A model generated the notes under the pieces. The model did no database searches. It was not told where the DNA came from and was given only the letters and a program-made list of their open reading frames with translations. Below are positions 1 through 64,000 of a stretch of 64,000 bases of DNA, one piece after another. A program made the position numbers and the translations under genes. The first letter of the stretch is position 1. Every line of letters starts with the position of its first letter. Source of the stretch: an uncultured bacterium (GTDB taxonomy: Bacteria > Patescibacteriota > JACMRA01); the NCBI GenBank assembly GCA_963704645.1, contig OY969926.1, forward strand, positions 1,120,001 to 1,184,000, read 5' to 3'.

Positions 1-87
1 TGTTAGCAATTATGTCTATTTTGATGGTATTACCCAAGCTATTTGTCAATGTTTGACATTCACCCCAACTAAAGAGAACTTGATTGC

Positions 88-864
88 ATGAACAAATACG
101 TTTTAATTACAGGCGCCAGTACAGGAATTGGATATGAACTATCCAGAGTTGCCGCATCGAACAAATATAATTTAATTTTAGTTGCAAGAAACTTAAGCAA
201 ATTGGAACAATTGAAGTTGGAAATAGAAAAAAAATTTGGCGTAAACGTTGAAATAATTTCGTCTGACCTATCTTTCAAACAATCTCCTAAAGAAATATAT
301 AATTTGGTGAAAAGAAATAACTGGCCGGTTGAAATTTTAATTAACAATGCTGGGTTTGGAAGCAATGGCAGGTTTGACACACTAGATTTCCAAAACGAAA
401 TGGACGAGTTGCAAGTAAATGTAGCCAGCTTAATGGAAATGTGTCATTTATTTATTCCAGACTTAATTAAAATGGGGAATGGTAAAATTATGAATGTTGG
501 GTCTATAGCTGGCTTTGCACCTGGACCTTACATGGCTACTTACTATTCTACCAAGGCCTTTGTTAAAAGTTTTTCCATGGCATTAAATGAAGAATTAAAA
601 GACGTTGGAGTTACTGTTTCAGTGCTTTGTCCTGGCGCTACCAAATCTGAATTTTTCAATAGAGCAAAATTTGCACAACATATGTCTTCTTCAAAAATGA
701 TGATGAGTGCAGAAAAAGTTGCCCAAATTGGCTGGAAAGATATGATGAAAGGTAAAGCTATTACAATTTCAGGAATATCTAACCTAATAACAATTTCTTT
801 GATTAAACATTTGCCAGAAACATTTTTGGCTAAAATAATGAAGACTTTTAATCAGTATAAGTAA
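88..864 (+). CDS. Short-chain dehydrogenase/reductase (SDR)
   Basis: TGASTGIG Rossmann motif, LINNAG, catalytic YxxxK (YYSTK). Confidence 0.93.
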   Translation: MNKYVLITGASTGIGYELSRVAASNKYNLILVARNLSKLEQLKLEIEKKFGVNVEIISSDLSFKQSPKEIYNLVKRNNWPVEILINNAGFGSNGRFDTLDFQNEMDELQVNVASLMEMCHLFIPDLIKMGNGKIMNVGSIAGFAPGPYMATYYSTKAFVKSFSMALNEELKDVGVTVSVLCPGATKSEFFNRAKFAQHMSSSKMMMSAEKVAQIGWKDMMKGKAITISGISNLITISLIKHLPETFLAKIMKTFNQYK

Positions 865-868
865 AATA

Positions 869-2167
869 CTATCCCTTAGTAATTAGAACTGAAATTCCAC
901 CGACTACCAACACTACGGTAATAATAACTAAAACTACTCTCCAACCCTGATTTTCCACTTGGGGTATTTGGGAAGAGCTTTCATTTAGTTTAGGAGCAAA
1001 AATAACATCTATAGAATCTACTGCTTCTGGGGAAAGTTTGGTAAAATTCTTATTAACAAGCTGAACCTTAATAGTTTTTCTACCTTCAATTGTATCGCTT
1101 AATCCAATTTCGTTTAAGGTGAAGTCAGTTTTTGACCACAGAGTTTTCAATGGTTTGTTGTCTACATAAATTTGTAAATAGCCTTTCGTATCTTCGTTAT
1201 CATCTTTGGTAGCTTCAGTTAAAACAGTAAAATTATCTACCTGAACCAAAAACTTTTGATCTCCATCTACTGTTAAATTGGTTCTGTCTTTGCGAGGTTC
1301 AGTAATAGTTATTTTTGGCAAACCAACATCCAAACTTCCACTATAATTACTTCTTACTTGTAGAGAATTTCTATAATTTAAAACATTGCCGTTGGTTTGG
1401 GTTAGAACAAAAATTAAATTAGTGCTAAGTCCGTCTGGAATTCTACTAGATTCTAAATCACGAGTGTTGAATCTTACATAAATTTTCCCCTCAATGCTTT
1501 GAGAAACACTGAAAATACCTAGCCTGTTTTGATCTAAAATTTCGTTAACATAAACATTTAGCTTACCTCTGTTGGGCAATCTACTATCAGAATTTTCTAA
1601 CTCAAAATTGGTTAGCTGCAATGTAACATCTTTATCTGCCCCTCTTCCAATAACTGAATTTGGTGAGGGTTCTAGAACCTGTATTGATGGTAAATTACTT
1701 GAATTTTTAAACTTGAAAGTGAATAAAACTTTGGTAGGCTGAGCAGGAAAACGATTAGTTGAATCTATGTAAACAAATAGAATTTTATTACTACCTTCAG
1801 CCAATTTAGACCTTAAACTTAAAATAGGTAAGGGACTGGATCCAAATTCTGTAATTAGATTTGTGTCTTGGGAATCATCATTTAAATATATTTTTAAATA
1901 ACCCCCTCCCCTAGCTGGAGCATCTTTATATTTCAAATTCAAATCTGTTCCAGACCAGCCATATTTAATATCGTCGTCTAGGTTTAGCTCATTGTCGTAA
2001 GTATAACTGTTGTTTGCCTCTTTCCTTGTGTTTTCAGATTTCCCATCTTTAGTTACTTTACTAATAGCTAGATTAATAGGATTGGTAGCAGATTGGGCAA
2101 CAGCTGCCAGCGGCGTTCCAATTAAAATTGAACATAAAAAAACTATAAGCAAACCCTTGTAAGGCAT
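869..2167 (-). CDS. Hypothetical exported protein with C-terminal membrane anchor
   Basis: N-terminal signal peptide, repeated beta-rich segments (PSIQVLEP / PKITITEP ... GYLQIYVD), C-terminal hydrophobic helix. Confidence 0.7.
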   Translation of the reverse strand: MPYKGLLIVFLCSILIGTPLAAVAQSATNPINLAISKVTKDGKSENTRKEANNSYTYDNELNLDDDIKYGWSGTDLNLKYKDAPARGGGYLKIYLNDDSQDTNLITEFGSSPLPILSLRSKLAEGSNKILFVYIDSTNRFPAQPTKVLFTFKFKNSSNLPSIQVLEPSPNSVIGRGADKDVTLQLTNFELENSDSRLPNRGKLNVYVNEILDQNRLGIFSVSQSIEGKIYVRFNTRDLESSRIPDGLSTNLIFVLTQTNGNVLNYRNSLQVRSNYSGSLDVGLPKITITEPRKDRTNLTVDGDQKFLVQVDNFTVLTEATKDDNEDTKGYLQIYVDNKPLKTLWSKTDFTLNEIGLSDTIEGRKTIKVQLVNKNFTKLSPEAVDSIDVIFAPKLNESSSQIPQVENQGWRVVLVIITVVLVVGGISVLITKG

Positions 2168-2194
2168 ATTAAATAAACACTGATCTGGCCTAGA

Positions 2195-3160
2195 CTATTT
2201 GTCAACAGTTTGGTCAATCCAACCGTGAAGCAAACGCAAATTGCCCAATTCGTCTTTATAAATTGATGTTTGTGTATATAATTTTTGCAAAATTTCTTGA
2301 GCCTCTAAAATATTTCTTGGGTCTAATTCCAAAATTATTTCCGCTGGTTTTAAGCTAGAATTTTTACCAATCTGCTTAATTAGTTTTCGGAATAAATCCA
2401 ACCCATCTTCCCCAGAAAAAATAGCTTTTTTAGGCTCATGTTGAATTTTATTTTGCTCTGAAATTTCAATATCTTTAGTGGGAACATAAGGCAAGTTTGA
2501 AACCAAAATATATGGTTGGTTGGAAATTAAATTTTTAAGTAAAAAGTTTGAAAGTAGGTTTGATTGAAAGAATTTAACATTACTGATTTGATTGTCATGA
2601 GCGTTTTGCACGGCAATTTTTATAACATTTTTGGAATAATCCGTTAGTACAACTTCCGGGAACATTTTGGCCAAATATAAACCAATTAAACCAGAACCAC
2701 AGCCAACATCTAACAAAAGATTAATGTTTGAAGATTTAATATGCAAGTCCTCCAAGCTTAAAATTTTATTATTACTAACTAAGCTTTCAACGTTTTTTAA
2801 TGGAGGTAATTGATCTATAGATTTATTAGAGATACTCGATATTGGTTGCACTCTTTCATGTAAAGTATTTTTGGAAATTGCCTCTAACCATTCTACAGTT
2901 TCTGGGCGAGGAATTAAAATATTTTTATTTAGTTTTAGTTTCAAGTCTAAAATTTCCACATGTCCCAAAACATAGTCCAAAGGAAAACCCTGTCTGTATA
3001 ATTCAAGTTTAGAGTTTAGATCGGATAATATTTTCAGGCTACGAGCTTTTGGCGAAGAGCTATTTTTTTTATATTCAGCAAGCTTCAAAGCAACATCCTC
3101 TGCAGTACATTTTAGTACATAAGCAGCAATTTTTAGTTCGTTAATATTATTAATATACAT
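2195..3160 (-). CDS. prmC: Release factor glutamine methyltransferase (HemK/PrmC)
   Basis: G.PLDYVLG, LIPRPET, LDVGCGSG, NLPY motifs; start moved to ATG 3160 because the upstream extension looks non-coding. Confidence 0.85.
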   Translation of the reverse strand: MYINNINELKIAAYVLKCTAEDVALKLAEYKKNSSSPKARSLKILSDLNSKLELYRQGFPLDYVLGHVEILDLKLKLNKNILIPRPETVEWLEAISKNTLHERVQPISSISNKSIDQLPPLKNVESLVSNNKILSLEDLHIKSSNINLLLDVGCGSGLIGLYLAKMFPEVVLTDYSKNVIKIAVQNAHDNQISNVKFFQSNLLSNFLLKNLISNQPYILVSNLPYVPTKDIEISEQNKIQHEPKKAIFSGEDGLDLFRKLIKQIGKNSSLKPAEIILELDPRNILEAQEILQKLYTQTSIYKDELGNLRLLHGWIDQTVDK

Positions 3161-3522
3161 GATCAGAAATAAGTAAAAAATTAAATTGGTTTTGATTGTT
3201 TTAGAAAATAATGATTCAGCGTTCTCAAGTTTATTACAATTCTCAGTTTTAGATTTTGAATGTAAACACCTGTGCATTAATCTTTTTTACAAAGTAAGAT
3301 TTAAATTTCTTTTCCGCAAGTTTAAATTCTAGGCCAATTACAATTTATAACATGAAAAACCTAGTGTACGGTGTGGATTCAGGTGTTTTCTTAGAGCCTA
3401 TTATGTTTCCACTTATCTCTATCCTAAGTGTGTGAAATAAGGAAAAAACATATTCAAAAGTTTTTAAAAAGTGCGCATTACCAAGCTATATCAGCCGTGT
3501 TTTGAACAGTAAGATTTAATCT

Positions 3523-3551
3523 TTGACAGATGCTTTTTTTCGTGCTATACC
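3523..3551 (+). promoter_or_regulatory. Sigma70-type promoter of the amidase gene
   Basis: TTGACA-17 bp (ending TGC)-TATACC; the ORF-track TTG start is this -35 box. Confidence 0.6.
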
Positions 3552-3576
3552 CGCTCAAATTAAAGTTTGTTACAAT

Positions 3577-5052
3577 ATGTTAAATTCTCAATTTGAATAC
3601 CTTAGATCACCTAATTCTATAACTATAGCAGCAGGACATGGCGGAAGAGACCCTGGAGCAGTTTTTGGTGGAGACGTTGAAGCTCAAGATACAATTTTTA
3701 TGACCAAACGTATTGCAGATAATTTAAGGAGATGGGGGGTGGAAGTGAACTTGGTTCCAGATGATTTAGATTTAGTTGGGGCAATAAATTATATAAATTC
3801 TAAGTTTCAATGGGGGCAAACTTGGGCATTGGAAATACACCGAGATTCAGCAGGTGGAATTTCTCAACAAACACCTAACACACGAACTGGTGTGTACGGA
3901 TTTGGACAATACACTGGGCAAGACGGAAAGTTTTACAATGAAGATGTAAGAAGTATGAGCATTGCCCGTTTCATGAGAGACAAAATGGTGCAATTAGGTG
4001 CTGAAGTTAGCTCTTGGGCTAGACCAGACAGTGTTGCTACTTATGGTAGACTGGGCTGGATTAGAGACACCAAACCAGCAGCGCATTTAATTGAACTTGG
4101 TTTTGTGCAAGGTTTATACACCCCAGAACATTTAACTTGGCTAGCAGATATAGCCAGCGTAGCAATTTACGAAGCCTTCACCGGAAAAACAGCTCCATCA
4201 GGAACAACAAATTCAAATAACAATTCCAACCCAACCCCCAATATGTCAGAAGCAGATAAAATTTCAGTAGCTATTTTAGGAAATTACCGTGACCTACCTT
4301 TAGACATTCCTTCTTTACAAAACTTGTGGACACAGCATTCAGACCAAGCATTAGATCAAATTTTAGCTTCCTTCAGAAAAAACTTAACCGAATTTAGAAT
4401 GGTGTCTTTGCAAAAAGATCAGTGGATTGCTGAACGTGACCAAAGCATAATTAGTTTACAAAACTCTAAGGGAACCGCTTCGCCACAGTTAGACCAAATT
4501 AGACAAGAACTTGCAATTTCCAATCAGCAAAGAGAAAATTATAGGTTGCAACTAGCTAATTTAGTTTCTAATTACGATCAACTTCAAACAGAATTGGCCA
4601 ATTTAAAAAGAGGCTCCGTTACTCCATTAAACGCTTCATTAACCACCAGCGGTTTTTCAAGAACCAGCCTTGCCAGCTTTAACGGAAACTCAACCAGCGG
4701 AGCAAATACTCCCCAACAAAATTTACAGGTACCAATTCAGAATATGAATCAGCCTGTGAATCAATCTGGCATTAATTCTAGTAATAAACCGTTTTGGCAA
4801 AGTAAAAAATTTGGGGCAAACTTATTGAACACAGTTTCTTCAATAGCATTAATTACCTGGCAAACAGCCCAAATAAAACCAGAAGACGATTGGGCAATTA
4901 TTGGCACAAAACTAGGAACAGCTTTAGCTGGGGTGTTGGGAATTTCCTTTGTATCAAATCAATACATTAGAGCCCAGGGCAAGGTGGACGAAGCCTCTTT
5001 TGCCGGAGTAGCAACCAATATTTTACAACAATTTCTAAAAGGAGGAAAGTAG
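3577..5052 (+). CDS. N-acetylmuramoyl-L-alanine amidase (Amidase_3-like) with coiled coil and C-terminal holin-like membrane domain
   Basis: AGHGGRDPGA, E, LEIHRD and LIELGF Zn/catalytic motifs; heptad-rich middle; two C-terminal hydrophobic segments. Confidence 0.8.
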   Translation: MLNSQFEYLRSPNSITIAAGHGGRDPGAVFGGDVEAQDTIFMTKRIADNLRRWGVEVNLVPDDLDLVGAINYINSKFQWGQTWALEIHRDSAGGISQQTPNTRTGVYGFGQYTGQDGKFYNEDVRSMSIARFMRDKMVQLGAEVSSWARPDSVATYGRLGWIRDTKPAAHLIELGFVQGLYTPEHLTWLADIASVAIYEAFTGKTAPSGTTNSNNNSNPTPNMSEADKISVAILGNYRDLPLDIPSLQNLWTQHSDQALDQILASFRKNLTEFRMVSLQKDQWIAERDQSIISLQNSKGTASPQLDQIRQELAISNQQRENYRLQLANLVSNYDQLQTELANLKRGSVTPLNASLTTSGFSRTSLASFNGNSTSGANTPQQNLQVPIQNMNQPVNQSGINSSNKPFWQSKKFGANLLNTVSSIALITWQTAQIKPEDDWAIIGTKLGTALAGVLGISFVSNQYIRAQGKVDEASFAGVATNILQQFLKGGK

Positions 5053-5297
5053 CAAATATATATAGCTACAAATCAAACTAAACAAAGGCTTTAAAGTATA
5101 AGCCAGTTAATTCGTTAAAGAAAATAACTTGTTAAGCCTACCTCAAGTATTTTTACATAAAACAAACAATAAGATACACTAGGGGCAGGACTAAAGGTTG
5201 GATAGAAGGAAGGAAAGTTTAATAATAAGCTAAGGCTTAATACAAGACTAATACTTTATAGAAACAACCATAATCAAAAAAAAATCAAAACAAAAAC

Positions 5298-8200
5298 ATG
5301 TCTAGTATAAACACTAAACCTAATTCTGGTATTGAATCTAAACCATTTCAAAAAAATACAAGTAATAAAAATATATTTAACTTTCTTAAAAAGAAACCAT
5401 CTAAAATATTACAATTTAGTTTTATTGCTCTAGTGTTGGGTATAATTAGTTTAGCAGCCTATTCAAGTTTAAATAATGGAAGAAATGTAGCTTTTGCAGC
5501 AAACGACCCAGTAATAAGCTTAGCCTTATCTCAAAAGTCTGGAACAGCTCCTTTTGACTCGGGAACTTGTACAACCGGTGGAACAAGCTACACACCAGGA
5601 CAAGATGTTTGTGATGCAGATAATGTTGTTAGAACTTTAGATACTGTGGAGTATACTTGGACGGTGTCTGTTACTAGCGACCCTGCAAATAATGTTACTG
5701 TGGTTCAGACATTGCCTTCACAGATGATTTGGAATTCAGCTACTCTTCCTGTATTTTGTAGAACAGGAGCAGGATTTAACCCCCAATCTAGCTACAGTGG
5801 CCAGACACTTACTTGTAATCTAGGGTCTTTTACAGCCGGAACTTCTACTACAACAAATTATGACCAGATATTTGCTAAGGTTAAAGGAGATAATCTTAAC
5901 TCTACAAATATATTGACAGCACCAATTACTGCCAATGCTGATTCTAATGTTACAGCCGGTACTAGGACAGCTAACTCAACTTCTAATACCTTAAGTCCAT
6001 TGGCAATTAGTGCATCACCTAGATATGATTTAGTAGTTTTTACAACCAACCCTTCTGAATATTCAATAAGAAATAATCCTCAAGGAGATGTAGGCATAGT
6101 TGTGTCTGGAGTTGCCTCAATTAAATTACAAGGAAAAGGTGTTGAAATGCCCCAACAACCGTTTAGTTTTAACTTGGGACTTGAATATCTAACACCTGTA
6201 TCATCTGGCCAAACTTATTCAGGCGCTAAACTATATGATTGGGACACAAATTTGCTTGGTTGCTCAGGGACAGTAAACACTGTAGGCGCAGCGGATTATC
6301 CATCAAAAAATTTAAACTGCACCCAAACCGCACCTGGCGACACTGTATCCCTAATAGTAAATAATCAAGACTTGTCTGGTACAAATGCACCTGCTACAAT
6401 TTTCGCCAATGTTGTAAACTTTCCTAACATAGACATATTTTCACAGAAAGTTCGTTTTTGGATACCCAAGACTGATTTTGATAAATTATCTGGAACAAAT
6501 TTTCAGTTTAGAGCTGTAGGATCAAATTTTAATCCAGTGAGTATTTCTGGTGGTTCAAATAATGGCACTGGAATAGAATCAAATACCTTGAACAACGTAG
6601 GGAGTGTTACAACTTTTGGATATAATCCAGCAAACCCTCTCTCTGGTGTATATCAGCTATCAGATTTTGGAGGCCCTTCAGGAGATCTTAGAATATCTTC
6701 TGGCTTTCAGGTTTACACACTAAATGAATTAGGTAGAATAAGTGTAACACTTCTCAGTGCTGGATTGTTTAACACAGAAAATGCTTTAGATTTATGTACA
6801 GCAATTGACCCAACAATAGGTAGAGTGGCCGGGGATGTAGCTCTTCCAGCAGACCCTCAAAACATATATGCAGATTTTTCTAATTCAATAATTGAGTATG
6901 CGAATGTGAATGGATTTCCAGCCACCTCTTGTGACGACATAGGAACAACATGGGTTACTTCCCCAAACATTTCAAGCATAGGAGGTTTTGATAATGTCAC
7001 TCGAGTAAGAATTAAAAATATAAACAGACTTTCTCCTGGTATTCAGACTATTTTAAATATACCTTTTAGGTTTAACAATTCAGTACCGAACTTAGATGTT
7101 TTAGTCAGTCCTTATCAAACAATAATTAAATCTGCTACTGCCACAGCTGGGAATTGGCAAATAGTCGGCCAAAGTAGAGAAAAAATAGTTGTTAAAATGA
7201 TACCAAGGGTAAATTTTTCTATTTTAAATGATACTCCAAACAACAATACAACTACAGTACTTTTGAACAATCCAGCTGGTGGTAGTAACACTGTAAAATA
7301 CTCTTTAAAATATGGTAGTTTTTCCCAAACTTCAAATACAACTGACACCACTAGTATTTCATACAGACTTAGACTTCCAAAAGGCCAAATTTATTTAGTA
7401 GGTTCAAGTAGGCAAGGAGTGCCTACAGTTATGGCAGCCGGGCAGCCCGCTGAGACAAGTAATTTATTTGAACCAAGTAGTATAATTACTAATCTAGATG
7501 GAACTCAAGATATTCAATGGGACATATCTAATCTGCCTCTAAATAATCCTCAAAGTACTTATCCGAACTTGACTTTTAAAACTGTTGTTTCAGCTTTTAC
7601 ACCAAATGGCTCCATATTAAGTAATTCTGTAACTACTTTGAGTCCAGATTATTTCAATTCCACTGTAAGCCCTGCTTGTGGATCAGGCTGTTCATTACCC
7701 CAATCCACAATAACCGTCCAAAACCTATCCTCCTTCGCGGTAGAACAAGTTCCAAATAATCCACTGATTGAAAAGAATAAAGATCTTGGTTTCACACTTC
7801 GTTATGGTAATTTGGATACACTTAACCCTGTAGCTTCCTCAACGCATATTAATGTATTTCCTTTTAGCGCTCAAACACCACCACGCTCTCCTGCCACCTC
7901 CTTTACAGGTAATCTTGTTTTCAAAGGTTTAGTTGTAGCTCCAAATAGTGCTAGTTCAGACCCTGCTGTGGTTAATACTAATGACAACATAACAGGTGGT
8001 GCTGGTACTGTTCAATATACTAAAGCAGTAAGTAGTAGTAGTATAGCTTCTGATCCATGTGATGTTAGTAACAATCCTGCTGGCTCGCCCGTAAACACTA
8101 ATCCAAGATGTGCTGGTGTAGATGGTTCTGTAATTGGCACAGGAAGCACTATCTGGTGTGATGCTTCTCTAGATCCTGCTACTCCTAGTATTAAAAACTA

Positions 8201-11144
8201 CTCAATCTTAAACAATGCTGGAGTTTATTCTGGAACCAATGGAGCAAACTCTTCAACTTGTCCTACTACTCTTTCTGAAGTAACGGCTTTTAGATTAGTT
8301 ACAGGCTCTCTTCCTATTGCTTCTGGTTCTGGTGGAACTATCTATGAAGTTAAAGCTAACTTTGGTACTAATGGAAATACCAATAGTAATATCTACACTA
8401 ACTTATCTCAAGCCAGAGCTGAAGGTATTGCTACAGTTGCTACATCTAATAGTGCAGTAACCAGAGTAAGTAGTGGAAGTGTAAGTGGAAATATATTTAA
8501 TGATAAAGACAGCAATGGAATAAAAGATATTCTAGCTACTATTCCTAATCCAAACTTTGATCCAGGCCTACCAACTGATCCTATCTCCAACCCTGAAACT
8601 ATCACCAACCCAGAAAGTGACTTTGATCTTAGTGGGGTAAGCGTAGAACTAAGATACGGTACTGGTAATTTAGATGAAAACAACCTTCCAATTGCTGAGG
8701 GAAGTTTAATTACAACTGTAACTACTGATTCAACTGGAAACTACACTTTCCCTAATATCTCAAGCGGTAACTACACCGTAGTTGTACTTCAAAACGGTAT
8801 TCCTCTTTCTATTCAAACTACAGACAAAGACTTTGCATTAGACTTAGCTGCTAATCCAGGCTCTCCAAACAATACTCTTTTAGATAACTCAACGCCAATT
8901 ACTTTAACATATACCAACGGAGTGGGTGTAAACAATATTTCTAATGCAAACTTTGGATACAACCAATACAGCAGACTTACTGGTAAACTTTATGCTGATA
9001 CAAATAACAATGGAATTCAAGATGATGGAAGTGTAAATGGTAACCCAGCTGAACCAGACTTTAACTCTACCACTAATCTAATTCCAACTGGTACCAGTGT
9101 AGTTATTACTTCTACAACAACACCAAGTATTACTTACACTTTAACTACAGCAACATCTTCTACAGTTGTAAGTGGCTTTACTACAGGCAGCATTAACAAC
9201 AGCGGTGTTGGTTCAAGTTTTGGATCCTTTTCTCAAGACTTACCTGTAGGAGAATATACCGTAACTGTTCTTACCGCCAATCCTAAATACATTGTTTCAG
9301 TTTCAACTCAGCTTGGTGATGCTGTTGGAGCTAACCCAAGTACACTAACTGTTAGCTTTGGTCAAACAAGAAGTTCTGGAAATGATGGATTACACCTTGT
9401 TCAAATTCAAAATACAGATATTGACTCTATTGCTTGTAACCCAACTACAACAAATGTTGATACAACCACAGATTGTACTGTTACTTTAGTAGCCGGTAGA
9501 AACTTTAATGCTTTAAGTGGAAGTATAGACTTTAGAATAGGCGATGGAATTGCAGGACAAGGTGGAACTGTTAAAACCTGCTCTATTCCTGTTACTGGTA
9601 ATGGAGGAACTGGCAGTGATGGAACTATTACAGTTACAACTTTAACTTGTACGGGTATAACTGTAGGAAGTAATATTGGTATTTTCCCAGCAAGTTTTAA
9701 AACAAGCAACGATACAACTTTCATTACAGGATCAAGCCCAACTAATATTACAGTAATTAATACAATTCAACCTAGTGATATTGACAGCATAGTTTGCCAA
9801 AGTCCTAAAGTAGTTAATGCAACTACAGACTGTGTTGTTACTCTAACTGCCAATGCCGTAAGTAGTAACAGAGCCTTTAACAATTTAACTGGTAGTATTG
9901 CTCTTAAAATATCTGATGGTATACTTTTAACTTGTCCTAACTTTGCATCGTCTACTTCACCTTTTAACACTCTAAATTGTAATGCAGTTTCTGTAGGAAG
10001 CTTAATAAGTTCTGGAAATGGATATACTGTGAACTATGCTCTTAATGCTAGCACAACTACAACTGACGCACCTAATACTCCAAGTAAAAGCAATTATGTA
10101 GTGGTTAACAATACAATTCAACCTTCTAACCTATCTAGTGTGGTTTGTGATAGTCCTAAACTAATTAACCAAACAACAGACTGTGTAGTTACTTTGGTAA
10201 GTGGAAATAGTTTTGCTAACTTATCTGGTGACATTAAAATTAAGATTAATGATGGACTTGAAACCTCATGCCCTGCCTTCTCTTCCTCAATTACTCCGTT
10301 TAACACCTTAACATGTACAGTAATTCCAGTAGGAACTTTAATTGGAACTTTCAAACCGGCCTATAGTTTAAGTAGTTCAGCAGCAATAGACACATTAAGT
10401 ACTGATGTGGTTGTTTCTAATCCAGTTGATGAAACTATCTTGTCTAATCCATCAACTACAATTAATTGCCAAACAAATCAAATAAACTCTATTACAACTT
10501 GCACTTTCACTCTTCCTACAAATACTACTTTAGCCTCAGGATTAAAACTAGGTATTGGAGATTCTACACCAGCAGGAACTTGTATAGTAACTAATGCAAC
10601 TACAGAAGAAGTAACTTGTACAGGTGTACCAACAGGATCTTTAATAGGGCAACAAATTATTAAAGTGCAGATAGCCTCTGCAGCTGTGGTAGATACAACT
10701 AGTACTGCACTAGTAACAGACACTCCTTGTTCAACAACCAATCCTTGTGCTATTCTAGATTCTAGTCTAACCTACAACCCAACCCAAGCCCTAGCCAAAA
10801 GATATGGAGCTTCTGGTTCTACAAACTCAGATAACCTAATACTAACTCTAAAAGATACAAGATTAGAACAATCTGGATTTACTACAACATGTTCCATAAA
10901 ATATAAATTCAGAACAGATACAAGCTACAGAATATTAACAACAAACTCTACCTACAATAATACTACAGGATGTACAGGAAACCTTCTTAAAGCAAATCAA
11001 CTATTATTCAATGTAGACTTTGAAATAACTGCAATAACTACAAATACAACTACAAACACTACAAAGAACTATCTAATCTATTCCAACTACGATTTCAAAG
11101 CTGGTTCTATTGGAGTTACTTCTATTGGAGGAAGTGGGTTGTAG
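5298..11144 (+). CDS. Giant surface protein (SdrD-B/Cna-like and Cys-paired repeat domains)
   Basis: N-terminal TM; SGNIFNDKDSNG...TTDSTGNYTF SdrD-B-like motif; three ~100-aa Cys repeats (DIDSIxC...TTDCxVTL); T/S/N-rich. Confidence 0.8.
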   Translation: MSSINTKPNSGIESKPFQKNTSNKNIFNFLKKKPSKILQFSFIALVLGIISLAAYSSLNNGRNVAFAANDPVISLALSQKSGTAPFDSGTCTTGGTSYTPGQDVCDADNVVRTLDTVEYTWTVSVTSDPANNVTVVQTLPSQMIWNSATLPVFCRTGAGFNPQSSYSGQTLTCNLGSFTAGTSTTTNYDQIFAKVKGDNLNSTNILTAPITANADSNVTAGTRTANSTSNTLSPLAISASPRYDLVVFTTNPSEYSIRNNPQGDVGIVVSGVASIKLQGKGVEMPQQPFSFNLGLEYLTPVSSGQTYSGAKLYDWDTNLLGCSGTVNTVGAADYPSKNLNCTQTAPGDTVSLIVNNQDLSGTNAPATIFANVVNFPNIDIFSQKVRFWIPKTDFDKLSGTNFQFRAVGSNFNPVSISGGSNNGTGIESNTLNNVGSVTTFGYNPANPLSGVYQLSDFGGPSGDLRISSGFQVYTLNELGRISVTLLSAGLFNTENALDLCTAIDPTIGRVAGDVALPADPQNIYADFSNSIIEYANVNGFPATSCDDIGTTWVTSPNISSIGGFDNVTRVRIKNINRLSPGIQTILNIPFRFNNSVPNLDVLVSPYQTIIKSATATAGNWQIVGQSREKIVVKMIPRVNFSILNDTPNNNTTTVLLNNPAGGSNTVKYSLKYGSFSQTSNTTDTTSISYRLRLPKGQIYLVGSSRQGVPTVMAAGQPAETSNLFEPSSIITNLDGTQDIQWDISNLPLNNPQSTYPNLTFKTVVSAFTPNGSILSNSVTTLSPDYFNSTVSPACGSGCSLPQSTITVQNLSSFAVEQVPNNPLIEKNKDLGFTLRYGNLDTLNPVASSTHINVFPFSAQTPPRSPATSFTGNLVFKGLVVAPNSASSDPAVVNTNDNITGGAGTVQYTKAVSSSSIASDPCDVSNNPAGSPVNTNPRCAGVDGSVIGTGSTIWCDASLDPATPSIKNYSILNNAGVYSGTNGANSSTCPTTLSEVTAFRLVTGSLPIASGSGGTIYEVKANFGTNGNTNSNIYTNLSQARAEGIATVATSNSAVTRVSSGSVSGNIFNDKDSNGIKDILATIPNPNFDPGLPTDPISNPETITNPESDFDLSGVSVELRYGTGNLDENNLPIAEGSLITTVTTDSTGNYTFPNISSGNYTVVVLQNGIPLSIQTTDKDFALDLAANPGSPNNTLLDNSTPITLTYTNGVGVNNISNANFGYNQYSRLTGKLYADTNNNGIQDDGSVNGNPAEPDFNSTTNLIPTGTSVVITSTTTPSITYTLTTATSSTVVSGFTTGSINNSGVGSSFGSFSQDLPVGEYTVTVLTANPKYIVSVSTQLGDAVGANPSTLTVSFGQTRSSGNDGLHLVQIQNTDIDSIACNPTTTNVDTTTDCTVTLVAGRNFNALSGSIDFRIGDGIAGQGGTVKTCSIPVTGNGGTGSDGTITVTTLTCTGITVGSNIGIFPASFKTSNDTTFITGSSPTNITVINTIQPSDIDSIVCQSPKVVNATTDCVVTLTANAVSSNRAFNNLTGSIALKISDGILLTCPNFASSTSPFNTLNCNAVSVGSLISSGNGYTVNYALNASTTTTDAPNTPSKSNYVVVNNTIQPSNLSSVVCDSPKLINQTTDCVVTLVSGNSFANLSGDIKIKINDGLETSCPAFSSSITPFNTLTCTVIPVGTLIGTFKPAYSLSSSAAIDTLSTDVVVSNPVDETILSNPSTTINCQTNQINSITTCTFTLPTNTTLASGLKLGIGDSTPAGTCIVTNATTEEVTCTGVPTGSLIGQQIIKVQIASAAVVDTTSTALVTDTPCSTTNPCAILDSSLTYNPTQALAKRYGASGSTNSDNLILTLKDTRLEQSGFTTTCSIKYKFRTDTSYRILTTNSTYNNTTGCTGNLLKANQLLFNVDFEITAITTNTTTNTTKNYLIYSNYDFKAGSIGVTSIGGSGL

Positions 11145-11509
11145 GGGGTAATCCAAAAATGAAATTGAGGTATAAAGGTAATCCCTTAACTCCACAACGC
11201 TGTGTAGGGGAGATACCTTATCTCCCTGGGTAAATGAAGGGAAAGGAGGGGAGGTAAAGGACAAACCACCAATCGTAACTTCCTCGTTTCCTCACCCCCC
11301 CACACACCCAAACTACCCCCAAGCCTTTGGCTTGACCCCTTCGGGCAAACATGTCGGTTGAAACAAGTTCAACCTGCGCCAGTTTACTTACCAGGGGTAC
11401 TTTTTATGTAGTAGCTTTCCCAGCACCCCTATCTAGGCACGACTGTCCCGTTCTTGATAATTTTTACCAAAACCTAATTAAGAAGAAATGATAGGTAGGC
11501 AACCCCTAC
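11141..11509. repeat. Intergenic cluster of palindromic repeats (GTAG-REPs and others)
   Basis: GTAG-GGGAGATA-cct-TATCTCCC at 11204-11226; GGTTGAA-acaag-TTCAACC at 11356-11374; GTAG starts overlapping both flanking stop codons. Confidence 0.7.
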
Positions 11510-12882
11510 TTCAACAACTTCAAAACTTCTTGTTCGCGAATTGTAGTAAACTTAATTGTTGGGTTTAGGTTCATTTTTAAAGCGTTGGCGGTTTTGGTTC
11601 TAGTTTCAATTTGGGTTGGTGTACGTAAGTTTCCGCTTAAAGTTAGTCTTCCCGAAAAAATTGGTAAAGTACTACTTTTAAACCAGTTTTTTACATCTAA
11701 ATTAAATGTGGAAGAAAGAATAGCAACCATTATGGCCAAGTCTAAATTTTCGTCTGGGTTTGAATTTGGCCAGCCAGAAATTTGTAAGTAAACGTCTCTT
11801 CCAGTTAAGTCTAGGTTTAAATATTTTTCGCAAATAGCCAAAATTGTATTTAGCTTGGCCGTTTTTATTCCCAAAGCTTCTCTTCGTCCAAAAAAGTTTC
11901 CTGCGCCTGCCGTTTTAGCTGGAGTTACCAAAGCTTGAATTTCAACAACCAAAGGCAAATCTCCGTCTAAAGCCAAGCCGTAAGCAACGCCCATTCCACT
12001 TTCAGTGTTACCAAGCAAGGCCAAACTTGGGTTAGTAATAACTTCCAAACCAGACGCACCCATATTCATAAGCATGGTTGGTGTGGTTGGGCCGTACCTA
12101 TGTTTATTAAAACGTAAACTTCTAAAATTGCCCACATTGGCGTTTTCTAAAATTAAAACAGAATCTACTAAGTGCTCTAGGGTTTTAGGGCCTGCAATTT
12201 GTCCTTCTTTAGTAACGTGCCCAATTATTATAATTGCCATGTTTTTATTCTTACTTAAAGCCAATAAATGACTGGCTAAAGTTGTTACCTGACTAACCGA
12301 ACCAGGAGCAGTTTCAAGGTTGGCTGTAAAAATTGTTTGAATAGAATCTACCACCAAAACATCGAAATTAAAACTGGCCAATTTACCTTCCATTTCTTCA
12401 TAGGAATTGGTTTGCAAAATGTTTAAAGTTTCTGGAATACCAAGTCGTTTAGCCCGTTTAGCAATTTCCAAGGCCGATTCTTCTGCAGTTAAGTAGCAAA
12501 CTTGTAAATTAGAATTTAGCTTATTTTGTAGAAGCGAACGGACCAGCTGTAAAGCCAAAGTGCTTTTACCAAGACCAGGTTCACCCGCTAACAAAGTTAA
12601 ACTAGCTGGCACTAAACCACCACCCCAAAATTGGTTTAGCATTGCCGCTTCAAACTTAAACAAAGGTGATAAATTTACATCTTCTAACCTAGAATACAAT
12701 TTTTCAAGTTTTGTAATTTGATTATTCTGAATAGACGGTTGCTTTTTGCTGGTAGCATTTATTGGCGAAACTGTTTCTTCCACAAAACTATTCCAACTGT
12801 CACAACTGGGGCATTTACCAACCCACTTAGCAGTTTTAAAATTACAGTTAGAACAAACAAAAACACTTTTAGCTAAGGCCAT
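11506..12882 (-). CDS. radA: DNA repair protein RadA/Sms
   Basis: C4 zinc finger CSNC...CPSC, GEPGLGKST, DSIQT, GHVTKEGQIAGPKTLEHLVD. Confidence 0.95.
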   Translation of the reverse strand: MALAKSVFVCSNCNFKTAKWVGKCPSCDSWNSFVEETVSPINATSKKQPSIQNNQITKLEKLYSRLEDVNLSPLFKFEAAMLNQFWGGGLVPASLTLLAGEPGLGKSTLALQLVRSLLQNKLNSNLQVCYLTAEESALEIAKRAKRLGIPETLNILQTNSYEEMEGKLASFNFDVLVVDSIQTIFTANLETAPGSVSQVTTLASHLLALSKNKNMAIIIIGHVTKEGQIAGPKTLEHLVDSVLILENANVGNFRSLRFNKHRYGPTTPTMLMNMGASGLEVITNPSLALLGNTESGMGVAYGLALDGDLPLVVEIQALVTPAKTAGAGNFFGRREALGIKTAKLNTILAICEKYLNLDLTGRDVYLQISGWPNSNPDENLDLAIMVAILSSTFNLDVKNWFKSSTLPIFSGRLTLSGNLRTPTQIETRTKTANALKMNLNPTIKFTTIREQEVLKLLK

Positions 12883-12979
12883 ATTTTAATGTGAGATGGT
12901 AAGTGGGAAATGTAAAGAGTTGCTTTGGAAGATTAATTTGAAAGTTTATTAAGCCTAGACAAATGAGTACTGTCACCCT

Positions 12980-14059
12980 TGTATATGTCATAAATTTCAG
13001 TGACAGAATTTAAATCTTCTTTTAGATTATTTCTGTTAAATTTTTAACAACATACATTCTAACATAATATGCGTTTAAATGATAATACTTTAACCAAGAA
13101 TTACCTTAGACATATGAAACAATTAGTTCAAGAATATGAATTAATTAAAACAAGGAAACATCCTAGATATGTATTTGTAAATGAATTCTACAAAGCAAAT
13201 AATATAACTAGACAAAACTTCATCAAATATTACAATAGGTATAAATTAGTCTCTATGGATAGTAGTTTAATTCCAAAGAAAAGAGGAAGAAAGTTTGGTA
13301 GTTTAAAAAGTATTCCCTTTATACAGAATAAGATTATTGAACTTAGAAACCAAGGATTTGGTAGATATGAGATACACGATTTCCTTTTACCTAAGTATGG
13401 TAAATATACTCCTTCACCTACGACTATTTACAATATACTATTAAAGAAAGGATTGAATAGATTAGATCCAAGAGTAATTCAAACTAACAAAAGAAGAATC
13501 ATTAAAGATAAAGCAGGAGAATTAGGCCATATGGATTGCCACAGACTAGCTAAAGGAATACTGGAGGGTGAAAAGAATGAATACTTTCTACTAAGCTTAA
13601 CAGATGACTTTACTAGAATAGTTATGACCATACTAATACCTAATCTACAAGCTCTAACAGTTATGCTTTATACTCAAAGATTATTAGCAGTATTCAATAG
13701 ATGTTACAACATAGATTTTCAAAGTATATTAACAGACAATGGACCCGAATTTGGAAGGAAAGAAACAAAAGAAGAAAACAAACAAAACCATCCATTTGAA
13801 AGATTACTGTTAGAATACAACATTAAGCATAAGTACACTAGAGCCTACAGGCCACAAACCAATGGTAAAGTAGAAAGATTCTGGAGAAGTTTAGAGGAAG
13901 AATTACTTAGAGAGCAAGTATACCCAGATAAAGAAAGTTTAGAAGAAGAATTATTTGAATATTGTTGCTACTTCAACCATATTAGAAGACATCAAGGTAT
14001 TGGTAATATTACTCCCTATGAGAAACTTAATTCTGTCACTGAATAAGTTGACATATACA
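12980..14059 (+). mobile_element. IS481-family insertion sequence (1080 bp)
   Basis: 5'-TGT...ACA-3' ends; 31-bp terminal IRs at 12980-13010 and 14029-14059 match at 26/31; imperfect flanking duplication ACCCT/GCCCT. Confidence 0.88.
13069..14046 (+). CDS. IS481-family DDE transposase (rve core)
   Basis: GHMD, TDNGPEF, YRPQTNGKVERF, RRHQGIGNITP. Confidence 0.92.
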   Translation: MRLNDNTLTKNYLRHMKQLVQEYELIKTRKHPRYVFVNEFYKANNITRQNFIKYYNRYKLVSMDSSLIPKKRGRKFGSLKSIPFIQNKIIELRNQGFGRYEIHDFLLPKYGKYTPSPTTIYNILLKKGLNRLDPRVIQTNKRRIIKDKAGELGHMDCHRLAKGILEGEKNEYFLLSLTDDFTRIVMTILIPNLQALTVMLYTQRLLAVFNRCYNIDFQSILTDNGPEFGRKETKEENKQNHPFERLLLEYNIKHKYTRAYRPQTNGKVERFWRSLEEELLREQVYPDKESLEEELFEYCCYFNHIRRHQGIGNITPYEKLNSVTE

Positions 14060-14060
14060 G

Positions 14061-14081
14061 CCCTGAACTTGTTTCAGGGTC
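14061..14081. repeat. CCCTGAACTTGTTTCAGGG palindromic repeat (IS481 target; further copies at 15073-15093 and 11356-11374)
   Basis: 7-bp stem with the same ACAAG/CTTGT loop at three sites. Confidence 0.7.
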
Positions 14082-14131
14082 TAAGCCTGGAGTGGTCGAT
14101 ATTCGAATTACAAACTGGAGTTTTTCGCCCA

Positions 14132-14166
14132 AAAAATTAAGAGCTCTAGCGTATTTACTAGAACTC
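14132..14166 (-). terminator. Intrinsic terminator, 34/35 identical to 14467-14501
   Basis: GAGTTCTAG...CTAGAGCTC hairpin followed by a T-run on the minus strand. Confidence 0.75.
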
Positions 14167-14176
14167 TTTTGGCGAC

Positions 14177-14389
14177 CTAAATTTTAGTATATCCATTAGG
14201 GGGCATTGAGTCTTTAGCTATTGCAATTACTTCATAAAAGTGGCCATCAGTGGCACTTGGGTTGTACTTGTAATAATATTCGTGATAGGGTATAGATGCC
14301 ACCCACTCAGAAACATCATAACCCAATCTACCAGTGTTACTGTCTCTTACAAAAACAACTTTTCCGGTTTTAGCACCTGTAGTGATCAT
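14177..14389 (-). CDS. Small orphan protein, paralogue of 14512-14751
   Basis: Own promoter and terminator; C-terminus PPNGYTKI versus PPEGYTQI. Confidence 0.7.
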   Translation of the reverse strand: MITTGAKTGKVVFVRDSNTGRLGYDVSEWVASIPYHEYYYKYNPSATDGHFYEVIAIAKDSMPPNGYTKI

Positions 14390-14511
14390 TGTTAATTTAC
14401 CTAATTTTACGCTGCCTTATATTTAAAGCACACAAAAACACATTTAACAAGTGAGATTTCTTGGTCAAAAATTAAGAGTTCTAGCGTATTTACTAGAACT
14501 CCTATTAGATA

Positions 14512-14751
14512 TTAAATTTGAGTATAACCCTCAGGTGGGTTCTCGTCTGGAATATGATCATGTCCAGCTAAACCTGAGTTTTTTACTGCAACCAACCGAA
14601 AACAGTTTCCGATGTTTTTCGCCCAAAAAGTATGGACAGGAAAAAAGTACATCCAACTCTTCACTTCTTCAGTATAAGTTCCATCTTCATTCGAGATGGC
14701 TTGCACTTGAATTTCTCGGTCGTTACTGCTAAAATTTCCATCAAATGACAT
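14512..14751 (-). CDS. Small orphan protein
   Basis: GGAG SD; promoter TTGCCA-17-TTTAAA at 14816-14788; terminator 14467-14501. Confidence 0.72.
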   Translation of the reverse strand: MSFDGNFSSNDREIQVQAISNEDGTYTEEVKSWMYFFPVHTFWAKNIGNCFRLVAVKNSGLAGHDHIPDENPPEGYTQI

Positions 14752-15252
14752 AAAATACTCTCCATCAAAATTTGATTTGGCTATTTATTTAAAGCACATA
14801 AAAACACATTTGGCAATAGTCTCATTATGACTTCCTAAAAATTAATAATAAAGATTTACATCGATTTTTTTCAATAATGTCATTAATAATTAAATCAATA
14901 TTGTTGTTCACTTTTTCAACATTTTCACTCTTTAGCCTCTGAACAAATCAGTAGTTATAAATCATTAGATCGAAGATATATATTAATTTCAACCATTGCG
15001 ATTATTCTTGGTTTATCAGTCTCACAATTATTTACCATCAAAATCTCTAGTTTTTTTCCAGCTCTACCTTAAACCCTGAAACAAGTTCAGGGGGCGCAGG
15101 CTTTGTAGTTCCCTGCTTAAAAAAGATAAAAATGTTCATAACTCCTAAAGTTATACTTAAAGCTAGACATTCCCCTGCCCTTTTGCCAATAAATACCAAT
15201 TAAGCTACAATTTTAACCGAACACAAACCAAAACAGATAGCAGTAAAATTTT

Positions 15253-16656
15253 ATGCGCCAAGCTAAACATACAAAAAAACATTTACACAAAAAACACAGA
15301 CACCAGGCCAATTTAAATTCTAAAAAGTACGAACAAAATTTAAATTCCCAGACTAGTTTGTACAGCAAGTTGAAATCTATTATAGGCCGTTTTGGCCCAG
15401 GAATTATAACCGGTGCAAGCGATGATGACCCATCTGGAATTACCACATATTCTCAGGCTGGTGCCAGTTTTGGTTTTCAAACTTTGTGGACTGTTGTTAT
15501 TACCCTTCCATTAATGACTGCTGTTCAAGAAATGTGTGGCAGAATTGGACTGGTAACCAGCATGGGTTTAACCAAAGTTGTAAAAAAACACTATCCAAAA
15601 TGGGTAATTTACTTAATAGGGCTAGTAACCGTTCCTGCTATAATTTTAAACATAGCTGCAGATCTAGCTGGAATGGGAGCAGTTTCCAACATGCTTTTCC
15701 CGGCTATTCCAACTTGGGTTTTTACTATTTTGGCGGCTCTATCTATAATGTTTAGTCTAGTCTTATTTTCGTACAAAAAAATTGAAAATATTTTGAAATG
15801 GTTAACTTTGGTTTTGCTGACATACTTAATTGTACCTTTCTTTATAACCCTAGATTGGGGCTATATTTTATACTCTATTGTTTCACCAAAAATACAATTT
15901 TCTAAGGAATATATTGCCATCATTGTAGGAATTTTAGGTACCACAATTTCACCATATTTATTTTTCTGGGAAGCCAGTATGGAAGTAGAAGAACACGAAG
16001 AAAAATATTCCAAAATTGGAGGTTTGGAGAAAAACACATTTGAAGCAAAGAGCGATGAAACTAATTTCGTAGAAGCTACAGTGGGCGAAGTTAAAACTAT
16101 GCGTCAAGACAACGCTTTAGGAATGTTTCTTTCTAACTTTGTGATGTTCTTTATTATTTTAGTTACAGGTTCAGTACTATTTAACGGTGGAACTGGCGGT
16201 ATTGACACAGTACAAGAAGCGGCAGCGGCACTAAAACCACTGGCAGGAGATTTTGCCTATTTACTATTTGCAGTTGGGGTAATTGGAACAGGTTTTTTGG
16301 CCATTCCAGTATTGGCTGGTGCTTGCGGCTATATTGTCTCAGAAATGTTTGATTGGCGTGAAGGCATGAACAACAAGTTTAAACAAGCCAGAGGTTTTTA
16401 TGAAGTTATTTGTTTTTGTATTTTAATGGGATTAGGTTTAAACATTTCTGGTATTGACCCTATTCAAGGTATGATTTGGTCGGCTATAGTTTACGGAGTT
16501 ACAGCGCCAATTTTAATTGGAATTATTATGCACATTGCTAACCGTGAAGACATTATGGGCAAATGGAAAAATGGTTGGCTGGTGAATATTTTAGGAGGTG
16601 CTGGGTTAGTTTTAATGACTGTGGCAGCTGTGGCTTTATTGGTGGTTGGGGTGTAA
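15253..16656 (+). CDS. NRAMP-family divalent metal transporter
   Basis: GPGIITGASDDDPSGITTYSQAGA, QEMCGRIG, LGTTISPY; ~11 TM helices. Confidence 0.9.
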   Translation: MRQAKHTKKHLHKKHRHQANLNSKKYEQNLNSQTSLYSKLKSIIGRFGPGIITGASDDDPSGITTYSQAGASFGFQTLWTVVITLPLMTAVQEMCGRIGLVTSMGLTKVVKKHYPKWVIYLIGLVTVPAIILNIAADLAGMGAVSNMLFPAIPTWVFTILAALSIMFSLVLFSYKKIENILKWLTLVLLTYLIVPFFITLDWGYILYSIVSPKIQFSKEYIAIIVGILGTTISPYLFFWEASMEVEEHEEKYSKIGGLEKNTFEAKSDETNFVEATVGEVKTMRQDNALGMFLSNFVMFFIILVTGSVLFNGGTGGIDTVQEAAAALKPLAGDFAYLLFAVGVIGTGFLAIPVLAGACGYIVSEMFDWREGMNNKFKQARGFYEVICFCILMGLGLNISGIDPIQGMIWSAIVYGVTAPILIGIIMHIANREDIMGKWKNGWLVNILGGAGLVLMTVAAVALLVVGV

Positions 16657-16676
16657 AACAACCTAAATTTAAATAT

Positions 16677-17957
16677 ATGAGTTCAACTGTTGAAAGTTTT
16701 GCGACATCAAAAAATCAGATTAGCAATTACAAAAATGTTCCACCAAATGAAGAAAAGGTTGAACGGGTGGAAAAATTTATTGCAAGATTACCTTTAAACG
16801 GAGAAGGGAATATTAATTTATATTTACTTGCTGTTGCAGTTTTGGATTATTCAATAAATGCTTCAGTTGAAGAAATTTACGAAGCATTGTTAAATGTTGG
16901 TGGAAATATTGTTTTTACAAAAGTTAAAGTTGAAAAAGGTATTTCATTAATAAAAGGGCAAGAGGAAAGAGTTAAATTGCAAAAAATTGAAAATCTTAGG
17001 AATTTTCTGAGCCAAATAATTTATCTAAATGGAAAAGGTGCAAAATTGGAATTAGTTAAAAGAAATACAGTTGAGGATATTAAATCAAAAGAACAGACTG
17101 AAGGGGAAATACTATTTAATGATTTTGTAGATTTTGCAATTAAAAACTCTGAGGAAATTATTGATACTTGTATAAGTAATGATGAAGAAGAGTTAGTTGT
17201 AAGCCGAGATTTAATTTCAGATTATTTTTATGATAATTTCTATTCTTCTAGTCCAGATCAAAACTTAGAAGTTTCAAAAGAAAAACAACTAGAATATAGA
17301 CGTTTGGCCGATAAAGCCCAAGAAATTAATTCTCACATAGAGTATGATGAACGAGGCTGGTATAAAATTAAAGGTGGTAAATTGTATGAATACAAAGAAG
17401 ATGTTATTGGCAGAGTTTATTTTAACGTAGACCCCATGTTTGGGCCCAAGTTATTAAACCAATTGCAAGTTTTATTAAGCCAAAGAGTTTCTACTTTTCA
17501 AGCTAAAATTCCAGAAAGCTATGAAGATAGAAAAGATAACTGCGTATTATATTTTACCAAACAAGATCAAGCAGTAGTACTTGAAATAGTTAACCAGATT
17601 GCAACAAGTAATCAATTTATATTTAGAAATGAACTAGGGAAAGGTCAGAAAAAAATTTTAAAAGGAATTGGTTTTGCCCAAGATGCAACTGAAGGACCAA
17701 GTAAAGATTTTAGGTATTATGAAACGAACAATGATAATATTACTTCTTTTGGTGGAAAACTATCTTTCATTTTTGGCGTAGTATTTAAAGCAGTAATAGC
17801 AAGGCAGCTGGATTGGCAAAAAGATAAGGAAACTATAAAAGAACTGTATAACAAGATTTGTAAAATTCATAATGTTGACCCTAAAGACCCAGCTTTTCAT
17901 ATACAAGACAACAATTTTGAAACAATAAGAAATTTTGCAGAACAAAACACAGCTTAA
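16677..17957 (+). CDS. Hypothetical protein with HopA1-like C-terminal domain
   Basis: RVYFNV...FQAKI...RKDNCVLYF...GIGFAQD...SFG pattern; start moved to ATG 16677 to avoid overlapping the NRAMP gene. Confidence 0.55.
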   Translation: MSSTVESFATSKNQISNYKNVPPNEEKVERVEKFIARLPLNGEGNINLYLLAVAVLDYSINASVEEIYEALLNVGGNIVFTKVKVEKGISLIKGQEERVKLQKIENLRNFLSQIIYLNGKGAKLELVKRNTVEDIKSKEQTEGEILFNDFVDFAIKNSEEIIDTCISNDEEELVVSRDLISDYFYDNFYSSSPDQNLEVSKEKQLEYRRLADKAQEINSHIEYDERGWYKIKGGKLYEYKEDVIGRVYFNVDPMFGPKLLNQLQVLLSQRVSTFQAKIPESYEDRKDNCVLYFTKQDQAVVLEIVNQIATSNQFIFRNELGKGQKKILKGIGFAQDATEGPSKDFRYYETNNDNITSFGGKLSFIFGVVFKAVIARQLDWQKDKETIKELYNKICKIHNVDPKDPAFHIQDNNFETIRNFAEQNTA

Positions 17958-17973
17958 TTCCCCCAACAACAAA

Positions 17974-17997
17974 GGCGATGATTAACATCGCCCCTAC
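17974..17997 (-). repeat. GTAG-type REP
   Basis: GTAGG-GGCGATG-ttaat-CATCGCC on the minus strand. Confidence 0.75.
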
Positions 17998-18016
17998 CCT
18001 AATTTTTAGAAATAAA

Positions 18017-18571
18017 TTAGCTGTTAGACTTTAAGTATTCTAAAATTGTGTCTGCATCGGAAATTTCGAATGGATCTGTTGGACAGTCATCAGAAAAACC
18101 TGGCTCTATGAACATTTTTGTAATTGTTCCATCTTCAACAACCATGGAGTATCTCCAAGATCTGTCACCAAAACCTAGATTGTTCTTTTTAACCAACATT
18201 CCCATTCCTCTTGTAAAATCTGCATTTCCATCTGGAAGTAAGAAAATGTTATTCACACCTTGTGCCTTTCCCCATTGGAACATTACGAAAGCATCGTTTA
18301 CACTTAAACAAATTACTTCATCAACACCTAAGTCTTTGAAAGCTTGGTAATTGTTTTCATAACCTGGTAAATGTGTGCTGGAACATGTCGGTGTGAAGGC
18401 ACCTGGTAAAGAGAATAAAACAATTTTCTTTCCTGCAAAAACATCGTTAGTAGATAAATCTTTCCAACTAAATTTGTTTGGACCTTCGGCATTTTCATCG
18501 CGTACACGGGTTTTAAAAGTTACTTGTGGCACTTTCTGGCCTTCAATATTTTTGTGATCTGAACTGGACAT
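18017..18571 (-). CDS. Peroxiredoxin, Prx5/type II
   Basis: LPGAFTPTCS, SVNDAFVM, PDGNADF, RSWRYSM. Confidence 0.95.
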   Translation of the reverse strand: MSSSDHKNIEGQKVPQVTFKTRVRDENAEGPNKFSWKDLSTNDVFAGKKIVLFSLPGAFTPTCSSTHLPGYENNYQAFKDLGVDEVICLSVNDAFVMFQWGKAQGVNNIFLLPDGNADFTRGMGMLVKKNNLGFGDRSWRYSMVVEDGTITKMFIEPGFSDDCPTDPFEISDADTILEYLKSNS

Positions 18572-18738
18572 ATATTTTAAATTTAATTTTTAATGGCAAT
18601 TTCTTACCTAATTAATTAACATTTTAGAGGCACTTTTTGTCAAAGAATTTACCCTATCTATACAGAGCAGTCCAAACTTTGAATATTAAAAAATATAGAC
18701 GTTTAGGCTTTTTACACTAATATTATTCTTGTACATTT

Positions 18739-19134
18739 ATGGAGAATTTTATAAAAAACTTTACAAACTGGTTTAGTTTAAAACCTGAGTTAGAATTCTT
18801 AAAAAGTTCTAAAAATTTTAATGAAAGAGAAATTTGGTGGACACATTTAGGCAGCAACTTAGGTTTTGAAATTGATGGTAAAACCTTACAATACACCAGG
18901 CCAGCACTGATACTTAAAAAAATTTCTACCCAAACAGCATTAATACTTCCGCTTACCTCAAAAGACAAGAATGGAAGTTGGTACATTCCAATAATTGTAG
19001 ATGAAAAAGAAGGAAGAGTAATTCTTTCTCAAAGCCGAACTATAGATAGTAAAAGATTAAAATCCAGACTTGTGACTATTAATGAAAGAGAATTTAAAAA
19101 TATAAAAGAAAAATTTATTCAATTTATTGGGTAA
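18739..19134 (+). CDS. PemK/MazF-family toxin; no protein antitoxin adjacent
   Basis: EIWW..LG.NLG.EIDGK...RPALILKK, LPLTS, LSQSRTIDSKRL. Confidence 0.85.
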   Translation: MENFIKNFTNWFSLKPELEFLKSSKNFNEREIWWTHLGSNLGFEIDGKTLQYTRPALILKKISTQTALILPLTSKDKNGSWYIPIIVDEKEGRVILSQSRTIDSKRLKSRLVTINEREFKNIKEKFIQFIG

Positions 19135-19182
19135 AAATTGTCCTCCCATTTCTGGGAGGTTAGCGACTGACGTCGAAATTAC
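19130..19182 (-). ncRNA. Putative ~50-nt convergent sRNA (candidate RNA antitoxin), locus 1
   Basis: Promoter TTGACA(19215-19210)-17-TATTAT; hairpins CGAC-GTCA-GTCG and CCTCCCA-GAAA-TGGGAGG, then a T-run. Confidence 0.55.
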
Positions 19183-19449
19183 TATGATAATAATACTTAC
19201 CATGACTTTTGTCAATTATGTATCCTTACTTTCCAATTTTATTTTCCCAATAAAATAACACAAAGGTAAACATTATCATGTTTCAGAATTACAGTAACAC
19301 CCTGATAAAGAAATATCAAGAAGAATTTTTACAACAAGTTAGTAGGTTTAAATCTTTTTGATTAATTTTCAACTGAAATAATTGCTAGATAATAACTAAA
19401 ATGTACAACCAGAGCAAACAAAGCCTTCAAATTATTTTGCTGAAAATAA

Positions 19450-20538
19450 CTACCCCGCCAAATTCTTAAGGTGGAACTTATTATAAGCCCAAGAGCCAAG
19501 CAATATTAGAAATACTGACGAGCCCATCAAAACTAATAGCTCTGGAATAATATCGCCCAAACCTTTGTTGAATTGCAAAACTTTTCTAAAAGCTTCTGTT
19601 GCATAAGCACTTGGAACTAGGCTGGTTAAACTTGGACCGCCAAAAATTTTAATCTCTGGAAAAGCCACGAAAGCTCCAGACAAAAAACCCAGAATTACCG
19701 AGGCCAGGGTTCCTATATTAGCTGCCAAATTGTCGTTTTTAAAGCTAGAAACTATAACCATGCCAAGACCAACTGTGAACAAATTAGTAGGAATTGAAAC
19801 CAATAAAGCCAAGCTTAATGCCGACCAACTAGCTGAATAACCAAAAACTAGAACAGCCCCAAAAAGCAAAATGGTTTGAAACAAAGCTATAACAGATTGA
19901 CTTAATAAATGCCCAACAATTATCTGCCAACTTTGAACTTTGGCTGTAAAATACCTAAATGTATAATTTCGCCTAATTTCGTTGCTCATTTGGAAAATTA
20001 TTTGAGGTAGTAAATTTAAAATTCCGTAAACAATTAAACCAGGAACAAGATAAGTAAAGGCCGTGGTTTTTTCAGAATTACTTACAGTAGAAACAACTTC
20101 TAATTTAGATTCATTTTGATAGAAAAACTGATTAGAATAACTGGAAATAATGCCAATAACAGCATTACTTTTAACACTGTAGGTATTGGCGTAAACTTTA
20201 ACTTTAGGCTGTGTAGAAAATTCTAGGAAGGCGTCCAACTTACCATCTTGCACCTTACTTTTACCTTCTTCCAAATTAGCAATTTCAGAGATTTCAAACT
20301 GGGAAACATTTTTAGGAGTTTTAATATTTTGCAATTCTTTAATAAAACTAGTCTGATACAAAGCCGAAGAATTTGATGAATAAGCTATTTTAAAAACCTG
20401 CTCACTGCTATTGGTGTTGAAAACCAAGGCAAATATTCCAATAAATACCACTGGTAAAATGAACACAATGGACCAGCTTTTAATGTCACGTAAAATATAT
20501 AGCAGGTTTTTTTTAGCAATTGATAATGTTTTATTCAT
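19450..20538 (-). CDS. ABC-2 type transporter permease
   Basis: N-terminal TM, extracytoplasmic loop, YLVPGL, five further TMs, FLSGAF. Confidence 0.88.
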   Translation of the reverse strand: MNKTLSIAKKNLLYILRDIKSWSIVFILPVVFIGIFALVFNTNSSEQVFKIAYSSNSSALYQTSFIKELQNIKTPKNVSQFEISEIANLEEGKSKVQDGKLDAFLEFSTQPKVKVYANTYSVKSNAVIGIISSYSNQFFYQNESKLEVVSTVSNSEKTTAFTYLVPGLIVYGILNLLPQIIFQMSNEIRRNYTFRYFTAKVQSWQIIVGHLLSQSVIALFQTILLFGAVLVFGYSASWSALSLALLVSIPTNLFTVGLGMVIVSSFKNDNLAANIGTLASVILGFLSGAFVAFPEIKIFGGPSLTSLVPSAYATEAFRKVLQFNKGLGDIIPELLVLMGSSVFLILLGSWAYNKFHLKNLAG

Positions 20539-20559
20539 AAGTATTTTATGTAAAAAGTT

Positions 20560-21498
20560 TTATTCACGAATTTCTTTACCGGTAAGAATTAAGAAAATAT
20601 CTTCCAAGGAAGGTTCTCTCATTTCCAAGTTATTAGTTTGAACATTTAAATTCGCTAGGGCAGGAAGTAATTCTTGCAACACAAAATTCGAATTTTTAGC
20701 CAGTAAACTAAAGCCTTTCTCTGAAAAAATAGCGGTTGGGAAAAGTAATTCTAAACCTAATATTTGTTCAGAATTTAAGCTATCTACTTTTACTTCAAGC
20801 AAAGTTCCGTTGCCATATTTTTCTTTTAATTCATCAACTGTGCCTTCAGCAATAATTAAACCATCATCTATAATAACTACATAATCACATAGTTTTTCTG
20901 CCTCTTCCAAATAGTGATCGGTTAAAATTACAGCCTTGTTTTGGTTTTTTAAGTTTTTAATGAAGTCCCATAAAAATATTCTAGATTGAGGGTCAATTCC
21001 CGGTGAAGGCTCGTCTAAAAATACCATACTTGGATTATGAATAATAGAAATGGCTAAGTTTAACCTTCTTTTATATCCCCCAGAAAGATTTATTGCCAAA
21101 GTATTCAATTCCGATTGTAGGTTTAGGCCAGCAATTAAAATATCTGTATTTTCTTTAATTTGTTGTTTGCTCATACCCTGTAAAGACCCTGTAAATAAAA
21201 GGTTTTCGTGCAAAGTTAATTTATCCCAAATTACAATTTCTTGAGGCATAACACCTATTTTGCTTCTAAAATTACTTGGAACAAATTTAAAGGTTTCTCC
21301 TTCAATTTCAATCTCTCCAGAAGTTGGCGTAATTTGCCCTGAAAGCATTTTAATTATTGTAGATTTACCAGATCCGTTTGGACCAAGCAATCCCAGAATT
21401 TGTCCTTGTCTAATTTGTAAACTAACATTTTTCACTGCTAGCTTAGAATTTTTGCCATCATTAAAACTTCTACTTAAATTGCGGGCATTTATTTGCAT
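20560..21498 (-). CDS. ABC transporter ATP-binding protein
   Basis: GPNGSGKS, LSGGYKRR, FLDEP, EPSLEDIF. Confidence 0.93.
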   Translation of the reverse strand: MQINARNLSRSFNDGKNSKLAVKNVSLQIRQGQILGLLGPNGSGKSTIIKMLSGQITPTSGEIEIEGETFKFVPSNFRSKIGVMPQEIVIWDKLTLHENLLFTGSLQGMSKQQIKENTDILIAGLNLQSELNTLAINLSGGYKRRLNLAISIIHNPSMVFLDEPSPGIDPQSRIFLWDFIKNLKNQNKAVILTDHYLEEAEKLCDYVVIIDDGLIIAEGTVDELKEKYGNGTLLEVKVDSLNSEQILGLELLFPTAIFSEKGFSLLAKNSNFVLQELLPALANLNVQTNNLEMREPSLEDIFLILTGKEIRE

Positions 21499-21548
21499 AA
21501 AGCCACTAACAATAGTTTTGAATTATTTGTAAACCCAACTTTAAAAGA

Positions 21549-22112
21549 TTATTCTGGTTTTGGTGCAGGTGCTTTGATGGTTTCATTAACCGGCTTATAA
21601 TTTTGTAAACCTGCAGGAACTGGAGCATCAATAGTTGAACCAGGAGGGTTAACTTTTATTGAAATATTATTATTTAGATTCACTTGCTCATCTTTACTAA
21701 GTTCAACATTAAGATTGCCTTGTATTGGAAGCGGCACAACTTGTTGAGTACAGGTTTGAGCTTCAGAACTAGGAAGTTTGGAATCTAAATTTAAAGTTAA
21801 AATAATTTTATCACCTAGCTTAGCTAAATTGTAAGATTTCAAAGATACACAGCCATTTTGGCCATAAACTTTACCGTTATAACTGATTGATTTACTTTGG
21901 GTTGAATATTTAAAAAATATATCTTCCTTCTTAACATCTATCTGTACGTTTTCAGTTTTGCTAGCTGCTGTTTTGGGTTGGGTAAAAGTATAGTATGCAA
22001 ACAAACCACATACCAACAATATTACACCAAGAATTACTAAAATAATTGTTGTTCTATTACGCCCTGTAATTAAACTAGCCTGATTGTTAAAATTTGGGGT
22101 TAAAATATTCAT
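21549..22112 (-). CDS. Hypothetical membrane-anchored protein
   Basis: Single N-terminal TM, paired Cys, Pro-rich tail. Confidence 0.65.
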   Translation of the reverse strand: MNILTPNFNNQASLITGRNRTTIILVILGVILLVCGLFAYYTFTQPKTAASKTENVQIDVKKEDIFFKYSTQSKSISYNGKVYGQNGCVSLKSYNLAKLGDKIILTLNLDSKLPSSEAQTCTQQVVPLPIQGNLNVELSKDEQVNLNNNISIKVNPPGSTIDAPVPAGLQNYKPVNETIKAPAPKPE

Positions 22113-22295
22113 ATTAAAGTTTTCTGCAATTGTTATTAGAGATTAATTTATGTTAGTTTAATATAGTTTCTTTAAATAAGCAAACAATTCAGGAGCAAGG
22201 ATAATATTTCGTAATTCTCTAAATGTGTGTTCCATAAATGCTTATCATAAAGATGAAAAAATAACTACTAAAAAATATTCGCTGGAAGCTGTTAT

Positions 22296-23564
22296 TTATA
22301 ATATATTTTCACGAACCTCATTTACCATTTGCATTTCTTCATTTGTAGGAATAATCCAAACTTGTATTGTAGAATTTTCGGAAGAAATTTTGACTGAACT
22401 TTTACATTCATCAGAATTTGCATTAACTTGAAGGTCTAAATTAAGCCCAAGAAAAGCAAATCTTTCACAAATTTTTTGACGAATTAAATGCGAACCTTCC
22501 CCAACTGCTCCACTAAATATTATAGCTTCAGCACCATCTAAAACCGATATATAAGCTCCTAACTTCTCTATAATTCTTTCCACAAAAAAGTCTAAAGCAA
22601 ATTTAGCCTGCGGTTTAATATTATAGTCTTGAATGATAGTAACTAAATTGCTAGTATAACCCGATATTCCTAAAATACCAGATTTTTTATTTAAAATTGT
22701 AGCTGTTTCCTGCCAGCTTAGGTTTTCAGCTTGATTATAAAAACTTAAAGCTTCCAAATTTACTTCCCCAGAACGTGTTCCCATTGGCAAACCTTCGTTC
22801 GGGCTAAAACCCATGCTAGTTTGATAACTTTCACCATCTTTTATAGCGCAAAGGCTAGAACCACTTCCAAGATGTAAAGTAACAATTTTGCCCTTAGACA
22901 ATCCATTATTTTTACTTAATGTTTTCTCGCTCGAGACATCGCTAACACCCTTGGCGGATACTAGCTGATCTACCAAGTTACCACTAAACTTGTTCTTGTA
23001 ATATGTCTGCGATAGATATTTGTGGGAAAGTCCGTGAAACCCGAAGCGTTTTATTCCGCACTCTTTATAAGCTTTAATGGGAAGAGCGTAAATCTGATTA
23101 ATTTCTGGTAAACTAGTGTGAAAAGCAGTATCAAAAACTGCTATTTGTTTAAGTTTGGTGAAGTTTTTTTGTAATAGTTTAATTTCAGCTATAGCTGGCG
23201 GATTATGTAACGGAGCAATTTGATTTAACTTTTCCAATTCAACAATTACATTTTCATCAATTTGGGTTGAATTAGTAAATTTATTTCCCCCGTGAACAAT
23301 TCTATGAATAACCGTTAATTCTAAAAAATTATCTACAATTTTTAATTCTTGAATTAAATTTAGAACTAAAATAGAACCTTCTAAATATTGCGATGAAGAA
23401 AGAGGGCGAGTTTCAACTTTATTATTAAAAGTAAACACAAACTGATACTCATTGGCCATGTAATTAGTTAATTTGCCAAACAGAATTGGAGAGTTGGAAT
23501 TAGTAGGATAAAGGCTAAATTTTAAAGAAGAAGATCCTTTGTTTAAAGCTAAATAGTTGGGCAT
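22296..23564 (-). CDS. ackA: Acetate kinase
   Basis: LN.GSSSLKF, HRIVHGG, APLHNP, AVFDTAFH, RFGFHGLSH, HLGSGSS, IPTNEE. Confidence 0.95.
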   Translation of the reverse strand: MPNYLALNKGSSSLKFSLYPTNSNSPILFGKLTNYMANEYQFVFTFNNKVETRPLSSSQYLEGSILVLNLIQELKIVDNFLELTVIHRIVHGGNKFTNSTQIDENVIVELEKLNQIAPLHNPPAIAEIKLLQKNFTKLKQIAVFDTAFHTSLPEINQIYALPIKAYKECGIKRFGFHGLSHKYLSQTYYKNKFSGNLVDQLVSAKGVSDVSSEKTLSKNNGLSKGKIVTLHLGSGSSLCAIKDGESYQTSMGFSPNEGLPMGTRSGEVNLEALSFYNQAENLSWQETATILNKKSGILGISGYTSNLVTIIQDYNIKPQAKFALDFFVERIIEKLGAYISVLDGAEAIIFSGAVGEGSHLIRQKICERFAFLGLNLDLQVNANSDECKSSVKISSENSTIQVWIIPTNEEMQMVNEVRENIL

Positions 23565-23658
23565 AGGTTGATTTTAATGAAGTGTATAAGTCTGAGCTTG
23601 AATTTGTAACTAAATTAAATAGTGTTGACATAAATTATAACAAATGTTCTAATTAGCT

Positions 23659-23709
23659 TACAAATTGCCGTTAGGTACGACCTCTCAGAAATGAGAGGGT
23701 TAATTTTTG
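23659..23709 (+). ncRNA. Putative ~50-nt convergent sRNA (candidate RNA antitoxin), locus 2
   Basis: Promoter TTGACA(23625-23630)-17-TCTAAT with extended TG; hairpins TGCC-GTTA-GGTA and CCTCTCA-GAAA-TGAGAGG, then a T-run. Confidence 0.55.
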
Positions 23710-24095
23710 CCCAAAATAATCTGAGACATTTTTCTTTTAAGAATCAATAATTCGTTATCACTAATTTTTCCAAGTTTGTAGCTTAATCTTTGTACATCTA
23801 TAGCTTTCATCTGAGAAAGTAAAACTGATATATTTTTCTGACGCATTTTTAAATTGAAATAATATTTATTATCTTTAATTTTAGAACTTGTTGGCAAACC
23901 ATAGAATAGTTTATGGTTGAACTTTCGTATTATCACAACTGGACGTAAAAACTGGTCACCTTTTCCGTTTTCCTCATGACCTATATTTTCTCCTAAATGA
24001 CACCACCATATCTCCGCTTCTCTAAAAACCGGGTATTTTTCATTTTCATGTAATTTTGGTTTTAACTTAAACCAGTCCAAAAAGTTTTTAATCAT
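23700..24095 (-). CDS. PemK/MazF-family toxin; no protein antitoxin adjacent
   Basis: EIWWCHLGENIGHEENGKG..FLRPVVIIRK, LPTSS, LSQMKAIDVQRL. Confidence 0.85.
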   Translation of the reverse strand: MIKNFLDWFKLKPKLHENEKYPVFREAEIWWCHLGENIGHEENGKGDQFLRPVVIIRKFNHKLFYGLPTSSKIKDNKYYFNLKMRQKNISVLLSQMKAIDVQRLSYKLGKISDNELLILKRKMSQIILGKN

Positions 24096-24209
24096 ACTTT
24101 TGTTTATATTTTATGCTTAATAAGCTACAATTTTTAGGCAAGAAAAAAGACCAATGTATTTTTGTACAAAGGCCTATTTAAAATATTACTCAATCGAGAA
24201 TGGGCATGT

Positions 24210-24893
24210 TTAGAAACCAGCTGTAGGGCTTCCAAAAATTTCCACTTCCACTTTTTTATCTCTCAAATATACCAGACTGTCTGGATACTTGAAATCGATG
24301 GTTAGCGGGAAATTTCCCAAACCTTGGTAATCACCAATAACTATTTTCCGCTCCCCCTTCTTCTCACCTAAACTTAGGCCGTAAGCTTCGTCAGTTTTAG
24401 GACCTTTGGTGGTTACTTGAAACTGGAGTTTTAGACCAGTTGCAGTTTTCGCAATTGAATGACACTCAATTGCAGACTGCAATTTAGGCTCACCATTTTC
24501 ATCAAGCCAAAAGCTTAGAAGAGTAGGATAGCCATTTGGCATTATCATTTTCACATGAATAAGCTTTGTTCCAGGCCAGCTGACTGACACTTCATAAGCT
24601 CTTCTGTCTGAAGAAACAAATGTCTCTTTTTTTACTGTTTGCTGGCCATATTTTGACTGTTGGTTCGCAAGCCAATTTTTAGTTGCACTAGCCATATCTT
24701 TCTCAAAGTCATCAAAACTTAGCTGATAAACTAGCTTTGGTGAGGTTAGCTCGATCTGCTGTACAGGATTTTCTGTGTTGGTGGGTTGTGTTAAAGTTTG
24801 CGTAACTCCACAAGCATTTAAACTAACAACACAAAAAACGCTGACAAGTAGAAAAGTCACAAACTGCAAAACTTTTTTTAATGAGCGAGTCAT
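24210..24893 (-). CDS. Orphan lipoprotein
   Basis: Signal peptide with LNAC lipobox; GGAG SD; own promoter and terminator. Confidence 0.7.
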   Translation of the reverse strand: MTRSLKKVLQFVTFLLVSVFCVVSLNACGVTQTLTQPTNTENPVQQIELTSPKLVYQLSFDDFEKDMASATKNWLANQQSKYGQQTVKKETFVSSDRRAYEVSVSWPGTKLIHVKMIMPNGYPTLLSFWLDENGEPKLQSAIECHSIAKTATGLKLQFQVTTKGPKTDEAYGLSLGEKKGERKIVIGDYQGLGNFPLTIDFKYPDSLVYLRDKKVEVEIFGSPTAGF

Positions 24894-24997
24894 CTTGAAA
24901 TCTCCATCAATTATAAGTGAATTATAGTTTTAAACTATACTTATATAAAAGCACATATTTTGGGTTAAAGCAAGCTTGTTTTTCTTTTATTTTCCCA

Positions 24998-26344
24998 CTA
25001 TATTCCCATGTTGTTATAATGTGTGCCGAAAGATAATATATTAATTTGCCCGTCATAGCCTTGGTTCATACAAAGTCTATTTTTATCGTTAAGTCTGGCT
25101 GACATAAAACAATTTGCCCCATTTTTGATAAATTCTAAGTTTAGGCCTTTGTAATTAGAGTAATGGCTAACAAAAGCCTCCAGATTTCCACCACATTGTG
25201 CTATAAGTTTAAAAATATCTGTTATTTTCTGTACATTTTTGTAGTTGTTTAGAACCGACATTGAGTTATTTTTATAAGCCTTGTTTTCAATTTTATAATT
25301 AATACCTAGAGATGTTAAATTGTGTTTTAGTAGTTCTATACCAGTGTAATTAGCGTAGTCTTGCTGTGTTTCATAAGTAGTGCTTTCCGCTTCTTGATAA
25401 GGCTGATATTGATATTCGTACTCATAATTTTGCTCTGGCTCAGAGCTTTCATATCCTCGTTCAAAACTCTCAGGCTCTTCTATTAAACTTTCCTCTTGAT
25501 CATCTAAATTATCATCTGCAGAGGTTTCACGATCAAGCAACCAATAGGTATTATTTATAATTTGATGTAATACAGACTCATTGCTTTTAAAACCATCAAA
25601 CATCACAGCAGGATTATTTTGTATTGGAACTAAAATATCGCTTTGGAAATTATACCCAAAAGCTGTTTGCAATGTTGCTCTAGTGTCATTTAATGTAGTA
25701 CTGATAAAGCCTGTAGTAAGATTTACATTTTTTGCTCTGCTAGATTTGGCAAAACCAGTTTGTTTAACTCTATCCATAGTGTTATTTTCCAGCTTAATCA
25801 CGCCCATTTTATCTAAATTTATTAGCGAAAGCCCTAGTGATGAATGTAAACGTACCAGCTCTATTAATAAATTTTCAGTGTCCCAATATCCTTCACCGGA
25901 ATCAGGGTTAACCATAAACAATGAACCAAGTCTTGAATTTCTTAAATTTTTAACGTCATTCAAAACGTACAAGCTTACTATCATTAAATAAATACATTTA
26001 TAGTTTATACTTAGAATGTTTTCAGTGTCACCTTGGTCTATTGAATTAGCAATTTCATCCATAACCTCTTTAGTAAGATTTATGCAATCTTCAAGAAAGT
26101 CACCTGGCCCGCCTTGGCTACTCCATTTACCAGATAAAATACCTGATAATAATAAGTTTTCAATTTCATCTAATATATAATATGTCTGATATCTTGTGTC
26201 AAAATTTTCAAAGTAATTAATTAAGTCTAAGCCTTCTTTTCTCAATGCCCATCTTTCTGTTGAATTAAGATTTTTCTCTAAGAAAAATAATATCCCTTTA
26301 TATACATCTGATCTTGTATCTTCAAAATAACTGTCTCTTTCCAT
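24998..26344 (-). CDS. Hypothetical protein with acidic linker and C-terminal YoeB/RelE-like domain
   Basis: C-terminus SARLNDKNRL...INILSFGTHY resembles Txe/YoeB; E/Y/Q-rich linker. Confidence 0.55.
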   Translation of the reverse strand: MERDSYFEDTRSDVYKGILFFLEKNLNSTERWALRKEGLDLINYFENFDTRYQTYYILDEIENLLLSGILSGKWSSQGGPGDFLEDCINLTKEVMDEIANSIDQGDTENILSINYKCIYLMIVSLYVLNDVKNLRNSRLGSLFMVNPDSGEGYWDTENLLIELVRLHSSLGLSLINLDKMGVIKLENNTMDRVKQTGFAKSSRAKNVNLTTGFISTTLNDTRATLQTAFGYNFQSDILVPIQNNPAVMFDGFKSNESVLHQIINNTYWLLDRETSADDNLDDQEESLIEEPESFERGYESSEPEQNYEYEYQYQPYQEAESTTYETQQDYANYTGIELLKHNLTSLGINYKIENKAYKNNSMSVLNNYKNVQKITDIFKLIAQCGGNLEAFVSHYSNYKGLNLEFIKNGANCFMSARLNDKNRLCMNQGYDGQINILSFGTHYNNMGI

Positions 26345-26393
26345 AATAAAATTAACTCAAGCACAAAAATTTAAGTTTAGCAAAATATTTTGC

Positions 26394-28877
26394 CTACCCC
26401 TGCTCTTCCCATTTCCAACTCAAAACCTCTGGTAAATCATTTCCGTTTTCAACAATGTATTTTTTGTGTTCTACTAGTTTTGATTTTAAGATTTGGATTA
26501 ATTCTACAGACTTTTCTGCTATAATTGAATTATTTTTTGAGGCTATTTCCAAAGCTTTAATTGCCATGTCAAACCTTGATGTTCCATTTAAAACTTGCAT
26601 GTCAAAAGGTGTTGTTGTACTGCCTTGTTCCATATAACCCAAAATTGTGGTTTTACTAGCTAAACTTGTACCATACAAAATTTGTTTTAAAGCACTTGGG
26701 TAACCGTGGAAGTTTATTAAAACTTCAGTATTTTCTGGGAAAATTCGCTTATAAATTTGTTCAGCATTTTCAGTCGAGGAGACAGCACCCAAACCAAAAC
26801 TAGTTAGCTGGCTTATATTTACATATTTAAATGAAAGTTCTGGAGCGTTTTGTTTCAGCCAGCTAATTGCAGCCATAGTTTCCAAAGTTTGATAGTCGCC
26901 AGCTGAAGCTAAAATAATATCTGGAGATGAATTTTGAGAGTTGTTTACACCAGAATTACCAGCAAATTCCCATTCCATAATACCTGCTTCAACTTGAGCT
27001 TTAGCCTTATTTACATCAAGCCATTGTGGAAGATCAGTTTTACCTGCTACAATTAAATTTACAGTGTTATTTTCGGTTAAAACTTTTTTTGCAACTTCTA
27101 AACCAATATTAACATCTACTGGGAAATATACATTGGCGAAATCTACATTTTTAGATAGCAAAGTATTAATTAGAACAGGGTTTTGATGCGTAAAACCGTT
27201 ATGATCTTGCCTCCAAGTTGTGCTGGTTGCAATGTAATTCATGCTTGGTCTACTGCCCCTCCAATTAAATTTGTTCGCCTGACTGGAATACTTAATAAAT
27301 TGGTCAATTTGACTTATAATAATGGCTAGAAAAGCTTCGTAAGAAATTAAAATACCGTAACCCCCAAAGGCATTATAACCTTGCATCCAGCTTTGCAAAG
27401 TTTGCTCGCTAAGTATCTCCATAATTTGTCCACTTTCACCTAAATTGTCGTCCCATTCTTTTAGTGGAAGATTAAAAACTCTGTCTGTGTTTTCGTATAA
27501 AGTTTCTAATCGGTTAGACTCGGCTTCGTCTGGGGAAAAAATTCTGAATTTATTTGGGTTCTGGCTAATAATTTGGCTTAAATATTTTGAAACATGAACC
27601 ATTAAATTACCATTTTGACCTTTAACTAAAGTTTGGATTTGGAAGTTTAAAATATCAGGCAAAGCAAGCGGTTGATTAGCTAATGATAAAGTTGATTGAA
27701 TATTACCAAGTCTATTTTCTGGGGATGGTAAAAACTTTGTTACTTCTGGACGCACCGTGTTTTGCAATGTGTCTACCAGCTCTTCAATTTTGTAAGATTC
27801 AAGCCAGCTTTTTAGCACTTCAAATTCAGCTTTATTTTGTTTAGGATTTTTTAAAGGAAGCCCGTGAGCCAAATTATTTCCTTCAATTTTCCCCCCATTA
27901 GCAAATTTCGGCCCAGTCCAACCCTTCAAAGTTCGCAGTAAAATAACAGGTAATTTAGTGGTTTTACCAGCTTTATAATTTACAATTTGTTGATAAGCTA
28001 AGGTTAAAGTTTCCAAATACGTTGTAAGCCATTCTTCACTTTCATTTAAATCAGCAAAGTTCTGAGTAACCAAAAATGGTTTATAATTTAAGCCTTCAAA
28101 GTACTTAAATAAATCTTCATCACTCATTCTGCTGTATACAGTTGGGCCAGAAATTTTGTAATCATTTAAGTGTAAAATTGGTAGAACAGCTCCGTCAGAT
28201 TCACGGTTAATAAATTTATTACTTTGCCAAGAAGCAGCCAAAGCACCAGTTTCAGCCTCACCGTCACCAACCACGCAAACCGTAATTAAATGGGGGTTAG
28301 ATAATATAGAGCCATAAGCTAAACCAAGAGAATAACCTAACTCTCCCCCTTCATTTATACTACCAGGGAGACCAGGATAAGTGTGACTTGGAAAGCCTTC
28401 AGGCCAGCTAAAATTTTTAATTAGGTTTTCTGCACCAGTTAAAGTTTCAGGGTATTGTGGGTAATATTTGCCTAAACTTCCCTCAAGCCACAAATTGCTT
28501 AAAATAGCAGGAGCTCCATGCCCTGGCCCAACAATTAACAACATTTTTGCAGGGGAATACTGGTCATTTAACGTCTCACCTACTTTCTTAACATCTTCAG
28601 TAGCGGAGAATCTTGATTCTCCATTTCCAATGTGCAAGTTAAAATTCAACCAATTCAAACCAGCATAAATTAAATTAAGCCCTGGAACAGTTCCCCAATG
28701 CCCAACTACTCTTTCTTTCAAATGATGTTCAACTAATGGTTCTTCCAACCAAAAATTATCTTTTAAATATAAAGTAGAAACAGAAATATAGTTAGTTAAA
28801 CGAATATTTTTTATTAGCCAGTCTAAATCTGCACTGTATTTATTTTTATTTAAAGGATTTTTTGAAGTTTCCGGCAT
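26394..28877 (-). CDS. xfp: Xylulose-5P/fructose-6P phosphoketolase
   Basis: GHWGTVPG, GPGHG, EGGELGY, GDGEAETG, FSPDE, WRQDHNGFTHQNP, GSTTTPFDM. Confidence 0.96.
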   Translation of the reverse strand: MPETSKNPLNKNKYSADLDWLIKNIRLTNYISVSTLYLKDNFWLEEPLVEHHLKERVVGHWGTVPGLNLIYAGLNWLNFNLHIGNGESRFSATEDVKKVGETLNDQYSPAKMLLIVGPGHGAPAILSNLWLEGSLGKYYPQYPETLTGAENLIKNFSWPEGFPSHTYPGLPGSINEGGELGYSLGLAYGSILSNPHLITVCVVGDGEAETGALAASWQSNKFINRESDGAVLPILHLNDYKISGPTVYSRMSDEDLFKYFEGLNYKPFLVTQNFADLNESEEWLTTYLETLTLAYQQIVNYKAGKTTKLPVILLRTLKGWTGPKFANGGKIEGNNLAHGLPLKNPKQNKAEFEVLKSWLESYKIEELVDTLQNTVRPEVTKFLPSPENRLGNIQSTLSLANQPLALPDILNFQIQTLVKGQNGNLMVHVSKYLSQIISQNPNKFRIFSPDEAESNRLETLYENTDRVFNLPLKEWDDNLGESGQIMEILSEQTLQSWMQGYNAFGGYGILISYEAFLAIIISQIDQFIKYSSQANKFNWRGSRPSMNYIATSTTWRQDHNGFTHQNPVLINTLLSKNVDFANVYFPVDVNIGLEVAKKVLTENNTVNLIVAGKTDLPQWLDVNKAKAQVEAGIMEWEFAGNSGVNNSQNSSPDIILASAGDYQTLETMAAISWLKQNAPELSFKYVNISQLTSFGLGAVSSTENAEQIYKRIFPENTEVLINFHGYPSALKQILYGTSLASKTTILGYMEQGSTTTPFDMQVLNGTSRFDMAIKALEIASKNNSIIAEKSVELIQILKSKLVEHKKYIVENGNDLPEVLSWKWEEQG

Positions 28878-28953
28878 AGTTGAACTAAGTATAAATTAAA
28901 AGTTGATTATGGCCAAATTGACCTTTTAGCAAGACTATGCTTAAACATAAAAT

Positions 28954-29083
28954 ATGTTCGTCTTAAATGATAATTGTTCAGTGGTTTCAAAACCAATGAA
29001 ACTTACTTGTAGATTTCCAACCAATGCATAGAACCCCTATATTTTCTATATATTCGCTGGGAATTTCCTAGCGTTTTTGTTTT
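28954..29083 (+). promoter_or_regulatory. Putative leader peptide (25 aa) plus attenuator terminator
   Basis: Promoter TTGACC-17-TTAAAC (28918-28946); ORF 28954-29031; hairpin 29055-29073 followed by TTTTTGTTTT upstream of the GNAT gene. Confidence 0.5.
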
Positions 29084-29123
29084 ACGAAAAAAACATTTAT
29101 TTAGAGTTGGAGAAATTAACATC

Positions 29124-29678
29124 GTGATTGGATCAAATTTGTTTAATGCTGGCGAGTGTGAAGTTTTAGATTCTGAAAGGTTAATTTTGAGACCTTTAGA
29201 AGTTGATGATTTACAGGCAATTATGGCTTATGCTACAGACCCCGAGACTGTAAAGTGGTTAAGCATTGGCGTTCAAACTGAAGAGCAGGTTTTGTTTTGG
29301 CTTACCAAACAAATTTTATCTTACAGCCAACCCAGTTCAAGTCTAACTTGGGCAATCTGCTTGCAAGAAACTGGTGAATGCATTGGTTGTATTGAGTTAG
29401 TTTCTGACGGCACTATTGGCTATGCATCCGCCCAAAAATATTGGGGTAATGGATACATGACCGAAGCTGTTAGAATTGTAACATCTTTCGCTTTTAAATT
29501 TGAATTTATAGATTGCCTAAAAATTCCTGTCTACCAACCCAACATTGCATCGCAGAAAGTTGCTCTAAACAATGGGTTTACACAAGGCTCACTCATTCCT
29601 AACCACACACTAAAAAATGGCGAGTCTTTATCTGCCTATGTTTTCAGATTAACCAAAGAGGAATATTTCTCAAAATAA
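29124..29678 (+). CDS. GNAT acetyltransferase, RimJ/RimL family
   Basis: SERLILRPL, IGY...YWGNGYMTEA, NIASQKV...GF; GTG start with GGAG SD. Confidence 0.88.
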   Translation: MIGSNLFNAGECEVLDSERLILRPLEVDDLQAIMAYATDPETVKWLSIGVQTEEQVLFWLTKQILSYSQPSSSLTWAICLQETGECIGCIELVSDGTIGYASAQKYWGNGYMTEAVRIVTSFAFKFEFIDCLKIPVYQPNIASQKVALNNGFTQGSLIPNHTLKNGESLSAYVFRLTKEEYFSK

Positions 29679-29754
29679 AAACAACCCCTAGAATATTATT
29701 TTCTGGGGGAATATTTTTTGGTAAATAATTCTTTATTAAAAGCAATAATTTCAA

Positions 29755-31389
29755 CTAGCCTAAAAACCTTTTATTTGGTAATGAGTTTTGAGTAAGATTG
29801 TTCGGATTCAAAGTTGAATTATCAACATTTTGAGAAGAGTTTGGAATATTTGGAGTTGCAATAGTTTCATTTTGATTAGAAACATCTACTACATTTTCGC
29901 CACTTATTACAGCGTCCGCTTCTACATGTTCTATATTTTCGTAAGGCCAAACAGGTTGAGACGAATTATTTTGAACAGGGTTTGAAAATGTAATATCTGG
30001 CAAAACTTCATCTGAAGAGCTAGGTTGTAAATTAGAGGAATTGAATTGAGAAGTTTGATCAAATGAAGTTGGAGAAGTATTAAAACTGCTAGTATTTGAT
30101 GACAGTATTTCATCATTTAACCCCGTCTCTCTTGGGTAATTATCTAAGCTAAATTCATCTTCAGGTTTTTCCAAATTAGAAACAGGAATAGAATTCTGTA
30201 TCAGTTTAGGTTGCTCAGTTTGGCTTAGCATACTTTTAAACTGTCCATCTAGGGTTGGGTTTGCAATATTCGTATTAATAGTTGGCGCGGGCTGTTTATT
30301 GCTTAATAACTTCTGGTTTTTTTGTTTGGCAAAGTTAACAATATTAAGCTTTTCTAAAATCAACATAACAATGTTTATTAATAACAAAACACCAGAAAAA
30401 ATAAGAGCCGGTAAAATTAAATTGAAAGACAAACGAAGCAAATTCCAAGCTAATAAATTAACAATTTCGCTGGTTGCAAAACCTGGTAAAAGTAGCAGGT
30501 TAAGACTGGAACTTAAATAGGCAAAACCACCCGTAACCAATAGCCAAAAAACACATAAACTTAAAGTGCTAGTAGAAATAAACCAAGAAAGTCTACGTAA
30601 ATAAGCCAACATTTTGCGGTTGGAAAACGCCACCAAAGCTAAATTTGCAGCAATTAGAAGAGCAAATACTGCAAAGTAGACTAAGGCTTTGCTTCTAAAA
30701 TCTAGCAACTGATCACGTGCCCAATTCAACCTGCTTAATGTAACTTGATTGGCTCCAGAAATTATAGATTCTGCCCTTACTTGATTACTTAGCGGGGAAA
30801 TTGGGTTATTTTTTAATACATCATCTAAGCTATTAAAACCATTTTGCTGTGCAACACCTAATACTTCAGAAAGCTTTTTTGAACCATCTTTAACCTCAGC
30901 TGGTAAACAAAAAGTTTTGCTGGAATCGTATCCCTCAGTTTTTAATTTAGCTAAATCTTCGGTTGAGCAAGTTTCAATATTTGTGTTACTTTCTTTGGCA
31001 ATTTTACTAGCCTGTTCGTCTATACCCTCCCTTACAACTTTTTCTATATCTGAGGTTGGTAAATAAAAATTTAAAATATTTGAGTCTCCTTGTAGCCACC
31101 TTGTAACGTAATCTATATTAGTTTCTGATACATTTTTAAGCCAATCTGGAGTTACTAGTTTATTTACAATCGGCCCAATTACTAAGTATCCAATGGCCTG
31201 ACTAGAGCCAGGAGTATTTTCATAATTCTTCTTAAGTTGGTCGTTAAGTTTAGAATAAAAGTTTTCTTGGTTTAAAGAATCTTTATGAATACTGGCGTTT
31301 GGCAATGTAAAAGCAATACTAAAAGCCACAATTAATAGTGGTAAAATTGCCACAATAAAACCCTGAAGAAATGTTTGTAATAAACGCAT
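29755..31389 (-). CDS. Hypothetical multi-pass membrane protein with disordered C-tail
   Basis: N-terminal TM, large loop with Cys pair, three TMs, N/S/Q-rich tail. Confidence 0.7.
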   Translation of the reverse strand: MRLLQTFLQGFIVAILPLLIVAFSIAFTLPNASIHKDSLNQENFYSKLNDQLKKNYENTPGSSQAIGYLVIGPIVNKLVTPDWLKNVSETNIDYVTRWLQGDSNILNFYLPTSDIEKVVREGIDEQASKIAKESNTNIETCSTEDLAKLKTEGYDSSKTFCLPAEVKDGSKKLSEVLGVAQQNGFNSLDDVLKNNPISPLSNQVRAESIISGANQVTLSRLNWARDQLLDFRSKALVYFAVFALLIAANLALVAFSNRKMLAYLRRLSWFISTSTLSLCVFWLLVTGGFAYLSSSLNLLLLPGFATSEIVNLLAWNLLRLSFNLILPALIFSGVLLLINIVMLILEKLNIVNFAKQKNQKLLSNKQPAPTINTNIANPTLDGQFKSMLSQTEQPKLIQNSIPVSNLEKPEDEFSLDNYPRETGLNDEILSSNTSSFNTSPTSFDQTSQFNSSNLQPSSSDEVLPDITFSNPVQNNSSQPVWPYENIEHVEADAVISGENVVDVSNQNETIATPNIPNSSQNVDNSTLNPNNLTQNSLPNKRFLG

Positions 31390-31444
31390 GATGTTCTATA
31401 CCTAGTTACACCACTTTGCTTTGTCAAACCAAGGCACTAAAAAT

Positions 31445-32188
31445 CTATAATTTAAAACTATCAAACCCTTCGTATTTGTCAAAAGATAGCAGATATAAAC
31501 TTTTGAGGGTGTTTTTTGAATATTCTTTTAATTCCATTAGCACAGTATTTATACTAGCTCTATCTGAGTTTTCCAATACAGCATCGTCTATTATTATAGG
31601 TAATTTCTCACATAATTTTTTAAAAGCAAATTTATCCCCAGTTACAATTTCATAAAATTTATCAATGGAAACTCTTCTAATTCTATCGTTTCTCATTTGC
31701 CCACTATCAACGCTTATTACCCAAGGCGAGTTTTGGCTTTTTTTGGCTATCACTTCAACTAACATGCAAGTTGCATTAGAATTTTGCAATAGTTTATTTT
31801 GCATAGAAATATAAATTTTTTGCGCAGACCCAGAGTTCATTGTGTTATGCTTATTTTTTATTTCTACAAAGATATTGTCCTTTTCATTCACAATATCAAA
31901 ACCTTTTTTTGGAACAGTCCAGTCTTTTGAAATATACTTGAATATATTTTGATGAAAATAACCAATTAAGTTACTGTTAGTTTTATCTACTTGTCTTATT
32001 ACTTCGTTTTGAATACCTTCTTCTATTGTAATACCATATATTTTTGAATCGAAAGTCATTTTTATTGGATCAACTAAGTTTTTGTTGAACGCCTTTAAAT
32101 TGCTTTCAAATCTATAGCTTTCAACAGTTTCTTTGACGTGCTTGAATATATTTTCATCGGAAATAAAGCCTAAATTATATTTATTCAT
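31445..32188 (-). CDS. Type II restriction endonuclease, Eco47II-like
   Basis: N.VDPIK.TFD, RQVDKTNSN.IGYFHQ, GFD...VEIKNKHNTMNS (PD-(D/E)xK); overlaps the MTase stop. Confidence 0.82.
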   Translation of the reverse strand: MNKYNLGFISDENIFKHVKETVESYRFESNLKAFNKNLVDPIKMTFDSKIYGITIEEGIQNEVIRQVDKTNSNLIGYFHQNIFKYISKDWTVPKKGFDIVNEKDNIFVEIKNKHNTMNSGSAQKIYISMQNKLLQNSNATCMLVEVIAKKSQNSPWVISVDSGQMRNDRIRRVSIDKFYEIVTGDKFAFKKLCEKLPIIIDDAVLENSDRASINTVLMELKEYSKNTLKSLYLLSFDKYEGFDSFKL

Positions 32189-33590
32189 AATTGTGTGTAA
32201 TTAACGGTACTAAAATTTTAACCAACTCTCTAACTATATTTACCCCAAGGGCATTTCCTAGTAATCCCATGCTTTTTATGTAGTTACTGGGTAAAATAAA
32301 TGTGTCTGGGAAACCTTGTATTCTAGCCCCTTCTCTAATTTTTATTTTTCTAAATTTTTTCTTATTATATATTTCTTTAATAAAATAATTTTTTTTATCC
32401 TTAATCTCAGATGGAATGTCAATTTCAGAAATATAGTCTCTAACGCCTGTTTTAGTTAAAGTTGAAAACACATGAGAAGAAGGCAAATAAACTCTATAAA
32501 TACTGTTTATACCTGATGAATTTTTAGAATTTACAAAGTCATATTTTTCACCTCTTTTAATTAAAATATTTTTGGAAACAAGACTATTTAAATTATCAAT
32601 CAAACTTTCTAAGGCGCTTCCTTCTATTTTTAAAATATCTTGTATATTTTGAACACTTAGCGGATTACCGTCTTTATCTCCATATATTTTCCTTCTTCTA
32701 TTTTTTAGGACAGCAAAACAAATTTGTATTTCCTCCTCACTTGTATCAATTAAATCCCAGGAGTGAATGCTATGCTTCCCATTTCTGGTGTCGCAAAATG
32801 TGAAGAAATTTTCATTGTTAACTAAGAAGGATATATTAAACGAATTTTTAAGGTTATTATTGTTTATTACATTTTGGCTGTTAATACTAACAGTATTTTC
32901 GATAACAGAGCTTAAGTTGGGTAATTGTTTATAACTTTCTGGATAGTGGAACTCTTTTTTTATATCTTTAGAAATTCCAACAATAAATATCCTTTCTCTA
33001 CTTTGCGGCAAACCATAATCAAAAGTGTTTAGTACTTTATATTTAACATTGTAACCAATATCTTCAAAAGACTTAATTATTAATTTTAAACTTTCTTTAT
33101 TTCTTGGATCGGCCAAACCTTTTACATTCTCAAATATAAAGGCCTTGGGTTGAGAATGCTCAACAAATTTTATAGTATCAAACCATAAAGCCCCTCTTGG
33201 GTCATCAAACCCTTGTCTTTTTCCAGCAACAGACCAAGACTGACACGGAACCCCGCCCGTTATTATATCAGCTTTTGGTATATCTGAGATTTTAGTTATA
33301 TCGCCTAAAAATATTTCTGAGTCTGTTTTAAAATTTTTTCTATAAACATCAATTGCAGTAGAATCAATTTCAGAAAAAGCAACACATCGCCCACCCATCT
33401 CTTCCAAAGGAATTCTAAAACCTCCAATTCCTGCATAAAGATCAATGAATGTAAAAAGTTTTTGGCTTTCTTTTTTTTCATCTTCTAGATTTCTATCAAG
33501 TTCATAAGTGAAACCCAAAGTATCTTGCTTATAACTCTTTGATTGAATTTTCAGTTTTTCATCTATTTTAGTTTTTACAACACTAGGCAT
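32181..33590 (-). CDS. DNA (cytosine-5)-methyltransferase
   Basis: FIDLYAGIGG, PCQ, ENV, PQSRER, RIQGFP, GNA motifs. Confidence 0.93.
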   Translation of the reverse strand: MPSVVKTKIDEKLKIQSKSYKQDTLGFTYELDRNLEDEKKESQKLFTFIDLYAGIGGFRIPLEEMGGRCVAFSEIDSTAIDVYRKNFKTDSEIFLGDITKISDIPKADIITGGVPCQSWSVAGKRQGFDDPRGALWFDTIKFVEHSQPKAFIFENVKGLADPRNKESLKLIIKSFEDIGYNVKYKVLNTFDYGLPQSRERIFIVGISKDIKKEFHYPESYKQLPNLSSVIENTVSINSQNVINNNNLKNSFNISFLVNNENFFTFCDTRNGKHSIHSWDLIDTSEEEIQICFAVLKNRRRKIYGDKDGNPLSVQNIQDILKIEGSALESLIDNLNSLVSKNILIKRGEKYDFVNSKNSSGINSIYRVYLPSSHVFSTLTKTGVRDYISEIDIPSEIKDKKNYFIKEIYNKKKFRKIKIREGARIQGFPDTFILPSNYIKSMGLLGNALGVNIVRELVKILVPLITHNYE

Positions 33591-33713
33591 AGTTTGTGTT
33601 TATAATTTTAATTTATATGTAGCGATTGAATTTATGTCCAAAAAAAGTATATTCAGAAATTTGGACTTCTTCTTCAATTTGCCATTTACCCTATTATATA
33701 CCACCAATGAAAT

Positions 33714-35825
33714 ATGTTTCAAAAAATGCTGGCTAAAATTTTTAATGTTTCCCCAGAAGTTATAGAATTTATTTCCGACTCAAGACAGAATTTTAAACAA
33801 AGACTTATTGTACTTGCTCCTCTTACAGCTTGGGCAAGTTTTTTCGCCGCTATAAGCCCACTTATTTTGAAGTTAATAATTGATAGTTTAACCAATAATT
33901 GGACTAGCTTTGCAGGAATTCCGCTTGGCTCTGTAGTTTTAGTTTTTACTGTTATAATTATTGGGCTTGGGGTTATTAATTTATTAGATAACATTTTTAA
34001 TTATTTTAAACAGGTTCTACTTTTAAAAATAAATCAGCAAACAGAAACTTTTATTGAAGATAAATTCATGCAGTTTTTAACCAAATTTGATGGAGCATTT
34101 TTGGGCAGCGAAAACAACCTAAGGTTAATTAGAAATTTGCAGTGGAACATTCAACCTACCCAAACAAAAATGTTACAAATTGGGCAAGATACTGTTCAAA
34201 CTATTGTGGGTGTTGCAACCTTAATTTTCATTATTCCTTTAATTCACCCTTTGCTAATAATTTTAATTGTTATTTCTGTTCTTGCTGATTCAGTTTTAGA
34301 CTATTTTCAGAACCAAAGCTGGCGAAGTTACGAGCTTTTAGAAAGCAGGCAAAGCAGCCAAAAAAGTGAATTAAATTGGCGAATTATTTGGCATTTTAAC
34401 AAACTTTTAGAAAACGGTTGGATAGGCCAAATTTTAGATTCATACAGACAAAGAAGAGGTAAGTGGATGAAAACCGCTTTCGCCCAAAAATATAATGACC
34501 AAGTATTTAGTTTATTTATAAATTTTTCTACCAGCTTACTTAGGGTTGGAACTTTATTTATAGCTGGATGGCTATTTTTGAACGGGCAAATTGAAATTGG
34601 AACACTAGTTGTATTCGAGCTTTACATTACCCAGATTAAAAACCAAATGCAAAGTTTTGGGAACATTTTTAGAAATTTAATAGAACTAAGATTCGAACTT
34701 TTTAGATACGATTTTTTAATTCATATTCAGCCAAAACTAGATTACACAATTTCAGAAAAGCCCGTTTTTAAAGAAATTGATAACTTGGTAATTTCCAATC
34801 TTAACTTCACCTACCCTAAATTTTATGAAGAAGAACAGGCATATCTTCAGCAAATGAAACAAAGAATTACAGGCATTAATGACAGTGAAAATCAGAGCAA
34901 AATTTTAGTACATTTAAAAGCTGTAAAGGAAAGTATTAAACTAAATAAAGGTAATAAAAACAACTTTGTTTCTAGGCAAATATTACTTTTCAAAAACTGG
35001 ATAAAGCTGGTAATTTCCAATCATTCTTTGAATATAAGTTTGCGTAAAAACTTGGTTGAAGAGTTAGAAGAATTAGATAAAATGTTTAACGGAACTCAGT
35101 TTCAAAAAACTGTTTTGAATAGCATAAATTTAAACTTGGAAAAAGGTAAGATATACGGAATTGTTGGCGAAAATGGAGCTGGAAAAACTACATTAATGAA
35201 ACTAATAAAACGCTCTATAGATACTACTTCTGGAGATATTTTAATTAGCAGCCAGAATTTGAATGAGAAGTACAAACTAAAAAACATTGATCCACTTTTC
35301 TGGAAAAAATATATTGGAAATATAGATCAAAACAACTTTTTGTGGGAAGCCCTAACCGTGAAAGAAAATTTGTTTTTAGGACTGGAAAAAGATGAGATAG
35401 AAAAAATAACAGATGAAAATATTTATGCAATTTTGAAAGAACTGGAGCTGGATAAAAAAATTGAGAATTTAGATTTAATTATTGGCGAAAATTTGGAGCT
35501 TAGTGGAGGCCAAAAACAACTACTTGAAATAGCCAGAATTGCTTTGCAAAAAAAGCCAATTATTATTTTAGACGAGGCTACAAATCAGCTAGATGCTAAC
35601 AAAGAAGAGCTTGTAGTTAATTTACTGCAAAAACTAAAACAAAACTCTATAATAATTTTTATTACTCACCGTATGACCACAACCAATAAATGCGATGAGA
35701 TTATAATTTTGGAAAATGGAGTTGTTTCGGAGGTTAGTACACCAGCACTACTTCTAAAATCTAAGCAAGCTAACTTATTCAAAACTTTTTGGAACAAGCA
35801 AATTAGTCCAAACTTGAACTTATAA
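33714..35825 (+). CDS. ABC exporter, fused permease/ATPase
   Basis: TM domain; GENGAGKT, LSGGQKQ, ILDEAT, ITHR. Confidence 0.88.
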   Translation: MFQKMLAKIFNVSPEVIEFISDSRQNFKQRLIVLAPLTAWASFFAAISPLILKLIIDSLTNNWTSFAGIPLGSVVLVFTVIIIGLGVINLLDNIFNYFKQVLLLKINQQTETFIEDKFMQFLTKFDGAFLGSENNLRLIRNLQWNIQPTQTKMLQIGQDTVQTIVGVATLIFIIPLIHPLLIILIVISVLADSVLDYFQNQSWRSYELLESRQSSQKSELNWRIIWHFNKLLENGWIGQILDSYRQRRGKWMKTAFAQKYNDQVFSLFINFSTSLLRVGTLFIAGWLFLNGQIEIGTLVVFELYITQIKNQMQSFGNIFRNLIELRFELFRYDFLIHIQPKLDYTISEKPVFKEIDNLVISNLNFTYPKFYEEEQAYLQQMKQRITGINDSENQSKILVHLKAVKESIKLNKGNKNNFVSRQILLFKNWIKLVISNHSLNISLRKNLVEELEELDKMFNGTQFQKTVLNSINLNLEKGKIYGIVGENGAGKTTLMKLIKRSIDTTSGDILISSQNLNEKYKLKNIDPLFWKKYIGNIDQNNFLWEALTVKENLFLGLEKDEIEKITDENIYAILKELELDKKIENLDLIIGENLELSGGQKQLLEIARIALQKKPIIILDEATNQLDANKEELVVNLLQKLKQNSIIIFITHRMTTTNKCDEIIILENGVVSEVSTPALLLKSKQANLFKTFWNKQISPNLNL

Positions 35826-35867
35826 AATCTTGACAATGGAATTATTTTACTAAACCCTAAAACAAGC

Positions 35868-35945
35868 GGGTATGTAGCTCAGCCTGGTTAGAGCACAGAT
35901 CTTATAAGTCTGCGGTCGGTGGTTCAAATCCACCCATACCCACCA
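35868..35945 (+). tRNA. tRNA-Ile (anticodon TAT/UAU)
   Basis: Acceptor GGGTATG/CATACCC, D-arm GCTC/GAGC, anticodon arm CAGAT-CT[TAT]AA-GTCTG, T-arm GGTGG-TTCAAAT-CCACC, discriminator A, encoded CCA. Confidence 0.92.
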
Positions 35946-36040
35946 AACAAATTATTAAATACAAAGCCTTCAGTAAATACACTTAGACAACACTTCCTGA
36001 TTTCTAAATATTTTTTACAATCAAATTAAGCACACACATT

Positions 36041-36355
36041 ATGCCAATCAAACACTTTTTAGATGGTCTTGAAGAAACAATAGCCCGAATTGTAAGCCTT
36101 CTTCTAAGTTTAACCTTCTTCGCACTATACTTCGGAGGCAAAGCTCCAGTTTTTACAGACTGGTACGGTTTAATTGGTGTTTTAGCCTTATTTTGGTTAG
36201 TATACGAATCTGTTTCTTATTTACTGTACATAGTATTTAACTTTTTTTCTGCCAAGAGTGGAAAGGATGATAATTCTAACAGTAAGGTAGATACTAACAA
36301 CTTTGATATGAACCATACAGAAAACGATGGTAATAATTTAGATCAAAACAACTAA
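36041..36355 (+). CDS. Small membrane protein
   Basis: Two hydrophobic helices, D/N-rich tail. Confidence 0.65.
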   Translation: MPIKHFLDGLEETIARIVSLLLSLTFFALYFGGKAPVFTDWYGLIGVLALFWLVYESVSYLLYIVFNFFSAKSGKDDNSNSKVDTNNFDMNHTENDGNNLDQNN

Positions 36356-36447
36356 TTTATAAATTCACTTTTTATTTAGGAATTTAAATCAACCAAATAA
36401 CAATCAAACTACAAATCAAATCATAATCAGAAATTATAATCACTTAT

Positions 36448-36915
36448 ATGAACAAAATATTTTTAATCGGCCGCTTAACTAAAGACGCTGAAATTAGAAC
36501 AACCACAACAGGCAAAAAAATTGCAAGTTTTAGCATTGCTGTAAACGAAGGAAAAGACCAAACCGGACAAGAAATTGTTCAATTCTTCAACCTAAGTGCA
36601 TGGGAAAGACTAGCCGAAATTGTTGAACAATACGTAAAAAAAGGTAGTAAAGTTGCCATTGTAGGAAGTTTAAAAAACCGCTCATGGGATAAACCAGACG
36701 GCACAAAAGGCTATGCCACCGACGTTCTAGTTAAAGAATTAGAAATTCTATCTTCAGCTGGTGACAGACAAGAAGGAGCAGTGCCATCTGACAATTCTTC
36801 ATCTTCAACTAGCTCTAACAATGCAGGAGGAACTGCTGCTGCAGAAAAGATAGCCCCAGAAGCAGAATTACCAGACATCAACATTGATGACATAAACATC
36901 CAAATGCCATTTTAA
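36448..36915 (+). CDS. ssb: Single-stranded DNA-binding protein
   Basis: MNKIFLIGRLTKD, KKGSKVAIVG, acidic tail ending PF. Confidence 0.96.
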   Translation: MNKIFLIGRLTKDAEIRTTTTGKKIASFSIAVNEGKDQTGQEIVQFFNLSAWERLAEIVEQYVKKGSKVAIVGSLKNRSWDKPDGTKGYATDVLVKELEILSSAGDRQEGAVPSDNSSSSTSSNNAGGTAAAEKIAPEAELPDINIDDINIQMPF

Positions 36916-36916
36916 G

Positions 36917-36975
36917 GTAGTGGAGACCTCCTGGTTTCCATAAATTTTAATGCAGAGGCGACCACCGCGTCGCCA
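36917..36975 (+). repeat. Two tandem GTAG/GCAG-type REPs
   Basis: GTAG-TGGAGACC-tcct-GGTTTCCA and GCAGA-GGCGAC-caccgc-GTCGCC. Confidence 0.7.
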
Positions 36976-37071
36976 TTTGTTGAATTACAAACCCTTCGGA
37001 GTTTATTTTTATGACAATAATTAAGACCCTCCGTTTAATGTTGAGGGTCTCAGCGAGAGATTAAAACACTA

Positions 37072-37284
37072 TCAGTTTAAAACTTTATCAGTTCTCACAA
37101 AATTCACACCCTGCCCTTCAAGAGCACTACGAATTTCATAGAATTCGCTAATCTGATCTGTTTCAAACTTTTGACCCTGAGAAAGACTGTCAATGAGATC
37201 GCCCTCTATAGAATCAATCAAGATGTGAGATGGAGCATAGCCAGGTGCAGGATTTTTGTAAGCAGTGTAGTTTACTGTGGTCAT
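37072..37284 (-). CDS. Small orphan protein (70 aa)
   Basis: AGGAG SD before ATG 37284; promoter TTGCTA-18-TATAAT; terminator hairpin 37024-37050. Confidence 0.65.
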   Translation of the reverse strand: MTTVNYTAYKNPAPGYAPSHILIDSIEGDLIDSLSQGQKFETDQISEFYEIRSALEGQGVNFVRTDKVLN

Positions 37285-37592
37285 GAGAAGTACTCCTATA
37301 ATATAAAGAATAATGTACTTAATTACATTATATACACAAAATTTTGCTTCTAGCAAGTATTTCTTTATATAGTGAAACACACCATATGTTTTAATGTATA
37401 TACGACCACCGCGTCATCATTTGTTTGTTTTAATCAAAATTATAGCGGCAAAGTTCACAAGCCACCCACCCCAAGTCTCCAACAAACCTAATAAACGGCA
37501 CAGAAACCCTTAAGGTTTATTTTTGAGCAAGAAAAAAGCCTTTCAAATTGAAAGACTTGGTATAAAAAAATAATTCTAAGAAATAGCGATTC

Positions 37593-37991
37593 CTAAACTT
37601 TGGCACTCTCAGGGATAATTTTTCCGTCAGGGTCTAGTTTAAATACTTGGAAGCCAGATTCTAGTTCAGAACTTAAAAAAGTCAGAGTCCAAATTTTTGA
37701 AAATGAGGGCAATTGCACCACGTAGTCAATAACAATTTGGGAATCTGCAAAAGCGAAACTAATAGATTGTGCTAGATTAGGAAGAAGGTTTACCAACTCC
37801 TGAAAACTTGTGAGTTTGTGCGTGCCAATCTCATTAGGCTCTGGCAAAGCTCTATAAACAACTTCCATTACTGTATTTGTCTCACCAGATATTGGAATAT
37901 CAGAATGAAGACATAGACGCAGATTTGGATTAGATCGAGCAATTTCTCTAGCTTGTTCGTCAGTCAATGCACTTGCAGTAGCACGGGGCAT
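37593..37991 (-). CDS. Orphan protein
   Basis: AAGGTG SD; terminator 37520-37557 similar to 38765-38806. Confidence 0.65.
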   Translation of the reverse strand: MPRATASALTDEQAREIARSNPNLRLCLHSDIPISGETNTVMEVVYRALPEPNEIGTHKLTSFQELVNLLPNLAQSISFAFADSQIVIDYVVQLPSFSKIWTLTFLSSELESGFQVFKLDPDGKIIPESAKV

Positions 37992-38079
37992 AGTTCACCT
38001 TTGTAAAATATACAACATCTCCTTATTAGAAAAGCATTAAATTATATTAATGTCTAATTAAAAACCACACAAATTTCCC

Positions 38080-38724
38080 CTACTCTATAGTCTTAGGGCT
38101 AGGAATTCTTTCCACAATAGCTTGTAATAAACGTTCTACTCCCATTCCTGTTTTTCCGCTAACGTGTAAAATTTGTGACCTATTATAGCCTAAAATTCTT
38201 TCAATTTCTTCACTTCTAGCTGGAATATCGGCGTTGGGTAAATCTATTTTGTTTAAAACTGGAATAATTTTTAAGTCTAATTCCATAGCAGAATACAAAT
38301 TAGCCAAAGTTTGTGCCTGAATCCCCTGAGTTGCATCTACCACCAAAATTGCCCCTTCACAAGCAGCTAAAGACCGAGAAACTTCATAGGCAAAATCTAC
38401 ATGGCCAGGGGTATCAATTAAATTTAAAATAAATTTCTGGTTAACAAAATTTGTAACATCTAACCCAGTTTCCAAATTTCTTAGTTCAATTTCTTCTTTA
38501 GAAAAAGGAGTAGAGCCAGGGTAAATATAATCCATTCTTACGGGTTGCAGCTTAATAGTAATTCCACGCTCTCGTTCTAAATCCATTTTATCTAGGGTTT
38601 GTTCCTTCATATCACGCTTGGTAACGGTTCCTGTAATTTCCATAAGTCTATCGGCTAAAGTGCTTTTACCATGGTCAATATGGGCAATGATGCAAAAGTT
38701 ACGAATATTTTTAAGCTCGGTCAT
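38080..38724 (-). CDS. lepA: Elongation factor 4 (LepA), G-domain only (truncated or split gene)
   Basis: [59 protein letters not shown]; ends after RIPSP at 214 aa versus ~600 aa normally. Confidence 0.88.
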
Positions 38725-38833
38725 GGTGTTTTTATGATTAATATTTTGATGTTATTTGGGAATATTTTTTTGGGCAAGAAAAAAGCCTTCCAAGTTTGGA
38801 AGGACTGCGATGCGCACATCAATAAAATGCTAC

Positions 38834-39202
38834 TTATCCTAATTTTAGAGCAACTTCCATCAACATCTCAGGTCTAATTTCCATTGTATCTTCACCAGAA
38901 TTACTACCCTCCTCCGCTACAAGGTAGGTGATTTCTCCCTGGACGACAATTGACTTTGCAATTGCATGAATTAACTCATCGCTATCCATTCTGCACAATA
39001 AAATTGGTTGCGAATCAATGACCACGACAACATTGTTTAGTGTAGGCAAGACCTGCCTAACTTTCAAAGCGATTGTGTTGATTGTGTAAGTTTCATCTAG
39101 AAAGGAATCTAACATCAAATCACTAAACAAACGACCACTTAAATCAACTACACATTCCTGGCTCACCAGAGATTGCCAATACCTTAGACTGGAATCACTC
39201 AT
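38834..39202 (-). CDS. Orphan protein
   Basis: 122-aa ORF with downstream terminator 38765-38806. Confidence 0.6.
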   Translation of the reverse strand: MSDSSLRYWQSLVSQECVVDLSGRLFSDLMLDSFLDETYTINTIALKVRQVLPTLNNVVVVIDSQPILLCRMDSDELIHAIAKSIVVQGEITYLVAEEGSNSGEDTMEIRPEMLMEVALKLG

Positions 39203-39254
39203 TGAATACTCACTATAGAAATTGCTTGGACTTTTTATTCAAATCACAATTTTA

Positions 39255-39566
39255 TCAAATAATCAAGCTAGTCACGTTCAACTTTCTAATAACCACCTCA
39301 TCCTCCACCAACCTAAACCTTGGGCCAAAATAATTTAACTCTGGTTTTTCCACATTTTCAGTAAACATTTCCAGCGGCCTTAGGTAAAAATTGACATTTT
39401 CATTTGGCATTTCTTTGGTGTACAAAGCTTGATAAGCTAACATTAATTGGCCTGTTTCTGTATGAAAACCAACCCCAATAATTTTGTAGCAATAATCTAA
39501 AACCCCCTTTTCAGGATTATGCTTAAAATGGTAATAAAACTGACCAGCTTTGGGGTAATTGCTCAT
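39255..39566 (-). CDS. DUF1653-family protein
   Basis: YYHFK...Y.IIG.G.HTET...V/AYQALY...RPLEMF...PRF. Confidence 0.8.
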   Translation of the reverse strand: MSNYPKAGQFYYHFKHNPEKGVLDYCYKIIGVGFHTETGQLMLAYQALYTKEMPNENVNFYLRPLEMFTENVEKPELNYFGPRFRLVEDEVVIRKLNVTSLII

Positions 39567-39619
39567 AAATTAGTTTTAAACCAAAGTTAAGTTTTATACC
39601 CAACATGTCAATTCACAAT

Positions 39620-39643
39620 GTAGGGGCGAACCCCGCGTCGCCC
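39620..39643 (+). repeat. GTAG-type REP
   Basis: GTAG-GGGCGA-accccgcg-TCGCCC. Confidence 0.75.
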
Positions 39644-39916
39644 TTCGCACATTATAATCCAAAATATTCTCTCATAATTACCATTCGGAGGGATTTATCC
39701 TCCTGTGCTGTGGGAATTTACCTACACGTCGTGAATTATAATTTAAGGAAACTCAACCACAAAGAATAAACTTTATACCTCAAAATCACAAGTGTAAACC
39801 ACTTAAAAAACCTTGACCGAAGGCAATTTTAGTGCTTTATTTAAAGTATACATAAGGTTGTAATGGCCTAGTATAAGTTCAAATTTGTTGTTTGGAAATT
39901 TTAAGGAGATTAAGTC

Positions 39917-40507
39917 ATGCTGTTAAATCGTAAATTTGCTGGTTTGGCTATTGCTACTGGAATCGCTGTTGCTCAATTTTTTGGCGCAATTTGTTCTGCT
40001 CAAGCTCAAAATTTTGATGAGAGCGAGCTAATCATTCCAAATATTGTTGACTGCGACAAGTTGTGGAAAGAAGGCGATCCAAGCCCACCAAAACTGTGTG
40101 CAGATTTAAAAAAAGACAATGGCAGTGACAAAAAAATTGTCATCGATCGCGGCCTTACTGAGTTCCAACGTAAAAGATTAGCAATTCAGCTAAGGGCTAA
40201 ACTAGAGCTGGAAAAACTTGAAGCTAATGAACGCAAACGACAAGGAGCAGAAATCGTCACAGTTGTTTCTTTAAGCTCAAGCTTAAAAATTGAAAGGGTT
40301 TGGAAAACGACAAGAAATAGTGTTTCTTTGGCTATCCCAGCCGAATTTTCATCAACACAGCTCTTGTGGACTGGAGCAGATAGTGTTCCGCGAGGTTTAA
40401 GTGCAACCCATCTTCGTGAAATAAAAAGTTTTATTGTTAGTGGGGAAGATACCTATATCTCCCTTGCTGACGGTATTATTTTAAAAATATCATCAAAAGG
40501 AAACTAA
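39917..40507 (+). CDS. Orphan secreted protein
   Basis: Signal peptide (AQA), AAGGAG SD, promoter TTGACC-17-TTTATT, terminator 40521-40552. Confidence 0.7.
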   Translation: MLLNRKFAGLAIATGIAVAQFFGAICSAQAQNFDESELIIPNIVDCDKLWKEGDPSPPKLCADLKKDNGSDKKIVIDRGLTEFQRKRLAIQLRAKLELEKLEANERKRQGAEIVTVVSLSSSLKIERVWKTTRNSVSLAIPAEFSSTQLLWTGADSVPRGLSATHLREIKSFIVSGEDTYISLADGIILKISSKGN

Positions 40508-40850
40508 AATATAGTTTCGACCCTAACCTCACCAACCGGCGTGGAGTTAGGGATTATTTTTTTGGGCGAAAATTGTTTGAATTATTTAAAATATTTTTGC
40601 TGATCAGCTATTAGGGCAATTGTTTATACAAGTTTATTAAATAAATTTTAAAGCAAACCCCGAACCATATCAACTACCACCGTAGGGAAATACTTGCCAT
40701 TCTCAATTCCCCAATTCCCCATTGTAATAACCATTCCCAATCACCATCTCATTGTAAGATAAAGTTTCATTTTTACATTTTGAGAAAATTTGTTTGACGA
40801 CGCCTCCATTATATTCTGTAATGAAGTGTTTTTGTAGAAAGGAGCAGTTT

Positions 40851-41315
40851 ATGGCAAAAGGTTGGCATTTGGAGGATGAAACACTATTTATATATAAATT
40901 ATGTAGAGGTAACCCAACTCAAGATGAGACTTATTATGTATCGCAAAGCCTGTCTAAAGTTAGTCAAGCATTGGCAGGTTCTGCAGATGGGGAAATCTAC
41001 GCTCTAATTACAAGTCAAAATTGTAATGGTGATTTACAACTAGCGCACTTGTGCTATTGCTACATTTGCAACAAAAGTGTACATCACGGCGAAACATGGG
41101 AAAGATTTGCCCAAGATTTTTACGAAAGCTACAGAAACCACAGCTTGTTTTCATTGGTATGGGAAAACTATACTATTTATGACAATGAAGAAGTTGATGA
41201 AATCTTAGCTAGTATCTGCGAGGAAGTCCTCTTCAGCATGATACTTCTCTATGGAACAGCAGATCAATTTCCAATGTATTGGAAAGAAAGAGAATGGAGA
41301 ATGCTGTTTGTTTAA
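40851..41315 (+). CDS. Orphan protein
   Basis: AAGGAG SD before ATG 40851; the track's TTG start is the TTGACG -35 box; terminator TACCGCTT...AAGCGGTA plus T-run. Confidence 0.65.
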   Translation: MAKGWHLEDETLFIYKLCRGNPTQDETYYVSQSLSKVSQALAGSADGEIYALITSQNCNGDLQLAHLCYCYICNKSVHHGETWERFAQDFYESYRNHSLFSLVWENYTIYDNEEVDEILASICEEVLFSMILLYGTADQFPMYWKEREWRMLFV

Positions 41316-41459
41316 ATTGAATAAAATATAATACCGCTTTTAGAAATCTTTAAGCGGTACTTTTTTATGCAGTCTTTTATAAAACAAAAATTATTAAATA
41401 GCATGTTTTATTCATCAAAAGAAAATAGCACCTAAGAATAACACTTAGGCACTATGGTT

Positions 41460-41615
41460 TTAAGCACGTCTCGATCGACGCATTAAAACTTTTTGATCCC
41501 TGGTAAAATGGAGATTTATTCCACTTCCATTTCGCAAGTCTTCTCGGACTTTGCTATGAGCGTCCGCAACAACTTCCTCAGTTGTTTCTTGCGATGCTAA
41601 TAATATAGCACTCAT
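41460..41615 (-). CDS. Small orphan protein (51 aa)
   Basis: AGGAG SD before ATG 41615; hairpin near 41424-41454 downstream. Confidence 0.5.
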   Translation of the reverse strand: MSAILLASQETTEEVVADAHSKVREDLRNGSGINLHFTRDQKVLMRRSRRA

Positions 41616-41758
41616 AATTCTTCTCCTGTTGTATTTCAATATAGATAGAATACTAGATAATCTAAAGTTACATAAAAAGCTAATTGTCAATAGTAAAAGT
41701 GTAAATATATTGTCTGTTATTATTACTGTTCCAACTTTAATTAACACCCAAGGCTAGT

Positions 41759-42166
41759 CTAAATTTCCAAATAATTTTTATAGGTTTTAACTAATAATTT
41801 ATCAAAACTAACTAATTCCAAACTATTTTGTAGGCAAACTTGTAAATACAAACTGTCTTCAAAAGATAAATTTTCTTTATTAAAAGTATTTAAAACTTTT
41901 TTAAAATCTAGCTGTTTAGGCTGTAAAATTTCAACAATTCCCAGATCTAAAAATTCCTGGAATGCTTCTACAATTTCCTGTTTAGAAAATTCATAATGTG
42001 TAGTAAGAACATATTTTAATTCAATTAAAGTTTCCGGTAGAATAAATAACTTATATTCTTGCCTTACAGCTTTTTCAAACAATAAATTTACTTCAGCTTG
42101 CTGACTTTCAACGTCCCCAATTAAAAATCTGGCGATTATATTTGTATCTAACAAAACTTTAATCAT
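41759..42166 (-). CDS. PIN-domain toxin (VapC-like)
   Basis: VLLDTNII, E, LSFED, SFDK acidic PIN residues; start overlaps the antitoxin stop. Confidence 0.88.
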   Translation of the reverse strand: MIKVLLDTNIIARFLIGDVESQQAEVNLLFEKAVRQEYKLFILPETLIELKYVLTTHYEFSKQEIVEAFQEFLDLGIVEILQPKQLDFKKVLNTFNKENLSFEDSLYLQVCLQNSLELVSFDKLLVKTYKNYLEI

Positions 42167-42443
42167 ATTTTTGGTTTTTAAAACTATCAGTTTTTGACCT
42201 CTCCAAAGCAGCTTCAAACTCTTCACCAGTTTCAAACATTTTGTTTTTGTTTTTAAGCTTTCTACCTAAACTTCCCTGTATTTTAGACATTTTATTTTCT
42301 ATATTTTGAATATTGTAAGTATCCTGTTTTTGACCATCTTCAAAAATATGCAAATACATTCCTGGTTTTAAATCTAATTTATTCAATAAATCTACTGGCA
42401 AAGTAACTTGATTCTGTGATGAAACTTTTAGTTTAAAGGTCAT
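42159..42443 (-). CDS. AbrB/MazE-type antitoxin (VapB-like)
   Basis: KVSSQNQVTLP..L...LDLKPG swapped-hairpin motif; palindromes (AGTTATTT/AAATAACT) over the promoter. Confidence 0.85.
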   Translation of the reverse strand: MTFKLKVSSQNQVTLPVDLLNKLDLKPGMYLHIFEDGQKQDTYNIQNIENKMSKIQGSLGRKLKNKNKMFETGEEFEAALERSKTDSFKNQKYD

Positions 42444-42582
42444 AGTAAAGTTATTTTAAATAACTAAAATTATAATGTCAAAGTAAAAAATAGTTACTTA
42501 GACATGTATGAAATTAGTTTTGACTTTTCTTATATTTTGTGTATTAGTAAGTGTAAGTGCTAGCTGTGTTTAGGAGACAGTT

Positions 42583-42780
42583 ATGTCGTTTTTTTATGTT
42601 GCAACTGGTAGGACAATTACAGTCATCACAGTTAGTAGATTTCTTTGGCCCATCGGATGCGAGGAGAAGCCTAGTTATGGCATAAGTCATACTCACTCAA
42701 AACTTCTTCAAGAACAACGAAAGGAGAGGTGGCGTAGGAAACAAAGGACACTTGCAATACGTCTTTCTTGGAAATACTAA
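42583..42780 (+). CDS. Small basic orphan protein
   Basis: AGGAG SD; terminator 42799-42831 similar to 40521-40552. Confidence 0.5.
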   Translation: MSFFYVATGRTITVITVSRFLWPIGCEEKPSYGISHTHSKLLQEQRKERWRRKQRTLAIRLSWKY

Positions 42781-42860
42781 GTTTAACTATTTGTCCATCC
42801 CTAACTTCACCAATCAACGTTGGATTTAGGGATAATTTTTTTGGCCAAAATCACCACCTA

Positions 42861-44189
42861 CTACAACAACTCATTCCCAACTTTATCTTCTAAAGTAACC
42901 TGGTTCCACAAAGTTCCTCTATCAAAAGTAAAAACATTTGGGTCCGCTTTAATATCTGTTAATTTTAGGGGAACGGTTAAATGCACACCAGCCATTGTTC
43001 TGCAACGGCTAAAAGCTACATAGGTTTGGCCAAAAATAAAAGCTCCCCTACCCATGTTAATAATACAATTATCAAAGGTTTGCCCCTGCGATTTATGAAT
43101 GGTTACGGCCCAAGCCAATTTTAAGGGATATTGCACAAAACTGCCTACTGTTTTCTTTACTGTTTCCAACTTCTCTTCATCATATTCATACTTATAGGCT
43201 TCCCAAGTAGAAAGTTCTACTTCTACCAATTTTGAGTTTTTAGAATTTAAACGAATTAAGACTGTGTCTTTTTGAAGCTCTTCCACCACTCCAATTGTAC
43301 CATTTACCCAACGTCTTTCTGGGTCATTTTTAATAAACATTACTTGAGCCCCAATTTTTAGGTTTAAATATTTTTCAGTGGGATAAAGCTCTTCCCCGAA
43401 GCTTCCTGTAATTACGGCTTTGTAGCTAAATTCTTCAGCACTTAGTTTTTCCAATTCATCAAAATTTATATTGGCAGCATCTTTGTTTATAGTTGTAATA
43501 GTAATTGGTAAAGTTTCTTGCGGAACATTTTTGCCAACAAATTTAGTATTCACCCAAGAAATTAAGCTTGCATTGGCCACGCCGTAACGTAAATAATTTA
43601 ATAATTTTATGAACTCGGCTTCACTTTGGCGGTAATTGTGTTCAAGTTTTATATATTTCAAATGCAAATCTGCAAAACATTTAGCCCCAAAAAAATATTC
43701 ACTATTATAGCGACTTGAAAACTGCTCTTTTTCCTCCCGACGTAAAACTGGGGGAAGTTGAAAATGATCACCAAACAAAATTAATTGAACACCGCCAAAA
43801 GGTAATCTTGGCTTTTCTTTGTTCAACCTGAAAAACTTATCTAGCAAATCTAGCATGTCACTTCTAACCATGGAAATTTCATCAATAACCAAAATATCTA
43901 TAGCTTTCACCCTGCGGTTATCACGAAGTTTATGAACTTTCCCCTCTTCCAAAAGTTGCCAAGCCGGATCAGTGCTTAATCTACAAAAACTGTGAATTGT
44001 TTCCCCACCAACATTAATTGCAGCCATGCCAGTAGGTGCCAAAATTGCAACTTTTTGTTTTACTTCGTCTAAAAAATGTTTTAAAAGCGTGCTTTTACCT
44101 GTTCCAGCATCTCCTGTAATGTACAAATTATGCCGTGTTTTAAGCATTAATTCTAAAGCAAGCGTTGCAATTTTATTATCTTTAAACAT
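42861..44189 (-). CDS. Pif1-family (SF1B) DNA helicase
   Basis: TGDAGTGKS, APTG.AAIN.GG.TIHSF, IDEISMV, PFGGVQ.ILFGD.FQLPPV, QYPLKLAWAVTIHKSQGQT, GQTYVA.SR. Confidence 0.93.
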   Translation of the reverse strand: MFKDNKIATLALELMLKTRHNLYITGDAGTGKSTLLKHFLDEVKQKVAILAPTGMAAINVGGETIHSFCRLSTDPAWQLLEEGKVHKLRDNRRVKAIDILVIDEISMVRSDMLDLLDKFFRLNKEKPRLPFGGVQLILFGDHFQLPPVLRREEKEQFSSRYNSEYFFGAKCFADLHLKYIKLEHNYRQSEAEFIKLLNYLRYGVANASLISWVNTKFVGKNVPQETLPITITTINKDAANINFDELEKLSAEEFSYKAVITGSFGEELYPTEKYLNLKIGAQVMFIKNDPERRWVNGTIGVVEELQKDTVLIRLNSKNSKLVEVELSTWEAYKYEYDEEKLETVKKTVGSFVQYPLKLAWAVTIHKSQGQTFDNCIINMGRGAFIFGQTYVAFSRCRTMAGVHLTVPLKLTDIKADPNVFTFDRGTLWNQVTLEDKVGNELL

Positions 44190-44193
44190 TGGT

Positions 44194-44904
44194 TCAAGTA
44201 TTTATAAAACCAAGTTTGTTGGCAATGGGAGCTCTTGGATTTAAAATATCTAGTTTCCAACTTCCAGGATTATTAAATATATACTCCCGAATTCTGGAAA
44301 GGTCTGCGTCATTCCGAATAACTCGTTCATAAAAAGATTTCTGCCAAAATGAAGGAAAACTCGTAGGGGAACGCTTGCCGTTCCCGTGATACTTAATATT
44401 TCGATAGACTTTATTCTCATCAACCATGCTAATTTCGTTGCTTGTTAAAATTCTATACTCTTTATGGAACCGCAAGGGTTCCCCTACAAATTGCTTATTT
44501 ATATGATACCATGATATTGATTTAAATTTGGATATTATATCCGATAAATTTGTTTCCTGTGTTGTTATTTTAGAAATTGGTTTATCTAAAAATGTCATGA
44601 TTCCATGAATATGATTGGGCATAATTACAAAATCCTCCATTATTATGTTTTCAAATATGTCAGATAAACTTAGCCAAATATCAATAACAATAGAACCAAT
44701 TTCCGTAGGGACGAATTTTAATTCGCGTTGGGGCACTCCCAAGACAGGAGAAACAAGTTTCTCCCCTACGCCGTGATTTATAAAATTAACTACCTCCCCA
44801 AAAATACATCTTTTGTCTTGCACACATATTGTTATGAAGAAAGAATTATTGTTTGAATAAATGTTTTTATCTGGGAATCTTATTTTCTTACGGTTGTTGC
44901 TCAT
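44194..44904 (-). CDS. REP-associated tyrosine (Y1/HUH) transposase, RAYT/IS200-like
   Basis: FFITIC, FVIMPNHIHGI (HUH), FKS, WQKSFYERVIR, catalytic Y in IREYIFNNP. Confidence 0.9.
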   Translation of the reverse strand: MSNNRKKIRFPDKNIYSNNNSFFITICVQDKRCIFGEVVNFINHGVGEKLVSPVLGVPQRELKFVPTEIGSIVIDIWLSLSDIFENIIMEDFVIMPNHIHGIMTFLDKPISKITTQETNLSDIISKFKSISWYHINKQFVGEPLRFHKEYRILTSNEISMVDENKVYRNIKYHGNGKRSPTSFPSFWQKSFYERVIRNDADLSRIREYIFNNPGSWKLDILNPRAPIANKLGFINT

Positions 44905-45073
44905 CCCTTAAACCCAACATAATTTTTCTAGCTAAACAATATAAAGTTTGGGTTATTGGTTGGACTAACTCATAAAATAGCAAAATTCTTAATTTTCTTG
45001 GGAATTATTGCCTTGCCAGAAGGCTTTTTTTATGCTAATTTTAAATTAGATTTAGTAGTATTTGCGAGGAAAA

Positions 45074-45325
45074 ATGAGCTATAGAATTAATTTGGAAATG
45101 GAAGGTAAGTTTCTGATAGTTACCGAAAGTGGTGACAGATTTACTGACATTGCGAAAACTCAAAGTCTTGAAGTTAATAGTACACTTTTAAAATGGCGTT
45201 TTAAATTTGACAGATATGGGAATCCAGTGAATGGAGACGCTGTATCATTATACTGCCTGCCAGATTGTATTTCTCTAGAAATACTTAAAGATTTCATCCA
45301 ACAATGGAATAGAAATCAGCAGTAA
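45074..45325 (+). CDS. Small orphan protein
   Basis: GAGG SD before ATG 45074; promoter TTGCCA-17(TGC)-TAATTT; hairpin plus T-run downstream. Confidence 0.6.
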   Translation: MSYRINLEMEGKFLIVTESGDRFTDIAKTQSLEVNSTLLKWRFKFDRYGNPVNGDAVSLYCLPDCISLEILKDFIQQWNRNQQ

Positions 45326-45388
45326 ATAACAAGTGGTAAGTTTTTAAAAGCACTTTTTTAAGGGCTTTTTTATTTCTACAATTTTACC

Positions 45389-46588
45389 TTACTCCGCAAA
45401 CCCAACCTTAACAATTTCCACACAACCCTTCTTTTTTAAACTTTCGTAGCGTTTGTTTTCACTTCGTATAAAACTGTAGTCTATTTCAAAAGTTTTTCCT
45501 TCTTGCTTTAATTTAGGGATAATCTGGTTATAAACTTCCAGCAAATTTTCTTGACTAGCTGGCATAATTCCAACTTTTTCCAGTTCATTAAACTTTTCTG
45601 GCCACAAATTCCAACTATCTAAAAACTCTGAGAAGGGCACATCACCAGGAGCAAAACCAACTGCTGCAGATTTTTTTCCGTATAAATCTAGTAAGTCATC
45701 AAAGCGCCCTCCGCCGAATAAAGACCTGTTGTTTTCTTCGTTAGTATCAAAGGCTTCAAAAATTAAACCTGTATAGTAGGCCTGGCCACGAATAATTGTG
45801 CAAGTAAATTCAAAATCTACATCTGGCTGAATTTTTGGTAAAGTTTCTAAAATTAACTTCATTTCTGGCTGATTCAAGGCAATATTCAAATATTCCTGCC
45901 AATTTTCACCTTGTTTTTTGGCTGTTTGCAAAATTTTCTGGGCATCGGCTTCTGGTAAAATTTCTTTAAGTGCATTTAAACTTTGCTCTTCAGTTTGTTT
46001 ATACCAACCATCTAATATTTTATAAATTTCAGGCCTAAAGTTAACCCAACCATTTTTTTCCGTCCATTCGTCTAGAACCAATCTGCTGTTATACAAAATT
46101 TTATACTGTTCTTTCTTGGCTGCAAAAGCTTTAAAAAGTTCGGCTGATAAGTTTAAAACTTCCAAATCTACAGGGCCACGCTCTGCACCTGCAATGTTAA
46201 CTTCCAACTGATAAAATTCACGCGATCTACCTTTTTGTGGTCGTTCGTATCTAAAACAATTAGCAATACTAAACCAACGAACAGGGAATTTTAACTGCTC
46301 AAATTTGTCAGCAATTAAACGGGCAAAACTAAGTGTTAATTCTGGCCGAAGTGCAATTTTTCTGTCTCCTTTGTCGGTAAAAGAATAAAGCTGTTGACCC
46401 CCAAGTTCTTCCCCACTTTTGGCTATAAAAGCCTCGGCATTTTCTATAACGCTGCTGTCATATTCTACAAAACCGTTGGCCACCATGGTTTTTCGCCAAG
46501 TATTAAAAACAAAATTGCGTTTAACCAAATCTTCTGGGTACATATCTCTAGTTCCCTTATAAGGCCCAGTAGTAAAAATTTTAGACAT
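45389..46588 (-). CDS. hisS: Histidyl-tRNA synthetase
   Basis: KGTRD, ALRPELT, FRYERPQKGR.REFYQ, RG.AYYTG.IFE, GGGRFD. Confidence 0.93.
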   Translation of the reverse strand: MSKIFTTGPYKGTRDMYPEDLVKRNFVFNTWRKTMVANGFVEYDSSVIENAEAFIAKSGEELGGQQLYSFTDKGDRKIALRPELTLSFARLIADKFEQLKFPVRWFSIANCFRYERPQKGRSREFYQLEVNIAGAERGPVDLEVLNLSAELFKAFAAKKEQYKILYNSRLVLDEWTEKNGWVNFRPEIYKILDGWYKQTEEQSLNALKEILPEADAQKILQTAKKQGENWQEYLNIALNQPEMKLILETLPKIQPDVDFEFTCTIIRGQAYYTGLIFEAFDTNEENNRSLFGGGRFDDLLDLYGKKSAAVGFAPGDVPFSEFLDSWNLWPEKFNELEKVGIMPASQENLLEVYNQIIPKLKQEGKTFEIDYSFIRSENKRYESLKKKGCVEIVKVGFAE

Positions 46589-46638
46589 ATTAATTTAAAA
46601 TTAAAACCCTTCCAAAAAATTGGCAAATCCAAAACAAC

Positions 46639-46808
46639 GTAGAGGCGAGCCCGTCTCGCCACCGCCACCGCCCCAAAACAAGCAAGCAATAAAACCACCC
46701 TGTAGCGGCGAAGCTTGCGAGCCACACATTTTAAAAATCCAAATTGTTTTTTAAGAGAGAGTTTATGTTTTAAACTGAACATTCATTTTAACTCAACGAG
46801 CCACTACC
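46639..46808. repeat. Cluster of GTAG-type REPs
   Basis: GTAGA-GGCGAG-cccgt-CTCGCC (46639-46660); GTAGCGGC...GCC (46702-46723); inverted copy ending GCCACTAC at 46808. Confidence 0.7.
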
Positions 46809-47383
46809 CACCCTTTGCCCAACCACCAAAAATATGCATAAATTAAAAGGAATTAAGAGTTTTTTCTTGGTTCAATTGTAAATAATTTTTTGGAAACATC
46901 ATACCACTAGAATCATCAATTTCAGAGCATAAAGCAGGTGAAGGTTTAGAACTTACACTTGCAAATTGGCCATACTTGGAGGTAATTCTCAAAAGCTATT
47001 TGGATAATTTGCCTGTTTACAATGAACAACTAGGATAGATCAAAATCACTTGGATAAAGCACACTGGCGAAGGTAGTTGTGCTCACATTTTTGAAGGATA
47101 TGTAAATGAAGTAATTACTTTTTTAGGGTGGCAGATTATTGTGTTCAGTATAAAACCTTAGCCAAATTGGCAGTCACAACTTCATAAAATTTAAAATATA
47201 CACGCCTCCTTAAACTATATTTTTAACAATTAAAACTTTAATTAGTTAAATTTAATTTTTTTATTCTGCCATACCTAAAGCATAAGCAGGTTAACATGCA
47301 ACATTTAACGATGGAAAATGCCCAATAAGGCTTGACAAAATTCAAGTTCTAAAGCTTCTTTTGGTGAACATATCTTTCCTTTC

Positions 47384-48889
47384 ATGAACCCAAAGCACTT
47401 ACAAACTTTTGATGAAATATGTCAGAATTTGTGGCTAGATCTAGAGAATTATATTAAATACCTAGAGCCGCAGGAAAAGATGATGGTTTGTAATGCTTTT
47501 CAGGCTGCCATGGAAATATATGGGAATAAAAAAAGGGATGATGGAAGTTACTATTTAGAACACAAAGTAGAAGTGGCAAAAATTTTGGCAAAAATTCATT
47601 TAGATCAAGATACCTTAGCCGCCGCACTGCTTTACGGAAGCACAGATGATAAGCCGTTTTTAGAGCTTCATAGACTAAATTTCCCATCTAAGGTTTTTGA
47701 AATTATTGAAGATTTAAATAAAATTCTGGCTTTACTGCAGAACACTAGTCAGAATTCATCTGAAAAATATGCTGAAAACTTAAGAAGGATGTTTGTGGCC
47801 ACTGGAAGAGATTTTAGAGTATTTTTCATTAAGCTTGCCGATAGAATTAACAATTTGAAAAATATGCAGCATCTAGCACCAGAGAAAGCTAGAGAAATTG
47901 CAGAGCAAGCTATAAAAATTGATTCTGAAATTGCTTCAAGAATGGGCATTAGCATTTTAAAAAATGGTATTGAAGATTCGGCTTTTCAGTATTTACACCC
48001 AAAGATATGGAACTTCATGGTGAACAACAGTGTTTTAAATTTTGAAAATAGAACAACTCATTCAAAAAAACTGCAAATTAAAACCGAAAAGTTTTTAACC
48101 GAAAGAAAATTTCCCTATTTAGAAATAATGGGAAGAGCTAAGGGTTATTATGCAGTTTACAACAAACTATATGACAAAGGTAAAACCATAGATGAAGTTC
48201 ACGATTTAATTGCACTTAGAATAATTGTAGACGATGTTCCAAAATGTTTCCAAGCATTAGACGAAATCCATACAATTTTTCCTGAATACGTGGAAAGAAC
48301 CAAAAATTACATTCAAAATCCTAAAGAAAACGGGTATCAAAGTATTCATACAACTGTTATAGACAAGGAAACAAATACTTCTTTTGAATTCCAAATTAGA
48401 ACCAAAGAAATGCACGAATTGGCTGAATATGGTGCTGCCGCACACTGGGCTTACAAAAAGAAGGTTATAGCAGCTGATAGTAAGTTAAATTTCTTAGATC
48501 CAAATACTTTAATGAATTTTGGTGAAACTTTGCGCAGAGGGGCTTGGAACTTATTGCTTAAACAAAAAGAGGCAAAAAAGAATTTAGAAATGAATTTATT
48601 TCAAGATAAAGTATTTGTACTTACCCCAAAAGGTGACGTAATAAGCTTGCCAGACAATTCTACAGCACTTGATTTTGCTTATAAAATTCACCAGGAGGTT
48701 GGAAATAAAGCAGCCTATGCAAAAATTAATAGCAAAGCAAACAACTTGTACACTGTTTTAAAAACTGGCGATATGGTTGAAATAGTTACAGACACATACC
48801 AGTCTCCGAAAAAATACTGGTTAAATTGGTCAAAAACAAATACTGCTCACAAAATGATTAAGTCTTATTTAAAAAACGGTGTAAGCTAG
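47384..48889 (+). CDS. RelA/SpoT-family (p)ppGpp synthetase (degenerate HD domain, synthetase, TGS; no ACT)
   Basis: IKLADR..N, GRAK, DLIALR, PKENGYQSIHT, EFQIRT.EMH..AE.G.AAHW.YK, FVLTPKG...DFAY.IH. Confidence 0.92.
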   Translation: MNPKHLQTFDEICQNLWLDLENYIKYLEPQEKMMVCNAFQAAMEIYGNKKRDDGSYYLEHKVEVAKILAKIHLDQDTLAAALLYGSTDDKPFLELHRLNFPSKVFEIIEDLNKILALLQNTSQNSSEKYAENLRRMFVATGRDFRVFFIKLADRINNLKNMQHLAPEKAREIAEQAIKIDSEIASRMGISILKNGIEDSAFQYLHPKIWNFMVNNSVLNFENRTTHSKKLQIKTEKFLTERKFPYLEIMGRAKGYYAVYNKLYDKGKTIDEVHDLIALRIIVDDVPKCFQALDEIHTIFPEYVERTKNYIQNPKENGYQSIHTTVIDKETNTSFEFQIRTKEMHELAEYGAAAHWAYKKKVIAADSKLNFLDPNTLMNFGETLRRGAWNLLLKQKEAKKNLEMNLFQDKVFVLTPKGDVISLPDNSTALDFAYKIHQEVGNKAAYAKINSKANNLYTVLKTGDMVEIVTDTYQSPKKYWLNWSKTNTAHKMIKSYLKNGVS

Positions 48890-48932
48890 ATTTTTGTAAT
48901 GTAATTTAAGTTATAAACTTGAATCTTCCTTA

Positions 48933-50222
48933 CTATATAAAGAATCCGTTTCCTGAGCCTCTCTTTAAGCTTGGATTAACCAACATTAAATATATAGATT
49001 TACTACCGGAAGGATCTATTACAATTTCTCCAATATTACCTATTGTAGTTGAAACACCAATTTTATCGTTAGTAGTCCAACTTTGCCCCCTGTTGGTTGT
49101 TGTAAACAACTTGTTATCTACACTTACTAAAATGCTATCTAAACCTTTTACTGGGTCTACAGCGGCATCTAAAACATTATATTGTTCGCTTTGAAGTGGT
49201 AATAAAATTTTAGAAAATTTACCATCTACATCTGAACTAAACCACATCTGCCTATCGGAAAGTAGAATCCAACCTTTATTACTACCCGAAGTTACAGGTA
49301 TTATTTTTTCATATATTCCAAAAGTATTTGTGTCTTTAGGAATTATGCTTAAGCTATCTTTAGGTTGATTTTCGCCTATTTTACTGGTTTCTTTATTCAA
49401 AGCTTTAGTTGTCCAAGTTTCACCATCGTTTGCTGAAACAGCCAAGCCATTTTTATTGAAAAGAATGTAGAACAGGTTATTGAACTCTGGAACAAAACCA
49501 ATTTGAACTGGCTGATCGTTGAAAGATTGAAGCTTCTGCCAAGTTTTTCCTCCGTCCAAACTTCTAATTAAAACACCTTTTTGCAAAACACCATAAATAC
49601 GCAATGGGTTTTTTGGATCTACAGCCAATAACTTAACTTCCACATTAGCTTGAACCTCAGTGTAAACCTCTTTAAAAGTGTCACCTCCATCGTTACTAGC
49701 AAAAATTTTACCAACCTTATTTTGACTTGCTGCAAAGTAAATATTTTCTTGATTTGTTGCGTCTACAGCAAAATCTGCGGATACAAGAGCGTCATTTTTA
49801 GCCACAATATTAGCAATTTCAGTGTCTTTAGCTTTTGCGTCAGAGTTTGTTGAAACAGGGTTAAAGATATATTTTCTCTGCCAAGTTCTACCTCCATCTT
49901 TTGTTCTAAATAGACCTTTCTGACTGGTTAACAAATATAGATTGTCTGTTGATGTTAGCACCATTTTTAAACCAGACAAATTATTTAAGCCAGTTGCTTC
50001 TGTTTGCCCGTTTAAAGTTTTAACAGCATTAATTCTACCAAATTTTTCTGTAGAAATTGTTGGATCTTGCTTTAAAACACCTAAACTTAGACTAGAAGAA
50101 CTACCACCTAGGTTTAAACCTGGAATTGTACATGCAGCTGCTGATGTGAAAATAGCTAGACCAGTAAAAGCTATCATACCTAATCTTTGTAAACTTTCAG
50201 ATAAGGAAAAATTTAAATTCAT
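48933..50222 (-). CDS. Lipoprotein with BNR/Asp-box beta-propeller
   Basis: AAAC lipobox; repeated S/T.DGG.TW motifs. Confidence 0.78.
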   Translation of the reverse strand: MNLNFSLSESLQRLGMIAFTGLAIFTSAAACTIPGLNLGGSSSSLSLGVLKQDPTISTEKFGRINAVKTLNGQTEATGLNNLSGLKMVLTSTDNLYLLTSQKGLFRTKDGGRTWQRKYIFNPVSTNSDAKAKDTEIANIVAKNDALVSADFAVDATNQENIYFAASQNKVGKIFASNDGGDTFKEVYTEVQANVEVKLLAVDPKNPLRIYGVLQKGVLIRSLDGGKTWQKLQSFNDQPVQIGFVPEFNNLFYILFNKNGLAVSANDGETWTTKALNKETSKIGENQPKDSLSIIPKDTNTFGIYEKIIPVTSGSNKGWILLSDRQMWFSSDVDGKFSKILLPLQSEQYNVLDAAVDPVKGLDSILVSVDNKLFTTTNRGQSWTTNDKIGVSTTIGNIGEIVIDPSGSKSIYLMLVNPSLKRGSGNGFFI

Positions 50223-50259
50223 AGGCTAATTTTCTCCTAGATTAGGTGTTTTGTCAATT

Positions 50260-51798
50260 TTATGTTGTCACTGGCAGGGGTTTGTAATAATTAGCGAAAT
50301 AATTTTCATCTTTCCCTTGATTAACAGCTTTACTACTTACAAAACTGAATAAAATTATTAAAGCCATTGGCCACAAATGCATGTCATTTTTTTCTAAATT
50401 TATCACTGTTAAAGGTTTTTTAACTTCATTTGTCTGGATATTCGCTTGTGGAAAATTTTGATAATCAAGAGTTGAATTGATAATCGCATCAGTTTTAAAG
50501 TATTGTGATTTTACGACATCTACCGATTGCCTTGGTTGCAAATTACTTGATAAATTTGGTGGTAGTTTTATCAGCTCCTTTGAGGACTTAATATACACAT
50601 CTATGTTAGATAGTTTTGTTTCTAAGCTTGGCGAAACTAAACTAGGCTGATTAATTTTAACTTTTTCATGGAAACTTTGTTGAACAACTGGAAGTGAGTT
50701 TTTTGGAACTGAAATAGCTTGACTAATTTCTTTATTTTGGTAGTTTTGACTCGGAGCAACACTCGGAGCAACACTCGGAGCAACACTCGGAGCAACACTC
50801 GGAGCAACACTCGGAGCAACACTCGGAGCAACACTCGGAGCAACACTCGGAGCAACACTCGGAGCAACACTCGGAGCAACACTCGGAGCAACACTCGGAG
50901 CAACACTCGGAGCAACACTCGGAGCAACACTCGGAGCAACACTCGGAGCAACACTCGGAGCAACACTCGGAGCAACACTCGGAGCAACACTCGGAGCAAC
51001 ACTCGGAGCAACACTCGGAGCAACACTCGGAGCAACACTCGGAGCAACACTCGGAGCAACACTCGGAGCAACACTCGGAGCAACACTCGGAGCAACACTC
51101 GGAGCAACACTCGGAGCAACACTCGGAGCAACTTGAGTTTGTAAATCAGAATTATCTAAATTAACAGCTAAAGCACTTCCAAATTTGGGTGTGCCATAAT
51201 TACCTGAAAAATATTCTTCATTGGAAATTTCGTATTTTAAAGTTGACGGGTTGTATTGAACACTAAACTTACTTCCATAAGCTAAATCGACATCTTTTTC
51301 TAAATTTTTTATTTTATCTTCATTTAAACTAAACTCAGAAACTTTTTGCCCTGCAGAGTTAATTAAACTAGCTTGTATATTTCTCTGGCCTACAGTATTA
51401 GAACTTACTCTTAAAACTTTACCACTAACGCCGTCTGCTTCTATGTTAGCACTAGCAAGAGTTGAAATTAAACCATTATAACGATTTCGAACCAGGTAGT
51501 TGCTCTTAGCCTGAATGAAAGTATTGGGTGGAAATTTAAGGTTGTTAGTTGCTTCCTGAGACTGGTGAAACCGAAGTTGCCACAAGCCCACATCTATTGC
51601 CTTGTTATTAGGGTTTGTAATTTCAATCCACTTGTCATAGCTGCATAGTTTACAATTAGACCTAGTGCTTCCAGCGAAATTAACTTCACTAATATAAACA
51701 TTTTCTTCGGCTAAACTTATTACAGAAAAAACTGGCAAAAACCAAACTGACATTAAGCTTAAGCTGAAAAAAACAATGTAAATATATCTGCAGGGCAT
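50260..51798 (-). CDS. Lamin-tail-domain surface protein with (VAPS)32 stalk and C-terminal TM
   Basis: VYISEV...KWIEITNP...IDVGLWQL LTD-like motif; tandem repeat; hydrophobic C-terminal helix. Confidence 0.72.
   Translation of the reverse strand: MPCRYIYIVFFSLSLMSVWFLPVFSVISLAEENVYISEVNFAGSTRSNCKLCSYDKWIEITNPNNKAIDVGLWQLRFHQSQEATNNLKFPPNTFIQAKSNYLVRNRYNGLISTLASANIEADGVSGKVLRVSSNTVGQRNIQASLINSAGQKVSEFSLNEDKIKNLEKDVDLAYGSKFSVQYNPSTLKYEISNEEYFSGNYGTPKFGSALAVNLDNSDLQTQVAPSVAPSVAPSVAPSVAPSVAPSVAPSVAPSVAPSVAPSVAPSVAPSVAPSVAPSVAPSVAPSVAPSVAPSVAPSVAPSVAPSVAPSVAPSVAPSVAPSVAPSVAPSVAPSVAPSVAPSVAPSVAPSQNYQNKEISQAISVPKNSLPVVQQSFHEKVKINQPSLVSPSLETKLSNIDVYIKSSKELIKLPPNLSSNLQPRQSVDVVKSQYFKTDAIINSTLDYQNFPQANIQTNEVKKPLTVINLEKNDMHLWPMALIILFSFVSSKAVNQGKDENYFANYYKPLPVTT
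50749..51132. repeat. Perfect 12-bp tandem repeat (ACTCGGAGCAAC) x32
   Basis: Direct count: 384 bp, no variant unit seen. Confidence 0.97.
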
Positions 51799-52132
51799 GT
51801 TCTATAAAACGGCTTTATTATAAATTTTGCCAATATAAAAACAGATTCATTTTTTGGACAGATACCATTAGAATAATGCGAAATGGTTATTGAGTTTGGA
51901 GAGATCTATTTATTAAAATGTTTTTTGCTTAATCATATTAGTTAGATCTGAGGATGAAAGTAAAAATGAGACAAGCTCAGCTCGGAGCCACTTTTCAAAA
52001 AAGGTTTATGGTGACAGCTTATTTTTTTTCACTATTTCTCCTCTTAATATTTATGCATCATAAAGTATCCTGCCCTTCAACTCAATTTATAACTTTGACA
52101 TATCTTCAATTTTGAAACTTGTTGTAAATATT

Positions 52133-52777
52133 ATGGAGCAACCTAACCAAGCTAAATCTAATTTACCAAACCCAGCGATGGCAGTGTTGGCTACTTGGTT
52201 TCCAGTTAAAAAAACTTTTCAAATACTAGTTATTTTATTCGTAACAGTTATATTTTCCAGCATGGCTTATGTGTTGGTTTTAAACCTTGCAGCTTTCCAA
52301 TACAGCCCTGAAAACGTTGTAAATAAATTTACGCAATTAATTGAAAACCCTACCCAAACCGTAACTGAAGAAGAAAAGAAAGTGTTGGCAGACATTACAC
52401 AATCTGGTTTTTTGAATAGCTGGGGCAATGAGAATAACATTAAGCTTTTAAGAATATCTGCCGCTTCTAAACCGGTGGAAATTGGCGCAATTGAATATTC
52501 TGGGTCGGGCAAGAATTACGCTACTGTTGTTTTAAAGTTCCAAAATAATTTACCAAACCCAGAAGGAAAACAGGCTAAATTGTACTTAGAAAAGTATCCT
52601 TCAAGCAATTTTTATGGAATTTTTAACACAGCATACCGTTGGAGAATTTACCAAATAGATATGCCCCGAAGTTTAAATATTCTAGATAATATTAACAAAA
52701 CTGTAACCGAAACCACAGAACAAGTAGATAAATCTAGTAAGAGTTTTTGGGACAACGTTACTGGCCTTTTTAAGTAG
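52133..52777 (+). CDS. Hypothetical membrane-anchored protein
   Basis: Single TM followed by SPENVV..F...WRI pattern; ATG 52133 preferred over TTG 52112. Confidence 0.6.
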   Translation: MEQPNQAKSNLPNPAMAVLATWFPVKKTFQILVILFVTVIFSSMAYVLVLNLAAFQYSPENVVNKFTQLIENPTQTVTEEEKKVLADITQSGFLNSWGNENNIKLLRISAASKPVEIGAIEYSGSGKNYATVVLKFQNNLPNPEGKQAKLYLEKYPSSNFYGIFNTAYRWRIYQIDMPRSLNILDNINKTVTETTEQVDKSSKSFWDNVTGLFK

Positions 52778-53129
52778 GAAGTATTTAGGACAACTTTTTA
52801 AAATATTTTCACTAATACATTTTAGCAGAACTAGCATTTATCCTTTTTAAGTAGGCATTTACTGTTGAGCTAATTGCATATACTTAATTTGTTTAGTATA
52901 GTTTAAGTTATAGTTATTTGCTTACAAAAATAACAAATTCACCAGATATAGTTTTCTGATGGGTTGAAAATTTTGTTGCTAAAATTACTAGTATTTTTCC
53001 CCAGCCTAAGTAATTTCTTAAGAAAACCTTCTAAATATTCATAAATATTAAACAAGCATTTCTTTTGAAATAAGGCTAAAGTGGAAAATATTCAAACAAA
53101 AAAACTTCATCAACAAAAATAAAAAACTT

Positions 53130-55787
53130 ATGAATTTATCTTCAACAAAAATAAAAATTAGCAATTTCCAAGCTAGAGTAATTGCCCTAACAGCTGCTTT
53201 ATTCTGCATATTCTGTTTGGCTTTACTTAATATGCAATCTGCAAATATAAACAACGGAGACGTACTTGGAGTTGTTACTGGTAAAGAAGGTTATGCCTTA
53301 AGATACAGTAAAACAACTAATGGTGGAATTGTATTTGCAGGAAATAGCTTATGCTTAGCTGAAAATGTAGATTATGGAAGTTGCGGCACTTACACAAGTC
53401 TAGACAGCCAAAGTGTAGACCAAGATTTTTCTCCTAAAACCAATGGCACAGTAGCCAACTGGGAAAAGAACGGAGGATTTACAAATGTAAACATTCCAGA
53501 TAAAAGCCAAGTTTTATACGCTGAATTAATTTGGGGTGGAAATTATAAATATTTAGATAAAAGCATTCAAAACAATTTAGACAATGCAGTTAAATTAGAG
53601 CTTCCAAATGGGAAAGTTGAAAGTATTAAACCTGTTAAAGAAACTGCTGCTGAAGTTCAGGAAAGCCATAGTTACGTTAGAACTTCTGGCGATATTTCTG
53701 GCTTAATTGGTTCTTCCGGAAAAGGTAAATACAGCCTATCTGGTGTGCCAAGTGTTATGATAAAAGGCAACCCTTACAACAATTATGTTGGTTTTACTTT
53801 GGCTATTGTATATTATAACCAAGATGAACCAGCTAGAAACTTATCTTTGTTTACAGCTGCAGAACAAGTAGGACCAGACCAATTTACAAACACCGCCGAA
53901 ATCAAAGGTTTTGCCACACCAACAAGCGGTGCAGTTAATGGAAAATTGCTAGTTAGCGCCCAAGAAGGAGATTCAATGTATAACGGAGATAGGCTAAAAT
54001 TTGGTTCAAATACCAACAACTTGCAAGATTTACAAGGCCCAAATAACAAAGTAGATAACTTTTTTGCCTCACAAATTAATAATAATGATGGCTATTTAGA
54101 TTCTACAGGTAGTTTTGGCAGCAAAAACCAAGCTTTAAATTCTAATAAGGTTGGAGCGCGACAAGGTTGGGATGTAACCGCTGTAAATATTAGCAATCGT
54201 TTAACCAACAAGCAAACTTCCGCTTATGCTAAAGCTACAAGCACAGGAGACACCTACTTAATTAATGCACTTGGTATTCAAATTGAGGTAAATTCTGCTC
54301 AACCCAAGCTAAGTTTAGAGCTAGTATCTCAAACTGGCCAATGCAAAGAAGACATGGTAAATTTAAAAATTACAGCTGTAAATAATGGAAGGTCCGATAG
54401 TCAAAACAACTTTTTGTTAGATATTGCGCCTGATGGATTTGAAGTTGTAGATAAAAAAATTAGCATTAATGGCCAATCTTCAATATTTGAAGGAAACAGT
54501 GCCAAATTACCAAATCTAAGCTATCAACAGACTGCCTCAATTACTTATACTTTAAAAAATGTAGGTAACAAAACTAGTTTAAACAATGGACCAACCTTTA
54601 GTTATGACTATGTAATGATGGATGGTGCTGCTCCAATTTCTGGAAAAATAGTTATTCCTACAGACAAAATTGATTTAAGCCAGAACTGCAAAGCGAATTT
54701 GCCACCACGCACAGAAGATGACAGTAGCATGGGCAAAATGAATAGTAACCAAAATATTGAAATTTTGAAAAATGATTCAGACGCAGAAGAAACACTAAGC
54801 TACAAAAATGTACAAATTAGTTTGCAGCCAAAAAATGGAACAGTAGAAATTAAAGATGGAAGTGTTATTTACACTCCAGCTAAAGACTATACTGGACTTG
54901 ATACATTTAACTACAAAATATGTGATGTTGTAAAAAGTTGCGATGAGGCAACAGTAAACTTAACCGTTATAGACATTCAAGCTATAACAGATTCAGAAAG
55001 TATGAATGTTGGGGAAATGAAGACAATTCAAGTTTTGGAAAACGATATTTTTAAAGCCGATGTCTACAATCCTAAATCTTTAGAAGTTGTTAAACAAGGT
55101 GTTGCTGGTCAGGCTGTGGTTGATATTGAAAAAAGCACAATAAACTATAAAGCAACTGCAACAGCTGCAGCTAGCGATGTTTTTGAATACAAAATATGTT
55201 TGTTAAACAGCGGTTTTTGTTCCATTGCTGAAGTTAAAATTGGAATAGAAACAATTCCACCATTACCACCTGTAGCAAATTCTGACGATGTAACAACTCA
55301 GGAATCTAAGCCGGTTATTGTTGAAATTTTGAAGAATGACGTTGCTGGAGAAGGGGAATTAGTTGCTTCCACAATACAAGTAACCAAACCTAGTGAAAAC
55401 GGAAGTGTTGAAGTTAATTTGCAATCTGGGGAAATTCAGTATAGTCCTAAAAGTGGATTTAGCGGGGTTGATACATTAGCCTACAAAGTTTGTAATCAAG
55501 CAGAATTATGCAGCACTACTGACGTAAAAATTACTGTTCAAGCCTTACCAATTGTTAAATCTGACACACAATCTTTACCAACAGCCAATATTTTAACTCA
55601 ACCTATTAAGGCCATTAACCAAGCACTAAAACCAATTCCATCTGTATTAGGTGTTTCAGAGTTAGTAAGAAGTGGTGGTAAAAATGTTTGGGTATCTGTA
55701 GCTTTTGGAGTTATTGGTGTAGTCGCAGCGGCAACTTTTGTCTGGCTAAGCTTACAACCAGAAAAGAAGTCTAAAAAAGCTGAGTAA
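53130..55787 (+). CDS. Surface protein with DUF11-like and three Ig/cadherin-like (Big_9) repeats and a C-terminal sorting-like signal
   Basis: YAELIWGG domain; ND...P.NG.V...YTP...G.D.F.Y.IC repeats; LVRSGG + TM + basic tail. Confidence 0.78.
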   Translation: MNLSSTKIKISNFQARVIALTAALFCIFCLALLNMQSANINNGDVLGVVTGKEGYALRYSKTTNGGIVFAGNSLCLAENVDYGSCGTYTSLDSQSVDQDFSPKTNGTVANWEKNGGFTNVNIPDKSQVLYAELIWGGNYKYLDKSIQNNLDNAVKLELPNGKVESIKPVKETAAEVQESHSYVRTSGDISGLIGSSGKGKYSLSGVPSVMIKGNPYNNYVGFTLAIVYYNQDEPARNLSLFTAAEQVGPDQFTNTAEIKGFATPTSGAVNGKLLVSAQEGDSMYNGDRLKFGSNTNNLQDLQGPNNKVDNFFASQINNNDGYLDSTGSFGSKNQALNSNKVGARQGWDVTAVNISNRLTNKQTSAYAKATSTGDTYLINALGIQIEVNSAQPKLSLELVSQTGQCKEDMVNLKITAVNNGRSDSQNNFLLDIAPDGFEVVDKKISINGQSSIFEGNSAKLPNLSYQQTASITYTLKNVGNKTSLNNGPTFSYDYVMMDGAAPISGKIVIPTDKIDLSQNCKANLPPRTEDDSSMGKMNSNQNIEILKNDSDAEETLSYKNVQISLQPKNGTVEIKDGSVIYTPAKDYTGLDTFNYKICDVVKSCDEATVNLTVIDIQAITDSESMNVGEMKTIQVLENDIFKADVYNPKSLEVVKQGVAGQAVVDIEKSTINYKATATAAASDVFEYKICLLNSGFCSIAEVKIGIETIPPLPPVANSDDVTTQESKPVIVEILKNDVAGEGELVASTIQVTKPSENGSVEVNLQSGEIQYSPKSGFSGVDTLAYKVCNQAELCSTTDVKITVQALPIVKSDTQSLPTANILTQPIKAINQALKPIPSVLGVSELVRSGGKNVWVSVAFGVIGVVAAATFVWLSLQPEKKSKKAE

Positions 55788-55887
55788 TTATAACTAGAAA
55801 TATAGCTTATCACAATATATACAACCACCTTCGGGTGGTAATTGTGTTTTAAATTTTACCAAGGTAGCTGGTGATTTGCTGTGCATC

Positions 55888-56307
55888 CTAAATAATTTCC
55901 TCTACGGAATATACAACTTTTATTCCCAGCTCTTCTGCCTTAGCTAATTTACTTCCTGGTTTATCACCTACCAACAAAATGGTGGTTGCAGAAGTAACGG
56001 CACTAGTAATTTTAGCCCCCAGGTTAGATAATTTTAAAGCAATTGCATCTCTACTTTCAGCGAAAGAACCTGTAATGCAAATAGTTTGTCCAGATAAAAC
56101 ACCCTGTATATTTAGTTTGTCAGATTTCAAAGTCAGTGATTTGTTATTAGCTTCCAAAAAAGTAAATCCAGCTTGTAATTCACTAAACCTTTCAGAATTA
56201 GTAAACTCTTTTAGATTGGCTAAAAGCACTGCGCCTAAACCTTTCACTTCCTCTAGTTTAGAATAATCCAAACTTTTTAGTTTGCTTAAAAATTGGCTGG
56301 CTTGCAT
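55888..56307 (-). CDS. Stand-alone HhH+BRCT fragment resembling the C-terminus of NAD-dependent DNA ligase LigA
   Basis: VKGLG HhH; LSGQTICITGS...R...LGAK..SAVT..T..L.VG.KPGSKL.KA.ELG. Confidence 0.78.
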   Translation of the reverse strand: MQASQFLSKLKSLDYSKLEEVKGLGAVLLANLKEFTNSERFSELQAGFTFLEANNKSLTLKSDKLNIQGVLSGQTICITGSFAESRDAIALKLSNLGAKITSAVTSATTILLVGDKPGSKLAKAEELGIKVVYSVEEII

Positions 56308-56345
56308 ATTGACAAATTGGCTATGTGGAATAACTTTAGGTAGGT

Positions 56346-58715
56346 ATGTCCCCTAGCCTAAAAAAAACTAGGCAGAATGTCAAAAATAAAAAAATTGATT
56401 ATTCTAATTTAGCCAATTCAAACAAGCCTAGCTCACTTATAGATAGAATTAAGTTCAATCTTAACTCTTGGCAGGCCTCTAAAAAAATTAAGGAAAACCA
56501 GGCCAAATTTAGCCAGAAACGTAATTCTAATTTTAGTAAAGAAAAATCTGATAGCAATAATAATTTCAGAAATAGTGCTGGTAGCACAGGCAAAGAAAGT
56601 GTAAATTTATCATCAAAAATTCAAGAAAATATAAAAAATCTATTAAAGGGCTTAGTGTTAAATATTATAGATAGAACAAATAATTTCAGTGCAAATCTTA
56701 ACCGATCTTTAGTTATTAGATTAGTTTTTGTAGTTTTTTTCCTTGTAATTGGAGTGCGTTTGGCCCAGCTTCAGTTAATTAGCAACGCACTATCTAGCAA
56801 CGGCGGCAGTTCCAATTCGCTTAGTAGTTTACAAGTTATTCCAGCTAGGAGAGGGCAGATTTTTATTCAAGATTTAAGCCAATCTAAAAATGAAATTCCT
56901 GTAACTTCTAGTCAAAGTTTGGCTAATGTATATTTTGACCCATTAATTTTAAAAAACCAACTTGATAATAAAGTTCTAAGCATAGAATCTGCTAGCCAAA
57001 TGGTGGCTGGAGCTTTAAATATAGACTGGAAAAGTGTTGAAAATCAATTCAAAACTGAAGTTGCAAAACCGGTTTTACTTAGACATGTAGTGATTCAAAA
57101 GTTTATTGATTCATCCCAAAAACAAGCAATAGATTATTTAAGAAGTTCTGAATTATATGTACAGTCAGGAGTAGCCTCTTTCAACCCTTGGCTTGGTGTA
57201 GAAAATATTGAAAGTCGAGTTTATCCAGAAAACCAAATGTTAAGTAGCACCATTGGCTTTGCTCCACGCAACCCAGTAACTGCAGACGAAGCTTTAAAGG
57301 TAAACGGTTGCCAAAGCATGGTAACAGATAATGTAGCTAGAGGCACCAGTTATTTAGGTCAATACAATATTGGCTACTATGGCTTAGAACAAAAATATTG
57401 TAGTGTTCTAGCTGGTTTAAATGGTCGTCAAATTTTTTCAAAGGAGATTGGTTCCAATAAAGAAGAGCAAGCCCGAGTGGTTAACGGAGCTAACATTTAC
57501 ACCACCATTGATAGGAATTTACAAAGAAATGCCGAAGATACGTTGCAACAATTGGTGAAAGATAACACCAACAGTAAAGGTGGGCCTAAGGATGGTTCTA
57601 TTTTAGTAATGGAAGTTAAAACTGGCAAAATTTTAGCCATGGCCAGCTACCCAAGTTTTGACCCAAACAGGTATGAAGAAGCTAATTCCACCGCCTTTAG
57701 AAATAGTATAACCAGTATAGATTACGAGGTTGGCTCGGTTATGAAGCCTTTAACTGTGGCTGCAATTAGAAATGAATGGGAAAATGGAGCTAAGGATTCT
57801 AACGGTAAAAACATTGGAATTCCAAATAATTGGGAATTTGAAGATTACGATTCAAAAGGCAAACCGTATCAAGAAAGAAACGGTACAATTTACTATATTC
57901 GTAATTCCCAAAACTTTTCCTACAGAGGTAGAGGTAAACAAAACATTTCCAACGTTTTACGAGATTCTATAAACACTGGAATTGCCCAAATGTTATCTGA
58001 AGGAATGCCGAATTCCAAATTACAACAATATATTACAGAGCAGTACAGAATTGGTCAGCCCACCCAAGTTAGCCTTCCAGGAGATGGTGGTGGAGATGTA
58101 AGACAGCTAGACACAAACTTAAATTCTGGATTTACATATGCCACTTTTGGTTTCGGTCAAGGCTTTACTCAGTCCCCTATTCAACTTGCCAGAGCATACA
58201 CTGCTTTAGCTAACAACGGTAAAATTGTAGAACCATATTTAGTAGAAAAAATTGCTTACGGTGACAACACTGTAGACGATGGAACCAGTGAAAACAGTAT
58301 TATTAAAAGGAAGCAGCCTCAGACAGTAATTTCTGAAAAGGTAGCCAAGGAAGTTACAGGGTATTTAGTAAATGTTTTAGATCAGGGTTATTTAGGCCAA
58401 AAATCAAGCAGAGGGCAAGTTCCCGGATATTCTGTTGCTGGTAAAACAGGAACCAGCCAAGTTGGTAGAATTGATAACGCCAAACTTTGTGCCTTAAGCG
58501 AAAACATTTATGATTGTAACACAAGGTTAGGAGTTTATGATCACACTTTTGTAGGTTACGGCCCTGCTCCAGACCCACAAATTTTAGTAATCATTAAATT
58601 GTCAGAACCAAGCCCTGGAAACGTTGATAACTTTGCTGAAAACACAGTTGGCCCAAGTTTTTCTAAAACAATGAAAAATGCATTGGAATATTTGGGTATA
58701 CCTAAAAATAGATAG
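56346..58715 (+). CDS. Class B penicillin-binding protein (FtsI/PBP2-like)
   Basis: RRGQI, R.YP, GLE, SxxK (SVMK), SxN (SIN), KTG motifs. Confidence 0.92.
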   Translation: MSPSLKKTRQNVKNKKIDYSNLANSNKPSSLIDRIKFNLNSWQASKKIKENQAKFSQKRNSNFSKEKSDSNNNFRNSAGSTGKESVNLSSKIQENIKNLLKGLVLNIIDRTNNFSANLNRSLVIRLVFVVFFLVIGVRLAQLQLISNALSSNGGSSNSLSSLQVIPARRGQIFIQDLSQSKNEIPVTSSQSLANVYFDPLILKNQLDNKVLSIESASQMVAGALNIDWKSVENQFKTEVAKPVLLRHVVIQKFIDSSQKQAIDYLRSSELYVQSGVASFNPWLGVENIESRVYPENQMLSSTIGFAPRNPVTADEALKVNGCQSMVTDNVARGTSYLGQYNIGYYGLEQKYCSVLAGLNGRQIFSKEIGSNKEEQARVVNGANIYTTIDRNLQRNAEDTLQQLVKDNTNSKGGPKDGSILVMEVKTGKILAMASYPSFDPNRYEEANSTAFRNSITSIDYEVGSVMKPLTVAAIRNEWENGAKDSNGKNIGIPNNWEFEDYDSKGKPYQERNGTIYYIRNSQNFSYRGRGKQNISNVLRDSINTGIAQMLSEGMPNSKLQQYITEQYRIGQPTQVSLPGDGGGDVRQLDTNLNSGFTYATFGFGQGFTQSPIQLARAYTALANNGKIVEPYLVEKIAYGDNTVDDGTSENSIIKRKQPQTVISEKVAKEVTGYLVNVLDQGYLGQKSSRGQVPGYSVAGKTGTSQVGRIDNAKLCALSENIYDCNTRLGVYDHTFVGYGPAPDPQILVIIKLSEPSPGNVDNFAENTVGPSFSKTMKNALEYLGIPKNR

Positions 58716-58810
58716 CTTATTAAGATACTTTTATTATTAAGTTTTTTGAAAAGGTTGTATTTAAAAAATTAATAGTAAATTTGATAATTATACCGTAATG
58801 TCATAGTAAA

Positions 58811-58847
58811 CTGTCACTGAAATTTATGACATATACAAAGGTGACAG
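58811..58847 (-). mobile_element. Solo left-end remnant of the IS481 element
   Basis: 36/37 identical to 12970-13006 in reverse complement. Confidence 0.8.
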
Positions 58848-59150
58848 CCTCCAAGTTTGGGGTGACAAGTAGCGGTTCGAGCCATTCACGTGTAAATACA
58901 GTATTGCGTTTAAACTTTAGGGATATGTTGTGAGGGTATGCTTACCGTAAATATAATCTTAAAACTTAGTTATCCACAGTCTTTCGTTGTTTTGTAGGAT
59001 TTAAAAAATAAGCTTGGTTATACAGGCTTTTCATTTGGTAAAACCAAGTTACTTTGACTTTTGCTGTTTAATGCATTAGAATAAGCTACATTAAAGTAAT
59101 GGTAGCGTAAATTACTACCTACTTCTAAAACAAAAACAAATATTGCTGTA

Positions 59151-62100
59151 ATGTTTTTTAAAAAAATTAAAAGCTTTGATTGGAAAAAAACTTTTAATAG
59201 AATATTTAAATCCAAGAATAAACCTTCTTCTAAGGATGTTTATTTTGTTTCTAAAAAACAATCCACTAACCCTAATTTGAAAAATAGATTAAAATTTTTT
59301 ATAGTAAAATATAGGTGGATAATTATTTTTGTTGCTGCAGTAATTGTTATAGGAACAATAGCTAACGCTGTTTTGCAATATCAAAGAATAGCTAAAGCAA
59401 ACGCACCTACTATTACCTCTATCACACCCAATTCTAGTTCTATACTTGGTGGAGCAGAGGTTACTATTAATGGAACTAACTTTTCCCAGGGTGGACCCCA
59501 AAGAATTATTACAATTACAAATCCAGGAAGTACAATTACTAACTATGAGGGTAACTTTAATTTAGATACAGCAAGTTTGATAAGTGCGAATAAATTAAGA
59601 TCTGATTGTGGTGATATAAGAATTAAAGATTCTGATGGAAATACCGATTTAAACTATTGGATTGATGGACAATGTAATTCTAGTTCAACTGTTGTTTGGT
59701 TTAAGAAACCCAGCCTTCCAACTGGAAATAGCACTGTGGTTTTAAAGTACAACAACCCAAGTTTAACCAGCCTTAGTAATATTGCTAATTTTAGTTTTGG
59801 AAGTGTTTTAGCTGGAACCAATAACAAACTTTGGTTAAGTGCTAATAATATTACAACATCTACGGCTTTTACGCCTAGTTTTGAAAATGTGGATGGGGTA
59901 ACAGTTAACGGAGGAGATTTAAGCAATACTGGAACTGCCAATAGCTGGATTAATGGAGCAACCTCTGTTCAAAGCATTAGCAGCGGCAATGGCTATGTAT
60001 CAAGCACTATTCTAGAAAATAACACTTACAGAATGTTTGGTTTGTCTAAGGGAAATAGTAATTCAAGTTATACAGATATTGATTTTGCCATGTACCCAGC
60101 TAACGACGGAAATATATACGTCTACGAAGGTGGTAGTGGTATTACAAGTTTAGGGACTTATTCAAACGGCGATGTATTAAGTGTGGAGGCTAGTGGAGAT
60201 AAAATTTTATATAAGAAAAATGGAATTACTCTTTATGTAAGCGGGGCTACTTTGACATCAAATAGTTACCCATTACTTTTTGACAGTTCTTTATATTCAG
60301 CTGGTGCCACTTTGAAAGATGTGAAAATTTGTATTGGTATTTGTGATGGATCTAGCATACAAACTTGGAATGACAGAAGTGGAAATGGAAATAATGCTAC
60401 TCAAACTACAGTCGCAAATAGGCCGCAAATAAAAACCAATATTCAGAATGGAAAGCCTGCGATTCAGTTTGACGGAAATAATGACAGGATGCAATTTACT
60501 CCGCTGACACTTTCTAGTGATAACGCCTTTTACACTGCATTTACCCCTAGGCCAAGCTCTGACACGTATGGAGCTGTTTTTTCTGAAAATAATATTAGAG
60601 GTTTTTACTATCGTGGATCAACCAGATTAATGAGTTATTATTATAGTTCTTCTGATCACCATAATACAACACCAATAATAGAAAATTTGGCCAATGTTTA
60701 TGGTTCAAATAGTGTTTTTGGAAATGTAGCATATTACCTTAACGGATCAAGCAATGGTACAAGCTCTGCATCTACTGGTTTTAGTGCTGATACTATTGGT
60801 GATGATGATTCTAGCGAAACATTTAAGGGTGATATACTGGAATTATTTTCATTTAACGCTTCTTTACCTGAGCAAGATCGTCAAAGTGTAGAAACTTATC
60901 TAAACTCAAAATATAATCTTTATGGCACAAACCCAACGCTAAGTATTGCCAGTGAAAGCATTACAACAGCATCTATTAGTTTTGGTGGAAATGTTGGAAC
61001 TAATCTGCAATATATTTCCCCTACACAGGTTAAAATTACAGTCCCAGCTTCTACATTACCTGGTAATAAAAATGGCTCTGTAGACGTTGTTCTTGTTAAC
61101 CCCGACGGTAGTAGTGTTACTTTAACTAATGGATTTAGTTATGGCGATCCAATTATCACTTCTATCACTCCAAACAGTGGAAATACACTTGGAGGGTATG
61201 AAGTAACAATAAATGGAACAAATTTTGCGAAAAGTGGAATAGAAAGAGCAGTTGCAATAAATAATCCTGGATTAAGCATTAATAACTATGAAGGAAAATT
61301 AACCTTAGACACCGCAAGCCTTATAACTGCAGGGAAATTAAGATCTGATTGCGGGGATATTAGAATTAAAGATAACAATGGAACTACAGACCTAGGTTAT
61401 TGGTTAGAAAGTGGATGTAATACTTCTAGCACTATAATTTGGTTTAAAAAAACTAGCCTACCAAACGGTAGTAGTAATATTTACTTGAAGTATGGCCTGC
61501 CTGAATTAACCAGTCAAAGTAATATTTCTAATGTATCTTTTGCTTCTGTATTGGCGGGTAGCAATGTAAAGTTTAGAATGAGTGCTGAAAATGCCTTAAC
61601 TGCCACTGAATTTACACCATCTTTTACCGATATTGTTGGTACTTCTGTTAACAATGGTACAATTGCAAGCACGGCTAGTACTGGCTGGGGTAATAGTGGA
61701 CTTATTTCTAGTCAAACTATAGACTCTGGAAATGGTTATGTTTCAGCAAAATTGATCGACACCAATTCTGAAAGAATGTTTGGACTAGCAAAAAATAATA
61801 CATCTGCACATTACAATGATATTGACTTTGCCATATACCCTTCTTCAGATGGTAATTTAAGGGTGTATGAGTCAGGAAACTTTATAACTAGCATAGGAAC
61901 TTACACAGCTAACGATATTTTAAGTGTTGAGGCTACTGGCGATAAAATTGTTTACAAGAAAAATGGCCTTGTTTTATATACAAGTTCAATTACTTTAACC
62001 TCAGCTAATTATCCATTAACCCTAGATACTTCACTTTATAATACAGGTTCAACATTAAGCGACATTAAAATGTGTGTTGGAATTTGTAATTTATCTAGCA

Positions 62101-64000
62101 TTCAGACACTTACTGACATTTCATCGAACGCTAATAATGCCACTCAAAATACTGCGGGCAGCAGACCTACAATATACTCAAGTGCGTTTAGTGGAAAACC
62201 AGCAATTCGTTTTGATGGTGTAAATGATACTTTATACCTATCAAATAACGCGGCAGTTGCTCAATATATAACAGTTTTTAAATCAAATGTAGCTAATTTC
62301 AACAATTATGGATCGGTTTTAGAAAATGTTTCAGGCGGTAGAATGGGTCTTTTTGAACCTGGAACAAACCAATTTCACGGCGGCCCATATCCTTTAGCTG
62401 TAAGAAAAAATGGTACAAGTTTAACCTCACCATTTAATCTTGGAGGTATTACATTACCAATGGTTATGACACTAAACACTGCCAACCCTATTAGTGTGAG
62501 ACCAATGCAACTTGGAGCAATGGAAAACAGCTATTTTGCCAACATAGACATTGCCGAAATAATTGCCTTTGGAACTGCAAATAGTAATTCTGAAGTTCAG
62601 TCTTTAGAGAATTATTTAAATTTAAAATATAATATCTCAAGTACAAACCCTACACTTACCATTGGCTCTGAATCTGGCAATGCTGGAAATGGAGGCCTAA
62701 CTTTTGGAGGAAACTCTGCAACAAATATTCAATACATTTCTTCTGCCGAAATTAAAGCAAAAGTTCCAGCATCATCATTGCCAGGCAGTAAAAGTGGTTC
62801 TGTAGATGTAGTATTTACCAATCCTAATGGAATTAGTACCACTTTAATCAATGGTTTTAGTTATTTATCGCCAAGTATTTCTTCTATTACACCAAATTCC
62901 AGTGCCACACTTGGAGGAATAGAGGTAACTATAAACGGAGCAAATTTTGCCAATAGTGGCTATAAAAAACTTTTAACCATTACAAATTCTGGTGGCAGTG
63001 CTAGTAATGTTAAAACTTCTGTTTTGGTAGATACAGCAAGTTTAATTTCTGCAGGAAAAATGCGTAATGATTGCGGCGATCTTCGTATAAAAAATAATGA
63101 TGAAAGCATAAATTTGAATTATTGGATAGAACAAGGTTGCAACACTAGCTCTACTTTAATTCACATTTCCATACCAAGTTTATCTGTGGGAGAAAATATC
63201 TTTTACTTGAAATATGGCGACTCTGTGCTTGTTTCTGAAAGTAGCAGAGACGCTGTATATCCTGTTTTTGCAACAAATTCTAGTTCTTTAAAACAATGGA
63301 TAAAGTCTACAGACGGTACCAGTACCACAACAAACGGAGCTACTGTAACCAGTATTGAAGATAAATCTGGAAATAATAATAATTGGAGTGTTCAAAGTGG
63401 TTATTCTGGTGCAACTTATAATCCAACCGGGTTGAACGGTAAACCAAGCTTGTCTTTCAATGGTTCAAACAGTTACCAGTTTACAAATAGGTTAACTGAT
63501 ATTCGTACTGTGATAATGTTTTGGAACGAGACAGCTGCAGGAAGCGGATCTGGTTCGTTTATACTTGGAGATACCAGTAGTTACGACTTCCATAGAAGTG
63601 GAAATAATTATCTTGCAAACTGTTACAATTCTTATGTTTGCAATGGAACTTTTAGAATAAACGGCACAGGTGTAGCGCCAACTTCAGCTCAAGCAGTTTA
63701 TAATTCTCCTGTAATTTTATCTATAATTACAAATGGTGGCACTGCGGCGGCCAATACATTTGATAAAGATAGAACATATCATGGTCCGTTTATTGGTCAA
63801 TTTGGTGAGAGTATGATATTTAACCAGTCACTTTCAGTTGATGATGTTGCAAGTTTGGAACAATATATTAGTGCAAAATATAGCTTAAACAGCACTTACA
63901 ATTTGGTCTTAGGAGGTGAATCTGGAAGCGGAAACGGAAGTATTAGCTTTGGAGGAAACCCTGCAACTAATATTCAATTTATTTCATCAAATCAGCTTAA
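59151..64000 (+). CDS. Giant surface protein, partial (>1600 aa; repeated IPT/TIG-DUF2341-LamG-like modules)
   Basis: Frame from ATG 59151 appears open to the window end (read at the start, the module junctions and the end; not in the ORF track); N-terminal TM; three modules beginning P.I.SITPNS..LGG.EVTING.NF, each with LRSDCGDIRI-like DUF2341 motif. Confidence 0.85.
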   Translation, partial: MFFKKIKSFDWKKTFNRIFKSKNKPSSKDVYFVSKKQSTNPNLKNRLKFFIVKYRWIIIFVAAVIVIGTIANAVLQYQRIAKANAPTITSITPNSSSILGGAEVTINGTNFSQGGPQRIITITNPGSTITNYEGNFNLDTASLISANKLRSDCGDIRIKDSDGNTDLNYWIDGQCNSSSTVVWFKKPSLPTGNSTVVLKYNNPSLTSLSNIANFSFGSVLAGTNNKLWLSANNITTSTAFTPSFENVDGVTVNGGDLSNTGTANSWINGATSVQSISSGNGYVSSTILENNTYRMFGLSKGNSNSSYTDIDFAMYPANDGNIYVYEGGSGITSLGTYSNGDVLSVEASGDKILYKKNGITLYVSGATLTSNSYPLLFDSSLYSAGATLKDVKICIGICDGSSIQTWNDRSGNGNNATQTTVANRPQIKTNIQNGKPAIQFDGNNDRMQFTPLTLSSDNAFYTAFTPRPSSDTYGAVFSENNIRGFYYRGSTRLMSYYYSSSDHHNTTPIIENLANVYGSNSVFGNVAYYLNGSSNGTSSASTGFSADTIGDDDSSETFKGDILELFSFNASLPEQDRQSVETYLNSKYNLYGTNPTLSIASESITTASISFGGNVGTNLQYISPTQVKITVPASTLPGNKNGSVDVVLVNPDGSSVTLTNGFSYGDPIITSITPNSGNTLGGYEVTINGTNFAKSGIERAVAINNPGLSINNYEGKLTLDTASLITAGKLRSDCGDIRIKDNNGTTDLGYWLESGCNTSSTIIWFKKTSLPNGSSNIYLKYGLPELTSQSNISNVSFASVLAGSNVKFRMSAENALTATEFTPSFTDIVGTSVNNGTIASTASTGWGNSGLISSQTIDSGNGYVSAKLIDTNSERMFGLAKNNTSAHYNDIDFAIYPSSDGNLRVYESGNFITSIGTYTANDILSVEATGDKIVYKKNGLVLYTSSITLTSANYPLTLDTSLYNTGSTLSDIKMCVGICNLSSIQTLTDISSNANNATQNTAGSRPTIYSSAFSGKPAIRFDGVNDTLYLSNNAAVAQYITVFKSNVANFNNYGSVLENVSGGRMGLFEPGTNQFHGGPYPLAVRKNGTSLTSPFNLGGITLPMVMTLNTANPISVRPMQLGAMENSYFANIDIAEIIAFGTANSNSEVQSLENYLNLKYNISSTNPTLTIGSESGNAGNGGLTFGGNSATNIQYISSAEIKAKVPASSLPGSKSGSVDVVFTNPNGISTTLINGFSYLSPSISSITPNSSATLGGIEVTINGANFANSGYKKLLTITNSGGSASNVKTSVLVDTASLISAGKMRNDCGDLRIKNNDESINLNYWIEQGCNTSSTLIHISIPSLSVGENIFYLKYGDSVLVSESSRDAVYPVFATNSSSLKQWIKSTDGTSTTTNGATVTSIEDKSGNNNNWSVQSGYSGATYNPTGLNGKPSLSFNGSNSYQFTNRLTDIRTVIMFWNETAAGSGSGSFILGDTSSYDFHRSGNNYLANCYNSYVCNGTFRINGTGVAPTSAQAVYNSPVILSIITNGGTAAANTFDKDRTYHGPFIGQFGESMIFNQSLSVDDVASLEQYISAKYSLNSTYNLVLGGESGSGNGSISFGGNPATNIQFISSNQL

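Follow-up and report, generated by a model that had tools for sequence, protein, structure and literature searches.

A conserved small RNA gene convergent with PemK/MazF-type toxin genes in Patescibacteria, a candidate RNA antitoxin

What restrains a PemK/MazF-type toxin whose gene has no antitoxin gene beside it? The question was raised by two such genes in a 64,000-nt stretch of DNA (the window: contig OY969926.1, positions 1,120,001-1,184,000, assembly GCA_963704645.1, Patescibacteriota JACMRA01), which are listed here by their coordinates within the window:

18739..19134, + strand: toxin T1, a predicted 131-aa endoribonuclease of a PemK/MazF subfamily (PF02452 match, E 8.3e-12)
23700..24095, - strand: toxin T2, a 131-aa paralogue of T1 (PF02452 match, E 2.4e-12)

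T1 and T2 scored 45.7 and 47.4 bits against PF02452 (PemK_toxin), for which the Pfam gathering cut-off is 23.1, and were 40% identical to each other (51/127). The AF2 model of T1 (pLDDT 87.9) shows a MazF barrel between a helix at residues 8-21 and a further one at the C-terminus; the N-terminal helix, which carries KNFxxWFxLKP, is an addition of this toxin subfamily to the MazF fold. Foldseek placed the AF2 model in the SH3-like barrel fold of MazF and Kid, the top PDB matches being the MazF proteins of S. aureus and B. subtilis (E about 6e-6, TM 0.63-0.75). R25 and T48, the catalytic residues of B. subtilis MazF, are matched in the alignment by an invariant Arg (R54) and by a Thr/Ser that is mostly kept. 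Judged from sequence and modelled fold, the toxin probably shares both the fold and the catalytic residues of MazF/PemK, and is predicted to be an endoribonuclease. PADLOC gave no match of any kind for the toxin, hence none to its type III toxin model. A recognisable strong promoter was absent 5' of the toxin, where the upstream region scored 8.85 against a random value of about 8.5.

The toxins had been described in an earlier note on this DNA as orphans, and so they proved at both loci, as no ORF of at least 30 aa adjoining T1 or T2 was fit to be an operonic antitoxin. Similarly, no MazE/PemI gene was noticed beside the homologue copies examined. The antitoxin could instead be encoded elsewhere in the genome, a prospect that the earlier note had itself raised against its proposal; a genome scan for a free MazE-type antitoxin returned only two PF04014 proteins above the cut-off, each located beside a PIN toxin and thus belonging to a VapBC pair.

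Each toxin gene is, on the other hand, faced by a small convergent transcription unit, the parts of which are as follows:

19187..19215, - strand: promoter of small RNA 1, TTGACA-17-TATTAT, 11/12 consensus matches
19133..19180, - strand: small RNA 1, about 48 nt, predicted ends; supported by a terminator call, its fold and a covariance-model match
19175-19164, - strand: unit 1 hairpin 1, CGAC GTCA GTCG
19163-19160, - strand: unit 1 linker
19159-19142, - strand: unit 1 hairpin 2, CCTCCCA GAAA TGGGAGG, the terminator hairpin
19137-19133, - strand: unit 1 U-run, over the T1 stop codon (19132-19134)
23625..23653, + strand: promoter of small RNA 2, TTGACA-17-TCTAAT, read by eye, score 11.5
23660..23709, + strand: small RNA 2, about 48 nt, predicted start; supported by a terminator call, its fold and a covariance-model match
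23666-23677, + strand: unit 2 hairpin 1, TGCC GTTA GGTA
23678-23680, + strand: unit 2 linker
23681-23698, + strand: unit 2 hairpin 2, CCTCTCA GAAA TGAGAGG, the terminator hairpin
23704-23708, + strand: unit 2 U-run, next to the T2 stop codon (23700-23702)

The layout that the earlier note had read in both units, namely a promoter, a 4-bp hairpin, a linker, a 7-bp GAAA hairpin and a U-run, was found in full, and the compensatory change from C-G to U-A in hairpin 2 between units 1 and 2 is real. The promoter of small RNA 1 ranked best of the 32 promoter-like sites in 17500-25500; that of small RNA 2 was missed by this regional scan, the rule of which demands A at position 2 of the -10 hexamer. 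The start of small RNA 1 was placed about 7 nt past the -10 box. Both RNAs folded more stably than their shuffled versions (-17.4 kcal/mol, z -3.95 for small RNA 1; -15.3 kcal/mol, z -3.79 for small RNA 2), and they matched the covariance model with 56.6 bits (E 4.8e-14) and 51.5 bits, respectively. The terminator features, too, lie where the earlier note had put them, since both hairpins 2 were called terminator-like only on the strand opposite to the toxin.

We examined whether this unit is maintained behind homologous toxins. A strict promoter pattern was observed on the antisense strand 3' of the toxin in 45/57 homologue loci (38/47 with an intact toxin and 7/10 degenerate ones), in none of the 57 on the sense strand, and in 77 of 1080 random windows taken as background. 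TTGACA with a 17-nt spacer stands behind 24/27 homologue loci; the small RNA promoter, which scores 11.1 on average, is located 50-80 nt 3' of the toxin stop and is directed at the toxin. Terminators were found on the antisense strand in 24/27 loci, and within 200 nt on the toxin strand in 3/27. In 61 related genomes the covariance model gave 46 matches with E up to 4e-6, 30 of which convergently abut a toxin match. Every toxin-linked locus has just one copy of the RNA, which lies 3' of the toxin and is directed towards it, and in a tandem toxin array each toxin copy has its own RNA unit. The association of RNA unit and toxin is thus far above background and strictly oriented, and the unit recurs behind most loci examined, as it should if conserved in the way the earlier note supposed.

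The structure was assessed on 22 sequences in a MAFFT alignment that was not fitted to it. Pairing was possible in 93.2% of the pairing cells, as against 69.8% after shuffling and 42-54% when the structure was slid along the alignment, and 10 of the 11 base pairs showed compensatory changes, so that the covariation glimpsed between the two units extends to their homologues. On this comparative evidence the two-hairpin structure is under selection. The hairpin 2 tetraloops include GAAA (8/35) and GCAA (6/35), those of hairpin 1 GUUA, GUAA and UUCG. A U precedes hairpin 1 in 29/35 and a C follows it in 25/35, the gap between the -10 box and hairpin 1 is fixed at 11-12 nt in 25/35, and a variant of the RNA in the wider lineage carries an invariant CxGAG. 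A search of the Rfam 15 covariance models, the pemK motif among them, found no family at the small RNA positions (E up to 10 at the two loci, E up to 0.1 at 18 related loci), which places the unit outside the known families. Combined together, these alignments and searches support a real small RNA gene, conserved, covarying and tied specifically to this PemK/MazF subfamily. Since the RNA is conserved and unmatched in Rfam, and no MazE-type antitoxin is adjacent or free, an RNA antitoxin is the best reading of the locus, and the small RNA most likely takes the place that a protein antitoxin usually has.

The behaviour of the module in genomes is in line with this. It is present in only 19 of the 61 related genomes and was found on plasmids, in a prophage and on a viral contig, and its toxin genes have numerous paralogues, are duplicated in tandem and are often pseudogenes; such patchiness, multiplicity, decay and mobile location are typical of selfish or defence modules and not of housekeeping genes. 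In the genome from which the window comes, high-scoring RNAs persist beside toxins that are split or truncated (at 465 kb and 512 kb), and two RNAs occur on their own, while in a genome of the same genus the RNA is kept at the T1-syntenic site from which the toxin is gone. This persistence of the RNA beyond decayed or vanished toxins is antitoxin-like. Altogether 14 of the 46 strong covariance-model matches (~30%) are RNAs that lack a toxin and have promoter and pairing preserved; their neighbours include DUF1877, DUF1828/1829, Schlafen AlbA_2 and methyltransferase genes. As they retain remnants of the last toxin codons, they look like modules after toxin loss. RNAs in tandem occur only as a pair of toxin-less units, which lie on the other strand from the toxin array.

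The same toxin subfamily was also found in Campylobacterota, on pVir and in prophage CJIE4 of Campylobacter jejuni and on plasmids of Helicobacter and Nitratiruptor (T2 is 42% identical to the Nitratiruptor plasmid toxin). The convergent, stop-abutting geometry is kept at these loci, but the RNAs differ in sequence and hairpin number. The pVir toxin, the sole annotated toxin of the plasmid, is a full-length subfamily member (hhalign probability 99.6%) without a neighbouring antitoxin gene, and it is faced by a convergent unit, in which an extended -10 promoter is followed by hairpins and, next to the toxin stop, by a GC hairpin. The RNA of this unit, about 80-90 nt with three hairpins, is unlike the ~48-nt two-hairpin RNA in sequence, and on small plasmids its region also follows a 142-aa ORF that is unrelated. 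In the passages of PMC10470494 and PMC7826846 that cite Shen et al. 2016 (Mol Microbiol 101:909), CjrA/CjpT is given as a type I system on pVir of C. jejuni 81-176, with CjrA called an antisense small RNA antitoxin. We infer that CjpT is the pVir PemK homologue and CjrA the convergent unit 3' of it.

How would such an RNA act? The explanation we favour, to which we give about an even chance, is that the toxin and an RNA antitoxin form a two-gene module at each locus, with cis-antisense control by the RNA. The strong convergent promoter would make an abundant ~48-nt RNA ending on the toxin stop, the toxin transcript would read through the small RNA gene and carry a 3' untranslated region perfectly complementary to that RNA, and the duplex would be cut by RNase III, which the genome encodes, or the toxin mRNA would be otherwise destabilised or silenced. 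Since no terminator was found on the toxin strand in 24/27 loci, the toxin mRNA is expected to be complementary to the whole of the RNA. The earlier note had considered the overlap too short for antisense control, but it had counted the coding overlap only; its inference of an RNA antitoxin is supported as far as it draws on a conserved, linked RNA and the lack of a protein antitoxin, and is unsupported where it argues from the overlap against antisense. That geometry is kept while RNA sequence and fold have changed between phyla is more easily reconciled with cis-antisense control than with a conserved protein that recognises one fixed RNA, and further support comes from pVir, which has a subfamily toxin and is reported, in the citing passages mentioned, to carry the antisense CjrA. 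Several features nevertheless speak against antisense. Antisense pairing usually starts by loop-loop kissing, for which the very stable tetraloops on both hairpins are poorly suited; the conserved unpaired motifs and fixed spacing are not needed for pairing; the toxin-less RNAs are more easily explained if the RNA acts in trans; and blocked synthesis cannot neutralise a stable enzyme already made.

Most of these features suit an alternative akin to type III systems, the direct neutralisation proposed in the earlier note, in which the folded RNA binds the MazF-type dimer and blocks the enzyme, for example through A/U-rich single-stranded RNA ends in the substrate groove, and the convergent position reflects only compactness or regulation; we regard it as unlikely, though well worth weighing. 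ToxN and AbiQ, relatives of MazF in fold, are inhibited by RNA. Unpaired and junction positions hold conserved motifs at a fixed spacing; the tetraloops are stable, as would suit a scaffold-like RNA; the toxin-less RNAs, including the tandem two beside the toxin array, keep promoter and pairing; the N-terminal helix peculiar to the subfamily goes together with the RNA partner; and a search for cognate-specific complementarity of the RNA to the toxin 5' region found none. However, RNA sequence and hairpin number vary between phyla around a toxin conserved at full length in a constant geometry, hairpin 1 is no better conserved than the terminator hairpin (identity 0.79 vs 0.75 within clades of toxin identity at least 45%), the pVir RNA region is shared with an unrelated ORF, and the lack of repeats and of an upstream position is unlike all known type III loci. 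In the broad form of this model, a ~48-nt single-copy, self-terminated RNA with two hairpins would neutralise a MazF-family RNase directly, in Patescibacteria at large as well as, in other RNA shapes, on plasmids and prophages of Campylobacterota, and the toxin-less copies would be trans-protecting decoys. We consider this improbable; if true, the architecture would be new among RNA antitoxins, differing both from type III with its repeats and from classical type I. Cis-antisense control is thus favoured over direct inhibition of the protein. We find it more doubtful still that the unit is no antitoxin but has an independent role, as a small RNA or as a promoter-terminator cassette (read-through insulation, transcriptional interference or trans-acting regulation), and merely travels along with the toxin genes, the toxin being checked otherwise. 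The toxin-less matches beside unrelated genes would agree with this, as would hairpin 2, the style of which is that of a generic terminator of these genomes (it was seen in weak covariance-model matches), and the fact that T2 read-through would otherwise run into the acetate kinase gene. The strictly oriented association with the toxin, the separate unit for each copy in the tandem array, the toxin codon remnants at toxin-less copies and the lack of any other antitoxin candidate argue against it. The joint conservation of protein and RNA and the helix added to the MazF fold could also indicate a domesticated PemK-like RNA-processing or RNA-binding protein, which would use the small RNA as its substrate or its cofactor, within a ribonucleoprotein and not in an addiction or defence module; this we hold to be very improbable, given the patchy distribution, the paralogues, tandem duplications and pseudogenes, the mobile locations and the retention of the residues aligned with the catalytic Arg/Thr of B. 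subtilis MazF.

Among known systems, type II MazEF/PemIK has in common with the present loci the toxin fold and, as far as alignment tells, the probable catalytic residues, but identity with it was rejected, since an adjacent co-transcribed MazE/PemI, AbrB or RHH antitoxin was not found; the copies examined here lack a MazE/PemI gene and have the extra N-terminal helix. The pemK RNA motif of Rfam is likewise a structured RNA associated with pemK genes, but it sits 5' of the gene in the same orientation and gave no covariance match at the small RNA positions. The main text of Weinberg et al. 2017, to which the motif is credited, does not mention it. Type III systems, a type described in PMC8860590, with ToxIN, AbiQ/antiQ, CptIN and TenpIN as members, likewise combine an endoribonuclease of related fold, here a predicted one, with a small structured RNA on mobile DNA. 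Their RNAs, however, are tandem repeats upstream in the same operon and are processed by the toxin, whereas here a single RNA copy, equipped with a promoter and a terminator for itself, lies behind the toxin gene and converges on it, and the window toxin belongs to PF02452 proper; the absence of upstream tandem repeats led us to reject a ToxIN-like identity by layout. Closer in arrangement are the 3'-overlapping type I systems of Gram-positive bacteria, txpA/RatA, bsrG/SR4 and par RNA I/RNA II of pAD1. With these the loci share a convergent candidate antitoxin RNA, a strong promoter for it, an encoded RNase III and, as proposed here, pairing at the 3' end. The Gram-positive toxins, in contrast, are small membrane peptides, and a small hydrophobic membrane toxin is typical, though not universal, of type I; the window toxins are 131-aa soluble proteins of the MazF fold and predicted RNases. 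Moreover, the Gram-positive antitoxins are longer and both RNAs are self-terminated, whereas here the toxin strand has no terminator. An antisense antitoxin, CjrA, has already been reported for pVir, according to the passages cited above; as far as the literature searched shows, the covariance model and the Patescibacteria-wide spread appear to be unpublished. The pVir locus itself resembles the window loci in having a subfamily toxin (which may be CjpT), no neighbouring antitoxin gene and a convergent unit (which may be CjrA), and differs from them in its RNA, which has about 80-90 nt and three hairpins against ~48 nt and two in the window.

MazF/PemK proteins are textbook type II toxins. Two orphan genes of this kind, T1 and T2, lie in the window, and each of them faces a convergent unit, small RNA 1 and small RNA 2, on the opposite strand just downstream.

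Toxin genes of the window
18739-19134, + strand: T1, 131 aa, PF02452 PemK_toxin at E 8.3e-12
23700-24095, - strand: T2, 131 aa, PF02452 PemK_toxin at E 2.4e-12

The two products are 40% identical. A profile built from 27 members of the family retrieved from the PDB the EndoA/MazF of B. subtilis and the MazF of S. aureus (E about 3e-7), and an AlphaFold model showed the MazF barrel with an extra N-terminal helix at residues 8-21 (pLDDT 87.9), its closest structural matches being MazF proteins. The earlier note had claimed that neither toxin has an adjacent antitoxin ORF, and this holds for both genes, as no operonic antitoxin candidate was found among the neighbouring ORFs inspected; PADLOC gave no match. 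Its coordinates and details of the two units were also correct on re-inspection of the sequence. Behind each toxin the opposite strand carries a promoter (TTGACA, a 17-nt spacer, then TATTAT or TCTAAT), a hairpin of 4 bp whose loop has four bases (hairpin 1), a linker of 3-4 nt and a 7-bp GAAA hairpin (hairpin 2) ending in a U-run, which overlaps the T1 stop codon and abuts the T2 stop codon. The predicted transcripts span 19180-19133 (- strand, small RNA 1) and 23660-23709 (+ strand, small RNA 2). A peptide encoded in the small RNA was considered and rejected, since most homologues lack the AUG that the T1 and T2 units have in their GAAA loop. On the toxin strand, within small RNA gene 2, we noticed a promoter-like TTGTAA-18-TATAAT with an upstream TG (23634-23663, - strand) directly preceding an acetate kinase-like gene (22296-23564, - strand), which could be fed by T2 read-through together with this site.

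The genome GCA_963704645.1 is a single 1.27-Mb contig (C1) of Patescibacteria type, 87% complete, in which about eight toxin copies or fragments were found. A look-up of sequencing runs gave one DNA run holding 9% of the sampled words and listed no RNA run. Homologues were found in 19 of 61 related genomes, mostly those of the same family (16/25), and with a threshold of E up to 1e-30 the subfamily as a whole counts 579 cluster representatives. The partner domains fused to some longer homologues were heterogeneous (HNH, GNAT, YdjC) and are probably gene-call fusions. When the flanks of the homologues were read, the unit was present almost everywhere on the strand opposite the toxin. Flanks were long enough at 57 loci to look for a strictly defined promoter motif (TTGAC, N, 16-18 nt, [TG]A...[TA]), which occurred downstream on the antisense strand in 45 and on the sense strand in none, against a background of 77 in 1080 random 175-nt windows drawn from the same loci; several of the 12 misses, T2 included, show the unit by eye with the -10 box or the spacing slightly off. 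We aligned 22 units with MAFFT, independently of any structure, and 93.2% of cells paired in the two-hairpin structure, compared with 69.8% after shuffling and 42-54% with slid partners; none of 500 shuffles reached the observed value, a count which is no probability as the 22 sequences are kin. Both-sided changes were seen in 10 of the 11 base pairs, with a large variety of pair types, and RNAalifold recovered the same two helices. The promoter and the structure which the earlier note had described at two loci are both conserved behind the homologues, and nothing in Rfam 15 matched at the small RNA positions, permissive thresholds included.

A covariance model built from the 22 units (R1) detected in the own genome the toxin-side units, two more toxin-less units and a few weak terminator-like matches, and in the window the two units only, plus one match at E 0.8. 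Weak matches lie, for example, at positions 454876, 1204006 and 232915 of the own genome and at 29657-29719 of the window. In the ordinary terminators of these genomes pyrimidines dominate the 5' arm and purines the 3' arm, and the loop is GAAA or GCAA (e.g. CCTCCTA GCAA TAGGAGG), and it is because of this same style that low-scoring matches occur which lack promoter and hairpin 1. That the unit is itself a plain shared terminator was rejected, as the promoter, hairpin 1 and the conservation of both speak against it. The small RNA family is real. A variant extends into the wider lineage, in MAGs labelled Nomurabacteria, Saccharibacteria, Uhrbacteria and 'Patescibacteria group', among others; MAFFT misregisters its hairpin 1 and model R1 finds it poorly, so that its spread is known from toxin-anchored inspection only. 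At one locus of a Gracilibacteria MAG (L060 477-552) both hairpins are present, followed by an A-run in place of the U-run. TGA may be a sense codon in the Gracilibacteria lineage, and the stop-codon call at this locus may therefore be wrong.

Several features indicate that the small RNA is very probably the antitoxin of this MazF-subfamily toxin. On the RNA side the promoter had TTGACA with a spacer of exactly 17 nt in 24 of 27 loci, and its score averaged 11.1; DNA upstream of the toxins scored 8.85, no better than random DNA (8.5). Damaged toxin copies of the own genome were found to keep their RNA units.

Damaged toxin copies in the own genome
C1:465235-465668 (L004): split toxin copy, keeps a high-scoring small RNA
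C1:512297-512569 (L005): shortened toxin copy, keeps a high-scoring small RNA
C1:387200-387634 (L078): toxin copy without stop codon, its frame running through its intact RNA unit

Out of 46 strong matches of model R1 (E up to 4e-6) in the 61 genomes, 30 abut a toxin match, one abuts a 54-aa toxin remnant, one lies at a contig end and 14 are toxin-less, one of the latter resembling a plain terminator. At the site syntenic to T1 in a same-genus genome, beside a peroxiredoxin gene, the RNA is retained and the toxin coding sequence is gone, its last few codons alone surviving beneath the U-run. Modules also look mobile, being duplicated in tandem, every toxin copy with its own RNA. One such array lies roughly 4-5 kb ahead of the window (C1:1114952-1116273; L077 1450-2775) and consists of two - strand toxin genes with one convergent small RNA apiece, the upstream regions of both toxins being near-identical duplicates; it continues with two promoter-bearing toxin-less RNA units, the last of which abuts the 3' end of a convergent gene.

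The search for a protein antitoxin elsewhere in the genome, a finding which the earlier note had held would count against its proposal, revealed no free one. Just two MazE/AbrB-type proteins exceed the Pfam cut-off in the own genome, and as both directly adjoin a PIN toxin we read them as VapBC pairs.

VapBC-type pairs in the own genome
C1:943508-944159 (L079): MazE/AbrB-domain antitoxin followed by PIN-domain toxin
C1:529101-529765 (L080): MazE/AbrB-domain antitoxin followed by PIN-domain toxin

Within the window, a 98-aa open frame gave a weak MazE/AbrB-domain match below the cut-off (42336-42431, - strand, E 9.4e-4). At L066 830-1388, in a related genome, two short ORFs adjoin a toxin-less small RNA; judged by reading their sequences, one looks like an antitoxin of Phd/YefM type and the other like a toxin of YoeB/RelE type. 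Toxin-antitoxin modules apparently tend to lie close to one another.

Furthermore, tblastn with T2 identified full-length relatives outside Patescibacteria, the N-terminal helix included.

Toxin relatives in Campylobacterota (tblastn)
C. jejuni 81-176 plasmid pVir (NC_008770): 134-aa PemK/MazF protein at 30634-31038, convergent unit at about 31040-31130 on the opposite strand; also plasmid pCj2, which resembles pVir
Prophage CJIE4, flanked by the terminase and portal genes
Helicobacter plasmids
Nitratiruptor plasmid, 42% identical

No annotated antitoxin neighbours the toxin gene at any of these places, and all of these relatives have a downstream convergent unit, comprising an extended -10 promoter of Campylobacterota type (TGnTATAAT at the pVir and CJIE4 loci), two or three hairpins, and a GC hairpin that adjoins the stop codon of the toxin. 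Predicted folds of these units had z-scores of -2.4 to -3.8, and compensatory changes separate the two Helicobacter RNAs. No clear shared sequence was seen between the Campylobacterota RNAs and the Patescibacteria RNA; the feature kept between the phyla is the geometry. Viral contigs gave no match with T2 alone as query, and with a small alignment as query one IMG/VR contig yielded a locus with toxin and RNA unit. On the C. jejuni plasmid pCJ419 (L089 488-995) a counterpart of the small RNA region of pVir, 92.9% identical over 99 nt that take in the -10 box, stands behind an unrelated 142-aa ORF with the convergent geometry kept, an arrangement also present in four other small Campylobacter plasmids. 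Nothing in Pfam matched this ORF, which does not resemble the toxin family; it may be a different toxin that shares the RNA, or the locus may be a decoy lacking a toxin, and the same geometry after an unrelated ORF also fits a position-dependent role.

How would such an RNA act? The earlier note favoured direct neutralisation of the toxin protein, arguing that the overlap is too short for antisense control. This argument was not supported, as it counts the coding overlap only, whereas a terminator-like site within 200 nt was found on the toxin strand in just 3 of 27 loci (opposite strand, 24 of 27) and neither T1 nor T2 is followed by a terminator on its own strand. Since the toxin strand is mostly without terminator, toxin transcripts should run through the entire small RNA gene and would carry its perfect complement just past the stop codon. 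The own genome has a gene for RNase III. This expected read-through, RNase III, the geometry that both phyla share and the report on the Campylobacter RNA CjrA together lead us to prefer a cis-antisense, 3'-overlap mechanism, to which, judging from sequence, we would give about even chances.

Inhibition of the toxin protein by the bound RNA is the more novel alternative and a live one, which we consider rather unlikely. It would suit the very stable tetraloops, the fixed distance of 11-12 nt from -10 box to hairpin 1, the conserved bases flanking hairpin 1, the CxGAG junction invariant in the wider-lineage variant, the numerous toxin-less RNAs and the N-terminal helix specific to the toxin subfamily. 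Of two tests meant to separate antisense from direct binding neither favoured binding. In one, conservation of hairpin 1 inside toxin clades did not exceed that of the generic terminator hairpin; the idea that hairpin 1 sets specificity and co-evolves with the toxin was not supported, as both hairpins follow toxin identity in a similar way (35 loci parsed, 14 of them cleanly). In the other, pairing of the RNA with the toxin ribosome-binding region was no stronger for cognate than for non-cognate combinations (-15.9 versus -16.4 kcal/mol, 22 pairs). The module offers a compact test case for antisense versus protein-binding inhibition on one toxin fold.

If the subfamily regularly partners a convergent small RNA and not a protein, the annotation of 'orphan' MazF/PemK toxins would change, and the small RNA would be an easily recognisable non-coding family in Patescibacteria, whose RNA repertoire is still hardly explored, and would be connected with a system of Campylobacter virulence plasmids and prophages that has drawn little notice. 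In our literature search neither such RNAs in Patescibacteria nor RNA antitoxins of MazF toxins in general came up, and, citations of Shen et al. 2016 aside, no paper was found that pairs a toxin of the MazF family with a convergent small RNA; two toxin-antitoxin reviews consulted leave that work, on the CjrA/CjpT pair, unmentioned. In their passages on pVir of C. jejuni 81-176, PMC10470494 and PMC7826846 describe the antisense small RNA CjrA as the antitoxin of a type I system and give Shen et al. 2016 as the source, and the results of Dugar et al. 2013 include small RNAs and start sites on this plasmid, which may be of direct relevance to the present claim. The only annotated toxin on pVir is the PemK/MazF homologue, and the best promoter-like site opposite it is the convergent one just downstream. 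An experimental precedent in Campylobacter is probable, the likeness hinging on CjpT being this homologue, which is presumed here. If it is the toxin of Shen et al. 2016, the loci of the window would be new and very distant members of that family, and the conserved RNA structure and its distribution would still be new.
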